DNA of 64,000 nucleotides from Halomonas sp. (lineage in GTDB: Bacteria; Pseudomonadota; Gammaproteobacteria; Pseudomonadales; Halomonadaceae): the NCBI RefSeq assembly GCF_033549285.1, contig NZ_JAWSUJ010000011.1:1757-65756 (forward strand). Reading direction: 5' to 3'. Made by a program: the position numbers and the translations under genes. Below the pieces are notes generated by a model that saw nothing but the letters and a program-made list of their open reading frames with translations, had not been told where the DNA came from and did no database searches. Of the stretch, positions 1 through 64,000 are shown in pieces. Within the stretch, counting starts at the first letter, position 1; each line of letters opens with the position of its first letter.

Positions 1-57
1 CTGGATACCGCCCTGGCCATGCACGCGGCCGCCGGACGCAAGCGCGACGCCGCCTGA
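1..57 (+). CDS. 3' end of an unidentified CDS entering from upstream of the window
   Basis: Frame 1 is open from base 1 to TGA at 55-57 (...LDTALAMHAAAGRKRDAA*). It is too short to identify. Confidence 0.3.
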   Translation: MDTALAMHAAAGRKRDAA

Positions 58-170
58 TGGCCGGCCGTCCCTGACGGCCATCCCCACGCCGTGCGGTATG
101 ATGACGCCGGGCCACCACCGTGGCCCGGCGTCGTCTCGTGCCGAGGATGGATGAAACCCAAGGAAGGCCC

Positions 171-917
171 ATGTCGCTCCCCGACTACTCCTGGCTGGCC
201 TGGACCCTCATCGTGGTGTCCACCTACCTCACCGGTGTCTCCAAGGGCGGGTTCGCCGGCGGCTTCGGCACCCTCTCGGTGCCGCTGATGGCGCTCGCCA
301 TCGGCCCCGTCGAGGCGGCCGGCCTGCTGCTGCCGCTGCTGCTGGTGATGGATGCCTTCACGGTGAAGGCCTGGTGGGGGCATCACGACCGCACCGAGGT
401 GCGACGCGTGCTCCCGGGGCTGGCCATCGGGGTGGTCATCGGCACCCTGCTGATCGGTCGCCTGGACGAGGATGGCGTGCGCCTGCTGCTGGGCGTGATC
501 TCGCTGCTGTTCGCCGCCTACATGCTGCTCAAGCCGGGGGCGGGGCGCCCGATCTCCACGCGCTGGGCGCTGCCGGCCGGTGTTGGCTGCGGCTTCACCA
601 GCTTCCTGGCCCATGCCGGGGCGCCGCCGCTCAACCTCTACCTGGTTCCCCGGCGGCTGAGCAAGCAGGCCTTCATCGCCACCAGCGCGATCCTCTTCGC
701 CGCGGTCAACCTGATGAAGCTGCCGCCCTACCTGTGGCTCGGCGAGATCAACCTGACCAGCGCCGGGGCCTCGCTGCTGCTGGTGCCGATGGCCTGGGCA
801 GGCGTTCGCAGCGGCCTGTGGCTGCAGCACCGGGTCAGCGAGCGTCTCTTCTACCGCCTGGTGATCCTGGCCATGGCCATCGTCGGCGTGCAGCTGCTGC
901 TCCGGGCCCTGGGCTGA
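171..917 (+). CDS. TauE/SafE family sulfite/anion exporter (membrane protein)
   Basis: Part of ORF 120..917. ATG at 171 follows AAGGAAGG. The protein is multi-TM with a Gly-rich N-terminus (MSLPDYSWLAWTLIVVSTYLTGVSKGGFAGGFGTLSVPLMA) typical of TauE/SafE. Confidence 0.8.
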   Translation: MSLPDYSWLAWTLIVVSTYLTGVSKGGFAGGFGTLSVPLMALAIGPVEAAGLLLPLLLVMDAFTVKAWWGHHDRTEVRRVLPGLAIGVVIGTLLIGRLDEDGVRLLLGVISLLFAAYMLLKPGAGRPISTRWALPAGVGCGFTSFLAHAGAPPLNLYLVPRRLSKQAFIATSAILFAAVNLMKLPPYLWLGEINLTSAGASLLLVPMAWAGVRSGLWLQHRVSERLFYRLVILAMAIVGVQLLLRALG

Positions 918-920
918 GCC

Positions 921-2216
921 TCAGGTCGGGATATGCCAGGTCCCCCGGCACTGGCTACCGGGAAAGAGCCGCTGGGCGGTATCGGCGTTGCGCCGTTCGG
1001 CGAGGCTGTCGCGTCCGGCGCCCAGGGCCGCCAGCAGGGGGTCGTCGGCATGGCGCACGGTGAGCAGGGTCAGGTCGTCGCGGCGCTCCACCGCGTAGTC
1101 GGCGGCGAGCGATGCGACCAGCGGCTCGAGGCGCTCGGGGTGGCCGTCCAGGCACAGCGAGAGGCGCATGGCCCCGCTGTCGACCAGGCCGGCATGCAGC
1201 CCGGCCTCCACCAGGCGGCCGAGGATGTCGTGCTGGCGAGCCTCGTCCATGAAGGCGAAGTCCCGGGGGCGGACCTCCAGCAGCGTCTGCGCCTCGCGCA
1301 GGACCAGGGAGGGCGTCTGGGTGTCGAACCGGGTGTCCCGGCCGATGGTGCTGGGCGGTGCCTCGAGGTCCTGGAAGGAGCGCACCGTCAGCGGGATCGC
1401 CTTCTGCTGCAGCGGGCCCAGGGTCTTGGGGTGGATCACCTTGGCGCCGTGCCAGGCCAGCTCGATGGCCTCGCCGTAGGAGATCTGCTCGAGCTGCACC
1501 GCATTGTCGAAGCGCCGCGGGTCGGCATTGAAGAGCCCGGGCACGTCCTTCCAGATGGTGACCTCCTCCGCGTCCAGGCAGTGGGCGAGGATCGCCGCGC
1601 TGAAGTCCGAGCCCTCGCGGCCCAGGGTGGTCGAGGCGCCCTCGGCGGTGCCGCCGATGAAGCCCTGGGTGACGCGGATCCTGCCGTCGTCGCTATCCAG
1701 GCCACGCACTCGCTCGGCGGTGGCCTGCCAGTCGACGTTGGCCGCCTGGTGGCAATCGTCGGTGACCACCAGCTCCCGGGCATCCCGCCACTCGGTCGCC
1801 ATGCCGGCCTCCTCCAGCCAGGCACTGACGATGGTGGTGGAGAGCAGCTCGCCGAAGCAGACGGTCTGGTCGTAGTGGAAGGGACGCTCGCGGCTCGCAT
1901 GGCGACGATGGCGGCGGTCGAGCTCGGTGATCAGCGTCTCGACTCGCTCCGCCACGGGGCCGGTCCTGGTGCCGAACAGGCTCTCCACCGTGGCCAGGTG
2001 CTTCCGGCGAAGGGTCTCGAGGCGGTCGCGATAGTCGTCCGCCTCGCCCTGCCGTGCCGCTTCCAGCAGCGCCTCCAGGGCATTGGTGGTCTTGCCCATG
2101 GCCGAGACCACCACCACCAGGGGGCGCGCCCGGAAGCGGGCCAGCAGCTCGCCCAGTCGGCGGATGGCCGCGGCGTCCTGGATCGAGGCACCGCCGAACT
2201 TGAAGACCTGGGTCAT
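921..2216 (-). CDS. aspartate kinase (monofunctional aspartokinase)
   Basis: Part of ORF 921..2318, trimmed to the ATG at 2216. MTQVFKFGGASIQDAAAIRRL...VVVVSAMGKTTNAL is the classic aspartokinase N-terminus, and there is a C-terminal ACT-like region. Confidence 0.9.
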   Translation of the reverse strand: MTQVFKFGGASIQDAAAIRRLGELLARFRARPLVVVVSAMGKTTNALEALLEAARQGEADDYRDRLETLRRKHLATVESLFGTRTGPVAERVETLITELDRRHRRHASRERPFHYDQTVCFGELLSTTIVSAWLEEAGMATEWRDARELVVTDDCHQAANVDWQATAERVRGLDSDDGRIRVTQGFIGGTAEGASTTLGREGSDFSAAILAHCLDAEEVTIWKDVPGLFNADPRRFDNAVQLEQISYGEAIELAWHGAKVIHPKTLGPLQQKAIPLTVRSFQDLEAPPSTIGRDTRFDTQTPSLVLREAQTLLEVRPRDFAFMDEARQHDILGRLVEAGLHAGLVDSGAMRLSLCLDGHPERLEPLVASLAADYAVERRDDLTLLTVRHADDPLLAALGAGRDSLAERRNADTAQRLFPGSQCRGTWHIPT

Positions 2217-2363
2217 CCGAATCCTCCCGCCGTTCACTGTGGTCACGGGTGCTACCTTGCGTGAAATTGCCGCCCGGGGAAAGGGCGTGTCAGCCGGCGA
2301 CACAACCAGAACAGGCACCCGTGGGTGCCTGTCGCGTAGTGCCTGTCGGGCCCTGCGCGGGCG

Positions 2364-3521
<1,158 letters not shown>

Positions 3522-3528
3522 GTCGGGC

Positions 3529-4728
<1,200 letters not shown>

Positions 4729-5000
4729 GGGGGTTCGAATCCAGATCGGGAAAATATCAACAATGGTAGGGTCTTATCGGTAATGGGAGCGCCTTGGCGC
4801 GTCCGGACCCGATGCCACCCCGGTCTCACTCTCGCCTGGTCGGTCGCATGGGCCGGCGAGTGGGCGCTGATAATGGCGCCCCCTGAGGCTGGTCGCAAGA
4901 GGTTTTCGCGTCAAGGCTAATACGAAAGTCGGGGTGGGGCAGGCCGTTTCGCGAGCCGTTCGCAGGTCGACGCGCGGGCGAGGCAGGGGCGGTGGGCCGG

Positions 5001-5027
5001 AAACGAAAAAAGCGCCCGTAGGCGCTT
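5001..5027 (-). terminator. intrinsic terminator downstream of ssrA
   Basis: The minus strand reads AGCGCC-UACG-GGCGCU followed by UUUUUUCGUUU. It lies about 18 nt past the tmRNA CCA end. Confidence 0.7.
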
Positions 5028-5043
5028 GATTCGTCGACTTGTT

Positions 5044-5423
5044 TGGTGGAGGCGGCGGGAATTGAACCCGCGTCCGCCGGCACTCACCCATTGGCTCTAC
5101 ATGCTTAGTTTCGTCTTTTGATTTAACGCGACTGGCTCCGACGAGCAGGATCCAGCCACGCGATTCCTCTGAGTTTTAACGACCGGCGAGAGGACACCAC
5201 CGATCGCGATCCCATCAGTCGTCGCTCGTATCCCCTCCGTGATGAATGGGCACATCACTTCGGGGCCGGGCTAGAAGCTAGCGGCGTTTAAGCTGCCAGC
5301 GCGCCCTGAGCGTAGTTGTCGTCGTTTGCGACTATTCAATCGTGATGTTGTATTTACGAGATACATCACGCTCTCGGCATGCACCTCAGGGATTGTCACC
5401 GGCGTCGAAACCGTGTCGCCCCC
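5044..5423 (-). ncRNA. ssrA: tmRNA (transfer-messenger RNA)
   Basis: The minus strand starts GGGGGCGACACGGUUUCGACGCC (5423 downward) and ends ...GGUUCAAUUCCCGCCGCCUCCACCA (5044). The tag reading frame GCA AAC GAC GAC AAC UAC GCU CAG GGC GCG CUG GCA GCU UAA (5329->5288) encodes ANDDNYAQGALAA. It lies directly downstream of smpB. Confidence 0.95.
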
Positions 5424-5463
5424 GTAACGCGCATCCTAACAGGATGTGCAGTTCTGTGACACC

Positions 5464-5955
5464 TCAGGCCTTGATTTGTTCCCGCATGATGCGGCCCTTC
5501 TGCCGCTGCCAGTCGCGGTCCTTCTCGGTGGCCCGCTTGTCGTGAAGCTTCTTGCCGGTCACCAGGGCCAGTTCGCACTTCACCCGGTTGTTCTTCCAGT
5601 AGAGCTTGAGCGGCACGCAGGTGTGCCCCTTCTCCTGGGTGCGCGAGAAGATCTTGGCGATCTCCTTGCGATGCAGCAGCAGCTTGCGGGTGCGCGTCGG
5701 GTCCGCCACCTCGTGGGTGCTGGCGGTGTTGAGCGGCATGACGTGGCTGCCCAGCAGCCAGGCCTCGCCGTTCTTGACCAGGATGTAGGTGTCGGTGAGC
5801 TGCGCCTTGCCGGCCCGCAGGCTCTTCACTTCCCAGCCGGCCAGCACCAGGCCGGCCTCGAAGGTCTCGTCGATGTGGTACTCGAAGCGAGCCTTCTTGT
5901 TCTGGGCGATGACGTTGTTGCCGGGCCCCTTGCTCTTGCCTTTCTTGTTGGCCAT
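5464..5955 (-). CDS. smpB: SsrA-binding protein SmpB
   Basis: Part of ORF 5464..6021, trimmed to the ATG at 5955. The sequence [50 protein letters not shown] is a canonical SmpB. Confidence 0.95.
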
Positions 5956-6083
5956 GAAACCTCGTGTCCTGTATCTGCCGGTGGCGCTGCCCCTTCGATG
6001 TGGGGGGAAGCGTGGTACCATTCAAGGCCTGAAATAACCGCTCATGATACGCCCTGGGCACTGTGAAGTCAGCGGAGAGCTCA

Positions 6084-6518
6084 ATGCCAACGGTCAATCG
6101 GTCCGCCATGGTGCGGCACACCCCCAAGGACATGTTCGACCTGGTCAACGACTTCGAGCGTTATCCGGAATTCCTGCCCGGCTGCCGGCGCGCGCGCCTG
6201 CTGGAGCGCGACGACTCGCACCTGATCGGCGAGATGACCCTGGGGCGGGCCGGGATCGAGCAGAGCTTCACCACCCGCAACGACCTGATCGAGCCCGAGC
6301 GCATCGAGATGTCGCTGGTCAGCGGCCCCTTCAAGCGCCTGCGCGGTCGCTGGCTGTTCCTGCCCATGGGTGAGCAGGCCTGCAAGGTGAGCCTCGAGCT
6401 GGAGTTCGAGTTCGCCAACCGCCTGCTGGGCATGGCCTTCGGCAAGCTCTTCCAGCAGGTGGCCGGCCAGCTGGTGGACTCCTTCACCCGCCGGGCGGAC
6501 AACCTCTATGGCCGCTAG
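6084..6518 (+). CDS. ratA: SRPBCC/ubiquinone-binding protein RatA (YfjG/PasT family)
   Basis: Part of ORF 6063..6518, with the ATG at 6084 (MPTVNRSAMVRHTPKDMFDLVNDFERYPEFLPGC). It shows the conserved yfjG-yfjF-bamE neighbourhood of smpB. Confidence 0.88.
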   Translation: MPTVNRSAMVRHTPKDMFDLVNDFERYPEFLPGCRRARLLERDDSHLIGEMTLGRAGIEQSFTTRNDLIEPERIEMSLVSGPFKRLRGRWLFLPMGEQACKVSLELEFEFANRLLGMAFGKLFQQVAGQLVDSFTRRADNLYGR

Positions 6519-6822
6519 CGCACCCGCCATGCTCGAGGTCGAGGTGGCCTTCGCGCTGCCCGAACGGCAGCGCATCATCACGCTCGTGGTGCCCGAGGGC
6601 ACCACGGCGCGCCAGGCGGTGGCGAAGGCGGGGCTGGAAGCGGCGTTTCCCGACCTGCCCCCGGCCACCTTCCGTGAGGCCGACCTGGGGATCTTCGGCA
6701 AGCGGCTGCGCGACCCGGACGCGGTGCGGCTGCGCGCCGGGGACCGGGTCGAGGTCTATCGCCCCCTGCAGCTCGACCCCAAGGCGGCGCGCAGCGCGCG
6801 GGCCGCCCGCGAGAAACGCTGA
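6508..6822 (+). CDS. rnfH: RnfH family protein (UPF0125, YfjF)
   Basis: ORF 6508..6822 contains ...MLEVEVAFALPERQRIITLVVPEGTTARQAV...GDRVEVYRPL. It overlaps the ratA stop. An alternative ATG at 6529 is possible. Confidence 0.85.
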   Translation: MAASAPAMLEVEVAFALPERQRIITLVVPEGTTARQAVAKAGLEAAFPDLPPATFREADLGIFGKRLRDPDAVRLRAGDRVEVYRPLQLDPKAARSARAAREKR

Positions 6823-6855
6823 CGCCCCGCCCGGCGAGGGCCGGCACGGGGCGTC
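6821..6855. terminator. GC hairpin between convergent rnfH and bamE
   Basis: GACGCCCCG...CGGGGCGTC is an inverted repeat, with a weak U-tract on the minus side only (GUUUCUC). Confidence 0.4.
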
Positions 6856-6879
6856 AGCAAGGTATGCCGCTCGGCGCGA

Positions 6880-7308
6880 TCAGGGGCGGTCCGGGGTGAC
6901 GTTCTCGATGGCCTCCATCCGGGTGTCCGACGTCCCCTCGACGCGGGGGCCGGCCCCCTGGTCCTCGGGTAGCTGGATGTCACCGGAGATGTTGCCCTCG
7001 CGGTCGATGCCGGCCAGGCGCTCGCCCTGGAAGGTCAGGGTGACCCGGCGCTGCTCCACGCCGCCATAGGCCTCGTCGAGGCGATAGACATAGTCCCACT
7101 GGCGGGCATCGAAGGGGGCCTCAAGCAGCGGGCTGCCCATCAGGTCGACCACCTGCTGTCGGCTCATGCCCGGCCGCAGCTGCTCGACCATGGCCTCGGT
7201 CACCAGGTTGCCCTGGGGCAGGTCGCGCTTGTACACGCCGAAATAGCTGCAACCGCTGATCATCAGCAGGGCGAGGGAAAGGGTGACGATTCTGGTCAGC
7301 TTTTGCAT
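6880..7308 (-). CDS. bamE: outer membrane protein assembly factor BamE (SmpA/OmlA lipoprotein)
   Basis: This is the 3' part of ORF 6880..7758, trimmed to the ATG at 7308. MQKLTRIVTLSLALLMISGCSYFGVYKRDLPQGNLVT carries a lipobox (ISGC) and a BamE fold signature. Confidence 0.9.
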   Translation of the reverse strand: MQKLTRIVTLSLALLMISGCSYFGVYKRDLPQGNLVTEAMVEQLRPGMSRQQVVDLMGSPLLEAPFDARQWDYVYRLDEAYGGVEQRRVTLTFQGERLAGIDREGNISGDIQLPEDQGAGPRVEGTSDTRMEAIENVTPDRP

Positions 7309-7380
7309 TTGCGCCTGTTCTTCACTATCGTGGATTCGGTCGATCATAACCGACCCTACCCGATACTGCGAAGAGCGACC

Positions 7381-7827
7381 ATGGCCGACCAGAACCATGA
7401 ATTGCGTAAGGCCGGTCTCAAGGTGACCCTGCCGCGCGTCAAGATCCTGCAGATCCTCGAGAATGCCTCCGAGCAGCACCACCTGAGTGCCGAGGACGTC
7501 TACAAGACCCTGCTGGATGCGGGCGAGGACGTGGGCCTGGCCACCGTCTATCGCGTGCTGACCCAGTTCGAGTCCGCCGGCCTGGTGATCCGCCACAACT
7601 TCGATGGCGGGCATGCGGTCTTCGAGCTCTCTCAGGAGGAGCACCACGACCATATGGTGTGCCTGGAGAGCGGCGAGATCATCGAATTCTTCGACGAGAC
7701 CATCGAGCGTCGCCAGCAGGAGATCGCCGAGGAACACGGCTTCGAGCTGGTGGACCACGCCCTGGTGCTCTACGTCAGGCCGCGTGGCTCGCGGGCGACC
7801 CGCCAGGAAGGCATCCAGAAGAAGTGA
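7381..7827 (+). CDS. fur: ferric uptake regulator Fur
   Basis: Part of ORF 7303..7827, with the ATG at 7381. MADQNHELRKAGLKVTLPRVKILQILE...GLATVYRVLTQFESAGLV...HHDHMVC is near-canonical Fur. Confidence 0.95.
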   Translation: MADQNHELRKAGLKVTLPRVKILQILENASEQHHLSAEDVYKTLLDAGEDVGLATVYRVLTQFESAGLVIRHNFDGGHAVFELSQEEHHDHMVCLESGEIIEFFDETIERRQQEIAEEHGFELVDHALVLYVRPRGSRATRQEGIQKK

Positions 7828-7860
7828 CCTCGCCTCGCTGACCCAGGCAGGCAGACGAAC

Positions 7861-7888
7861 GCGGCCCCGATCCAGAGATCGGGGCCGC
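7861..7888. terminator. hairpin between convergent fur and recN
   Basis: GCGGCCCCGATC-CAGA-GATCGGGGCCGC is a perfect 12-bp stem with no clear U-tract. Confidence 0.45.
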
Positions 7889-7947
7889 AGTGCGTTAGCG
7901 CTAGTGTAAAGGCTTGGCGTCAGGGCCGGGCGAGCGGCTCGGGGCGC

Positions 7948-9621
7948 TCAGTGGTGGGCGCGCTGGCTGGCGTCGAGCATCTCCCGGGCATGGGCCAGGG
8001 TGCGGTCGGAGAGGTTCACCCCGCCCAGCATGCGGGCCAGCTCGCCGACCCGGCCGGCTTCGTCGAGCAGCGCCATGCGGGTCAGGGTGGAGGCCTCGTC
8101 GGCCTGCTTCTCGATATGCAGGTGATGGTGCGCCTGGGCGGCCACCTGGGGCAGGTGGGTCACGGTCATCACCTGGCCGTTGTGGCCGAGCCGACGCAGC
8201 AGCTGGCCGACGATCTCGGCGGTGGCGCCGGAGACGCCCACGTCCACCTCGTCGAACACCAGGCTGGCAATGGTCGAGTGCTGGGCCGCCACCACCTGGA
8301 TCGCCAGGCTGATGCGCGAGAGCTCGCCGCCGGAGGCGACCTTGGCCAGCGGCCGCGCCGGCTGGCCGGGGTTGGCGCTGATCCGCATGCGGGCGATCTC
8401 GAGCCCCTCGGCGGCCGGGGCCTCGCGGGCCTGGAGCTCGACCTCGAAGGTCGCCTTGTCCATGGCCAGGAAGGCCAGCTGCTCCTGCACGGCCTCGCCG
8501 AAGCGGCGGGCGGCCTGCCGGCGGGCCCGGGAGATCACGGTGGCCTGCTCCTGCCAGCGGCTCTTCAGGGCCTCGGCCTCGGCGGCCAGCGCCTCCAGGT
8601 CGCCGTCGCCGCCCTCCAGGCCCTCGAGCTCCTCGGCCAGCCGCCGGTGCAGGGCGAGGAGCTCCTCGGGCAGCACATGGTGCTTGCGGGCGATGCGATG
8701 CACCTCGCCCAGGCGCGTCTCGACCCAGGCCAGCCGCTCCGGGTCCAGCTCGACGCTGCCGGCGAAGTGGCCCAGCTCGCGGCTGGCCTCCTCGACCTGG
8801 ATGCGCGCATCGCCGAGCATGGAAAGGGTGTCGGCCAGGCTGCCGCGCTCGCTGCCCGGCAGCGCCGAGAGGTGCTGGATCGCCTGGTTGAGCAGCGACA
8901 GGGCGCCGCCCTCGTCACCATCGCAGCACTCGGCGGCGAACTGGGCCTCGCGCAGCCGCTCCTCGGCGTGAGCCAGCTCCTCCTGCTCCTCCTCGAGCCC
9001 CTTCAGCTCGTCCTCGGCCAGGGCCAGCTGGTCGAGCTCCTCGACCTGGTAGCGCAGCAGCTGGCGGCGGGCGCGAATCTCGTCGCCATCCTCGGCCAGG
9101 CGCTCCAGGCGGCGCCGGGTCGTCTGCCAGTCGCGGAAGGCCTGGCGCATCTCGGCCACCTGGTCGCGGTGGCCGGCGAAGTCGTCGAGCAGGCGCAGAT
9201 GGGTCTCCTCGTGCAGCAGCGCCTGGTGGGCATGCTGGCCGTGGATCTCGATGAGGTGCTCGCCCAGGGCGCGCAGGTCGGCCACCGTGGCGGGCTGGCC
9301 GTTGATCCAGGCCTTGGAGCGCCCGGCCCGGGTGACCACCCGGCGCAGCAGGCAGTCGTCCGTGGGCAGCTCACGGGCCTCGAGCCAGGCACGCGCCGCG
9401 GGCAGCGCCTGGAGGTCGAAGCGGGCGCTGAGGTCGGCGCGCTCGCGGCCATGGCGCACGCTGGCGCTGTCGGCGCGCTCGCCCAGGCAGAGCCCCAGGG
9501 CCCCCAGCAGGATGGACTTGCCGGCCCCGGTCTCGCCGGTGATGGCGGTCATGCCGCCGGAAAGCTCCAGCTCGAGGTGGTCGACGATGGCGAAGTCGCG
9601 AATGGCAAGCTCTGTCAGCAT
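7948..9621 (-). CDS. recN: DNA repair protein RecN
   Basis: ORF 7948..9621 begins MLTELAIRDFAIVDHLELELSGGMTAITGETGAGKSILLGALGLCLGERAD. It is an SMC-like ATPase with a long coiled coil. Confidence 0.95.
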   Translation of the reverse strand: MLTELAIRDFAIVDHLELELSGGMTAITGETGAGKSILLGALGLCLGERADSASVRHGRERADLSARFDLQALPAARAWLEARELPTDDCLLRRVVTRAGRSKAWINGQPATVADLRALGEHLIEIHGQHAHQALLHEETHLRLLDDFAGHRDQVAEMRQAFRDWQTTRRRLERLAEDGDEIRARRQLLRYQVEELDQLALAEDELKGLEEEQEELAHAEERLREAQFAAECCDGDEGGALSLLNQAIQHLSALPGSERGSLADTLSMLGDARIQVEEASRELGHFAGSVELDPERLAWVETRLGEVHRIARKHHVLPEELLALHRRLAEELEGLEGGDGDLEALAAEAEALKSRWQEQATVISRARRQAARRFGEAVQEQLAFLAMDKATFEVELQAREAPAAEGLEIARMRISANPGQPARPLAKVASGGELSRISLAIQVVAAQHSTIASLVFDEVDVGVSGATAEIVGQLLRRLGHNGQVMTVTHLPQVAAQAHHHLHIEKQADEASTLTRMALLDEAGRVGELARMLGGVNLSDRTLAHAREMLDASQRAHH

Positions 9622-9639
9622 GGTGCCTCCCGGGGCCTG

Positions 9640-9735
9640 TCTGGGACTGCTCAGTCTGTAACTGTCTGGGTCTGTAACTGCCTGGGCCTGTAACTGCCTG
9701 GGCCTGTAACTGCCTGGGTCGGTAACTGCCCAGTC
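9640..9735. repeat. 16-bp tandem repeat in the recN leader (about 4 good plus 2 degenerate units)
   Basis: The units CTGTAACTGTCTGGGT, CTGTAACTGCCTGGGC, CTGTAACTGCCTGGGC, CTGTAACTGCCTGGGT and CGGTAACTGCCCAGTC span 9656-9735. A degenerate unit lies at 9640-9655. Confidence 0.85.
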
Positions 9736-9741
9736 TGTGGC

Positions 9742-9780
9742 TACTGGTTATCCATACACGTATTGTGCGTTTATACAGTA
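9742..9780 (-). promoter_or_regulatory. two abutting LexA (SOS) box-like 20-mers upstream of recN
   Basis: TACTGGTTATCCATACACGT (9742-9761) and TATTGTGCGTTTATACAGTA (9761-9780) resemble the consensus TACTGT-N8-ACAGTA. Each is imperfect. E. coli recN also has tandem SOS boxes. Confidence 0.5.
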
Positions 9781-9827
9781 GTCAAGGTTCGCCCACAATG
9801 CACGTCCGGCGTCGTCGCCCGATGACG

Positions 9828-9857
9828 CCTTGAGTTCGCCACGACCAGCCCCATATA
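9828..9857 (+). promoter_or_regulatory. sigma-32 (RpoH) heat-shock promoter of grpE
   Basis: CTTGAG (9829-9834), a 14-nt spacer, then CCCCATATA (9849-9857), compared with the consensus CTTGAAA-N13/14-CCCCATNT. It lies 80 nt upstream of the grpE ATG. Confidence 0.7.
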
Positions 9858-9936
9858 CCCCGCAGACACGCATTCAAGCCATCATTCATGCCTTGCCAGC
9901 GGCCCCTGGCCGCTGATTGCCATTCAGGAGACCCAC

Positions 9937-10566
9937 ATGGCCAAAGACCCCCAGACCCCGCTGGACGACGAACTCGCTCGCGAGGAGCAGGAAGCCGAGC
10001 CGCAGGCCGAGCCCGAGACCGTGGAGGGTGAGCTGGAGGACGCCATCGAGGGCGCCGAGCAGGCCGCCACCGAGGCCCAGGCCGCGGACAATCCCGAGGC
10101 CGAGGTGCTGGCCGCCCGCGTCGAGGAGCTCGAGCAGAGCGTCGCCGAGGCCAAGGACCAGGCCATGCGCGCCGCCGCCGAGGCGCAGAACGTGCGCCGC
10201 CGGGCGGAGCAGGAGGCCGAGAAGGCCCGCAAGTTCGCCCTGGAGAAGTTCGTGAAGGAACTGCTGCCGGTGGTCGACAGCCTGGAGAAGGCGCTGGACG
10301 CCATGCAGGACGGCGCGAGCGAAGCGCACCGCGAGGGCGTCTCCATGACCCTCAAGATGCAGCAGGACGTGCTGGGCAAGTTCGGCGTCGAGGTGGTGGA
10401 GCCCCACGGCGAGCCCTTCGACCCGCAGTACCACGAGGCCATGGCCATGGTGCCCAACCCCGAGATGGAGCCCAACACCGTCATGGAAGTGATGCAGAAG
10501 GGCTACCTGCTCAACGGGCGCCTGGTACGCCCGGCCATGGTGGTGGTCAGCCAGGCCGCCGGCTGA
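9937..10566 (+). CDS. grpE: nucleotide exchange factor GrpE
   Basis: ORF 9937..10566 has an acidic N-terminus, a coiled coil, and ...[22 protein letters not shown]...[16 protein letters not shown]. Confidence 0.95.
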
Positions 10567-10596
10567 GGCCGGGCCACACAAAAGCGGCCCTCGGGT

Positions 10597-10625
10597 CTTG
10601 AAAAGGTTCCGAGGGCCCCCAGATA
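10597..10625 (+). promoter_or_regulatory. sigma-32 (RpoH) heat-shock promoter of dnaK
   Basis: CTTGAAA (10597-10603), a 13-nt spacer, then CCCCAGATA (10617-10625). The -35 sits in the loop of a GGCCCTCGG/CCGAGGGCC inverted repeat (10586-10617) that could also act as a weak grpE terminator. Confidence 0.7.
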
Positions 10626-10690
10626 GACGGCAACCCCGCGGTGAAAGCCGCAGACGACGAATTCAACTGCACTACTTTCGAGGATTTCCT

Positions 10691-12619
<1,929 letters not shown>

Positions 12620-12646
12620 ACCACGACATCTGAACCACGGATGACG

Positions 12647-12680
12647 CCAGCGCGGGGGCCTGACTCCCGCGTTGGTGTTT
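12647..12680 (+). terminator. hairpin/partial terminator between dnaK and dnaJ
   Basis: CCAGCGCGGG-ggcctgact-CCCGCGTTGG (one G-U pair) is followed by TGTTTCC. Confidence 0.45.
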
Positions 12681-12711
12681 CCGCAGAGTCCCTACGGAGG
12701 CGGACAGACTC

Positions 12712-13863
12712 ATGTCCAAGCGTGACTACTACGAAGTACTGGGCGTCGAGCGCGGTGCCGACCAGAAGGACATCAAGAAGGCCTACCGACGCCTCGCCCA
12801 GAAATTCCACCCGGACCGCAATCCGGAGGATGACACTGCGGCGGAGAAGTTCCGCGAGGTCTCGGAGGCCTACGAGGTCCTGAGCGACAGCGAGAAGCGC
12901 GCCGCCTATGACCAGTTCGGCCATGCCGGCGTCGACGAGCAGGCCGGTGGCTTCGGCGGAGGCGGCTTCGGCGGTGCCGGGGCCGGCGGCTTCAGCGACA
13001 TCTTCGGCGACGTGTTCGGCGACATCTTCGGCGGGGGCGGCGGGCGCCGCCACCCCAATGCGCCGCAGCGCGGCAGCGACCTTCGCTACAACCTCGAGCT
13101 AGACCTCGAGGACGCTGTGGCCGGCACCAGTGTGGACATCCGCGTGCCGCGCCACATCGAGTGCGAGCGCTGCGACGGCGGCGGTGCCGAGCCGGGCTCC
13201 AGCAAGGAGACCTGCCCGACCTGTAACGGCATGGGCCAGGTACGCATGCAGCAGGGCTTCTTCGCCGTGCAGCAGACCTGCCCGACCTGCCACGGCAGCG
13301 GCCAGCACATCAAGGTGCCGTGCCACAAGTGCCACGGCGAGGGCCGGGTGCGCGAGACCCGCACCCTCTCGGTGAAGATCCCGGCCGGCGTGGATACCGG
13401 CGACCGCATCCGCCTCAACGGCGAGGGCGAGGCCGGCATCAACGGGGGCCCGCCCGGGGACCTCTACGTCCAGGTGGCGATCAAGCCGCACCACATCTTC
13501 GAGCGCGACGGCCGCCACCTGCAGTGCGAGGTGCCGATCAACTTCGTCGACGCCGCACTCGGCGGCGAGCTTGAGGTGCCGACCCTGGACGGCCGGGTCA
13601 AGCTGAAGATCCCGCCCGAGACCCAGACCGGCAAGCTCTTCCGCCTGCGCGGCAAGGGTGTCAAGCCGGTGCGTGGCGGCCCGCCGGGCGACCTGCTGTG
13701 CAAGGTCGTGGTCGAGACCCCGGTCAAGCTCAACGAGGAGCAGAAGGAGCTGCTGCGCAAGTTCCAGGACAGCCTGGGCGGCAGCAACGGCCATCACCAC
13801 TCGCCGAAGAAGTCGAGCTTCTTCGACGGGGTGAAGAAGTTCTTCGAGGACATGAAGCCGTAA
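12712..13863 (+). CDS. dnaJ: molecular chaperone DnaJ (Hsp40)
   Basis: ORF 12712..13863 has a J-domain ([38 protein letters not shown]), a G/F region and four CxxCxGxG zinc motifs. Confidence 0.97.
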
Positions 13864-13919
13864 GGCCGAGTCCGCTCGGCCACTACAGGGCCCCGGCATC
13901 GCATGATGCCGGGGCCCTG
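13864..13919. terminator. two hairpins between convergent dnaJ and the HNH gene
   Basis: GGCCGAG-tccg-CTCGGCC (13864-13881) and CAGGGCCCCGGCATC-gcat-GATGCCGGGGCCCTG (13886-13919). Confidence 0.6.
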
Positions 13920-13939
13920 TCGCGTCTGGGCCATGCCGG

Positions 13940-14884
13940 TCAGCGCTGCAGGTGGTCCATCCGCCATGCCAGCGCCTCGGGCGTCGGCTGCCATCGCGGG
14001 TTCCTGGGTAGCACCAGTGGCTTGCCGTCGAGGCGGCAGAGCCAGTCGTTGTCGGGCACCAGAGCGTCGACTGCCTGGCTGACATGCCAGCGATGATCGG
14101 GGCCCGGGGCGATCAGGTGGTTGTCCATCGCCCAATGCAGGTTGGGCGTAAGTGCCAGGCCGTTCGTCGGTCGATCATCCTGGCAGACGGCGAAGGGGAT
14201 CAGGTGGGCCGCCTCCACCAGGTAGCGGTAGTCCGGGGTGATATAGCGCAGCCGGCTGGCTGCACAGCGATAGTCGTAGGCATCCAGCACCAGGGTCCGA
14301 AAGGCGGCGGAGCGGGCGTACTGCTGCCGTGATTCCTGGATGCTGCCCTTCAGCTTCTCGGGATGCTTCTCGTATTCGCTGCTGGCCAGCGCGCGATCGA
14401 GATATTCCGTCAGGCGTTCCAGGGCCAGGGGATCGTCGGAGAGGTAGTGCTGGGTCAGGAGCGTGCAGGCCTGGCGAGCAAGGTGGGTATCCTGAAGGGC
14501 GGCGAACAGCTCCGTATCGAGGCGGGCCGAGGCAAAGCGCGCCAGCAGGTTATCCAGTGACTTCGGTTGGCCGAGCTTGTCCGAGAGGGAAGCCAGGTCG
14601 GGCGCGTAGTCCGGTGACCAGAGTGGCCCGGCGGGACCCTGGTCATTGCGCAGGTGCCAGAGGGGGAGCTGAGGATTCGCGGCGTGTCTGTTCCCCGTGG
14701 CGGCCTCATAGAGGTCGTGGTAGCGGGCAAGCAGTCGCTTATCGATGACCACCTCGGGCGAGCCGAAATGCCCCGACTGGATCTCGCAGATGAGGGCCAG
14801 CAGCAGGCACGGCTTGTTGGGCGCCGGACCAGCCTTGCGTTGCCCCACTCTGAGCCGTGTCAGGTACTCCAGCCGCGTATCCAT
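13940..14884 (-). CDS. HNH endonuclease with an N-terminal DNA-reader-like domain (type IV restriction-like)
   Basis: Part of ORF 13940..14935, trimmed to the ATG at 14884. The C-terminus YDYRCAASRL...VEAAHLIPF...NGLALTPNLHWAMDNHLI is an HNH_2-type motif. The N-terminus has APNKPCLLLALI and PLWHLRNDQ...LW, motifs I associate with the reader domain fused to HNH in ScoMcrA-like enzymes. Confidence 0.75.
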   Translation of the reverse strand: MDTRLEYLTRLRVGQRKAGPAPNKPCLLLALICEIQSGHFGSPEVVIDKRLLARYHDLYEAATGNRHAANPQLPLWHLRNDQGPAGPLWSPDYAPDLASLSDKLGQPKSLDNLLARFASARLDTELFAALQDTHLARQACTLLTQHYLSDDPLALERLTEYLDRALASSEYEKHPEKLKGSIQESRQQYARSAAFRTLVLDAYDYRCAASRLRYITPDYRYLVEAAHLIPFAVCQDDRPTNGLALTPNLHWAMDNHLIAPGPDHRWHVSQAVDALVPDNDWLCRLDGKPLVLPRNPRWQPTPEALAWRMDHLQR

Positions 14885-15011
14885 TGCACTCCCTACTTGC
14901 GATTCCTGTCCCCGCTGCCCAGCGGCGTGATCCACTCTGTCATGCCTTGCTCCTCAGGCATGAGGCTACCCTATATCACTCATGTGCTGGTGTGCACTCC
15001 GATGGCCCAGG

Positions 15012-15977
15012 CTACAGCCAGCCGGCGCGGTGGAAGCGCCAGTAGAGCATGCCGCAGGCACTGCCCATCACCAGCAGCGCCAGGGGGTAGCCCAGGCGCC
15101 AGTCGAGCTCCGGCATGTGGGCGAAGTTCATGCCCCAGATACCGGCGAGGATGGTGGCCACCGCGAAGATGGCGGCCCAGGCCGCCAGCCGCTTGTGCAC
15201 CTCGCCCTCGTCGATCGCCACCATCGAGAGGTTCACCTGGATCGCGGTGATGGTCATCTCGCGGATGGTATCCACCGCCGACTCGATGCGATTCAGGTGG
15301 TCGTACACGTCGCGGAAGTATTCCCGGGTCTTGCGGCACAGCGCCGGTACCCGGCCGCCGAACAGGTGGCTCGCCGCCTCGCCCAGGGGCATGGCGGCAT
15401 GCTTGAGCCGCATGGTCTGGCGCTTGAGCTGGTAGAGGCGCTCCAGGCTGCGGCGGGCCGACCCGCGGATGAAGATCTGGTCCTCGATGCTCTCGAGCTC
15501 GGCCTGCAGGGCCTCGACCACCGGGAAGTAGCGGTCGACGATGGTGTCCATCAGGGCATAGATCACGAAGGCGGGGCCGTGCCTGAGCAGCTTCGGCTCG
15601 TGCTCGCAGCGCTGGCGGACCTCGGTGAAGCCCCGGCCCGGGTGCAGGCGCACCGAGAGCACGTACCCCGGGCCGGCGAACACCGCGACCTGGCCGGTCT
15701 CCAGCTGGTCGTCGCGCATCGTGACCATGTGCATGATCACGAACAGCGACTCGCCATACTCCTCGAACTTGGGGCGCTGGTGCCCGTTCAGGGCGTCCTC
15801 CACGGCCAGCTCGTGCAGGCCGAACACCGCCTGGAAGCGGGCCATCTCCTGCTCGTCGGGCTCGTGCAGTGCCACCCACACGAAACGGTCAGGTTGCCCC
15901 AGGTAGCCGTCGATCTCGTCGGGCTTTATATCTTGGAGGCGATGTCCCTTCTCGTAGGCCACGCAGTTGATGATCAT
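15012..15977 (-). CDS. corA: magnesium/cobalt transporter CorA
   Basis: Part of ORF 15012..16142, trimmed to the ATG at 15977 (MIINCVAYEKGHRL...). It has the GMN signature (GIWGMNF) and two C-terminal TM helices. Confidence 0.9.
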   Translation of the reverse strand: MIINCVAYEKGHRLQDIKPDEIDGYLGQPDRFVWVALHEPDEQEMARFQAVFGLHELAVEDALNGHQRPKFEEYGESLFVIMHMVTMRDDQLETGQVAVFAGPGYVLSVRLHPGRGFTEVRQRCEHEPKLLRHGPAFVIYALMDTIVDRYFPVVEALQAELESIEDQIFIRGSARRSLERLYQLKRQTMRLKHAAMPLGEAASHLFGGRVPALCRKTREYFRDVYDHLNRIESAVDTIREMTITAIQVNLSMVAIDEGEVHKRLAAWAAIFAVATILAGIWGMNFAHMPELDWRLGYPLALLVMGSACGMLYWRFHRAGWL

Positions 15978-16160
15978 TGCCGAGTTCTCCCGATCGGTGG
16001 TGGTGTCCTGTGCGACAGCATAGTGCCTGGGGGCGGCCACCTCTCGCGCCCCGGCCAGCGCAGGCGGGATGCCGTGAAAAGGCGCATCGGGAATGGGGGT
16101 GGCGTTCATCGGGGCGCCGTCATAGGCTGGGATTTCACCCAACGAGACGCGGAGGCCGCC

Positions 16161-16435
16161 ATGCCGATTTCACGAGCCGAGATTCCCGCCGAGGATGCCA
16201 AGGGGCTGGTCGAGCGCCTCTGCCGGGAGTGGGCCGATGCGCGGCCGATCGACCGTGAGGAGACCCAGGCGCGGGTCACCTTCGACGAGGGCCTCTGCCT
16301 GCTCCAGGCCGAGCCGGACCGGTTGATCGTGGCCGTCGAGACGCTGGATGACGAGACCCTGGACCGGCTCGAGGGCAAGGTGAACGCCGCGCTCGAGGGT
16401 CTCACGGGCGTGACCCTGGAGATCGTCTGGGAAAA

Positions 16436-16439
<4 letters not shown>
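16161..16439 (+). CDS. DUF2218-like small protein
   Basis: Only the last 92 codons of the antisense-shadow ORF 14982..16439 look real. The ATG at 16161 gives MPISRAEIPAEDAKGLVERLCREWADARPIDREETQARVTFDEG..., whose size and pattern fit the DUF2218 family. Confidence 0.55.
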
Positions 16440-20211
<3,772 letters not shown>

Positions 20212-20248
20212 TCATTGGGGCTTGGCCAAGGCTCGAGGCTGTTCCGGC

Positions 20249-20347
20249 GACAGGCCTTCGAGGGGGCGCTGTGAACCCCTCCCTGGGCGCTACCGATGCC
20301 ATCCCTGGCATAGGACCCCCTCTTCGGCCTGTCCCCGGCGCCTCTCG
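20249..20347. repeat. structured intergenic repeat, copy A (REP/MITE-like, about 97 nt)
   Basis: It aligns without gaps to 39449-39547, with 7 mismatches by my count. It has terminal inverted repeats GACAGGCC/GGCCTGTC and an internal hairpin ATGCCA-tccc-TGGCAT (20296-20311). Confidence 0.85.
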
Positions 20348-20507
20348 CTGCATGTCATGGCGCATGCCTTCGAGGAGTAACTTCCCGGGGGTAGCCGCCG
20401 GACACCATTTCCTGTAATATCCCCAAAATTTTGGCCGGGCGCGCGGGCATAAAGCCCTCTCGAGCGCTTGTTGCTTCGGCCCAGGCATTCCGAGCGAATG
20501 ACAACAA

Positions 20508-20551
20508 GCGGGATGAAACCGGTCTTACATCGGGTTTCGTCCCGCTTTTTT
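20508..20551 (+). terminator. intrinsic terminator/attenuator in the carA leader
   Basis: GCGGGATGAAACC (20508-20520) pairs with GGTTTCGTCCCGC (20533-20545), followed by TTTTTT (20546-20551). It lies 93 nt upstream of the carA start. Confidence 0.75.
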
Positions 20552-20643
20552 ACGGGCCGGCTACCCGGGGCCCGGCCATGGCCCCGCAGTATTCCTTGAC
20601 GAGCTGTCTCGATAGCTCGCTATACACCTGGGAGGACGTTGCA

Positions 20644-21789
20644 TTGAACAGACCCGCGATACTGGCCCTGGAAGACGGAAGTGTATTCCACGGCACGGCC
20701 ATCGGCGCCGATGGACAGACCAGCGGTGAGGTGGTGTTCAATACGGCCATGACCGGCTACCAGGAAATCCTGACCGACCCCTCCTACACCCGTCAGATCG
20801 TCACCCTCACCTATCCCCATATCGGCAACACCGGTGTCAATGCCGAGGACGTAGAATCCGGCGCCATCGCCGCCGCCGGCCTGGTGATCCGTGACCTCCC
20901 CCTGCTCGCCAGCAGCTTCCGCTGTGAACAGACGCTCTCCGACTACCTCAAGGGCCAGAACGTGCTGGGCATCGCCGACATCGATACCCGCCGCCTGACC
21001 CGCATCCTGCGCGACAAGGGCGCCCAGAACGGGGCGATCCTGGCCGGTGCCGAGGCCGAGGGCGACGATGCCGTGGAGCGGGCCCTGGTCGCGGCCCGCG
21101 CCTTCCCGGGCCTCAAGGGCATGGACCTGGCCAAGGTGGTCTCCTGCCAGAGCCCCTACGAGTGGAACGAGGGCGAGTGGGCCCTAGGCGCGGGCTACTC
21201 TGATGCCACGCAGGGTGAACGCCCCTACCACGTAGTCGCCTACGACTACGGGGTGAAGCGCAATATCCTGCGCATGCTCGCCTCCCGTGGCTGCCGCCTG
21301 ACCGTGGTGCCGGCCCAGACCCCGGCCGCCGAGGTGCTGGCCCTGGCCCCCGATGGCGTCTTCCTGGCCAACGGGCCCGGCGACCCGGAGCCTTGCGATT
21401 ACGCCATCACCGCGATCCAGGAGCTCCTCGAGACCGGGATCCCGGTGTTCGGCATCTGCCTGGGTCACCAGCTGCTGGCGCTGGCCAGCGGTGCCAGGAC
21501 GGTGAAGATGAATCACGGCCACCATGGCGCCAACCACCCGGTGCAGGACCTCGATACCGGCAAGGTGATGATCACCAGCCAGAACCACGGCTTCGCCGCC
21601 GACGAGGCGAGCCTGCCGGCCAACCTGCGGGCCACCCACCGCTCGCTGTTCGACGACACCCTGCAGGGCGTCGAGCGCACCGACCGCCCGGCCTTCAGCT
21701 TCCAGGGTCACCCCGAGGCCAGCCCGGGACCGCACGACGTGTCGCCGCTGTTCGACCGCTTCGTCACCATGATGAAGGAACGCCGCTAG
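20644..21789 (+). CDS. carA: carbamoyl-phosphate synthase small (glutaminase) subunit
   Basis: Part of ORF 20431..21789. The conserved sequence starts at [22 protein letters not shown]. An in-frame TTG at 20644 lies 8 nt after GGGAGGA, and E. coli carA also uses UUG. An ATG at 20578 is the alternative start. The GATase motif [10 protein letters not shown] is present. Confidence 0.9.
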
Positions 21790-21842
21790 GCTGCATCGCC
21801 TTCCATCAGACCGTCATTCATCGATTAGCCGCGGGAACCGTC

Positions 21843-25084
<3,242 letters not shown>

Positions 25085-25088
<4 letters not shown>

Positions 25089-25561
25089 ACAAGGTCCCGA
25101 TGACCGTCGCCGGTGAGAAGCGGCTTCGCAAGGAGCTCGAGGAGCTCAAGGGCGAGGCGCGGCCGAGGGTGATTGCCGCCATCGCCGAGGCTCGCGAGCA
25201 CGGCGACCTGAAGGAGAACGCCGAGTACCATGCGGCCCGCGAGCAGCAGGGGTTCATCGAGGGGCGCATCCAGGAGATCGAGGGCAAGCTCTCCAACGCC
25301 CAGGTGATCGACGTCACCAAGCTGCCCCAGACCGGCAAGGTGATCTTCGGCGTGACGGTGGGGCTGATCAACCTGGAGACCGACGAGGAGGTGACCTACC
25401 GCATCGTCGGCGAGGACGAGGCCGACATCAAGGCCGGCCGCATCTCGGTGACCTCGCCCATCGCCCGTGCCCTGATCGGCAAGGAGGAGGGCGACGTGGT
25501 GGTGGTGCGCACCCCTGGTGGCGAGGTCGAGTACGAGATCTCCAGCGTGGAGCACCTGTAG
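25085..25561 (+). CDS. greA: transcription elongation factor GreA
   Basis: Part of ORF 25013..25561, with the ATG at 25085 overlapping the carB stop (ATGA). The sequence is [22 protein letters not shown]...[19 protein letters not shown]. Confidence 0.95.
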
Positions 25562-25604
25562 CCCTCCGGGCAGCGACAAGCTACAAGGATCAAGCTACAA
25601 GAAA

Positions 25605-25636
25605 GCCCCGCAGGCGAATGCCTGCGGGGCTTCTTC
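25605..25636. terminator. bidirectional intrinsic terminator (greA / yhbY)
   Basis: GCCCCGCAGGC-gaat-GCCTGCGGGGC is flanked by A-rich sequence on the 5' side (GAAA) and TTCTTC on the 3' side. Confidence 0.75.
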
Positions 25637-25660
25637 ATCTCTGCAAGCCGGCAAGCTGTG

Positions 25661-25707
25661 CTTGCTCCTTGCTCCTTGCTCCTTGCTCCTTGCTCCTTGC
25701 TCCTTGC
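25661..25707. repeat. heptanucleotide microsatellite (CTTGCTC)x6 plus a partial unit
   Basis: There are six exact tandem copies and a partial CTTGC. It lies between the yhbY stop (25718) and the terminator. On the yhbY strand it reads (GAGCAAG)n, giving AAGGAG every 7 nt. Confidence 0.95.
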
Positions 25708-25717
25708 GCGAAGCGCG

Positions 25718-26044
25718 TCAGCGCCGCCCGTGGTGATTCTCGAAGCGCGTGATGTTGGAGAGCTTCGGGTTGACCCGGGGGTTGTGGCGGTAGAGCAGGG
25801 CCATCTTGCCGATCTTCTGTACCAGCTCGGCGCCGCTCGCCGCGACCAGCTCGTCGAGCATGGCGGCGCGGTCATCGCGGTCTGGCAGGGCGAGCTTGAC
25901 CTTGACCAACTCATGGTCGCCCAGGGCGCGGTCGAGCTCGGCCAGGACGCCCTCGGAGGCCCCGTTCTCGGAGACGGTGACCACGGGGTCGAGGTGGTGG
26001 CCGATGCTGCGGAATGCTTTCTTTTGTGCCTGTGACAAGCTCAT
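25718..26044 (-). CDS. yhbY: ribosome assembly RNA-binding protein YhbY (CRM domain)
   Basis: Part of ORF 25718..26131, trimmed to the ATG at 26044 ([51 protein letters not shown]). It is divergent from rlmE, as in E. coli. Confidence 0.9.
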
Positions 26045-26237
26045 GGTATCTTGCTTCTTCCCGGTTGGCGCGCAGCGCACATGGTACGGTGAAACGCCGC
26101 GTGGCGAAAGCTCGCCAGCGTGTCCCCGCATGTTTCCTTCGGCCGGTTCCGCAGGTCAGCACCCCGTCGCACCTCCACCAGGTCTTACCGGAATTCGCTC
26201 GACTGCCTGTCATTCATGGTCATTCACAGGTGATGCC

Positions 26238-26903
26238 GTGGCACGTTCCAATGCTTCCCGCTCCAAGGGCGCTGCCGGCAAGGCGCCGGCCAGCAAGACC
26301 AGCAAGGGCTGGCTGAAGGAGCACTTCGACGACCGCTTCGTGCAGCAGAGCTGGCAGGACGGCTATCGCAGCCGCGCCAGCTACAAGCTGCTGGCGCTGG
26401 ACGAGAAGGACCGCCTGCTGCGACGCGGGATGACGGTGATCGACCTGGGCGCCGCTCCTGGCGGCTGGAGCCAGGTGGCCGCCGAGAAGGTCGGCTCCGA
26501 GGGGGTGGTGATCGCCTCCGACATCCTCGAGATGGATGCCCTGGCGGATGTCGACTTCATCCAGGGCGACTTCACCGAGGAGAGCGTGCTCGAGGCAATC
26601 CTCGCCGCCCTCGGCAATAGGCCGGTAGACCTTGTGATGTCCGACATGGCCCCCAATATGAGTGGGATGGCGGCCATCGACCAGCCCCAGGCGATGTATC
26701 TCGTCGAGCTGGCGCTGGACCTGGCTCGCCAGACGCTCTCGCCCGGCGGCACCTTCCTGGCCAAGGTGTTCCAGGGCGAGGGGTTCGATGCCTTTCTCAA
26801 GGAGCTGCGGGTCAGCTTCACGCGGGTGGTGACCCGCAAGCCGGAGGCCTCCCGGGCGCGCTCCCGCGAGGTCTACCTGCTGGCGGAAGGGTTTCGCGGC
26901 TGA
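26238..26903 (+). CDS. rlmE: 23S rRNA (uridine2552-2'-O)-methyltransferase RlmE (FtsJ)
   Basis: This is the 3' part of ORF 25806..26903, with an in-frame GTG at 26238. The sequence is ...[29 protein letters not shown]...[15 protein letters not shown]. The start codon is uncertain. Confidence 0.9.
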
Positions 26904-27112
26904 GGCACGCCCTCGACCGTACACGGGGCGCGGCCACGATAGGCCGCGCCTAACGGGCCGATTGCCGGACAGGGCGCCGCGACTGTGTCACAGTGGCGGC
27001 AGTTTCCCGCTCCGGCCGTAGGCTGGCTGAACATGTGCCGCTCATGTAGTGTCGAAGGACCAGGCATTTTCGGCCGACAGATTCTTGCAATGAGGGTAGT
27101 CCCTTGAACGAC

Positions 27113-29068
<1,956 letters not shown>

Positions 29069-29134
29069 GGCCGTTCGCCAAGCAACCACAGGCGCCCTGC
29101 GGGGCGCCTTTGCCGTTCGACCGACAGGAAGACG

Positions 29135-29990
29135 ATGGATACCCGAACACCGACGCATCTGCCGTGTGGCCGGCACCGGCTCGACCTCTCCTTTCCCCGC
29201 ATCATGGGGATCCTCAACGTTACCCCCGACTCCTTCTCCGACGGCGGCCGCCATGCGGTGCCGGATGACGCCCTGCGTCATGCCGAACGGATGCTGGCCG
29301 AGGGGGCCGCGATCATCGACGTGGGCGGCGAGTCCACGCGGCCCGGCGCCGAGCCGGTCTCGATCCAGCAGGAGCTGGACCGGGTGGTGCCGGTGGTGGA
29401 GGCCCTGGTGCGCGAGTTCGATGCCCTGGTCTCGGTGGATACCAGCACCCCCGAGGTGATGCAGGCGACGGCCCAGGCCGGGGCCGGCATGATCAACGAC
29501 GTGCGCAACCTGCGCCGCGAGGGGGCGCTGGCGGCGGCGGTCGCCAGCGGGCTGCCGGTCTGCCTGATGCACATGGTCGGCGAACCCGGCGACATGCAGG
29601 ATGACCCGCGCTACGACGTGCCGGTGGAGGAGGTCGTGGCGACCTTCCTGGCGGAGCGGGTGGCGGCCTGCGAGGCGGCCGGGCTGCGGCGCGAGCGCAT
29701 GCTGCTCGACCCGGGCTTCGGCTTCGCCAAGACGGTGGAGCACAACCTGCGGCTGCTCAAGCACATGGACCGCCTGGAGGCGCTCGGGCTGCCGCTGCTG
29801 GTGGGCATGTCGCGCAAGAGCATGATCGGCAAGGTGCTGGGGCGGCCGGTGGAGGAGCGCCTCTCCGGCGGCCTGGCGCTCTCCGCCCTGGCGGTGGAGC
29901 GCGGCGCCCGCATCCTGCGCGTCCACGACGTGGGGCCCCACGTGGACGCGGTGAACATGACCTGGGCCGTACTCGAGGAAGGCAGCACGC

Positions 29991-29998
<8 letters not shown>
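29135..29998 (+). CDS. folP: dihydropteroate synthase
   Basis: ORF 29135..29998 contains ...[16 protein letters not shown]...[13 protein letters not shown].... Confidence 0.93.
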
Positions 29999-31340
<1,342 letters not shown>

Positions 31341-31418
31341 TCGGGGGCGGTCCGGGCCCGGTTGTCTTGGCTGGGCCCCTCCTATACCATTTCGCACCAC
31401 CTTGAAAGAGGAACCCCC

Positions 31419-32168
31419 ATGCGCATGCCGCTGATCGCCGGTAACTGGAAGATGAACGGCTCCCTGGCCCTGGTCGAGGAGTTCGGCCGGGCCTTCGCCG
31501 ACGTCTCCCTGCCCGTCAACGTCGAGGTGGCGCTGATGGTGCCCTTCCCCTTCCTGGAGGCGGCGGGGCGGACGCTCGGCGAGACGTCGGTGACGGTCGG
31601 CGCCCAGACGCTCAGCGACCATCCCTCGGGGGCCTTCACCGGCGAGGTCAGCGCGGCCATGCTGCGCGAGTGCGGCGCCCGGCTGGTGCTGGTCGGCCAC
31701 TCGGAGCGCCGCACCCTGTTCGGCGAGGATGATGCCGCAGTGCTGGCGCGCGTCCAGGCGGCCCTGGCCGAGGAGCTCACGCCGGTGCTGTGCGTCGGCG
31801 AGACCCTCGAGGAGCGAGAGGCCGAGCGCACCGAGGCAGTGGTGCTGGGCCAGGTCGAGGCGGTGTTCGACGCCCTTGACGAGGCCCAGCGCCCCCGCCT
31901 GGTGGTCGCCTATGAGCCCGTCTGGGCCATCGGCACCGGCCGCACGGCGAGCCCCGAGCAGGCCCAGGCCGTGCACGCGGCCATCCGCGACTGCCTGGCG
32001 CGCTATGACGCCGGCCTGGCCGGCGGCATGCGTCTGCTGTACGGCGGCAGCATGAAGGCGGATAATGCCGCCGAGCTGCTCGCCCAGCCCGATATCGACG
32101 GCGGCCTGGTGGGCGGTGCCTCGCTCAAGGTCGACGATTTCCTAGCCATTTGTCAGTCAGCAGGTTGA
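31419..32168 (+). CDS. tpiA: triose-phosphate isomerase
   Basis: Part of ORF 31362..32168, with the ATG at 31419 (MRMPLIAGNWKMNGS...VGHSERR...YEPVWAIGTG). Confidence 0.95.
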   Translation: MRMPLIAGNWKMNGSLALVEEFGRAFADVSLPVNVEVALMVPFPFLEAAGRTLGETSVTVGAQTLSDHPSGAFTGEVSAAMLRECGARLVLVGHSERRTLFGEDDAAVLARVQAALAEELTPVLCVGETLEEREAERTEAVVLGQVEAVFDALDEAQRPRLVVAYEPVWAIGTGRTASPEQAQAVHAAIRDCLARYDAGLAGGMRLLYGGSMKADNAAELLAQPDIDGGLVGGASLKVDDFLAICQSAG

Positions 32169-32172
32169 ATCC

Positions 32173-32532
32173 ATGCAAGTTGCCATTCTCATGACCCATG
32201 TGGCGATCGCCATCGCCCTGGTCGTCCTGATCCTGCTGCAGCAGGGCAAGGGCGCCGAAGCCGGTGCCGCCTTCGGTGGCGGTGCCTCCCAGACCGTGTT
32301 CGGTTCGCGGGGCAGCGGCAGCTTCCTGGCGAAGTTCACCGGCCTGCTGGCCGTGGCCTTCTTCGCCACTTCCCTGACCCTGGCCTGGTTCGCCTCCCAG
32401 GCGGGCGAGGCGCCCGAGGCCGGCATTCCCGATGCCGAGCTGATCGAGCAGCAGAACAGCGTGCCGACCCTTGACGATGCCGGTCGGGATGTGGATAATG
32501 CGGCGCCAGCGCTGGAGGAAAGCGGCGACTGA
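32173..32532 (+). CDS. secG: preprotein translocase subunit SecG
   Basis: ORF 32173..32532 has two TM segments and the motif LLQQGKGAEAGAAFGGGASQTVFGSRG. Confidence 0.93.
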   Translation: MQVAILMTHVAIAIALVVLILLQQGKGAEAGAAFGGGASQTVFGSRGSGSFLAKFTGLLAVAFFATSLTLAWFASQAGEAPEAGIPDAELIEQQNSVPTLDDAGRDVDNAAPALEESGD

Positions 32533-32560
32533 CGTCGTCATGTCATCCAGCCTCCCCGAT

Positions 32561-32647
32561 GCCGAAGTGGTGGAATTGGTAGACACGCTATCTTGAGGGG
32601 GTAGTGACCTTACGGTCGTGCGGGTTCAAGTCCCGCCTTCGGCACCA
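32561..32647 (+). tRNA. leuU: tRNA-Leu (anticodon GAG)
   Basis: GCCGAAGTGGTGGAATTGGTAGACACGCTATCTTGAGGGGGTAG...GGTTCAAGTCCCGCCTTCGGCACCA has acceptor GCCGAAG/CTTCGGC, anticodon loop TTGAGGG and a long variable arm. It shows the secG-leuU arrangement seen in E. coli. Confidence 0.93.
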
Positions 32648-32713
32648 TATGCGAAGCGCTCGACGCAGCAGTCGGAGCTTCGAAGCAGGATTGGCAGTAT
32701 GCGGTGTTGCCGC

Positions 32714-32742
32714 TTGACGAAGTCGTCATGTGGGCTTACAAT
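32714..32742 (+). promoter_or_regulatory. sigma-70 promoter for tRNA-fMet (and probably rimP-nusA-infB)
   Basis: TTGACG (32714-32719), a 17-nt spacer, then TACAAT (32737-32742). It ends 16 nt before the tRNA 5' end. Confidence 0.65.
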
Positions 32743-32758
32743 CACCGGCCTAGATTGA

Positions 32759-32835
<77 letters not shown>

Positions 32836-32905
32836 TCTTCCTGGCAGGCATGCAGAGGTTAGAGGGGCATGCCAGAGAGCCGAAGTGGTATACAGGTTTC
32901 TTGTG

Positions 32906-32936
32906 AAAGCCCCTTCCTGTGAAGGGGCTTTTTGTT
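32906..32936 (+). terminator. intrinsic terminator after tRNA-fMet
   Basis: AGCCCCTT-cctgtg-AAGGGGCT is followed by TTTTTGTT. Confidence 0.75.
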
Positions 32937-33052
32937 AGCAGCTTGCCGGCCGGAGACGGCGGCGCTGCTCCGGGCAACGCCAATCAGCCACCTGACTCTT
33001 CTCTCTACTCCCGGCCAGGTGCCTGATGCAACGGCTGTAGGAGCTTTCTTCC

Positions 33053-33511
33053 GTGGCAATCAAGGATGCTGCGCTGCATGCGCTGATCGAACCGGTGGTC
33101 TCCGCCATGGGGTTCGAGCTATGGGGCATCGATCATCTGTCCCAGGGCAAACATTCCCGCCTGGTGATCTACATCGATCACGAGGACGGGGTGAGCGTGG
33201 ACGATTGCGCCGACGTCAGCCGCCAGGTCAGTGCGGTGCTCGACGTCGAGGATCCGGTGCCCGGTGAGTATCGGCTGGAAGTCTCCTCGCCGGGCATGGA
33301 CCGGCCGCTGTTCACCCTCGAGCAGTTCGAGCGCTACGCCGGCCATGTGGTGGCCGTGAAGCTGCGCCTGCCCTTCGACGGGCGGCGCAAGTTCCAGGGG
33401 CTGCTGGCCGGGGTCGAGAGCGACGAGGTACTGCTGCAGATCGACGGCGAGGAATATTGCTTTCCCATCGAGGGCATCGATCAGGCGCGGGTCGTCCCGC
33501 AGTTCACGTGA
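33053..33511 (+). CDS. rimP: ribosome maturation factor RimP
   Basis: ORF 33053..33511 has a GTG start and contains ...[32 protein letters not shown]...[14 protein letters not shown]. Confidence 0.93.
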
Positions 33512-33554
33512 TGGGCTCGGTGCATAAGGACAGGTTCACTGGCGAGGCTAAGGC

Positions 33555-35048
33555 ATGAGTAAAGAAATTCTGGCGGTCGTCGACGCGATCTCCAACGAGA
33601 AGGGGGTCAACCGCGAGGTGATCTTCGAGGCCGTCGAGGCGGCCCTGGCCAGTGCATCGCGCAAGCGCTTCGAGGACGTGGAAGCCAGCGTGCGCGTGCA
33701 CATCGACCGCGAGACCGGCGACTACGAGACGTTCCGTCGCTGGGAGGTGGTCGAGGACGATGACTTCGACGGGCCCGATGCCCAGATCAAGCTCTCCTTC
33801 GCCGAGCGCCGTGACCCGCCCCTGGGGCTGGGCGACGTGGTCGAGGAGCGCATCGAGAACGCCTCCTTCGGCCGGATCGCCGCCCAGACCGCCAAGCAGG
33901 TCATCGTGCAGAAGGTGCGCGAGGCCGAGCGGGCCGAGGTAGTACGCCAGTATGCCGAGCGTGAGGGCGAACTGGTCGCCGGCATCGTCAAGAAGACGAC
34001 ACGCGACGGCCTGATCATCGACCTGGGCGAGAATGCCGAGGCCTTCCTGCCGCGCAGCGAGATGATCCCCGGCGAGCGCTACCGCATGAACGAGCGGGTC
34101 CGCGCGCTGCTGGTCAAGGTCGACCCCGAGGCGCGCGGCGCCCAGCTGATCCTGTCGCGCACCTGCCCGGAGCTGATCATCGAGCTGTTCAGCATCGAGG
34201 TTCCGGAGATCGCCGAGCAGCTCATCGAGATCAAGGGCGCGGCACGCGACCCGGGCTCCCGGGCCAAGATCGCGGTCAAGACCAATGACCGGCGCATCGA
34301 CCCCGTGGGGGCCTGCGTGGGCATGCGCGGTTCGCGGGTGCAGGCGGTCTCCTCGGAGCTGCAGAACGAGCGCGTGGACATCGTGCTGTGGGACGACAAT
34401 CCGGCCCAGTTGGTGATCAACGCCATGGCGCCCGCGGATGTCGCCTCGATCCTCGTCGACGAGGAGGCCCATGCGATGGACGTGGCCGTCGCCGAGGATA
34501 ACCTGGCCCAGGCCATCGGCCGCAGTGGCCAGAACGTGCGTCTGGCCTCCGAGCTCACCGGTTGGCGTCTCAACGTCATGACCGAGGAGGAGGCCGAGGA
34601 CAAGCGCGATCAGGAGATCGACAGCCTGGTCGAGCATTTCATCCAGCACCTGGACATCGACGAGGACGTGGCGCGCCTGCTGGTGGAGGAGGGCTTCACC
34701 TCCCTGGAGGAGGTCGCCTACGTGCCGGTCGAGGAGATGCTGGAGATCGAGGAGTTCGACGAGGAGCTCATCGAGGAGCTGCGCGCTCGCGCCAAGGATG
34801 AACTGCTGAACCTGGCCATCGCCTCCGAGGAGGAACTCGATGGCGCCCAGCCGGCCGACGACCTGCTGGAGATGGACGGTATGGAGCGCCACCTGGCCTT
34901 CATCCTGGCCAGCCGGGGCATTGTCACCATGGAGGACCTGGCCGAGCAGTCCGTCGATGACCTGCTGGACATCGAGGGAATCGACGAGGAGCGCGCCGCG
35001 GCACTGATCATGACTGCCCGTGCGCCATGGTTCGAGAACGAACAGTAA
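33555..35048 (+). CDS. nusA: transcription termination/antitermination factor NusA
   Basis: ORF 33555..35048 begins [34 protein letters not shown] and has S1, KH and C-terminal acidic repeats. Confidence 0.97.
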
Positions 35049-35075
35049 ACGGGTCACGGGCTGAGGAGGGTCGTA

Positions 35076-37607
35076 ATGTCAGAAATGACCGTTAAGGATT
35101 TTGCAGCGAAGGTGGGGCGCGATGTGCCCCGCCTGCTGGAACAGATGAAGGAAGCCGGGCTCGGTCAGAAGTCCGAGAGCGATGCCGTGTCCGAGGAGGA
35201 CAAGCGTCAGCTGCTCGACTATCTCACCAAGAGCCACGGCGGCAGCGGCGCGGGGGCGAAGAACCGCATCACCCTGACGCGCAAGACGCGCAGCCGCATC
35301 AAGACCGGCGAGCGGGGCAAGAGCATCGAGGTGCAGGTGCGCAAGAAGCGCACCTACGTCAAGCGCGAGGAAGAGAAGCCCGCCGAGGAGCCGCAGGCCC
35401 AGGATCACGGGCCGCGCCAGCTGGTGGGCGACATGGCCGATTCCCAGCAGGCCCAGGCCGCCAAGGATGCCCGCGAGGCCGAGGAAGCCAAGGCGCGTGC
35501 CGCCGAGGAGTCCGCCCGCGAGGCCGCGGCCAAGCTCGAGGCCGAGAAGGCCGCCGCCGAGCCCGAGATTCCGGTGCCGGAGCTCGACACCGCCCAGCCC
35601 GCGGAGGAGCCCCCGGCGCCGCCCAAGGAGGGACGTCCCGAGCCGCGCCGCGCCGCCGTCAAGAAGGCGACCACCAAGGCCGGTGCCGGCAAGAAGGGCC
35701 GTGGCGAGCGTGACGACGACGATCGCGGTGACCGCGAGGAGCGTCGCCGTGGCGGCAAGAAGGCCAAGCGCGCCGAGCGCCGTGGCGGCCGCCGCGGTGG
35801 TGCCAGCCAGGGCGGTGGCGGCAAGCACGGCTTCCAGAAGCCGACCCAGCCGATCGTTCGCGAGGTCTCCATCCCCGAGTCGATCAGCGTCGCCGACCTG
35901 GCCGACAAGATGTCGATCAAGGCGAACGAGGTCATCAAGGCCATGTTCACCATGGGTGCGGCGGTGACCATCAACCAGACCATTGACCAGGACACCGCGG
36001 CCATCGTGGTCGAGGAGATGGGCCACAAGCCCAAGCTGGTCAAGGACGATGCGCTGGAGACCGAGGTCCTCGAGGGCATCTCCTACGAGGGCGAGGAGAT
36101 CACCCGTTCGCCGGTGGTCACGGTCATGGGTCACGTCGACCACGGCAAGACCTCGCTGCTCGACTATATCCGCAAGGCCAAGGTGGCCACCGGTGAAGCC
36201 GGCGGCATCACGCAGCATATCGGTGCCTATCACGTGGAGGACGCCCACGGTGGTGTGACCTTCCTGGATACCCCGGGCCACGCGGCGTTCACCGCCATGC
36301 GTGCCCGCGGTGCCAAGGCCACCGACGTGGTCGTGCTGGTGGTGGCCGCCGATGACGGCGTCATGCCCCAGACCATCGAGGCGATCGAGCACTCGCGGGC
36401 CGCCGAGGTACCGATGGTGGTCGCGGTCAACAAGATCGACAAGCCGGGCATCGACCTGGACCGGATCAAGAACGAGCTCTCGCAGCACGGCGTGATCTCC
36501 GAGGAGTGGGGCGGCGACACCCAGTTCGTGTATGTCTCCGCCCACACCGGCGAGGGCATCGACGACCTGCTGGAGTCCATCCTGCTGGTCTCAGAGGTGC
36601 TCGAGCTCAAGGCCGTCCCCGAGGCGCCCGGCAAGGGCGTCGTCGTCGAGTCGCGTCTCGACAAGGGCCGCGGCCCGGTGGCCACCGTCCTGGTCCAGAA
36701 CGGTACCCTGAAGAAGGGCGACATCGTGCTCGCCGGCCTGCACTACGGCCGAGTGCGTGCCCTGACCAATGAGCTGGGCAAGCAGGTCGACGAGGTTGGC
36801 CCGTCCATGCCGGTGGAGATCCAGGGCCTGGACGGCACCCCCGAGGCGGGTGACGACTTCATGGTGCTGGCCGACGAGAAGAAGGCCCGCGAGGTCGCCA
36901 ACTTCCGTCAGGGCAAGTACCGCGAGGTGCGCCTGGCGCGCCAGCAGAAGGCCAAGCTGGAGAACATGTTCAGCCAGATGGGCCAGGATGTGGCCGCCAA
37001 GCTCAACATCGTGCTCAAGGCCGACGTCCAGGGTTCCCTGGAGGCGATCAAGGGCGCTCTGGAAGAGCTCTCCACCGACGAGGTGGAAGTGGCCGTGGTT
37101 TCTTCCGGCGTGGGCGGCATCACCGGTACCGATGCCAACCTGGCGCTGGCCAGTGACGCTATCGTGGTCGGCTTCAACGTGCGTGCCGACGCCGCGGCCC
37201 GCGAGATCATCGAGCGGGAAGGCCTGGACCTGCGCTACTACAGCGTCATCTACCAGCTGATCGACGAGGTCAAGCAGGCGATGAGCGGCATGCTGGCCCC
37301 GGAGTGGAAGGAAGAGATCGTCGGCGTGGCCGAGGTTCGCGACGTCTTCCGCGCACCCAAGATCGGCGCCGTGGCCGGCTGCATGGTGGTCGAGGGCAGC
37401 GTCTTCCGTAACAAGAAGATCCGCGTGCTGCGCGACAACGTGGTGATCTACGAGGGCGAGCTCGAGTCCCTGCGCCGCTTCAAGGACGACGTCCAGGAAG
37501 TGCGCAATGGCATGGAGTGCGGCATCGGCGTGAAGAACTACAACGATGTCCAGGTCGGCGACAAGATCGAGGTCTTCGATCAGGTCAAGGTCGAGCGGAC
37601 CCTCTAA
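35076..37607 (+). CDS. infB: translation initiation factor IF-2
   Basis: ORF 35076..37607 has a charged low-complexity N-terminal region and a GTPase domain ([25 protein letters not shown]). Confidence 0.97.
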
Positions 37608-37625
37608 GGGCTCGAGGAGTCGTAC

Positions 37626-38087
37626 ATGCGCGAGTTCAAGCGTACCGACCGGGTGGCCGACCAGCTCCAGAAGGAGCTGGCGGTGCTCATCCAGCGCGAG
37701 GTCAAGGACCCGCGCCTGGGCATGGTCACCGTCAGCGGCGTCGAGGTCAGTCGTGACCTCGGCTATGCCGACGTCCACGTGACCCTGCTGGGCGAGCAGA
37801 CCCCGGAGCGCATCAAGGAGAACCTGGCGGTGCTCAAGCGGGCCGCCGGTTTCCTGCGCAGCCAGATCGCCCGTCGCATCAAGCTGCGCCATGTGCCGGA
37901 ACTGCGCTTCCACTACGACGAGAGCGTGGTGCGCGGCCAGCGGCTGTCGTCACTGATCGACGAGGCCGTCGCCAGCGACCAGGCCCAGCACGACGAGGCG
38001 GCGGATGACGACCGCGGCCCGGTCGATGGTTCGACCGACGATCGTTCGGCAGGCAATGGTTCGGCAGACAGGGACGAGCGCGACTGA
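37626..38087 (+). CDS. rbfA: ribosome-binding factor A
   Basis: ORF 37626..38087 begins MREFKRTDRVADQLQKELAVLIQREVKDPRLGMVTVSGVEVSRDL and has an acidic C-terminal tail. Confidence 0.93.
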   Translation: MREFKRTDRVADQLQKELAVLIQREVKDPRLGMVTVSGVEVSRDLGYADVHVTLLGEQTPERIKENLAVLKRAAGFLRSQIARRIKLRHVPELRFHYDESVVRGQRLSSLIDEAVASDQAQHDEAADDDRGPVDGSTDDRSAGNGSADRDERD

Positions 38088-39004
38088 TGGCAAGGCGGCG
38101 TCGCGGGTTGCCGGTGAACGGCGTGCTGCTGCTGGACAAGCCCGCGGGCCTGTCCAGCAACCATGCGCTGCAGCGGGCGCGGCGCCTGTTCCAGGCCCAG
38201 AAGGCCGGCCACACGGGAACGCTGGACCCCATGGCCACCGGCCTGCTGCCGGTGTGCTTCGGCGAGGCGACCAAGTTCTCCGCCCACCTGCTGGAGGCCG
38301 ACAAGGTCTACCGCACCCGGGTGGAGCTCGGCGCGATCACCGACACCGGTGATGCCGAAGGCGAGGTGGTCGAGCGCCGCGCGGTGCCCCGGCTGACCGA
38401 GGCCGACCTCGAGGGGGTGCTCGAGCGCTTCCGCGGCGAGATCGAGCAGGTGCCGCCGATGTACTCGGCGCTCAAGCATCAGGGGCGCAAGCTCTACGAG
38501 CTGGCCCGCGAGGGCAAGTCGATCGAGCGTGCAGCCAGGCGCGTGAGGGTGTATGATGCGCGCCTTCTTTCCCTTGCCGACACGGCCTTCGAGCTCGAAG
38601 TGCGCGTCAGCAAGGGTACCTATATCCGTACCCTGGCCGAGGACATCGGCCAGGCCCTGGGCTGCGGAGCGCACATCAGCGCGCTGCGCCGCCTGGGGAC
38701 GGGCCCCTTCACGAGCGAGGGCATGCTGACCCTCGACGCGCTGGAGGCCCTGCCCGGCCAGGCCGAGCGCGCGGCGGTGCTGCTGCCCGTCGACGTGCTG
38801 GTCGACCACCTGCCGCGGCTCGAGGTCGATGCCGCGGCGGCCAGCCGGCTGACCCATGGCCAGGCGGCCCGGGTCGAGACCGACGAGCTGGCCGGGGACG
38901 AGACGGCAAGACTCTACTGCGACGGGGCCTTCCTGGGCCTCGGTGTGGTGGCGGGGCCACAGGAGGTGGCGCCGAAACGGCTGCTGAGCAGCGCAGCCGA
39001 ATGA
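38087..39004 (+). CDS. truB: tRNA pseudouridine(55) synthase TruB
   Basis: ORF 38087..39004 contains ...[53 protein letters not shown]. Its start overlaps the rbfA stop (TGATG). Confidence 0.95.
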
Positions 39005-39083
39005 AGGGAGAGACGCCCGAGACTGCAAATATGCGTGGTCTCACACACTCATCATTCAGGCATATTGCTTACTGGAGAGACAG

Positions 39084-39353
39084 ATGGCACTGACAGCCGA
39101 GCAGAAGTCCGCAATCGTCAACGAGTACGGTCGTGGCGAGAACGACACCGGTTCCCCCGAAGTGCAGGTGGCCCTGCTGAGCGCCAACATCGATGGCCTG
39201 CAGGACCACTTCAAGACCAACAAGCAGGATCACCACTCCCGTCGTGGCCTGATTCGCATGGTCAACCAGCGCCGCAAGCTGCTGGACTACCTGAAGCGCA
39301 AGGATTTCGAGCGCTATCAGTCGCTGATCCAGCGTCTGGGCCTGCGCCGCTAA
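39084..39353 (+). CDS. rpsO: 30S ribosomal protein S15
   Basis: ORF 39084..39353 begins [36 protein letters not shown]...[21 protein letters not shown]. Confidence 0.97.
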
Positions 39354-39376
39354 GCGACGCATCCCATGCGGTAACG

Positions 39377-39408
39377 AAACGGGCAGCCTACGGGCTGCCC
39401 GTTTTGTG
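39377..39408 (+). terminator. rpsO intrinsic terminator
   Basis: AAACGGGCAGCC-tac-GGGCTGCCCGTTTT is followed by GTGT. Confidence 0.8.
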
Positions 39409-39448
39409 TCTATGGATGGTCAAGCCACGGCTCGGGGCTGACCCGGAG

Positions 39449-39547
39449 GACAGGCCTGCCAGGGGGCGCTGTGAACCCCTCCCTGGGCGCTACCGACGCC
39501 TTCCCTGGCGTAGGACCCCATCTTCGGCCTGTCCCCGGCGCCCCTCG
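39449..39547. repeat. structured intergenic repeat, copy B (in the rpsO-pnp spacer / pnp leader)
   Basis: It aligns without gaps to 20249-20347. Its internal hairpin is ACGCC-ttccct-GGCGT (39496-39511). Confidence 0.85.
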
Positions 39548-39659
39548 TAGCCTGCCTCCATTGGAAATGTCGCTAACCGGTGGCCGCCGCGGGCGTCAAC
39601 CCCTAAAATGGTCGCCGAGTCAAAACGACCCAAACACAGAAAAGTTGAAGGAAGTCGCC

Positions 39660-41795
39660 GTGAACCCGGTCAAGAAAACGTTTCAGTACGGTCGCAGCAC
39701 CGTCACCCTGGAAACCGGGCGCATCGCCCGCCAGGCTACCGGTGCCGTGATGGTCACCATGGACGACACCGTGGTGCTGTGCACCGTGGTGGCCAAGAAG
39801 GAGGCCAATCCTGCCCAGCCCTTCTTCCCGCTGGGGGTGTTCTATCAGGAGAAGACCTACGCGGTCGGCAAGATCCCCGGCGGCTTCTTCAAGCGCGAGG
39901 GGCGTCCCACCGAGAAGGAGACCCTCACCTCGCGGCTGATCGACCGCCCGATTCGTCCGCTCTTCCCCAAGGGCTTCATGAACGAGGTGCAGGTGGTCTG
40001 CTCGGTGCTCTCCACCGACCGCAATCATGACCCGGACATCGCCGCGATGCTCGGGACCTCCGCCGCCCTGGCCATCTCCGGCGTGCCCTTCAATGGCCCG
40101 ATTGCCGGTGCACGCGTGGGCTTTACCGAGGACAACGGCTACTTCCTCAACCCCACCGTCGAGGAGCTGACCGGCTCCGAGCTCAACATGGTGGTCGCCG
40201 GGACCGAGAAGGCGGTGCTGATGGTCGAGTCCGAGGCCAACGAGCTGCTCGAGGACGAGATGCTCGGCGCGGTGCTCTACGCCCACCAGGAGATGCAGGT
40301 GGCCATCCAGGCCATCAACGAGCTGACCGCCGAGGCCGGCAAGCCCAAGTGGGACTGGCAGCCGCCTGCCGAGAACACCGCCCTCAAGGGCGCCATGGCC
40401 GATGCCTTCGAGCAGCAGGTCGGCGAGGCCTATCGCATCACCGACAAGATGGCCCGCCAGGATGCCCTGGCCGCCCTCAAGGATCAGGCGGTGGAGCAGT
40501 TCGCCGGCGAGGAAGAGGGCAAGTACGACGCCGACGAGGTCAAGGGCGCCTTCGCCGGTCTGGAGAAGCGCGTGGTGCGTTCGCGCGTGGTCAAGGGCGA
40601 GCCGCGCATCGACGGCCGCGACCACAAGACCGTGCGTCCGCTCTCCATCGAGGTCGGCACCCTGCCCAAGACCCATGGTTCGGCGATCTTTACCCGCGGC
40701 GAGACCCAGGCCATCGTGGTGGCGACGCTGGGCACCCTGCGGGATTCCCAGCTGATCGAGTCGCTGGAAGGTGAGCGCAAGGACCGCTTCCTGCTGCACT
40801 ACAACTTTCCCCCATACTGCGTGGGCGAGGCCGGCTTCATGGGCGGGCCCAAGCGCCGCGAGATCGGCCACGGCCGCCTGGCGCGTCGCGGCGTGCAGGC
40901 GATGCTGCCCGACGAGGCGGAGTTCCCCTACACCATTCGCGTGGTCTCCGAGATCACCGAGTCCAACGGCTCGAGCTCCATGGCCACGGTGTGCGGCTCG
41001 TCGCTGGCCCTGATGGATGCCGGTGTGCCGATGAAGGCACCGGTGGCCGGTATCGCCATGGGCCTGGTCAAGGACGAGGACGGCTTCGCCGTGCTGACCG
41101 ACATCCTGGGTGACGAGGATCACCTCGGCGACATGGACTTCAAGGTGGCCGGCAGCGCCGAGGGCGTTACTGCCCTGCAGATGGACATCAAGATCGAGGG
41201 CATCAACGAGGAGATCATGGAGGTGGCCCTGCAGCAGGCCTATGACGCCCGCCAGCAGATCCTCGAGCAGATGAACACGGTGATCGCCCAGAGCCGTGCC
41301 GAGGTCTCCGAGAATGCTCCCTCCATGGCCACCATCAAGATCGACCCGGAGAAGATCCGCGACGTCATCGGCAAGGGTGGTGCCACCATCCGCAAGATCT
41401 GCGAGGATACCGGCGCTTCCATCGACCTCGACGACGATGGCACCGTGCGCATCTATGCCGAGGACAAGTCGGCGGCCAAGGCGGCCATCGACACCGTGCT
41501 GGCGATCACCGCCGAGCCCGAGATCGGCAGGCTCTACCGCGGCAAGGTGGTGCGCATCGCCGACTTCGGCGCCTTCGTCAACATCATGCCCGGCACCGAC
41601 GGCCTGGTGCACATCTCCCAGATCGTGCCGGAGCGGGTCAACGACGTGCGCGACTTCCTCAACGAGGGCGATGAGCCCATCGTCAAGGTGCTCGATATCG
41701 ACAACCGCAACCGGGTGAAGCTCACCATCAAGGAGATCACCCCGGAAGAGAAGGCGGCGTTCGAGGCCGAGGAGGCCGCCGAGCCCGCGCTGTAA
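39660..41795 (+). CDS. pnp: polyribonucleotide nucleotidyltransferase (PNPase)
   Basis: Part of ORF 39471..41795. An in-frame GTG at 39660 after GAAGGAAG gives (M)[36 protein letters not shown], matching known PNPase N-termini. A TTG at 39645 is the alternative start. It has KH and S1 domains at the C-terminus. Confidence 0.95.
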
Positions 41796-41842
41796 GCGAC
41801 CGCCTTCGGCGTGCCGCAAGCGCCAAGGAACAGGGCGCAAGG

Positions 41843-41885
41843 AAAACCGCCGCCAGGGCCATGCCCTGGCGGCGGTTTCTTGTGT
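41843..41885 (+). terminator. pnp intrinsic terminator
   Basis: CCGCCGCCAGGGC-cat-GCCCTGGCGGCGG is followed by TTTCTTGTGT. Confidence 0.8.
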
Positions 41886-41902
41886 AGGCAAGCCGAAAAG
41901 AA

Positions 41903-41930
41903 CATGCCCCGGGACGAAGCCCGGGGCATG
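41903..41930 (-). terminator. intrinsic terminator of the thiolase gene
   Basis: CATGCCCCGGG-6 nt-CCCGGGGCATG. On the minus strand it is followed by UUCUUUUCGG. Confidence 0.7.
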
Positions 41931-41933
41931 CTG

Positions 41934-41982
41934 TTTCAGCTTTCAGCTTTCAGCTTTCAGCTTTCAGCTTTCAGCTTTCAGC
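41934..41982. repeat. heptanucleotide microsatellite (TTTCAGC)x7
   Basis: There are seven exact tandem copies between the thiolase stop (41990) and its terminator. On the thiolase strand it reads (GCTGAAA)n. Confidence 0.95.
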
Positions 41983-41989
41983 TTGCGCG

Positions 41990-43165
<1,176 letters not shown>

Positions 43166-43378
43166 GGGAGATACTCCTGAAGAATGACTAGCGGGCTTGC
43201 GGCCGTGTCTGGAGGACAACCTGAGCTCGAACACGTCTCAGACAGAGCCGGGTCTTCCAGCATAGGGGACGTTTGTGCGTCGCGGCAATGCTTCCATGGC
43301 CGAATGCGCGAGGAGGCGGCGAGGGAAGAGTCGCACGGGAGGTGCGGCACCCCGCAGGGTGCCGTGGCAGGCGGACGG

Positions 43379-43759
43379 TCAGGCCAGCTGGACGGGGATG
43401 GCGTTGCTGGTGTGGCTGACGACATTGCCCTCCTGGAGGTAGACCAGGGCCGGATGGTGGTTTTCCAGTTCGGCGTCGCTGTAGTGGGCATAGCTGCAGA
43501 TGATCACGCGTTGCCCTTCGCTGGCCAGGTGGGCCGCGGCGCCATTCACCGAGATGATCCTCGAGCCCTCTTCCGCGCGGATGGCGTAGGTGGTGAAGCG
43601 CTGGCCATTCTCCACGTTGTAGATCTGGATCTGCTCGTTCTCGCGGATACCGGACATGTCGAGCAACTCGCCGTCGATGGCGCAGGAGCCCTCGTAGTTG
43701 AGCACGGCGTGGGTGACGCGGGCCATGTGCAGCTTGGCCTTGAGCATGATGGTCTGCAT
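43379..43759 (-). CDS. panD: aspartate 1-decarboxylase
   Basis: ORF 43379..43759 begins [34 protein letters not shown], with the GS self-cleavage site. Confidence 0.95.
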
Positions 43760-43795
43760 GGAGCGTAGGTTCCTCTGTTTGACCGCGCCACGCCC

Positions 43796-44644
43796 TCAGC
43801 GTGGCAGGGTCAGGCTCAGGTTATCGATCAGTCGGGTCGGGCCCAGGCGCGCCGCGGCGAGCAGGACGGCGTCGCGGGTGGTCGCCGTCACCGGCCCCAG
43901 GTCGGCGTCGCGAAGCTCGAGGTAGTCCGGCGTGAAGCCGGCCTCCCTCAGCCGGGCGAGGCCGTCCTCCAGGGCCGGCGCGACCTCGCCGCCGGCCTCC
44001 AGGGCGTCGCGCAGCGCGCACAGGGTGCGGTAGAGCGCCGGGGCAGTGGCACGCTGCCCGGCGTCCAGGTAGCCGTTGCGCGAGGAGAGGGCCAGGCCGT
44101 CCTCGGCGCGCACGATGGGTACGCCGACGACCTCCACGGGGAGGTGCAGATCGGCCACCAGGCGGCGGATCACCGCCAGCTGCTGGTAGTCCTTCTCGCC
44201 GAAGCAGGCCACATCGGGCTGCACCAGGTTGAAGAGCATGGTGACGACGGTGGCGACGCCATCGAAGTGCCCGGGCCGGTCGCCACCGCAGAGCCCCTCG
44301 CTCACCTCGGGGACGCAGACCCGAGTCTGGGCCGCGAGGCCGCGCGGGTAGAGGGTCGTCGTCTCGGGGGCGAACAGCAGGTCGCAGCCGGCCTCCTCGA
44401 GCTTCGCCTGGTCCTCGGCGAGGGTCCGCGGGTAGGCCTCCAGGTCCTCGTCGGCCCCGAACTGCAGCGGATTGACGAAGATGGTCGCCACCACCACGTC
44501 GCCCCGGCGACGCGCCTCCGCCACCAGGGCCAGGTGGCCGTCGTGCAGGTTGCCCATGGTCGGCACCAGGGCGATGCGCTGGCCGCGGCGACGGAATTCG
44601 TCCAGGGCCTCGCGCAGGGGCGGAATCTCTCGCAGGGTACGCAT
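43796..44644 (-). CDS. panC: pantoate--beta-alanine ligase
   Basis: Part of ORF 43796..44755, trimmed to the ATG at 44644 ([41 protein letters not shown]). Confidence 0.93.
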
Positions 44645-44669
44645 CGCGGCGAGCTCCTCGAAACGCGGC

Positions 44670-45461
44670 TTAGAAACAGTGCTCCTGGGCGGGGAAGCGG
44701 CGGGCCTTGACGTCCTCGTGGTAGCGGCGGAAGGCGCCCGGGATATCGTCGGCATCGACCATGAAGTTCTTCACGAAACGCGGCGTGCGCCCGTGGGTCA
44801 CCCCCAGCACATCGTGCATCACCAGGATCTGGCCGTCAGTGTCGGGGCCCGCGCCGATGCCGATCACCGGCACCTCCAGCGCCTCGCTCACCGCCCGGCC
44901 CAGGCTTGCCGGCACGCACTCGAGCAGGATCACCGAGGCGCCGGCCTCGACCAGCGCGCGGGCATCCTCGAGGATCCGGGTCGCCTGCTCGGCCTCACGC
45001 CCCTGCACCTTGTAGCCACCCAACTGGTAGACCGACTGGGGGGTCAGGCCGAGGTGGGCGCAGACCGGCGCGCCGCGCCGGGTCAGCTCGCGGATGCCGT
45101 CGGCCATCCAGGCCTCGCCCTCGACCTTGACCAGCTCGGCCCCGGCGCGCATCAGCGCGCCGGCATCCTGGAGCAGGCGCTCGGTACTCGAGTTGCTCAT
45201 GAAGGGCAGGTCGACCATCAGCAGGCTGGCGCTCTTGCCGCGGGCCACGCAGCGGGTGTGGTAGCAGACCTCGTCGAGGGTCACCGGCAGGGTGCTGGCG
45301 TGGCCCTGCAGGACCATGCCCAGGGAGTCGCCCACCAGCAGCACCTCGATGCCGGCCTCCCCGGCCGCACGGGCGAAGGAGGCGTCATAGGCGGTCAGGC
45401 AGCTGAACGGCTCACCGGCGCGCTTGAAGGCCTGCAGCGTGCTCAGGGTGACGGTTTTCAT
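44670..45461 (-). CDS. panB: 3-methyl-2-oxobutanoate hydroxymethyltransferase
   Basis: ORF 44670..45461 begins [54 protein letters not shown]. Confidence 0.95.
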
Positions 45462-45576
45462 GGCGTGCTCTCATCGTCGGGTCGTGGGAGGCCTCCGGCG
45501 GGCCTGCCTCGGTGTAACCCGAGATTGTTACCCGAATCATGCCGAAGTGTCGATAGGTAACAGTCTGGGGTGTTTC

Positions 45577-46089
45577 TCAGCCCTGGGGTAACGAGTCCTG
45601 CGGTAACACGGGCCTCAGGTCCCGAGCGTCGACCCCGGCGATCAGGTTCGCCAGGGGTCGACCGTCGAGTACCAGGTGCGGGGCCAGCTCGGCCAGCGGC
45701 ACCAGCACGAAGGCGCGCCGGGCCATCTCAGGATGCGGCAGCGTCAGCCGTGGCAGCGTGACCCGCTGGTCATCGAAGAGTAGCAGGTCCAGGTCCAGGG
45801 TCCGGGCGCCCCAGCGCCGGCCGCGCACGCGGCCGTGGCGCTGTTCCAGGGCCTGCAGCTGGTCGAGCAGGGCGAGCGGCGAGAGCCGCGTCTCCAGCTG
45901 GGCCACGGCATTGATGTAGTCCGGCTGGTCGGCGGGCCCCACCGGCGCGCTGGCATAGAGCCGCGAGGCGGCGACCCGGCGGGTCAGGGGCAGGCGGTCG
46001 AGCTCCCCGAGGGCGCGCTCGACATGTGCCCGCGGGCCATCGAGGTTGCTGCCCAGGCCGATCCAGGCAGCGTGCCGTGGCGGGCTCAT
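45577..46089 (-). CDS. folK: 2-amino-4-hydroxy-6-hydroxymethyldihydropteridine diphosphokinase
   Basis: Part of ORF 45577..46227, trimmed to the ATG at 46089, which overlaps the pcnB stop. The sequence is ...AWIGLGSNLDGPRAHVERAL...YASAPVGPADQPDYINAVAQLET...RWGARTLDLDLLLF. Confidence 0.92.
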   Translation of the reverse strand: MSPPRHAAWIGLGSNLDGPRAHVERALGELDRLPLTRRVAASRLYASAPVGPADQPDYINAVAQLETRLSPLALLDQLQALEQRHGRVRGRRWGARTLDLDLLLFDDQRVTLPRLTLPHPEMARRAFVLVPLAELAPHLVLDGRPLANLIAGVDARDLRPVLPQDSLPQG

Positions 46090-47483
46090 GTGTCGCTCGC
46101 GGGGCCCCGCGGCTTGCGGCGGCGACGGCGGCGCTTGCGCGGCTGACCGCTGCCCGCCGGGTCGGCGCCGACCTTGCCCAGCAGGCGGCGCTGCTCGTGC
46201 TCGTCGGCCTGCTGGAAGGCGGTCCACCAGTCGCCCAGGCCCGGTGCGATCTCGCCGGCCCCTTCGCGCAGCAGCAGGAAGTCGTAGGCGGCCCGGAAGC
46301 GCGGGTGCTCGCGGGTCTGGAAGACGCGCTTGCCGCGGCGCAGCGGCAGCCGCTGCTGCAGGTCCCAGATGTCGCGCATCGGCAGGCTGAAGCGCTTGGG
46401 AATGGAGATGTGCTGGAGCTGGCGCGAGACCACCTGCTGGGAGGCCGCCTGGAGCGCGGGGATGGGCGGCATGCCATCGGCCTCGAGGATCGCCTGGCGC
46501 TGCTGGACGGGAGCCCAGAGCAGGGCGGCGAACAGGAAGGCCGGCGTCACCGGGCGGTCCTCGGCGATGCGCCGGTCGGTGCTCTCCAGTGCCAGCTCGA
46601 CCAGGCGCTCGGCCCAGGGCAGATCCTCCATGGCCTCGTCGGCCTCGGGGAAGAGCATCGCGAAGAGCCCGTAGTCGCGCAGCAGGTGGAAGGTGGCCAC
46701 ACCCTGGCCAGCCATGAACAGCTTGAGGATTTCGTCGAACAGCCGCGCCGGGGGGATCTGCAGCAGCAGCGGCGCGGCGTCGTGGATGGGGGCCTCGGTG
46801 GCCGGGTCGAGGTGGAAGTCGAGCTTGGCGGCGAAGCGCACCGCCCTGAGCATCCGTACCGGGTCCTCGCGATAGCGGGTCGCCGGGTCGCCGATCAGCC
46901 GCAGGGTGCGGGCCTCGATGTCCTTTACGCCATCGGCGAAGTCGTGGATCGAGAAGTCGGCGATGTTGTAGTAGAGGGCATTGACGGTGAAGTCGCGGCG
47001 CAGGGCGTCTTCCTCGATGTTGCCCCAGACATTGTCGCGCAGCAGCAGGCCATCGTCCGACTGCTGGGAGATATGGTCGGCATGGTCATCGTTGGGCTTG
47101 CCGCGGAAGGTGGTGACCTCGATCACCTCGCGCCCGAAGCGGACGTGCACGATGCGGAAGCGCCGGCCGATGATGCGCGAGTTGCGAAACAGGTCCTTGA
47201 CCTGCTCCGGGGTGGCATCCGTGGCGACATCGAAGTCCTTGGGCATGTGGCCGAGCAGCGCATCGCGGATGCAACCGCCCACCAGGAAGGCCTGGAAGCC
47301 GGCATTGTGGAGCCGGTAGAGCACCTTGAGGGCGGCGTCGCTGAAGTGCTGACGCGAGACAGGGTGTTCCTGGCGGGGAATGATGCGCGGCCCGGTGTTG
47401 CCGGCCGGCGCATCCTGAGGGCCGAAGAGCGACTTGATGCGCTCGCCCGGACTCTGCAGAAAGCGGGTAAAACCTTTGATCAT
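46086..47483 (-). CDS. pcnB: poly(A) polymerase I
   Basis: Part of ORF 46086..47540. IIPRQEHPVSRQHFSDAALKVLYRLHNAGFQAFLVGGCIRD aligns to the E. coli PcnB N-terminal region. The ATG at 47483 gives a comparable N-terminal length; the GTG at 47540 is also possible. Confidence 0.92.
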   Translation of the reverse strand: MIKGFTRFLQSPGERIKSLFGPQDAPAGNTGPRIIPRQEHPVSRQHFSDAALKVLYRLHNAGFQAFLVGGCIRDALLGHMPKDFDVATDATPEQVKDLFRNSRIIGRRFRIVHVRFGREVIEVTTFRGKPNDDHADHISQQSDDGLLLRDNVWGNIEEDALRRDFTVNALYYNIADFSIHDFADGVKDIEARTLRLIGDPATRYREDPVRMLRAVRFAAKLDFHLDPATEAPIHDAAPLLLQIPPARLFDEILKLFMAGQGVATFHLLRDYGLFAMLFPEADEAMEDLPWAERLVELALESTDRRIAEDRPVTPAFLFAALLWAPVQQRQAILEADGMPPIPALQAASQQVVSRQLQHISIPKRFSLPMRDIWDLQQRLPLRRGKRVFQTREHPRFRAAYDFLLLREGAGEIAPGLGDWWTAFQQADEHEQRRLLGKVGADPAGSGQPRKRRRRRRKPRGPASDT

Positions 47484-47579
47484 GCGGCGATATCGACTCG
47501 CGGGACGCGGAAAGCGTTGAGTGTAGCCGACCACTGACACCTTGCAAAGCGCGGCACGGTGCCGAGGGTGGCCAGGAAG

Positions 47580-48080
47580 CAGAAAGGGGAGGCCATTGGC
47601 CTCCCCTGTAAGCAGGATGCAGCATCCCTGCTGCTGATTCTTCTTCGTGATGGCGCATCGCCCTGAATACGCACCACAGTCACCAAGGAGTGTTCAGGCA
47701 AGCGGTGTTGTTGTGTTTGTTGATGCTCCTGACGGCGACCGTCTCGTATTCAAAACAATAGTCCAACCACGACGGCATGGAAGCATGCCTCCTCCCGGCT
47801 TGTTGGTCTTGTTGCCGGGAGTGCACCTCGACGGCCCGTTGTCATTGTTGGTCGGCCGTACCCGGGTGCGTCGCGTCCTGATGGCTCCGGTGCTTCGAGC
47901 AGCTTGTTCTTGTTGGGGCCCGAAGGCCTCGCGCCGTGCCGATGCTGTTCTTGTTGTCGGCAAGCGCCGAAGTCGCAGGGGCCCGGGTGTCTTGTTGTTG
48001 TTGTCGGGTCGGGCCCTGTCACGCCTGGCTGTCCTGTTGTTGTTGTTGGCAGCGGGTGACATCCGGATTTGTTTTTCTTG
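47580..48080 (-). ncRNA. crcZ: candidate CrcZ-type sigma-54-dependent Hfq/Crc-titrating sRNA (about 0.5 kb)
   Basis: It lies in the cbrB-pcnB spacer, as crcZ does in Pseudomonas. It has a minus-strand -24/-12 promoter at 48106->48091, at least 8 A-rich (ARN)n tracts (AACAACAACAACA and similar), several of them in loops of GC stems, and a terminator hairpin at 47606->47586 followed by UUUCU. The ends are predicted, not mapped. Confidence 0.7.
47586..47606 (-). terminator. intrinsic terminator of the CrcZ-like sRNA
   Basis: GGGGAGGCC-AAU-GGCCUCCCC is followed by UUUCUGCUU on the minus strand. Confidence 0.7.
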
Positions 48081-48090
48081 CCCTAGGTGT

Positions 48091-48106
48091 AGCAGGTGGC
48101 GTGCCA
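48091..48106 (-). promoter_or_regulatory. sigma-54 (RpoN) -24/-12 promoter
   Basis: The minus strand reads TGGCACgccacCTGCT, compared with the consensus TGGCAC-N5-TTGCW. GG is at 48105/48104 and GC at 48093/48092. Confidence 0.7.
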
Positions 48107-48180
48107 TCAAAGAATAATATCTTAAAAAACAGATGGTTATTTCGGTGGAGAAAAGTTCACGCCCTGGCGTGCGGGTGGAG

Positions 48181-48231
48181 TGTTACCCGATCGGCCCCGT
48201 TGTGGGGCACGAGCTGTGTGGGAAGGTAACA
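48181..48231 (-). promoter_or_regulatory. putative CbrB upstream activating sequence (TGTTAC ... GTAACA)
   Basis: The inverted hexamers TGTTAC (48181-48186) and GTAACA (48226-48231) lie 75-125 nt upstream of the -24 element. An AT-rich block (48107-48150) lies in between. The half-sites match those reported for Pseudomonas CbrB, but the spacing is 39 nt rather than 14. Confidence 0.45.
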
Positions 48232-48320
48232 AATGGGGCAAACGGGGTGTCGGGAAGGAGGAAAGGCAGGCCCACGGACGATGCCGCGGGGCTTGCACCA
48301 TGGTCGCATGGCCGGCCGCC

Positions 48321-49686
<1,366 letters not shown>

Positions 49687-49709
<23 letters not shown>

Positions 49710-52647
49710 CGGTGCGTTCACCATGCTCTGGGTTGAGGGGCAGCCACAGGTGGATGCGGGTGCCCTTGGCCTGCCCGGGGGGCGGGGAGTCGATATCGAT
49801 CTGGCCGCCGTGCTCGGCAATGATGCTGTAGACCAGCGGCAGGCCGAGTCCCGTGCCTTCGCCGGGGGGCTTGGTGGTGGTGAAGGGCTCGAACAGGTGG
49901 TCGCGCACCCGCTCGTCGATGCCGTGCCCCTGGTCGGTGACGGTGACGTGAAGCCACTCGCCCTCTGGGGCGGCATCGATGACCACCTCGCCGCCCGGGG
50001 TGCTGGCATCGCGGGCATTGCCGAGCAGGTTGACCATCACCTGCAGCAGCCGCTGGGCATCGCCCTCGACCTCGAGGCCCGCCGGGCAGCGGTTGTGGTA
50101 GCGGATATCCTCCCCCGAGCGGGCCAGGTGGATCAAGTGCAGGGCCTCGTCGGTCAGCGAAGCCAGCGACACCGGAGCGAAGGGGCGGCCGGTCACGTGG
50201 CGGCCGCCGTGGGCGAACCCCACCAGCGACTCGACGATGCGCGAGATGCGGTCGGTGAGCTGCTGGATCTGGCTGGCGGTCTCCAGCACCTCCGGGTCAT
50301 CGGTATCGTAGCGCAGGTTCTGGGCCAGCGAGGAGATGCCGGTGACGGGGTTACCGATCTCGTGGGCCACGCCCGCCGCCAGCTGGCCGATGGAGGCCAG
50401 CCGGGCGGCATGCACCAGCTCGTCCTCCAGCCACTTCATCTCGCTGTGGTCCTCCACCAGGACCACGGTGCCGCCGCGCATCTCCTCGTCGGCCTCGAGC
50501 TCGGCCTTGTGCAGGCTCAGGTAGCGGGTGGTGCCGGCAAGCGTCACCGGCTGCTTGTAGAGATGGTCGTGATGCTCGAGGAGCACGCGCCCCAGCAGGT
50601 CCCCCCAGGGGGGCGGCAGGCCATCGCGGCGCGAGCCGACCACGCTGCTGCCGTCGATCCCGGAGAGCTCGGCGAGGGCGTCGTTCCACATCAGCAGCTC
50701 GTCGTCGACGCCGAAGGCGCACAGTCCCACCGGCAGTCGGGTGAGCATGCGGCGGTGGTAGCGGCGCAGGCCGTCGAGCTCACGGGCGAGCCCGGTCAGC
50801 CGGGTGCGATAGGCCTCCAGGCGGCTCTCGACGAAGTGGATGTCGTCGTTGGGCTCCAGGCCGCCGCGGCGATAGGGCAGGTGGCGGTCGACGATGTCCT
50901 GGGCCACCGAGGGGCCCATCAGCCCCGAGAGGTTGGCCTGGATGCGGTCGCGCAGCCGGCGCAGGGCATAGGGCCGGCCATCCAGCGGCGACAGGCCCAG
51001 GTCGGTCAGGGCGCGGTCGACCTCGCGACCGGCGACCTCCTCGCCCAGGGCGCGGGCCAGGTGGTGCTTGAACTCCTCGCCGTTGCCGGCCACCAGCGGC
51101 AGGCGCTTGGGACGGATCACCGCATCCACCGAGCAGGCCTCGGCCGCGGCCCGCTCCCCGGCGGAGGTGGGCGTGAGCAGCGAGACCAGGATGAGGGTCA
51201 GGATGTTGGCCGCCAGCGAGACCAGGGTCACCACGTACCATACCGGCTCGCCGGCCAGTGCCTCGAGGCCCGGCGGAAGCAGCACCAGGGCTGGAAAATC
51301 GCTCAGCAGGGGCACCCAGGTGCCGGCGAGCCACACCAGCACGCCCGCCGTCAGCCCGCTGACCATGCCCTTGCGGTTGGCGCCCGGCCAGTAGAGCAGC
51401 GCCAGCATGCCCGGCAGGCACTGGGCCATGCCGATGAAGGCGGCCAGCCCCAGGGTGGTGAGGTCGTGGTTCACCCCCACCAGGCGGTAGAAGAGCCAGC
51501 CGCCGAGGATCACCGCCACGATCAGGGCGCGGCGCAGCCAGCGCAGCCAGCGATAGAGGTCGGGCTGGTCCACCGGGGGGTGGGCGACCAGCACCAGGTG
51601 GTTGAGGATCATCCCCGACAGTGCCAGGGAGATGATGACCATGGTGCCGCTGGTAGCCGCCAGGCCGGCGATGAACACCAGCCCCTGGAGCCACAGCGAC
51701 TCGGAGAGCCCGTAGGCCAGGTAGGCGGTGCCGAGCCCGCCGGCATCGACCCCCAGGCGCTGGGCGGCCCACAGGATCAGCGGCACCGGCAGCGCCATCA
51801 GCAGCAGGAACAGCGGCAGCGTCCAGGCGGCCTGGAGGAGGGTGCGCCGCGAGAGGGTCTCGGCGAAGGTGATGTGGAACATGTGCGGCATCAGGAAGGC
51901 CGCGGCGAAGAACAGCAGCAGCAGGGTGCGCCACTGGGCCGGGTCGAGGTGGGCGACCCGCGCCTGGGCCGCGCGACCCGGCCCGTCCAGCCAGGCCTGG
52001 AGGTCCGCGGGGCCATCGAAGACCACGAACAGTGCGAAGGCCCCCAGGGCCAGCATGGCGACGAGCTTGACAAGCGACTCCAGGGCGATGACCGCGAGCA
52101 GGGTGTCGTGGCGGGCGTGGAGCCGGGTATGGCGGGCGCCGAAGAGGATGGCGAACAGCGCGATCAGCGCGTTGAACAGCAGGGCCAGCAGGGCCGGTGA
52201 GGCGGTGCCGGTCATCAGGTAGATGGTGTCGCCCAGGGTCTGCACCTGGAGGGCCAGCAGCGGCAGTACGGCCAGCAGGCTGACCAGGGTGATCAGGGTG
52301 CCGACCCAGCGCGAGCGGAAGCGGAAGGCGAAGAGGTCGGCGAGCGAGGCCAGCTGGTAGGTACGGGTCATGCGCTGGATCGGCACCAGCAGGACCGGGG
52401 CGAGCAGGAAGGCGCCCGCCACCCCCAGGTAGTAGGCGAGGTAGCCGTAGCCGGCATTGCCGGCCAGCTCCAGGCTGCCGTAGATCGCCCAGGCGCTGGC
52501 GTAGACGCCCAGCGCCAGGGTGTAGACCGCCGGGTGGCGGGCGATGCGCGTGGGAATCCAGTGCCGCTCCACCGCCAGGGCAACGAGGAACAGCAGCAGC
52601 AGGTAGCCGCTGCCGAGGGCCAGCAGGCCGCCGAGGCTAGCGTTCAT
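49687..52647 (-). CDS. cbrA: sensor histidine kinase CbrA (SLC5/sodium-solute-symporter-like domain, PAS, HisKA, HATPase)
   Basis: ORF 49687..52647 is 986 aa. It has about 13 N-terminal TM helices of SSSF type, a PAS domain, an H-box ([18 protein letters not shown]) and N/G boxes (GNARDA, GTGLGL). The architecture and size are diagnostic of CbrA. Confidence 0.9.
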
Positions 52648-52813
52648 CGAGCTTCCTCTTCTGCTCCAGCCACAGGGTCAGGGCGATCAACACGCCCCAG
52701 ATGACGAAGGGGCGGTACCAGGCCACCTCGGGGCTGGCCCAGCCGCTCATCAGCAGCGGCGAGAGCAGGTAGCCGCCGAAGACCAGGAACAGCATGATGC
52801 GATAGACGTACAT
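52637..52813 (-). CDS. cbrX: small two-TM membrane protein overlapping the cbrA start (cbrX-like)
   Basis: This ORF is not in the supplied track because it is under 60 aa. I translated it by hand: ATG at 52813, [61 protein letters not shown] at 52639-52637. The cbrA ATG (52647) lies inside its last codons (GATGAACGCTAG), which suggests translational coupling. Confidence 0.55.
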   Translation of the reverse strand: MYVYRIMLFLVFGGYLLSPLLMSGWASPEVAWYRPFVIWGVLIALTLWLEQKRKLDER

Positions 52814-52825
52814 GGCGGGCTCCTC

Positions 52826-53719
52826 TCAGGGCGCGAGGCTGCCGGCCTGGCGGTGGGCCTCGGCGCGCAGCCGGGTGATCTCCCAGTGGGCGACGGCCCA
52901 GCGCAGCTGCTCCGCCACCGGGGCCTTGGCAAGCTCCCGGGGCGGGGCCTGGTCCAGCGCGGCCAGGGCCGCGTGCAGCAGCGGGCGCACCGCATCGTCC
53001 CGCTCCGGCAGGGCCGGTGCCAGGTTCTGCTTGGAGAGCTTCTGGCCGTCCTCGCCGATGATCAGCGGCAGGTGCAGGTAGCGCGGTTCGGGATAGCCCA
53101 GGGCGTGCTGCAGCTGGCGCTGCCAGGGGGTGTTGTCGAGCAGGTCGAAGCCCCTCACCACGTCGCTGATGCCCTGCTCGGCATCGTCGACCACCACGGC
53201 GAGCTGGTAGGCCCAGAGGCCGTCCTTGCGCTGGAGCACCACGTCGCCGAGCTCGGCCGGGTCGAAGCACTGCTCGCCGAACAGCCGGTCCTGCCAGACC
53301 ACCGGTCGCAGGCCCAGGTCGCTGCGCAGCCGCCAGGCCACCGGCTTGCCGGGTTCGCGCACCCCATCCCGGCACCAGCCGGGGTAGACGCGATGCTCGC
53401 GCCACTGACGGCGCGAGCAGCTGCAGGGGTAGGCGAGCCCCAGGCCCTTGAGTCGCTCCAGGGCGGCGGCATAGGCGTCGTTTCGCTCATGCTGCCAGGT
53501 GACCGGGCCGTCCCAGTGCAGGCCGAAGGCCTCCAGCTGGCGCAGGATGGTGTCGGCGGCCCCGGCGGGGCAGCGCGGCGGGTCGATGTCCTCGATGCGA
53601 AGTAGCCACTCGCCGCCTGCCCGGCGGGCATCCAGGAAGCTGGCCAGGGCCGCCACCAGGGAGCCGAAGTGCAGGGGCCCCGAGGGGGTCGGCGCGAAGC
53701 GTCCCCGGTAGGCGCTCAC
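52826..53719 (-). CDS. gluQ: tRNA glutamyl-Q(34) synthetase GluQRS
   Basis: Part of ORF 52826..53752. An in-frame GTG at 53719 gives (M)[31 protein letters not shown], aligning with E. coli YadB. The TTG at 53752 is the alternative start. It lies downstream of dksA, as in E. coli. Confidence 0.9.
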
Positions 53720-53809
53720 CGGTTTCCCCCGTCGCGTAGGGCCGACATGCAAACGGGCACCCTGGGGTGCCCGTCGCGGGGTGGGATTGCGGAGACCGGC
53801 ATGGCCGCC

Positions 53810-54247
53810 TCAGCCGCCCAGCTGCTTTTCCTTGAGCTCGGCCAGGGTCTTGCAGTCCACGCACAGGGTGGCGGTGGGCCGTGCCTCGAGCCGGCGAATG
53901 CCGATCTCGACGCCGCAGGCCTCGCAGAAGCCGTAGTCGTCCTCGTCGATCTTCTCGAGGGTCTCGTTGATCTTCTTGAGCAGCTTGCGCTCGCGATCGC
54001 GGGTCCGCAGCTCCAGGTTGAAGCCCTCTTCCTGGGTGGCGCGGTCGGCGGGGTCGGCGTAGTTGTTCGCCTCCTCCTGCAGATGGCGCACGGTGCGGTC
54101 GACCTCTTCCATGAGCTCCTGTTTCCAGCCCAGCAGGATCTGTCGGAAGTGCTCCAGCTGCTTGTCGTTCATGTACTCTTCACCCGGCGCCGGCTCGTAC
54201 GGGGTGAATTTCTTGGGAGCATCCATCTTCTTTTCTGCTACTGGCAT
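53810..54247 (-). CDS. dksA: RNA polymerase-binding transcription factor DksA
   Basis: ORF 53810..54247 has a coiled coil with the DxxDxA tip (ADPADRATQEE) and a C4 zinc finger (CEACGVEIGIRRLEARPTATLCVDC). Confidence 0.96.
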   Translation of the reverse strand: MPVAEKKMDAPKKFTPYEPAPGEEYMNDKQLEHFRQILLGWKQELMEEVDRTVRHLQEEANNYADPADRATQEEGFNLELRTRDRERKLLKKINETLEKIDEDDYGFCEACGVEIGIRRLEARPTATLCVDCKTLAELKEKQLGG

Positions 54248-54466
54248 GGGACTGCCTCGTTACTTGAGTGACTACTGATCAATACCCGCCGTGATGCATG
54301 GTATCTCACGCCAAAGGGGTGCTTGTTTAGCGTAAAAAGCGCGGACGTGCAACCTCTTCCGCCGCCGGGACTGCGCCGGCACGCCAAAAGTCGTAACATG
54401 CCGGTTTTGACTCCCGGCCGCGGGAAAGATGCCCGTCGTGCCGCGACATGTCGAGAGGAGCCGTGC

Positions 54467-55627
54467 ATGTCCTGGAACCCGCGCGTCGAGCGCATCGCCC
54501 CCTTCCGCGTGATGAGCCTGCTGGAGACGGCCCAGGCCCGCGAGGCCGCCGGGCACGATGTCATCCACCTGGAGGTGGGCGAGCCCGATTTCCCGACCCC
54601 CGAGCCGGTGGTCGAGGCCGGCCGTACCGCGCTGTCGGCCGGCCACACCCGCTATACCCCGGCGGCGGGGCTGCCCGCCCTGCGCGAGGCGATCGCCGGC
54701 CACTATGCCGAGCACTTCGGTGCCGCCGTCGATCCCAGGCGCATCCTGGTCACGCCCGGCGCCTCCGGGGCGCTGCTGCTGGCCAGCCAGCTGCTGGCCG
54801 GCCCGGGTGACCGGGTACTGATGGCGGATCCCAACTACCCCTGCAACCGCCACTTCATGGCCCTGGCCGGGGCCGAGGTGGACGCCGTGCCGGTGGGGCC
54901 GGCGAGCGGCTGGCAGCTGGATGCCGGGCTCGTCGAGGCCCACTGGCACGACGCCACCCGCCTGGCGATGCTGGCCACGCCCTCGAACCCCACCGGCCAT
55001 ATGCTCGATGCCGGGCAACTCTCGGTGGTGGCCGAGACGGTGGCGGCGCATGGCGGCCACCTGCTGGTGGACGAGATCTACCAAGGGCTCTGTTTCGATC
55101 TCGAACCGCTCTCGGTGGCCTCGCTCACCGCGGACGCCTTCGTGGTGAACAGCTTCTCCAAGTACTTCGGCATGACCGGCTGGCGCCTGGGCTGGCTGCT
55201 GGCGCCCGAGGCGGCGGTGGAGCCGCTTGCCCGGCTGGCCCAGAACGTCTTCCTGGCCGCCTCCACCCCGGCCCAGCATGCCGCCCTGGCCGCCTTCACG
55301 CCCGAGTGCCACGGCATCCTCGAGGCCCGACGCAGCGAACTCGGGCGCCGCCGCGATGCCCTGCTGGCGGGGCTCTCCCGCCTGGGGCTCGCGCCGTCGC
55401 TGCCGCCCCAGGGGGCCTTCTACCTGTGGCTCGACATCTCGCACTACAGCGACGACAGCGAGGCCTTCTGCCGGGCGCTCCTCGAGGAGGAGAACGTCGC
55501 CATCACCCCGGGGACGGACTTCGCCCTGCATGGCGGTGAGCACCATGTGCGTATCGCCTTCACCACCGGCGAGGCGCGGCTGGAGGAGGCCGTGAGCCGC
55601 CTCGAGCGCTTCCTGGCGCGCCGCTGA
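54467..55627 (+). CDS. pyridoxal-phosphate-dependent aminotransferase (class I/II)
   Basis: Part of ORF 54323..55627, with the ATG at 54467 (MSWNPRVERIAPFRVMSLLETAQAREAAGHDVIHLEVGEPDF...NSFSKYFGMTGWRLGW). The substrate cannot be identified from sequence alone. Confidence 0.85.
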   Translation: MSWNPRVERIAPFRVMSLLETAQAREAAGHDVIHLEVGEPDFPTPEPVVEAGRTALSAGHTRYTPAAGLPALREAIAGHYAEHFGAAVDPRRILVTPGASGALLLASQLLAGPGDRVLMADPNYPCNRHFMALAGAEVDAVPVGPASGWQLDAGLVEAHWHDATRLAMLATPSNPTGHMLDAGQLSVVAETVAAHGGHLLVDEIYQGLCFDLEPLSVASLTADAFVVNSFSKYFGMTGWRLGWLLAPEAAVEPLARLAQNVFLAASTPAQHAALAAFTPECHGILEARRSELGRRRDALLAGLSRLGLAPSLPPQGAFYLWLDISHYSDDSEAFCRALLEEENVAITPGTDFALHGGEHHVRIAFTTGEARLEEAVSRLERFLARR

Positions 55628-56385
55628 TGGAGTACCCGACCCTGGCCCCCGGGACCCTGCTGCGTCGCTACAAGCGCTTCCTGGCCGACGTGCGCCTCGA
55701 TGACGGCCGCGAGGTGGTGGCCCACTGTCCCAATACCGGCTCCATGCGGGCGGTGAACGTGCCGGGCTGCCGGGTCTGGCTATCGGCCAGCGACAACCCG
55801 GCCCGCAAGCTGGCCTGGACCTGGGAACTGATCGAGCTGCCCCAGCCCGACGGCACCACGGCGGCGGCCTCGGTGCATACCGGGCGGGCCAACCGCATCG
55901 TCGAGGAGGCGTTGCGCGAGGGCAGGGTGGAGGAGCTGGCCGGCCATGCGACGATCCGGCGCGAGGCGACGGTGGCGGGGGCGAGGCTCGACTTTCGCCT
56001 CGACGACCCCGGGCGCGGCAGCACCTTCGTCGAGGTCAAGCAGGTGACCCTCAGGGAGGCCGATGGCCACGGCTACTTCCCCGACGCGGTGAGCGTGCGG
56101 GGCCGCAGGCACCTGGAGGCGCTGGCCGCCCTGGCGGCACAGGGTCACCGCGCCGTGCTGCTCTTCTGCGTGGCCCACGAGGGCATCCGGGACGTGGCCC
56201 CCGCGGCCCACCTGGACCCGGCCTATGCCGAGACCCTGCGCCAGGTGGCGGGGCTTGGCGTGGAAGTGCTGGCGCGGCGCTGCGAGGTGGTTCGCGAGGC
56301 CGGCATGCCGCTGGCGATCCGCCTGGGGCCGGCGCTGCCGGTGTCGCTCGCCCGCGAGGTGGACCCGAGCATGGTCGCCGATTGA
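55627..56385 (+). CDS. sfsA: DNA/RNA nuclease SfsA (sugar fermentation stimulation protein)
   Basis: ORF 55627..56385 begins MEYPTLAPGTLLRRYKRFLADVRLDDGREVVAHCPNTGSM...FVEVKQVTL. Confidence 0.9.
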   Translation: MEYPTLAPGTLLRRYKRFLADVRLDDGREVVAHCPNTGSMRAVNVPGCRVWLSASDNPARKLAWTWELIELPQPDGTTAAASVHTGRANRIVEEALREGRVEELAGHATIRREATVAGARLDFRLDDPGRGSTFVEVKQVTLREADGHGYFPDAVSVRGRRHLEALAALAAQGHRAVLLFCVAHEGIRDVAPAAHLDPAYAETLRQVAGLGVEVLARRCEVVREAGMPLAIRLGPALPVSLAREVDPSMVAD

Positions 56386-56403
56386 GCCGAGCGGCTTACG
56401 GAT

Positions 56404-56856
56404 TCAGCGGTCGATATAGAAGCGCTGGATGAAGCTGACCTCGGCGGGCGCGGCATTGCGGTCGTAGCGCACGCGCAGGTCGAAGCGCATCGGCTCGTCC
56501 TCGTGGATGCGGAACACCGCCACCTGGGAGGGCGTGTCGCCGATGCGCAGGCTGCGGAACGACAGCGGCGTGGCGTCGCCCCCCTCGAGCCCGCCGATGC
56601 GACCGTCGACCGAGGCGGTGACCGGGCGGGTCGAGCCATCCTCGAGCTCCTCCATCACGCTGACGTTGAGCAGTGCCATCACCTGGCTGCGCTGGATGCC
56701 GTGCTCCCGGGCCACCTCCTCCGGCAGGAAGCTGGTGTTCACGGCGCTGTAGTGGATCTGGTAGTCCCCCACCTGCTCGTACTGCTGGGCCTGGGCCGGC
56801 AGGGTCAGCAGCAGCGCCAGGCCCATGGCCAGGGCCGCCAGGCTGTGTCGAATCAT
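56404..56856 (-). CDS. DUF4426 domain-containing periplasmic protein
   Basis: ORF 56404..56856 has a signal peptide (MIRHSLAALAMGLALLLTLPAQA), then ...YQIHYSAVNTSFLPEEVAREHGIQRS.... It sits in the conserved position next to metW/metX, as in Pseudomonas. Confidence 0.7.
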   Translation of the reverse strand: MIRHSLAALAMGLALLLTLPAQAQQYEQVGDYQIHYSAVNTSFLPEEVAREHGIQRSQVMALLNVSVMEELEDGSTRPVTASVDGRIGGLEGGDATPLSFRSLRIGDTPSQVAVFRIHEDEPMRFDLRVRYDRNAAPAEVSFIQRFYIDR

Positions 56857-56901
56857 CGTCGGTTCTCTCTCCTTCGGTATCTTGCCTGCGCCTCTCCGGC
56901 G

Positions 56902-57504
56902 TCACGCCCTGCGGCGGGCGACCCGGAAGATGGCGATCTCGCCGAACAGGTTGGGCCACCACCGCGAGGTCCAGTGTCCCTCGTGGTCACCGATGCCCAC
57001 CGCCCGGTCGACAATGCTCAGACCCTTGTCGCGGCACAGGCGTTCAAAGTCGTTGAAGGTCGAGAGGTGGATGTTGGGGGTGTCGTACCAGGCATGGGGC
57101 AGCGACCGGGACACCGGCATGTAGCCCTTGAAGCCCAGGTAGGCGCGGTGGCGCCAGTAGGCGAAGTTGGGGAAGGTGATGATGCACTCCCCGGCGACGC
57201 GCAGCATCTCGTCGAGCATCAGGTCCGGGCGACGCAGCGCCTGGAGTGCCTGGGTCATCACCACCAGGTCGCAAGCGTCGTCCTCGAAGTTGGCGAGCCC
57301 CTCGTCGAGGTTCTGCTCGATGACGTTGACCCCCTTGGCCAGGCAGGCAGTGATGCCGTCGGGGTCGATCTCCAGGCCGTAGCCCGTGACCTGCTTGTCG
57401 CGGGCCAGTGCCGCCAGCAGGGTGCCCTCGCCGCAGCCCAGGTCGAGGACCCTCGCGCCTCGCGGGACCCAGTCGTGAATCAGCTTGAGGTCGGCGCGCA
57501 TCAT
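56902..57504 (-). CDS. metW: methionine biosynthesis protein MetW
   Basis: ORF 56902..57504 begins [30 protein letters not shown] and contains ...[12 protein letters not shown].... It overlaps the metX stop. Confidence 0.92.
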
Positions 57505-58658
57505 GGGCAGTCCTCCAGGCCCTGGTCGCGGGCGACGCGGTTCATGAAGGCGGCGAAGACCGCCTGGTAGCGCGGCTCGGGCATCAGGAAAGCGTCGTGG
57601 CCGTGCGGCGAGTCGATGTTGGCGTAGCTGACCGCCTTGTCGGCGCGGATCAGGGCGTTGACCAGCTCCTTGGAGCGCGAGGGCGGGAAGCGCCAGTCGG
57701 TGGAGAAGCTCACCACCAGGAAGGGGCAGGCGGCGGGTGCCAGGGCCCGGGCCAGGTTGCCCTCGTGGGCCGCGGCCGGGTCGAAGTAGTCCAGCGCCTT
57801 GGTCATCAGCAGGTAGGTGTTGGCATCGAAGGAGGTGGAGAAGGTGTCGCCCTGGTAGCGCAGGTAGGACTCCACCTGGAACTCCACGTCGTAGCCGAAG
57901 TTGAGGTCGTTGCTGCGCAGGTCGCGGCCGAACTTGCTGCCCATGGCATCTTCGGAGAGGTAGGTGATGTGGCCCACCATCCGGGCGAGCTTGAGGCCGC
58001 GGCGCGGCGCCGTGTCATGGTCGGCGTACCAGCCGTCATGGAAGTCGCGGTCGGAGCGGATCGCCTGGCGGGCCACCTCGTTGAAGGCGATGTTCTGTGC
58101 CGACAGCTTCGGCGTCGCCGCGATGACCACCGCATTGGCGATGCGCTCGGGGTAGGCGAGGGTCCACTGCAGCACCTGCATGCCCCCCAGGCTGCCGCCG
58201 ATCACCGCGGCGAAGCGCTCGATGCCCAGCCGGTCGGCCAGCCGCGCCTGGCTGTGGACCCAGTCTTCCACGGTCATGATCGGGAAGTCGGGCCCCCACT
58301 GGTGACCCGTCGCCGGGTTCTCGCTGGTGGGGCCGGTGCTGCCGTGGCAGCCGCCGAGGTTGTTCAGCGAGACCACGAAGAAGCGCTCGGTGTCGATCGA
58401 CTTGCCGGGGCCGATGTGCGCATCCCACCAGCCCGGCTTGCGCTCGTCCGCCGCGTGGTAGCCGGCCGCGTGGTGGTGGCCGGAGAGGGCGTGGCAGATC
58501 AGGATGGCATTGGAGCGCGCGGCGTTGAGGGTGCCGTAGGTCTCGTACACCAGGTCATAGGCCGGCAGCGTCCTGCCGCAGGCCAGGGCCAGGGGATCGT
58601 CGAAGTGCGCCGTCTCGGGCGTCACCAGGCCGACCGAATCGCGGGGGAACTCGGGCAT
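57501..58658 (-). CDS. metX: homoserine O-acyltransferase MetX (O-succinyl/acetyl)
   Basis: Part of ORF 57501..58733, trimmed to the ATG at 58658 ([45 protein letters not shown]...GGSLGGMQ). Confidence 0.93.
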
Positions 58659-58695
58659 CAGTCGTGTCGTGTCCAGTCGTGAGTGTCGGCCGGCC

Positions 58696-59289
58696 TCACA
58701 GGCCGACCAGGGCACCGGCGATGCCGGCGGCACGGGTCAGCGAGCCCACCACGATACCATCGATCAGGCTGATGGCGATGAACACCACGATGGGCGAGAG
58801 GTCGATCATGCCCAGCGGCGGGATCACCTTGCGCACCGGCGCCATGATCGGCTCCACCAGCTGCATCACCAGCAGCGCACCCGGGTGGCTGGCCTGGGGG
58901 GCCACCCAGCTGAGGATGATCATCACGATCAGGGCGAAGAAGTAGATCTTGAGGATGGCGTTGGCGATGGCGGCAACGGAGCCGATCGCCACGCCGGCGA
59001 TGGGCGCCATGCCGAAGCCGGCGATCTGCAGGATCACGATGATGGCGACCGCCTTGATGACGAACGCCGTGGCCAGGGTGGCCAGGTCGAAGCGTCCCAT
59101 CACCGGCCCCAGGAAGCCCTGGAAGGGGCGTACCGCCGGCTGGGTGACCTTCACCACCGACTGGCTGATGGGGTTGTAGTAGTCGGCCCGGGATGCCTGC
59201 AGCAGGAAGCGCAGCATCAGCAGGAAGATGTAGATGTTGATCAGGGTGTTCACCAGCAGCAGGCCGGCGCTTCCCAGTTGGCTGCCCAT
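58696..59289 (-). CDS. yggT: YggT family membrane protein
   Basis: ORF 58696..59289 has a duplicated YGGT pattern ([14 protein letters not shown]..., [15 protein letters not shown]...). It shows the proC-yggT synteny. Confidence 0.85.
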
Positions 59290-59352
59290 CGGGGCCCCTC
59301 CGTGTCCTTGAAACGTCGTCGTGTCAGCCCGCCTGGGTGGCGGGCTGTCGGG

Positions 59353-60177
59353 TCAGCGCTTGCCGAGCTCGTCGGCCATCTCCCGGGCGCGGTCGGCACA
59401 TGCGGTCATCGCCTCGGCCATGATGCGACGCAGGCCGGCCTGTTCGAGGTGCTCGATGGCCCGCTCGGTGGTGCCGCCGGGCGACATCACGTTGCGCTTG
59501 AGCTCGGCGGGTGGCTTGTCGCTTGCGAGCGCCATCTTCGCCGCGCCCAGGGCCGTCTGCATGGCCAGCCGGCGGGCGGTGTCGGCGGGCAGGCCCAGCG
59601 AGGCGCCGGCCTCCTCCATGGCCTCGAACATCAGGAAGAAGTAGGCGGGGGCGCTTCCCGAGACGGCGGTGACCGCATCGAGCAGGGCCTCGTCATCGAC
59701 CCACTCGACCAGGCCCACGGCCTCCATCAGTTCGGTGGCGAGCCGACGCTGGGCCTCGTCGACGTTGGCATTGGCATAGAGCCCGGCGGCCCCGGCGCCG
59801 ACCAGCGCGGGGGTGTTGGGCATGCAGCGCACCACCGGCAGGTCGCCACCGAGCCAGTGCTCCAGGGTCTCGGCGGGCAGGCCCGCCGCCACCGAGACGA
59901 TCAGCGGGCGGCGTGCCTGGACGGCATCGCGCATCTGCTCGCAGACCTCGCGCATGATCTGCGGCTTGACCGCCAGCACCACCACGTCGGACTCGGCGAC
60001 GGCCGCGGCGTTGTCGGTCGCGGTCTGGATGCCCAGCCGCTGGCGCAGCGGGGCGAGGATGTCGTCGCTGGGCGAGGTGGCCGTGATGTCGTCGGGTGAG
60101 AAGCCGCTCTCGATCATCCCGCCGATGATGGCGCCGGCCATGTTGCCGGCGCCGATGAAGGTGACTCTGCTGGCCAT
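59353..60177 (-). CDS. proC: pyrroline-5-carboxylate reductase
   Basis: ORF 59353..60177 begins MASRVTFIGAGNMAGAIIGGMI and contains ...VRCMPNTPALVG...SPGGTTE. Confidence 0.95.
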   Translation of the reverse strand: MASRVTFIGAGNMAGAIIGGMIESGFSPDDITATSPSDDILAPLRQRLGIQTATDNAAAVAESDVVVLAVKPQIMREVCEQMRDAVQARRPLIVSVAAGLPAETLEHWLGGDLPVVRCMPNTPALVGAGAAGLYANANVDEAQRRLATELMEAVGLVEWVDDEALLDAVTAVSGSAPAYFFLMFEAMEEAGASLGLPADTARRLAMQTALGAAKMALASDKPPAELKRNVMSPGGTTERAIEHLEQAGLRRIMAEAMTACADRAREMADELGKR

Positions 60178-60239
60178 GGGGTCTGTCCTGTGTCGGTCGA
60201 CGAATGAGGCCGGCGTGGCTCACCGGCGTCGTGTGGTTG

Positions 60240-60947
60240 TCACTCTCGTGCGCTGCGTTCCCCGAAGATCGCGGTGCCCAGGCGGACCAGGGTGGCCCCC
60301 TCGAGCACGGCAGCCTCCAGGTCGGCGGACATGCCCATCGAGAGGGTGTCCAGCGGCGCCCCGGGGAGGCGCTCGCGGAGCCCCTCGAGGGCCTCGCGCA
60401 GGCGGGCGAAGGGCACGCGCTGGGCGTCGAGCCCCTCGGCCGGCGCGGGGATCGCCATCAGCCCGCGCAGGCGCAGCTGGGGCAGCGCCTGGACCGCCTC
60501 GGCCAGGGCGGGCAGTGCCTCGAGCGAGACGCCGGACTTGCTCGCCTCGTCGCTGATGTTGACCTGCAGGCAGATCTCCAGCGGGCCCAGCGCCGCGGGG
60601 CGTTGATCGTTCAGACGCCGGGCGATCTTCTCACGGTCTACGCTATGCACCCAGGCGAAGTGCTCGGCCACGTCGCGGGTCTTGTTGGATTGCAGCGGAC
60701 CGATGAAATGCCAGACGATGGGGTCCAGGTCCGCCAGCTCGGCCTGCTTGTCCAGGGCCTCCTGGACATAGTTCTCGCCGAACTCGCGCTGGCCCAGGTG
60801 CCAGGCCTCGCGGATCATGGCGGCGGGCTTGGTCTTGCTGACGGCCAGCAGCCGGGCGCCATCGGCGGGTCGGCCGGCGGCATTCAGCGCGTCGGCGAGC
60901 CGGGTGCGGGCGGCGGCCAGGGACTCGGAAAGTACTAGGTCCGTCAT
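60240..60947 (-). CDS. yggS: YggS family pyridoxal-phosphate homeostasis protein
   Basis: ORF 60240..60947 contains ...RLLAVSKTKPAAMIREAWHLGQREFGENYVQE...HFIGPLQSNK...LSMGMSADLEAAV. Confidence 0.93.
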   Translation of the reverse strand: MTDLVLSESLAAARTRLADALNAAGRPADGARLLAVSKTKPAAMIREAWHLGQREFGENYVQEALDKQAELADLDPIVWHFIGPLQSNKTRDVAEHFAWVHSVDREKIARRLNDQRPAALGPLEICLQVNISDEASKSGVSLEALPALAEAVQALPQLRLRGLMAIPAPAEGLDAQRVPFARLREALEGLRERLPGAPLDTLSMGMSADLEAAVLEGATLVRLGTAIFGERSARE

Positions 60948-61010
60948 GTCTGAGTGTCTGTCATACTGGGCATACTGAAGGGAACCTTATCCCGGGAGCA
61001 GGGGAAACGC

Positions 61011-62045
61011 ATGGATATTACCGAACTGCTGGCATTCTCGGCAAAGCAGAACGCCTCGGACCTCCACCTCTCGGCGGGCCTGCCGCCGATGATCCGTGTC
61101 GATGGCGACATCCGCCGGCTCAACGTGCCGGCCATGGAGGACCGCGAGGTCCGCAAGCTGATCTACGACATCATGGCGGACCGCCAGCGCCGCGACTACG
61201 AGGAGTTCTTCGAGACCGACTTCTCCTTCGAGGTGCCGGGCGTCTCGCGCTTTCGTGTCAACGTCTTCAACCAGGCGCGCGGCGCCGGGGCGGTGTTCCG
61301 TACCATCCCCACCGAGGTGCTGACCCTGGAGGACCTGGGCATGGGGCCGGTCTTCCGGCAGCTCTCCATGCTGCCCCGCGGCCTGGTGCTGGTCACCGGC
61401 CCCACCGGCTCGGGCAAGAGCACCACGCTGGCGGCGATGATCGACTACATCAACGACAACCGCTTCGAGCACATCCTCACCATCGAGGACCCGGTGGAGT
61501 TCGTGCACCGCAGCAAGCGCTGCCTGGTCAACCAGCGCGAGGTGCACCGCGATACCCATGGCTTCGCCCCGGCGCTGCGCAGCGCCCTGCGCGAGGACCC
61601 GGACATCATCCTGGTCGGCGAGCTGCGCGACCTGGAGACGATCCGCCTGGCGCTGACCGCGGCCGAGACCGGCCACCTGGTGTTCGGCACCCTGCATACC
61701 ACCTCCGCGGCCAAGACCATCGACCGGATCATCGACGTCTTTCCCGGCGAGGAGAAGTCCATGGTGCGCTCGATGCTCTCCGAGTCATTGCAGGCGGTGA
61801 TCTCCCAGGCCCTGCTCAAGCGCCAGGGCGGCGGCCGGGTGGCGGCCCACGAGATCCTGGTGGCCACCGCGGCGGTGCGTAACCTGATCCGCGAGGACAA
61901 GGTGGCGCAGATCTACTCGGCGATCCAGACCGGCGGCAACCTGGGGATGCAGACCCTGGATGCCTCGCTGGCGCGCCTGGTGGCGGACAACATGGTGGCG
62001 CGCGAGGAGGCCCAGGTGAAGGCCAAGGGCGTGCTGGCGAGCTGA
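61011..62045 (+). CDS. pilT: type IV pilus twitching motility ATPase PilT
   Basis: Part of ORF 60954..62045, with the ATG at 61011 (MDITELLAFSAKQNASDLHLSAGLPPMIRVDGD...GPTGSGKSTTLAAM...AIRNLIREDK-like AVRNLIREDK). Confidence 0.95.
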   Translation: MDITELLAFSAKQNASDLHLSAGLPPMIRVDGDIRRLNVPAMEDREVRKLIYDIMADRQRRDYEEFFETDFSFEVPGVSRFRVNVFNQARGAGAVFRTIPTEVLTLEDLGMGPVFRQLSMLPRGLVLVTGPTGSGKSTTLAAMIDYINDNRFEHILTIEDPVEFVHRSKRCLVNQREVHRDTHGFAPALRSALREDPDIILVGELRDLETIRLALTAAETGHLVFGTLHTTSAAKTIDRIIDVFPGEEKSMVRSMLSESLQAVISQALLKRQGGGRVAAHEILVATAAVRNLIREDKVAQIYSAIQTGGNLGMQTLDASLARLVADNMVAREEAQVKAKGVLAS

Positions 62046-62076
62046 GGACGCGACAACGATAACAAGGAGCAGGGAC

Positions 62077-63219
62077 ATGACGGCAAAAGAGTGGCTCTAT
62101 CAGCTGCTGGACATCATGGTGCAGAAGGAGGCGTCGGATCTGCTGATCTCGGTGAATGCGCCGCCGACCCTGAAGATGGCCGGCCAGCTCACCCCCCTGG
62201 GCGACCAGGGGCTCAGCGTGGCACAGGTCACCGAACTGGTCGGCGCCTCGATCCCCGATGCGGTGCTGGAGCGCTTCCGCGTCGAGCACGAGGCCAACTT
62301 CGCGCTGAGCCTCAAGGACAAGGGGCGCTTTCGCGTCAGTGCCTTCCAGCAGCGCAACCAGATGGCCATGGTGATCCGGCGCATCGGCTTCGAGATTCCC
62401 CACCTGGAGGAGCTGTCGCTGCCCTCCACGCTCGGCGAGCTGGCCAACAACAAGCGTGGCCTGGTGTTCGTGGTCGGGGGGACCGGGACCGGCAAGTCGA
62501 CCACCCTGGCGTCGATGATCCAGCAGCGCAACGAGACCCTCGGCGGCCACATCATCAGCGTCGAGGATCCCATCGAGTACGTGCACCCGCACCGCAAGGC
62601 GATCGTCAACCAGCGCGAGGTCGGCATCGACACCGAATCCTTCGAGGTGGCGCTGAAGAACACCCTGCGCCAGGCACCGGACGTGATCCTGATCGGCGAG
62701 GTGCGCACCCGGGAGACCATGGAGCACGCCCTGACCTTCGCCGAGACCGGCCACCTTTGCCTGGCTACCCTGCACGCCAACAACGCCAACCAGGCGCTGG
62801 ACCGGATCATCAACTTCTTCCCCATCGAGCGACACTCCCAGGTGTGGCTCGACCTCTCGCTCAACCTGCGGGCCATCGTCGCCCAGCAGCTGCTCCCCAC
62901 GGTGGATGGCGGGCGCTGCCCGGCCATCGAGATCATGCTCAAGTCGCCGCTGATCGGTGACCTGGTGCGCAAGGGGGAGGTCTCCGAGATCAAGAACGTC
63001 ATGGCCCGTTCGCGGGATCTCGGCATGCAGACCTTCGACCAGGCGCTCTTCGACCTCTTCAAGGCCGGCAAGATCACCGAGGAGGTGGCGCTGGTGCACG
63101 CCGACTCGGCCAATGACCTGCGCATGATGATCAAGTACGGCGACGAGAGCAGCGAGGGCGTGGCCGGAGCCAGGGAGGCGGCCAGCCACCTCTCGCTGCG
63201 CGGCGAGGACGACTTCTAG
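62077..63219 (+). CDS. pilU: type IV pilus ATPase PilU (PilT paralogue)
   Basis: ORF 62077..63219 contains ...[20 protein letters not shown]...[14 protein letters not shown].... It lies immediately downstream of pilT. Confidence 0.9.
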
Positions 63220-64000
63220 GGAGCGTAGACCCCGCCCAGCACCCGGGGGCCGGCGGCGCCGGTCACCGAGGGCAGGTTGCCGGGCAGTCCGGCCAGTCGC
63301 CGCCACGCCAGCCAGGCGAAGGCGCCGGCCTCCAGCCACTCGGCCGGCCAGCCCCAGTCCTCCCCAGGGAGCAGCGGTGTCTCCGGCAGCCGGCGGGCCA
63401 GGCGGGCCAGCAGGTCCGCGTTGCGGGCGCCGCCGCCGCAGGGTACCAGTACCGCGGCCGGCGGGGCATCGAGGCGCTCCCGGGCCATACCCACGCCGAG
63501 GGCCACGCTGGCCGCGGTGAGCTCGGCGAGGGTGGCCTGGATGTCTTCCGGGGCCTCCCCGCCCTGCAGCTTTCCTTGCAGCCACTCCAGGTGGAAGAGC
63601 TCCCGGCCCGTGCTGCGCGGCGGTGGCAGGTGGAAGAAGGGCTCCGCCAGCAGCCGCTCCAGCAGTGCCTCGTCGACATGTCCCGAGGCCGCCCAGGCGC
63701 CGCCGGCATCGAAGCGTCCCCCGCGATGCCGGGCATGCCAGGCATCCAGCAGGGCATTGGCCGGGCCGGTATCGAAGCCCAGCGGCGCTCGTTCGTCCTC
63801 GGCGGGCGGCAGCAGGGTGAGGTTGGCGAAGCCGCCGAGGTTGAGCACCAGGCGCCATTCGCCGGGTGCCCGGAACAGCGCCTCATGGAAGGCCGGGGCC
63901 AGGGGCGCGGCCTGGCCGCCGGCGGCCTGGTCGCGGCGCCGGAAGTCGGCCACCACCGGGCGGCCGGTGAGTTCGGCCAGCAGGCTGGGGTTGTCGAGCT
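63216..64000 (-). CDS. anmK: anhydro-N-acetylmuramic acid kinase (5'-truncated by the window end)
   Basis: ORF 63216..63956 and its upstream continuation contain ...[13 protein letters not shown]...[14 protein letters not shown]...[10 protein letters not shown]...CGGGARN. The frame stays open to base 64000. Confidence 0.85.

What the first reader, a model, noticed from the sequence alone, without database searches (positions are those of the whole stretch)
47580..48080. Long CrcZ-type sponge sRNA candidate in the cbrB-pcnB spacer: sigma-54 promoter, at least 8 (ARN)n tracts, terminator
Seen in the sequence: the 837-bp gap between the cbrB stop (48321) and the pcnB ATG (47483) has no credible ORF. 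Its only ORF is a Cys/Leu/Val/Arg-rich 156-aa plus-strand frame. Read on the minus strand, it contains these elements in order. First is TGGCACgccacCTGCT (48106->48091), with a predicted start near 48080. Then come A-rich tracts: AAGAAAAACAAAU (48067-48079), CAACAACAACAACA (48035-48048), GACAACAACAACAAGACA (47988-48005), GACAACAAGAACAGCA (47943-47958), CCAACAAGAACAAGCUG (47900-47916), ACCAACAAUGACAACGG (47836-47852), AACAAGACCAACAA (47800-47813) and CAUCAACAAACACAACAACAC (47705-47725). Last is the hairpin GGGGAGGCC-AAU-GGCCUCCCC followed by UUUCU (47606->47581). Several tracts sit in loops of short GC stems (CCCGGC/GCCGGG at 47794-47819; GCCGA/UCGGC at 47938-47961). The four tracts between 47900 and 48050 recur about every 45 nt, as if a stem-loop module had been duplicated. 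From established knowledge, the cbrB-pcnB spacer in Pseudomonas encodes CrcZ. CrcZ is a CbrB/RpoN-dependent sRNA whose AANAANAA motifs sequester Hfq (with Crc) to relieve carbon catabolite repression, and (ARN)n is the Hfq distal-face motif. My inference is that this is a longer, more motif-rich functional equivalent in a non-Pseudomonas (Halomonas-like) genome. I am not aware of such an sRNA having been described there.
Basis: partly seen in the sequence, partly recalled or inferred. Interest (0 to 1): 0.8.

Follow-up and report, generated by a model that had tools for sequence, protein, structure and literature searches.

The report
CrcZ-like Hfq sponge RNA in Halomonas
Between cbrB and pcnB, this Halomonas genome carries a conserved gene for a roughly 500-nt non-coding RNA built like Pseudomonas CrcZ, which suggests that the CbrAB/Hfq carbon-source control circuit, described in reviews as unique to pseudomonads, also operates in halomonads.

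Summary
The cbrB-pcnB spacer (minus strand) contains, in order:
- CbrB-type enhancer half-sites (TGTTAC and GTAACA);
- an AT-rich stretch;
- a sigma-54 promoter (48106-48091);
- a predicted RNA of about 500 nt (48079-47581) with five strict and four degenerate A-rich tracts;
- a strong terminator;
- a separate conserved pcnB promoter-like element.

AANAANAA occurs 10 times in the RNA, against 0.23 in shuffles of the RNA itself.

The same layout appears in eight Halomonadaceae genomes and in 58 metagenomic loci, 49 of which hold the full-length RNA (44 unique sequences with the window). The A-A positions of the tracts are almost invariant, while the third position varies as freely as background. 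The tracts are predicted to be unpaired, and no reading frame is maintained. This is the signature of Hfq distal-face (A-R-N)n sites.

The flanking genes are full orthologues of the Pseudomonas locus (cbrX-cbrA-cbrB ... pcnB-folK-panB). The Rfam CrcZ model does not recognise the RNA (11 bits, threshold 95). The RNA also has its own near-invariant 3' domain, which Pseudomonas CrcZ lacks.

My verdict is a diverged positional orthologue and functional equivalent of CrcZ, not described in the searchable literature. Expression, CbrB dependence, Hfq binding and the presence of Crc are untested.

The parts
52637..52813 (-). cbrX-like small ORF (58 aa) overlapping the cbrA start
   Evidence: Translation. 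A 58-59 aa gene is called at the same place in 7 of 8 Halomonadaceae loci. cbrX is described in P. putida in PMC6591292 (abstract).
49687..52647 (-). cbrA orthologue (sensor kinase, 986 aa)
   Evidence: HisKA and HATPase_c domains. It is 51% identical over residues 27-986 to Pseudomonas CbrA.
48321..49709 (-). cbrB orthologue (sigma-54 activator; the real protein is 462 aa, and the longer ORF reaching 50018 is an artefact)
   Evidence: Response_reg, Sigma54_activat and AAA_lid_14 domains. It is 92-94% identical to Halomonas proteins of 462 aa, one relative being named CbrB, and 63-65% identical to Pseudomonas CbrB.
48180..48231 (-). Enhancer-like inverted repeat with CbrB-type half-sites: TGTTAC (48231-48226) and GTAACA (48186-48181)
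   Evidence: Coordinates. The blocks TGTTACCTTCCCACACA and GGTAACAC are nearly invariant in 9 of 9 genomes. The P. putida CbrB subsites are F=TGTTAC and R=GTAACA (PMC6296734). CbrB binding here is inferred.
48107..48150 (-). AT-rich stretch between enhancer and promoter (possible IHF bending site)
   Evidence: It is AT-rich in all 9 genomes within otherwise GC-rich DNA. No strict IHF consensus was found. The IHF role is inferred by analogy with PMC6296734.
48091..48106 (-). Sigma-54 (-24/-12) promoter TGGCACGCCACCTGCT
   Evidence: It is conserved in all 9 genomes. In the metagenomic loci it lies 326-372 nt upstream of the core block.
47581..48079 (-). Predicted CrcZ-like RNA, about 500 nt
   Evidence: The 5' end is placed 27 nt after the T of TGGCAC, the same offset at which the Rfam CrcZ model starts in Pseudomonas. 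The 3' end is at the terminator. There are 44 unique homologues of 463-509 nt. No conserved ORF exists.
48069..48079 (-). Tract 1, AAGAAAAACAA, at the extreme 5' end and unpaired
   Evidence: The A positions are invariant in 44 of 44 sequences. Unpaired in the fold.
48035..48048 (-). Tract 2, CAACAACAACAACA, in a hairpin loop
47988..48005 (-). Tract 3, GACAACAACAACAAGACA, in the loop of the GGGCCCG/CGGGCCC stem
47943..47958 (-). Tract 4, GACAACAAGAACAGCA, in the loop of the GCCGA/UCGGC stem
47900..47916 (-). Tract 5, CCAACAAGAACAAGCUG, in a hairpin loop
47836..47852 (-). Tract 6, ACCAACAAUGACAACGG. It is degenerate in the window but canonical AACAAnAACAA in most homologues. It lies in a hairpin loop.
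47800..47813 (-). Tract 7, AACAAGACCAACAA, in the loop of the CUCCCGG/CCGGGAG stem
   Evidence: The stem covaries, with C-G changing to U-A in 5-7 sequences per pair; 86% of cells are paired.
47705..47725 (-). Tract 8, CAUCAACAAACACAACAACAC, in the apical insertion of the 3' helix. The insertion is missing in the Vreelandella-like clade.
47638..47645 (-). Tract 9, AAGAAGAA, single-stranded between the 3' helix and the GGA hairpin
47646..47772 (-). Halomonadaceae-specific 3' domain: a long helix formed by UCGUGGUUGGAYUAUUGUUUUGAAUACGAG (47772-47743) and GACUGYGGUGCGUAUUCARGGCGAUGYGCCAUCAYGA (47681-47646)
   Evidence: The domain is near-invariant in the 9 protein-anchored genomes. The helix is 98% paired, and its upper part has compensatory changes, for example G-C/C-G at 21/21. 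A covariance model of it finds nothing in Pseudomonas crcZ. Its function is unknown.
47619..47634 (-). Hairpin GCAGCA-GGGA-UGCUGC with an invariant GGA in the loop
47581..47606 (-). Intrinsic terminator GGGGAGGCC-AAU-GGCCUCCCC followed by UUUCU
   Evidence: Found by the scan. It is conserved, with compensatory and G-U changes.
47520..47547 (-). Conserved sigma-70-like element TTGCAA-N16-TACACT, probably pcnB's own promoter
   Evidence: CTTTGCAAG...GGTCGGCTACACTCA is conserved in 9 of 9 genomes; coordinates. It falls below the scan threshold (8 of 12), so the promoter role is inferred.
46086..47483 (-). pcnB (poly(A) polymerase, 465 aa)
   Evidence: PolyA_pol domains. It is 50-56% identical to the Pseudomonas and Gilvimarinus PcnB. 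Followed by folK, panB and panC.

Best explanation
This is the Halomonas counterpart of CrcZ: a non-coding RNA of about 500 nt transcribed from a sigma-54 promoter that CbrB activates. The proposed mechanism has three steps.

1. When preferred carbon sources run out, CbrA phosphorylates CbrB. CbrB binds the TGTTAC/GTAACA enhancer 75-125 bp upstream of the promoter and, across an AT-rich bendable spacer, activates RpoN-RNA polymerase.
2. The RNA displays eight to nine single-stranded AAN-repeat tracts, at its 5' end and in the loops of GC-rich hairpins. Each tract can occupy the distal (A-R-N) face of an Hfq hexamer.
3. One RNA therefore soaks up several Hfq hexamers, with Crc if the organism has it. 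This releases catabolic mRNAs whose ribosome-binding sites Hfq had been blocking.

Shown here: the sequence architecture, its conservation, the triplet selection pattern, the predicted accessibility, the orthology of the flanking genes, and the absence of coding potential.

Inferred only: transcription, dependence on CbrB and RpoN, Hfq binding, and the physiological output.
For: Orthologous context:
- The locus is cbrX-cbrA-cbrB-[RNA]-pcnB-folK-panB-panC.
- CbrA is 51%, CbrB 63-65% and PcnB 50-53% identical to the Pseudomonas proteins.
- All 8 Halomonadaceae genomes examined have the same gene order, and 7 of 8 also have the cbrX-like gene called.

Promoter:
- TGGCAC-N5-CTGCT and the CbrB-type half-sites (PMC6296734) are conserved in 9 of 9 genomes.
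- An nhmmer profile of the Halomonas spacer aligns to the Pseudomonas crcZ promoter and first tracts at E about 4e-5.
- The predicted +1 is at the same offset as the start of the Rfam CrcZ model in Pseudomonas.

Tracts:
- The window has 17 AANAANAA matches against 0.97 expected. The RNA has 10 against 0.23 in shuffles of itself.
- In 44 unique homologues the entropy is 0.088 bit at the AA positions, 0.784 at the N positions and 0.818 in the background.
- Mean unpaired probability is 0.90 in the tracts and 0.36 elsewhere.

Not coding:
- Inter-tract distances fall in all three residues modulo 3, and the lengths of open frames are not conserved.

Discrete unit:
- A conserved, covarying terminator is followed by a conserved promoter-like element upstream of pcnB.

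Precedent:
- PAO1 CrcZ is 407 nt and has six (A-R-N)n tracts with n>=4. It binds the Hfq distal face and acts as a decoy (PMC4063720).
Against: - There is no expression or binding data of any kind.
- The Rfam CrcZ model does not recognise the RNA (11.3 bits against a threshold of 95).
- Outside the promoter and first tracts, no sequence homology to Pseudomonas CrcZ was detected.
- A Crc orthologue in Halomonas was not found. None of the 120 best hits to PAO1 Crc, which reach down to 58% identity, is named Halomonas. Below about 46% identity the hits merge into generic exonuclease III proteins.
- The spacing between the enhancer half-sites is 39 bp between the hexamers. How this compares with the Pseudomonas crcZ enhancer was not measured.
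- The terminator U-tract is short (UUUCU), so read-through into pcnB is possible.
- The near-invariant 3' domain has no role in this model.
Confidence: 0.8

Rival explanations
1. The element is mainly a regulated leader for pcnB. Transcription from the CbrB/sigma-54 promoter would read through a leaky terminator, coupling poly(A) polymerase synthesis to carbon status. The A-tracts would serve Hfq-dependent control of pcnB in cis.
For: The RNA gene is always immediately upstream of pcnB and on the same strand, in Halomonadaceae, Pseudomonas and Cellvibrionaceae. The U-tract after the terminator is short and interrupted (UUUCU).
Against: The terminator stem is strong (10 bp, 8 G-C) and is maintained by compensatory changes. 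A conserved TTGCAA-N16-TACACT element lies between the terminator and pcnB in 9 of 9 genomes. In Pseudomonas the syntenic gene yields a discrete RNA (PMC4063720, PMC5113210).
Confidence: 0.08
2. The RNA has a different or additional primary activity carried by its near-invariant 3' domain. Candidates are base-pairing with mRNAs, binding another protein, or acting as a turnover switch. The A-tracts would then only recruit Hfq as a chaperone rather than titrate it.
For: About 75 nt in two blocks (47772-47743 and 47681-47638) are more conserved than any tract in the nine protein-anchored genomes. These blocks are absent from Pseudomonas CrcZ. The AU-rich segment GGAUUAUUGUUUUGAAUAC is exceptional in an RNA that is 14% U. 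A hairpin with an invariant GGA loop follows.
Against: GGA motifs are not enriched: 10 observed against 10.7 in shuffles, so a CsrA/RsmA sponge is unlikely. The AU-rich segment is predicted to be buried in a long helix that is 98% paired. The multiplicity and periodic conservation of the tracts are what a titrating decoy needs, and are more than a chaperone handle needs.
Confidence: 0.08
3. The region is protein-coding (one of the 90-156-aa frames), or is a non-functional A-rich remnant.
For: Several open frames of 51-156 aa overlap the gap. Variation at the third position of AAN could mimic codon wobble.
Against: Open-frame lengths range from 48 to 166 aa among homologues, on either strand. 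The AAN register shifts among all three frames between tracts, and differently in different genomes. The 138-aa minus-strand frame starts upstream of the predicted +1. Strong purifying selection and covarying stems exclude a remnant.
Confidence: 0.02

Closest known systems
CrcZ of Pseudomonas aeruginosa and P. putida (Rfam RF01675)
   Same: - It lies between cbrB and pcnB on the same strand.
- It has a sigma-54 promoter preceded by TGTTAC/GTAACA CbrB subsites and an AT-rich spacer.
- The first A-rich tract sits at the very 5' end.
- It carries multiple single-stranded (A-R-N)n tracts.
- It ends in a GGGGAG...CUCCCC-type terminator.
- The promoter and first tracts can be aligned.
   Different: - It is about 500 nt, against 407 nt in PAO1.
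- It has 5 strict plus 4 degenerate tracts, against six.
- It is GC-rich (59%), with the tracts displayed in GC-clamped hairpin loops.
- It has a near-invariant 3' domain of about 125 nt that Pseudomonas lacks.
- It scores 11 bits against the Rfam model, whose threshold is 95.
- The host is in Halomonadaceae (Oceanospirillales in NCBI taxonomy), where no clear Crc orthologue was found.
CrcY and CrcX (P. putida, P. syringae) and CrcZ/CrcY of Azotobacter vinelandii
   Same: They are the same kind of RNA: CbrB/sigma-54-driven, A-rich, and antagonists of Hfq/Crc (PMC6292655 and PMC8871633).
   Different: Those paralogues sit at other loci. No second copy was seen in this 64-kb window, and the rest of the genome could not be searched.
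Unannotated cbrB-pcnB spacer RNA candidates in Cellvibrionaceae (Gilvimarinus agarilyticus, L005; an uncultured Cellvibrionaceae MAG, L006)
   Same: cbrA and cbrB orthologues (38-43% and 57-60% identical) are followed by TGTTAC/GTAACA sites, a sigma-54 promoter, an A-rich segment and a terminator. pcnB follows in L005.
   Different: The Gilvimarinus candidate is shorter (about 370 nt) and almost entirely A-rich, with about 30 overlapping AANAANAA matches. It has no GC hairpin scaffolds and lacks the Halomonas 3' domain. It has not been described in the literature I could search.
CsrB/RsmY/RsmZ protein-sponge RNAs
   Same: The concept is the same: many copies of a short protein-binding motif in hairpin loops titrate a global translational repressor.
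   Different: Their motif is GGA, for CsrA/RsmA. GGA is not enriched here.

Membership tests
Rfam CrcZ (RF01675) | Covariance-model score at or above the gathering threshold (95 bits) | tested here: not met
   There is no hit at the gathering threshold. The best permissive hit is 11.3 bits, E=2, covering only model positions 277-378 at 47571-47733. Positive controls: Pseudomonas L001, L002 and L004 score 234-350 bits. The five Halomonadaceae loci searched (L081, L082, L083, L085, L087, L088 minus none; six in fact) and the two Cellvibrionaceae loci give no hit.
CrcZ-type sRNA (functional class) | Encoded between cbrB and pcnB, on the same strand, downstream of cbrX-cbrA-cbrB | tested here: met
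   The gene order is the same in all 8 Halomonadaceae genomes, with the cbrX-like gene called in 7 of them.
CrcZ-type sRNA (functional class) | Sigma-54 (-24/-12) promoter with upstream CbrB subsites (TGTTAC / GTAACA) and an intervening bendable region | tested here: met
   The promoter is at 48106-48091 and the half-sites at 48231-48226 and 48186-48181. They are conserved in 9 of 9 genomes. The motif definitions come from PMC6296734. This is a sequence-level test only. A strict IHF consensus was not found.
CrcZ-type sRNA (functional class) | Several single-stranded (A-R-N)n tracts with n>=4 (six in PAO1 CrcZ) | tested here: met
   There are five strict tracts plus four interrupted or short ones. 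Conservation is periodic with AAN. Unpaired probability is 0.90.
CrcZ-type sRNA (functional class) | Discrete non-coding transcript ending at an intrinsic terminator | tested here: inconclusive
   A terminator is present and covaries. There is no conserved ORF. A separate pcnB promoter-like element follows. The transcript itself was not observed.
CrcZ-type sRNA (functional class) | Expression depends on CbrB and RpoN and rises on non-preferred carbon sources | not testable with these tools
   This needs Northern blots or RNA-seq in the wild type and in cbrB and rpoN mutants.
CrcZ-type sRNA (functional class) | Binds the distal face of Hfq and relieves Hfq-mediated translational repression | not testable with these tools
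   This needs EMSA or co-immunoprecipitation with Halomonas Hfq and a Y25D variant. hfq is not in the window.
Hfq/Crc catabolite-repression system | A Crc orthologue is present in the same genome | tested here: inconclusive
   crc is not in the window or in any fetched locus. The query, recalled from memory, proved 98% identical to NCBI 'Crc [P. aeruginosa]'. Its 120 best hits reach down to 58% identity and none is named Halomonas. Among the 50%-identity representatives only one full-length cluster, at 55%, stands out (Endozoicomonadaceae). The rest, at 46% or less, belong to a very large generic exonuclease III family. A Halomonas orthologue at about 47-57% identity cannot be excluded.
CsrB/RsmZ-type sponge | Enrichment of GGA / ANGGA motifs in loops | tested here: not met
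   GGA occurs 10 times against 10.7 in shuffles. A.GGA occurs once against 2.9.
Protein-coding gene | An open reading frame conserved in length and phase among homologues | tested here: not met

The most novel reading that the evidence does not exclude
The CbrAB-to-A-rich-decoy-RNA circuit is not a Pseudomonadaceae invention. It would be ancestral to a wider group that includes at least Halomonadaceae and Cellvibrionaceae. In Halomonas it may run without a canonical Crc co-repressor, making the RNA a pure Hfq sponge. The RNA has also acquired a lineage-specific, near-invariant 3' domain with a second, still unknown function, such as turnover control or an extra binding partner.
Probability: 0.3. 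Interest if true: 0.65.

Novelty: new member of a known kind. Interest (0 to 1): 0.5.

Why it matters
Recent reviews state that CbrAB and the cbrA-cbrB-crcZ synteny are 'unique to the Pseudomonadaceae' (PMC8871633). [quoted passage not shown] This locus, its counterparts in eight Halomonadaceae genomes and 58 metagenomic loci, and similar loci in Cellvibrionaceae show that at least the CbrAB/decoy-RNA half of the circuit is much more widespread.

This gives a concrete, testable handle on carbon-source hierarchy in Halomonas. The genus is used as an industrial chassis for polyhydroxyalkanoate production (PMC12164125), where catabolite repression limits the use of mixed feedstocks.

It also offers a natural comparison for asking what Crc adds to Hfq-based repression. 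The 44-sequence alignment could seed a new RNA family, since current Rfam-based annotation misses this RNA.

Tried and rejected
1. Rfam at gathering and permissive thresholds found no CrcZ membership. A 27-bit sroE hit on the plus strand (47577-47648) is just the terminator and GGA hairpins read backwards, and is below threshold.

2. The genome-contig scan with CbrB was swamped by generic sigma-54 activator motifs. It returned no close Halomonas genome, only Pseudomonas and Cellvibrionaceae CbrB loci, which still served as controls.

3. A covariance model of the 3' domain (R1) was searched against Pseudomonas, Gilvimarinus and paralogue loci with filters off. It found only unrelated palindromes that score on both strands, and nothing inside crcZ.

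4. The tandem-duplication origin of the tract modules was not supported. TRF finds nothing, and only short similarities recur.

5. The coding hypothesis was rejected.

6. The CsrA-sponge hypothesis was rejected.

7. The second cluster of AANAANAA at 5588-5949 lies in Lys/Asn-rich coding sequence, probably smpB, next to tmRNA. It is not a second sRNA.

8. The second sigma-54-like match at 17672-17687 lies inside a long ORF and is within chance expectation.

9. The search for Crc in Halomonas used two database searches, one representative search and one cluster look-up, and stayed inconclusive.

10. Ten literature searches found no prior description.
Full report
WHAT IS THERE

On the minus strand the window encodes the following, in order:
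- a tRNA-synthetase-like gluQRS gene (52826-53752);
- a 58-aa cbrX-like ORF (52813-52637) that overlaps the next gene;
- a 986-aa sensor kinase (52647-49687);
- a 462-aa sigma-54 activator (49709-48321);
- an 837-bp gap;
- pcnB (47483-46086), folK, panB and panC.

The activator is 92-94% identical to proteins of Halomonas denitrificans, H. daqiaonensis and H. aestuarii, so the organism is a Halomonas. One relative is annotated CbrB.

Against Pseudomonas loci, the kinase is 51% identical over almost its whole length to CbrA. The activator is 63-65% identical to CbrB, and PcnB is 50-53% identical. This is the Pseudomonas cbrX-cbrA-cbrB-crcZ-pcnB-folK-panB locus, gene for gene.

- TGGCACGCCACCTGCT (48106-48091) is one of two matches to TGGCAC-N5-YTGCW in the window.
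- AANAANAA occurs 17 times in the window against 0.97 expected, and 10 of these lie on the minus strand between 47638 and 48079.
- Judged against dinucleotide shuffles of the 499-nt RNA itself, 10 matches compare with 0.23 expected, and 0 of 1000 shuffles reach 10.
- The terminator scan independently reports the hairpin at 47607-47585, with 10 pairs of which 8 are G-C.

There are three small corrections.
- The gap holds several mechanical ORFs, not one.
- Only five tracts are strict (A-R-N)n with n>=4.
- The '45-nt module' is a loose spacing of 35-65 nt with only short flanking similarity. It is not a detectable tandem array.

IT IS A CONSERVED, DISCRETE, NON-CODING UNIT

I fetched the cbrB loci of eight Halomonadaceae: Halomonas denitrificans, H. 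elongata, H. beimenensis, Vreelandella venusta, Halovibrio variabilis, Billgrantia kenyensis, Franzmannia pantelleriensis and one widespread Halomonadaceae protein. All have the same gene order and a spacer of 840-960 bp.

Aligned, the spacers share these elements in order:
- TGTTACCTTCCCACACA, then GGTAACAC after a 31-nt spacer (39 nt between the TGTTAC and GTAACA hexamers);
- an AT-rich stretch;
- the sigma-54 promoter;
- AAGAAAAACAA exactly where transcription should start;
- five to nine A-rich tracts;
- two near-invariant blocks;
- a small hairpin with GGA in its loop;
- a terminator;
- then CTTTGCAAG-N-GGTCGGCTACACTCA, a -35/-10-like element, before pcnB.

TGTTAC and GTAACA are the F and R subsites that CbrB contacts at the P. 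putida crcZ, crcY and PP2810 promoters. Those promoters also need IHF and sigma-N (PMC6296734).

The terminator, followed by what looks like pcnB's own promoter, argues that the RNA is a separate unit rather than a pcnB leader.

A scan of metagenome contigs with a 24-nt piece of the conserved core returned 58 more loci. In nearly all of them the sigma-54 promoter lies 326-372 nt upstream of the core and the terminator starts 132-164 nt downstream of the core's first base. Together with the genomes and the window this gave 49 full-length RNAs, 44 of them unique, measuring 463-509 nt from the predicted +1.

One caveat applies. The invariance of the core in the metagenomic set follows from how the loci were retrieved. 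Its conservation is independent evidence only in the nine protein-anchored genomes. The tracts, promoter, terminator and second block were not used for retrieval.

THE SELECTION PATTERN POINTS TO HFQ

In the 44-sequence alignment the invariant columns of the tracts are A1 A2 - A4 A5 - A7 A8 - A10 A11, and so on. Mean column entropy is 0.088 bit at the AA positions. It is 0.784 bit at the third position, the same as the background of 0.818 bit.

This is not codon wobble. The distance between consecutive tracts takes all three values modulo 3 among homologues, and open-frame lengths vary from 48 to 166 aa on either strand.

The RNA is U-poor, at 14% U. In the predicted fold every tract sits at the free 5' end, in a hairpin loop closed by a GC-rich stem, or in a single-stranded linker. 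Across all 44 homologues the mean unpaired probability is 0.90 in the tracts and 0.36 elsewhere.

Projecting the window's fold onto the alignment gives 71.8% paired cells, against 37-44% when partners are slid. The covariation score is 0.151, against 0.054-0.076 for the slid controls. The clearest compensatory changes are in the tract-7 hairpin, the upper 3' helix and the terminator. The 5' hairpins are less well supported, partly because MAFFT aligns that variable part poorly.

An A-A-N repeat with a free third position, exposed many times on one RNA, is what the tripartite A-R-N pockets of the Hfq distal face recognise. It is also how PAO1 CrcZ works: 407 nt with six such tracts, binding Hfq and acting as a decoy (PMC4063720).

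RELATION TO CrcZ

Three lines of evidence support a positional orthologue.
- An nhmmer profile of the Halomonas spacer aligns to the Pseudomonas crcZ promoter region and first tracts at E about 4e-5.
- The predicted +1 at 48079 is 27 nt after the T of TGGCAC. The Rfam CrcZ model begins at the same offset in two Pseudomonas loci.
- The synteny is complete.

By the family's own test, however, the RNA is not a member of RF01675. The model scores 234-350 bits on three Pseudomonas controls. It finds nothing at threshold in the window, the six Halomonadaceae loci searched or the two Cellvibrionaceae loci. The best permissive hit here is 11.3 bits with E=2.

The roughly 125-nt 3' domain is specific to this lineage. 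It is a long helix formed by 47772-47743 and 47681-47646, with an apical insertion that carries tract 8 and is absent in the Vreelandella-like clade. A covariance model of this domain finds nothing in Pseudomonas crcZ.

I therefore treat this RNA as a diverged orthologue and a new sequence family of the CrcZ kind.

BEYOND HALOMONAS

Gilvimarinus agarilyticus and an uncultured Cellvibrionaceae MAG also have cbrA and cbrB orthologues. These are followed by TGTTAC/GTAACA sites, a sigma-54 promoter, an A-rich segment and a terminator. In Gilvimarinus pcnB follows, and the A-rich segment has about 30 overlapping AANAANAA matches in 250 nt.

NCBI taxonomy places these families in Oceanospirillales and Cellvibrionales, not Pseudomonadales. 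A 2022 review calls CbrAB and this synteny 'unique to the Pseudomonadaceae' (PMC8871633). Ten full-text searches found no description of CrcZ or CbrAB function in Halomonas or its relatives. The library excludes most subscription journals, so I cannot rule out a prior description.

Crc

Neither crc nor hfq lies in the window or in any fetched locus. I recalled the PAO1 Crc sequence from memory, and it proved 98% identical to NCBI's 'Crc [P. aeruginosa]'.

The 120 best database hits descend to 58% identity, and none is named Halomonas, although Halomonas genomes are densely represented in that database. Among 50%-identity representatives, only one full-length cluster at 55% stands apart. It comes from Endozoicomonadaceae (Parendozoicomonas, Sansalvadorimonas, Endozoicomonas). 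Everything at 46% or below belongs to a very large generic exonuclease III family.

So Halomonas has no Crc that is 58% or more identical to PAO1 Crc. An orthologue at about 47-57% identity cannot be excluded with the searches available. This leaves open whether the RNA titrates Hfq alone or an Hfq/Crc complex.

RIVALS

- A pcnB leader or dual-function read-through transcript is possible, because the U-tract is short. The conserved strong terminator and the downstream promoter-like element argue against it.
- A second function residing in the 3' domain is plausible but has no support of its own.
- A CsrA-type sponge is rejected, because GGA is not enriched.
- Coding is rejected.

VERDICT

The element is most likely a CbrB/sigma-54-driven, Hfq-titrating RNA of the CrcZ kind (confidence about 0.8). 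It is undescribed in Halomonadaceae and invisible to the current Rfam model.

It is a new member of a known kind rather than a new mechanism, so interest is moderate at 0.5. Three things give it value:
- it overturns the 'Pseudomonadaceae-only' view of the Cbr/CrcZ circuit;
- it bears on carbon-source control in an industrial chassis genus;
- it leaves two open questions, the role of the near-invariant 3' domain and whether Crc is present.

Noticed in passing
L005:5900-6460 (Gilvimarinus agarilyticus) and L006:5500-5830 (uncultured Cellvibrionaceae MAG): Downstream of the cbrB orthologues lie several TGTTAC/GTAACA sites, a sigma-54 promoter (L005 6060; L006 5621), an A-rich segment and a terminator. 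In L005 the segment has about 30 overlapping AANAANAA matches in 250 nt and is followed by pcnB. This looks like a third, very different-looking version of the CrcZ-type RNA, outside Pseudomonadaceae and missed by Rfam.
   Followed up: partly
window 47743-47772 and 47638-47681 (minus strand): Two near-invariant blocks are more conserved than the A-tracts. They form a long helix rich in G-U pairs and include the only AU-rich segment (GGAUUAUUGUUUUGAAUAC) of a U-poor RNA. They have no counterpart in Pseudomonas CrcZ, and their function is unknown. They could be an RNase E or turnover element, or a second binding site.
   Followed up: partly
window 47619-47634 (minus strand): The hairpin GCAGCA-GGGA-UGCUGC just before the terminator has an invariant GGA in its loop in all 44 homologues. 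It matches the CANGGAYG shape that I recall for CsrA/RsmA sites. GGA is not enriched in the RNA overall, so this may be only a structural element.
   Followed up: partly
L001:5813-5873 and L002:5813-5873: The Rfam family P36 (RF01679, 'Pseudomonas sRNA P36') hits the cbrB-crcZ spacer of two Pseudomonas loci. The hits sit over the TGTTAC/GTAACA enhancer and cbrB terminator region, upstream of the crcZ promoter. No equivalent hit occurs in Halomonadaceae.
   Followed up: no
window 5044-5423 (-) and 5464-5956 (-): A tmRNA gene (212 bits) lies immediately downstream of a Lys/Asn-rich ORF, most likely smpB. That ORF accounts for the only other cluster of AANAANAA matches in the window.
   Followed up: yes
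window 17672-17687 (-): A second TGGCAC-N5-CTGCT match (TGGCACAGGCCCTGCT) lies inside a long ORF. Two matches in the window are within what shuffles occasionally give (2 of 100), so it is probably chance.
   Followed up: partly
window 17338-20103 (-): A 921-aa ORF combines a CLP1-type P-loop domain with metallo-beta-lactamase domains, an unusual pairing. It overlaps a long plus-strand frame whose C-terminal third is dapB, so the gene calls here need sorting out.
   Followed up: no
window 48262-48290 (-); L081, L084, L087, L088 just after cbrB: A hairpin follows the cbrB stop codon. It is weak in the window (CCCGCGG-N6-CCGUGGG with a poor U-tract). In several relatives it is a clear GC hairpin followed by a T-run. 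This bears on whether cbrB-RNA co-transcripts form, as described for P. putida CrcZ*.
   Followed up: no
window 13940-14935 (-): A 331-aa ORF with an HNH_2 endonuclease domain lies next to a corA-like transporter gene. It may be a mobile or defence-related gene.
   Followed up: no
P0241, P0429, P0468, P0523 (Parendozoicomonas, Sansalvadorimonas, Endozoicomonas): Endozoicomonadaceae carry a 258-261-aa protein whose cluster representative (P0241) is 55% identical to P. aeruginosa Crc. It stands clearly apart from generic exonuclease III proteins (46% or less). It is a possible Crc orthologue outside Pseudomonadaceae, contrary to the statement in PMC10832556.
   Followed up: partly
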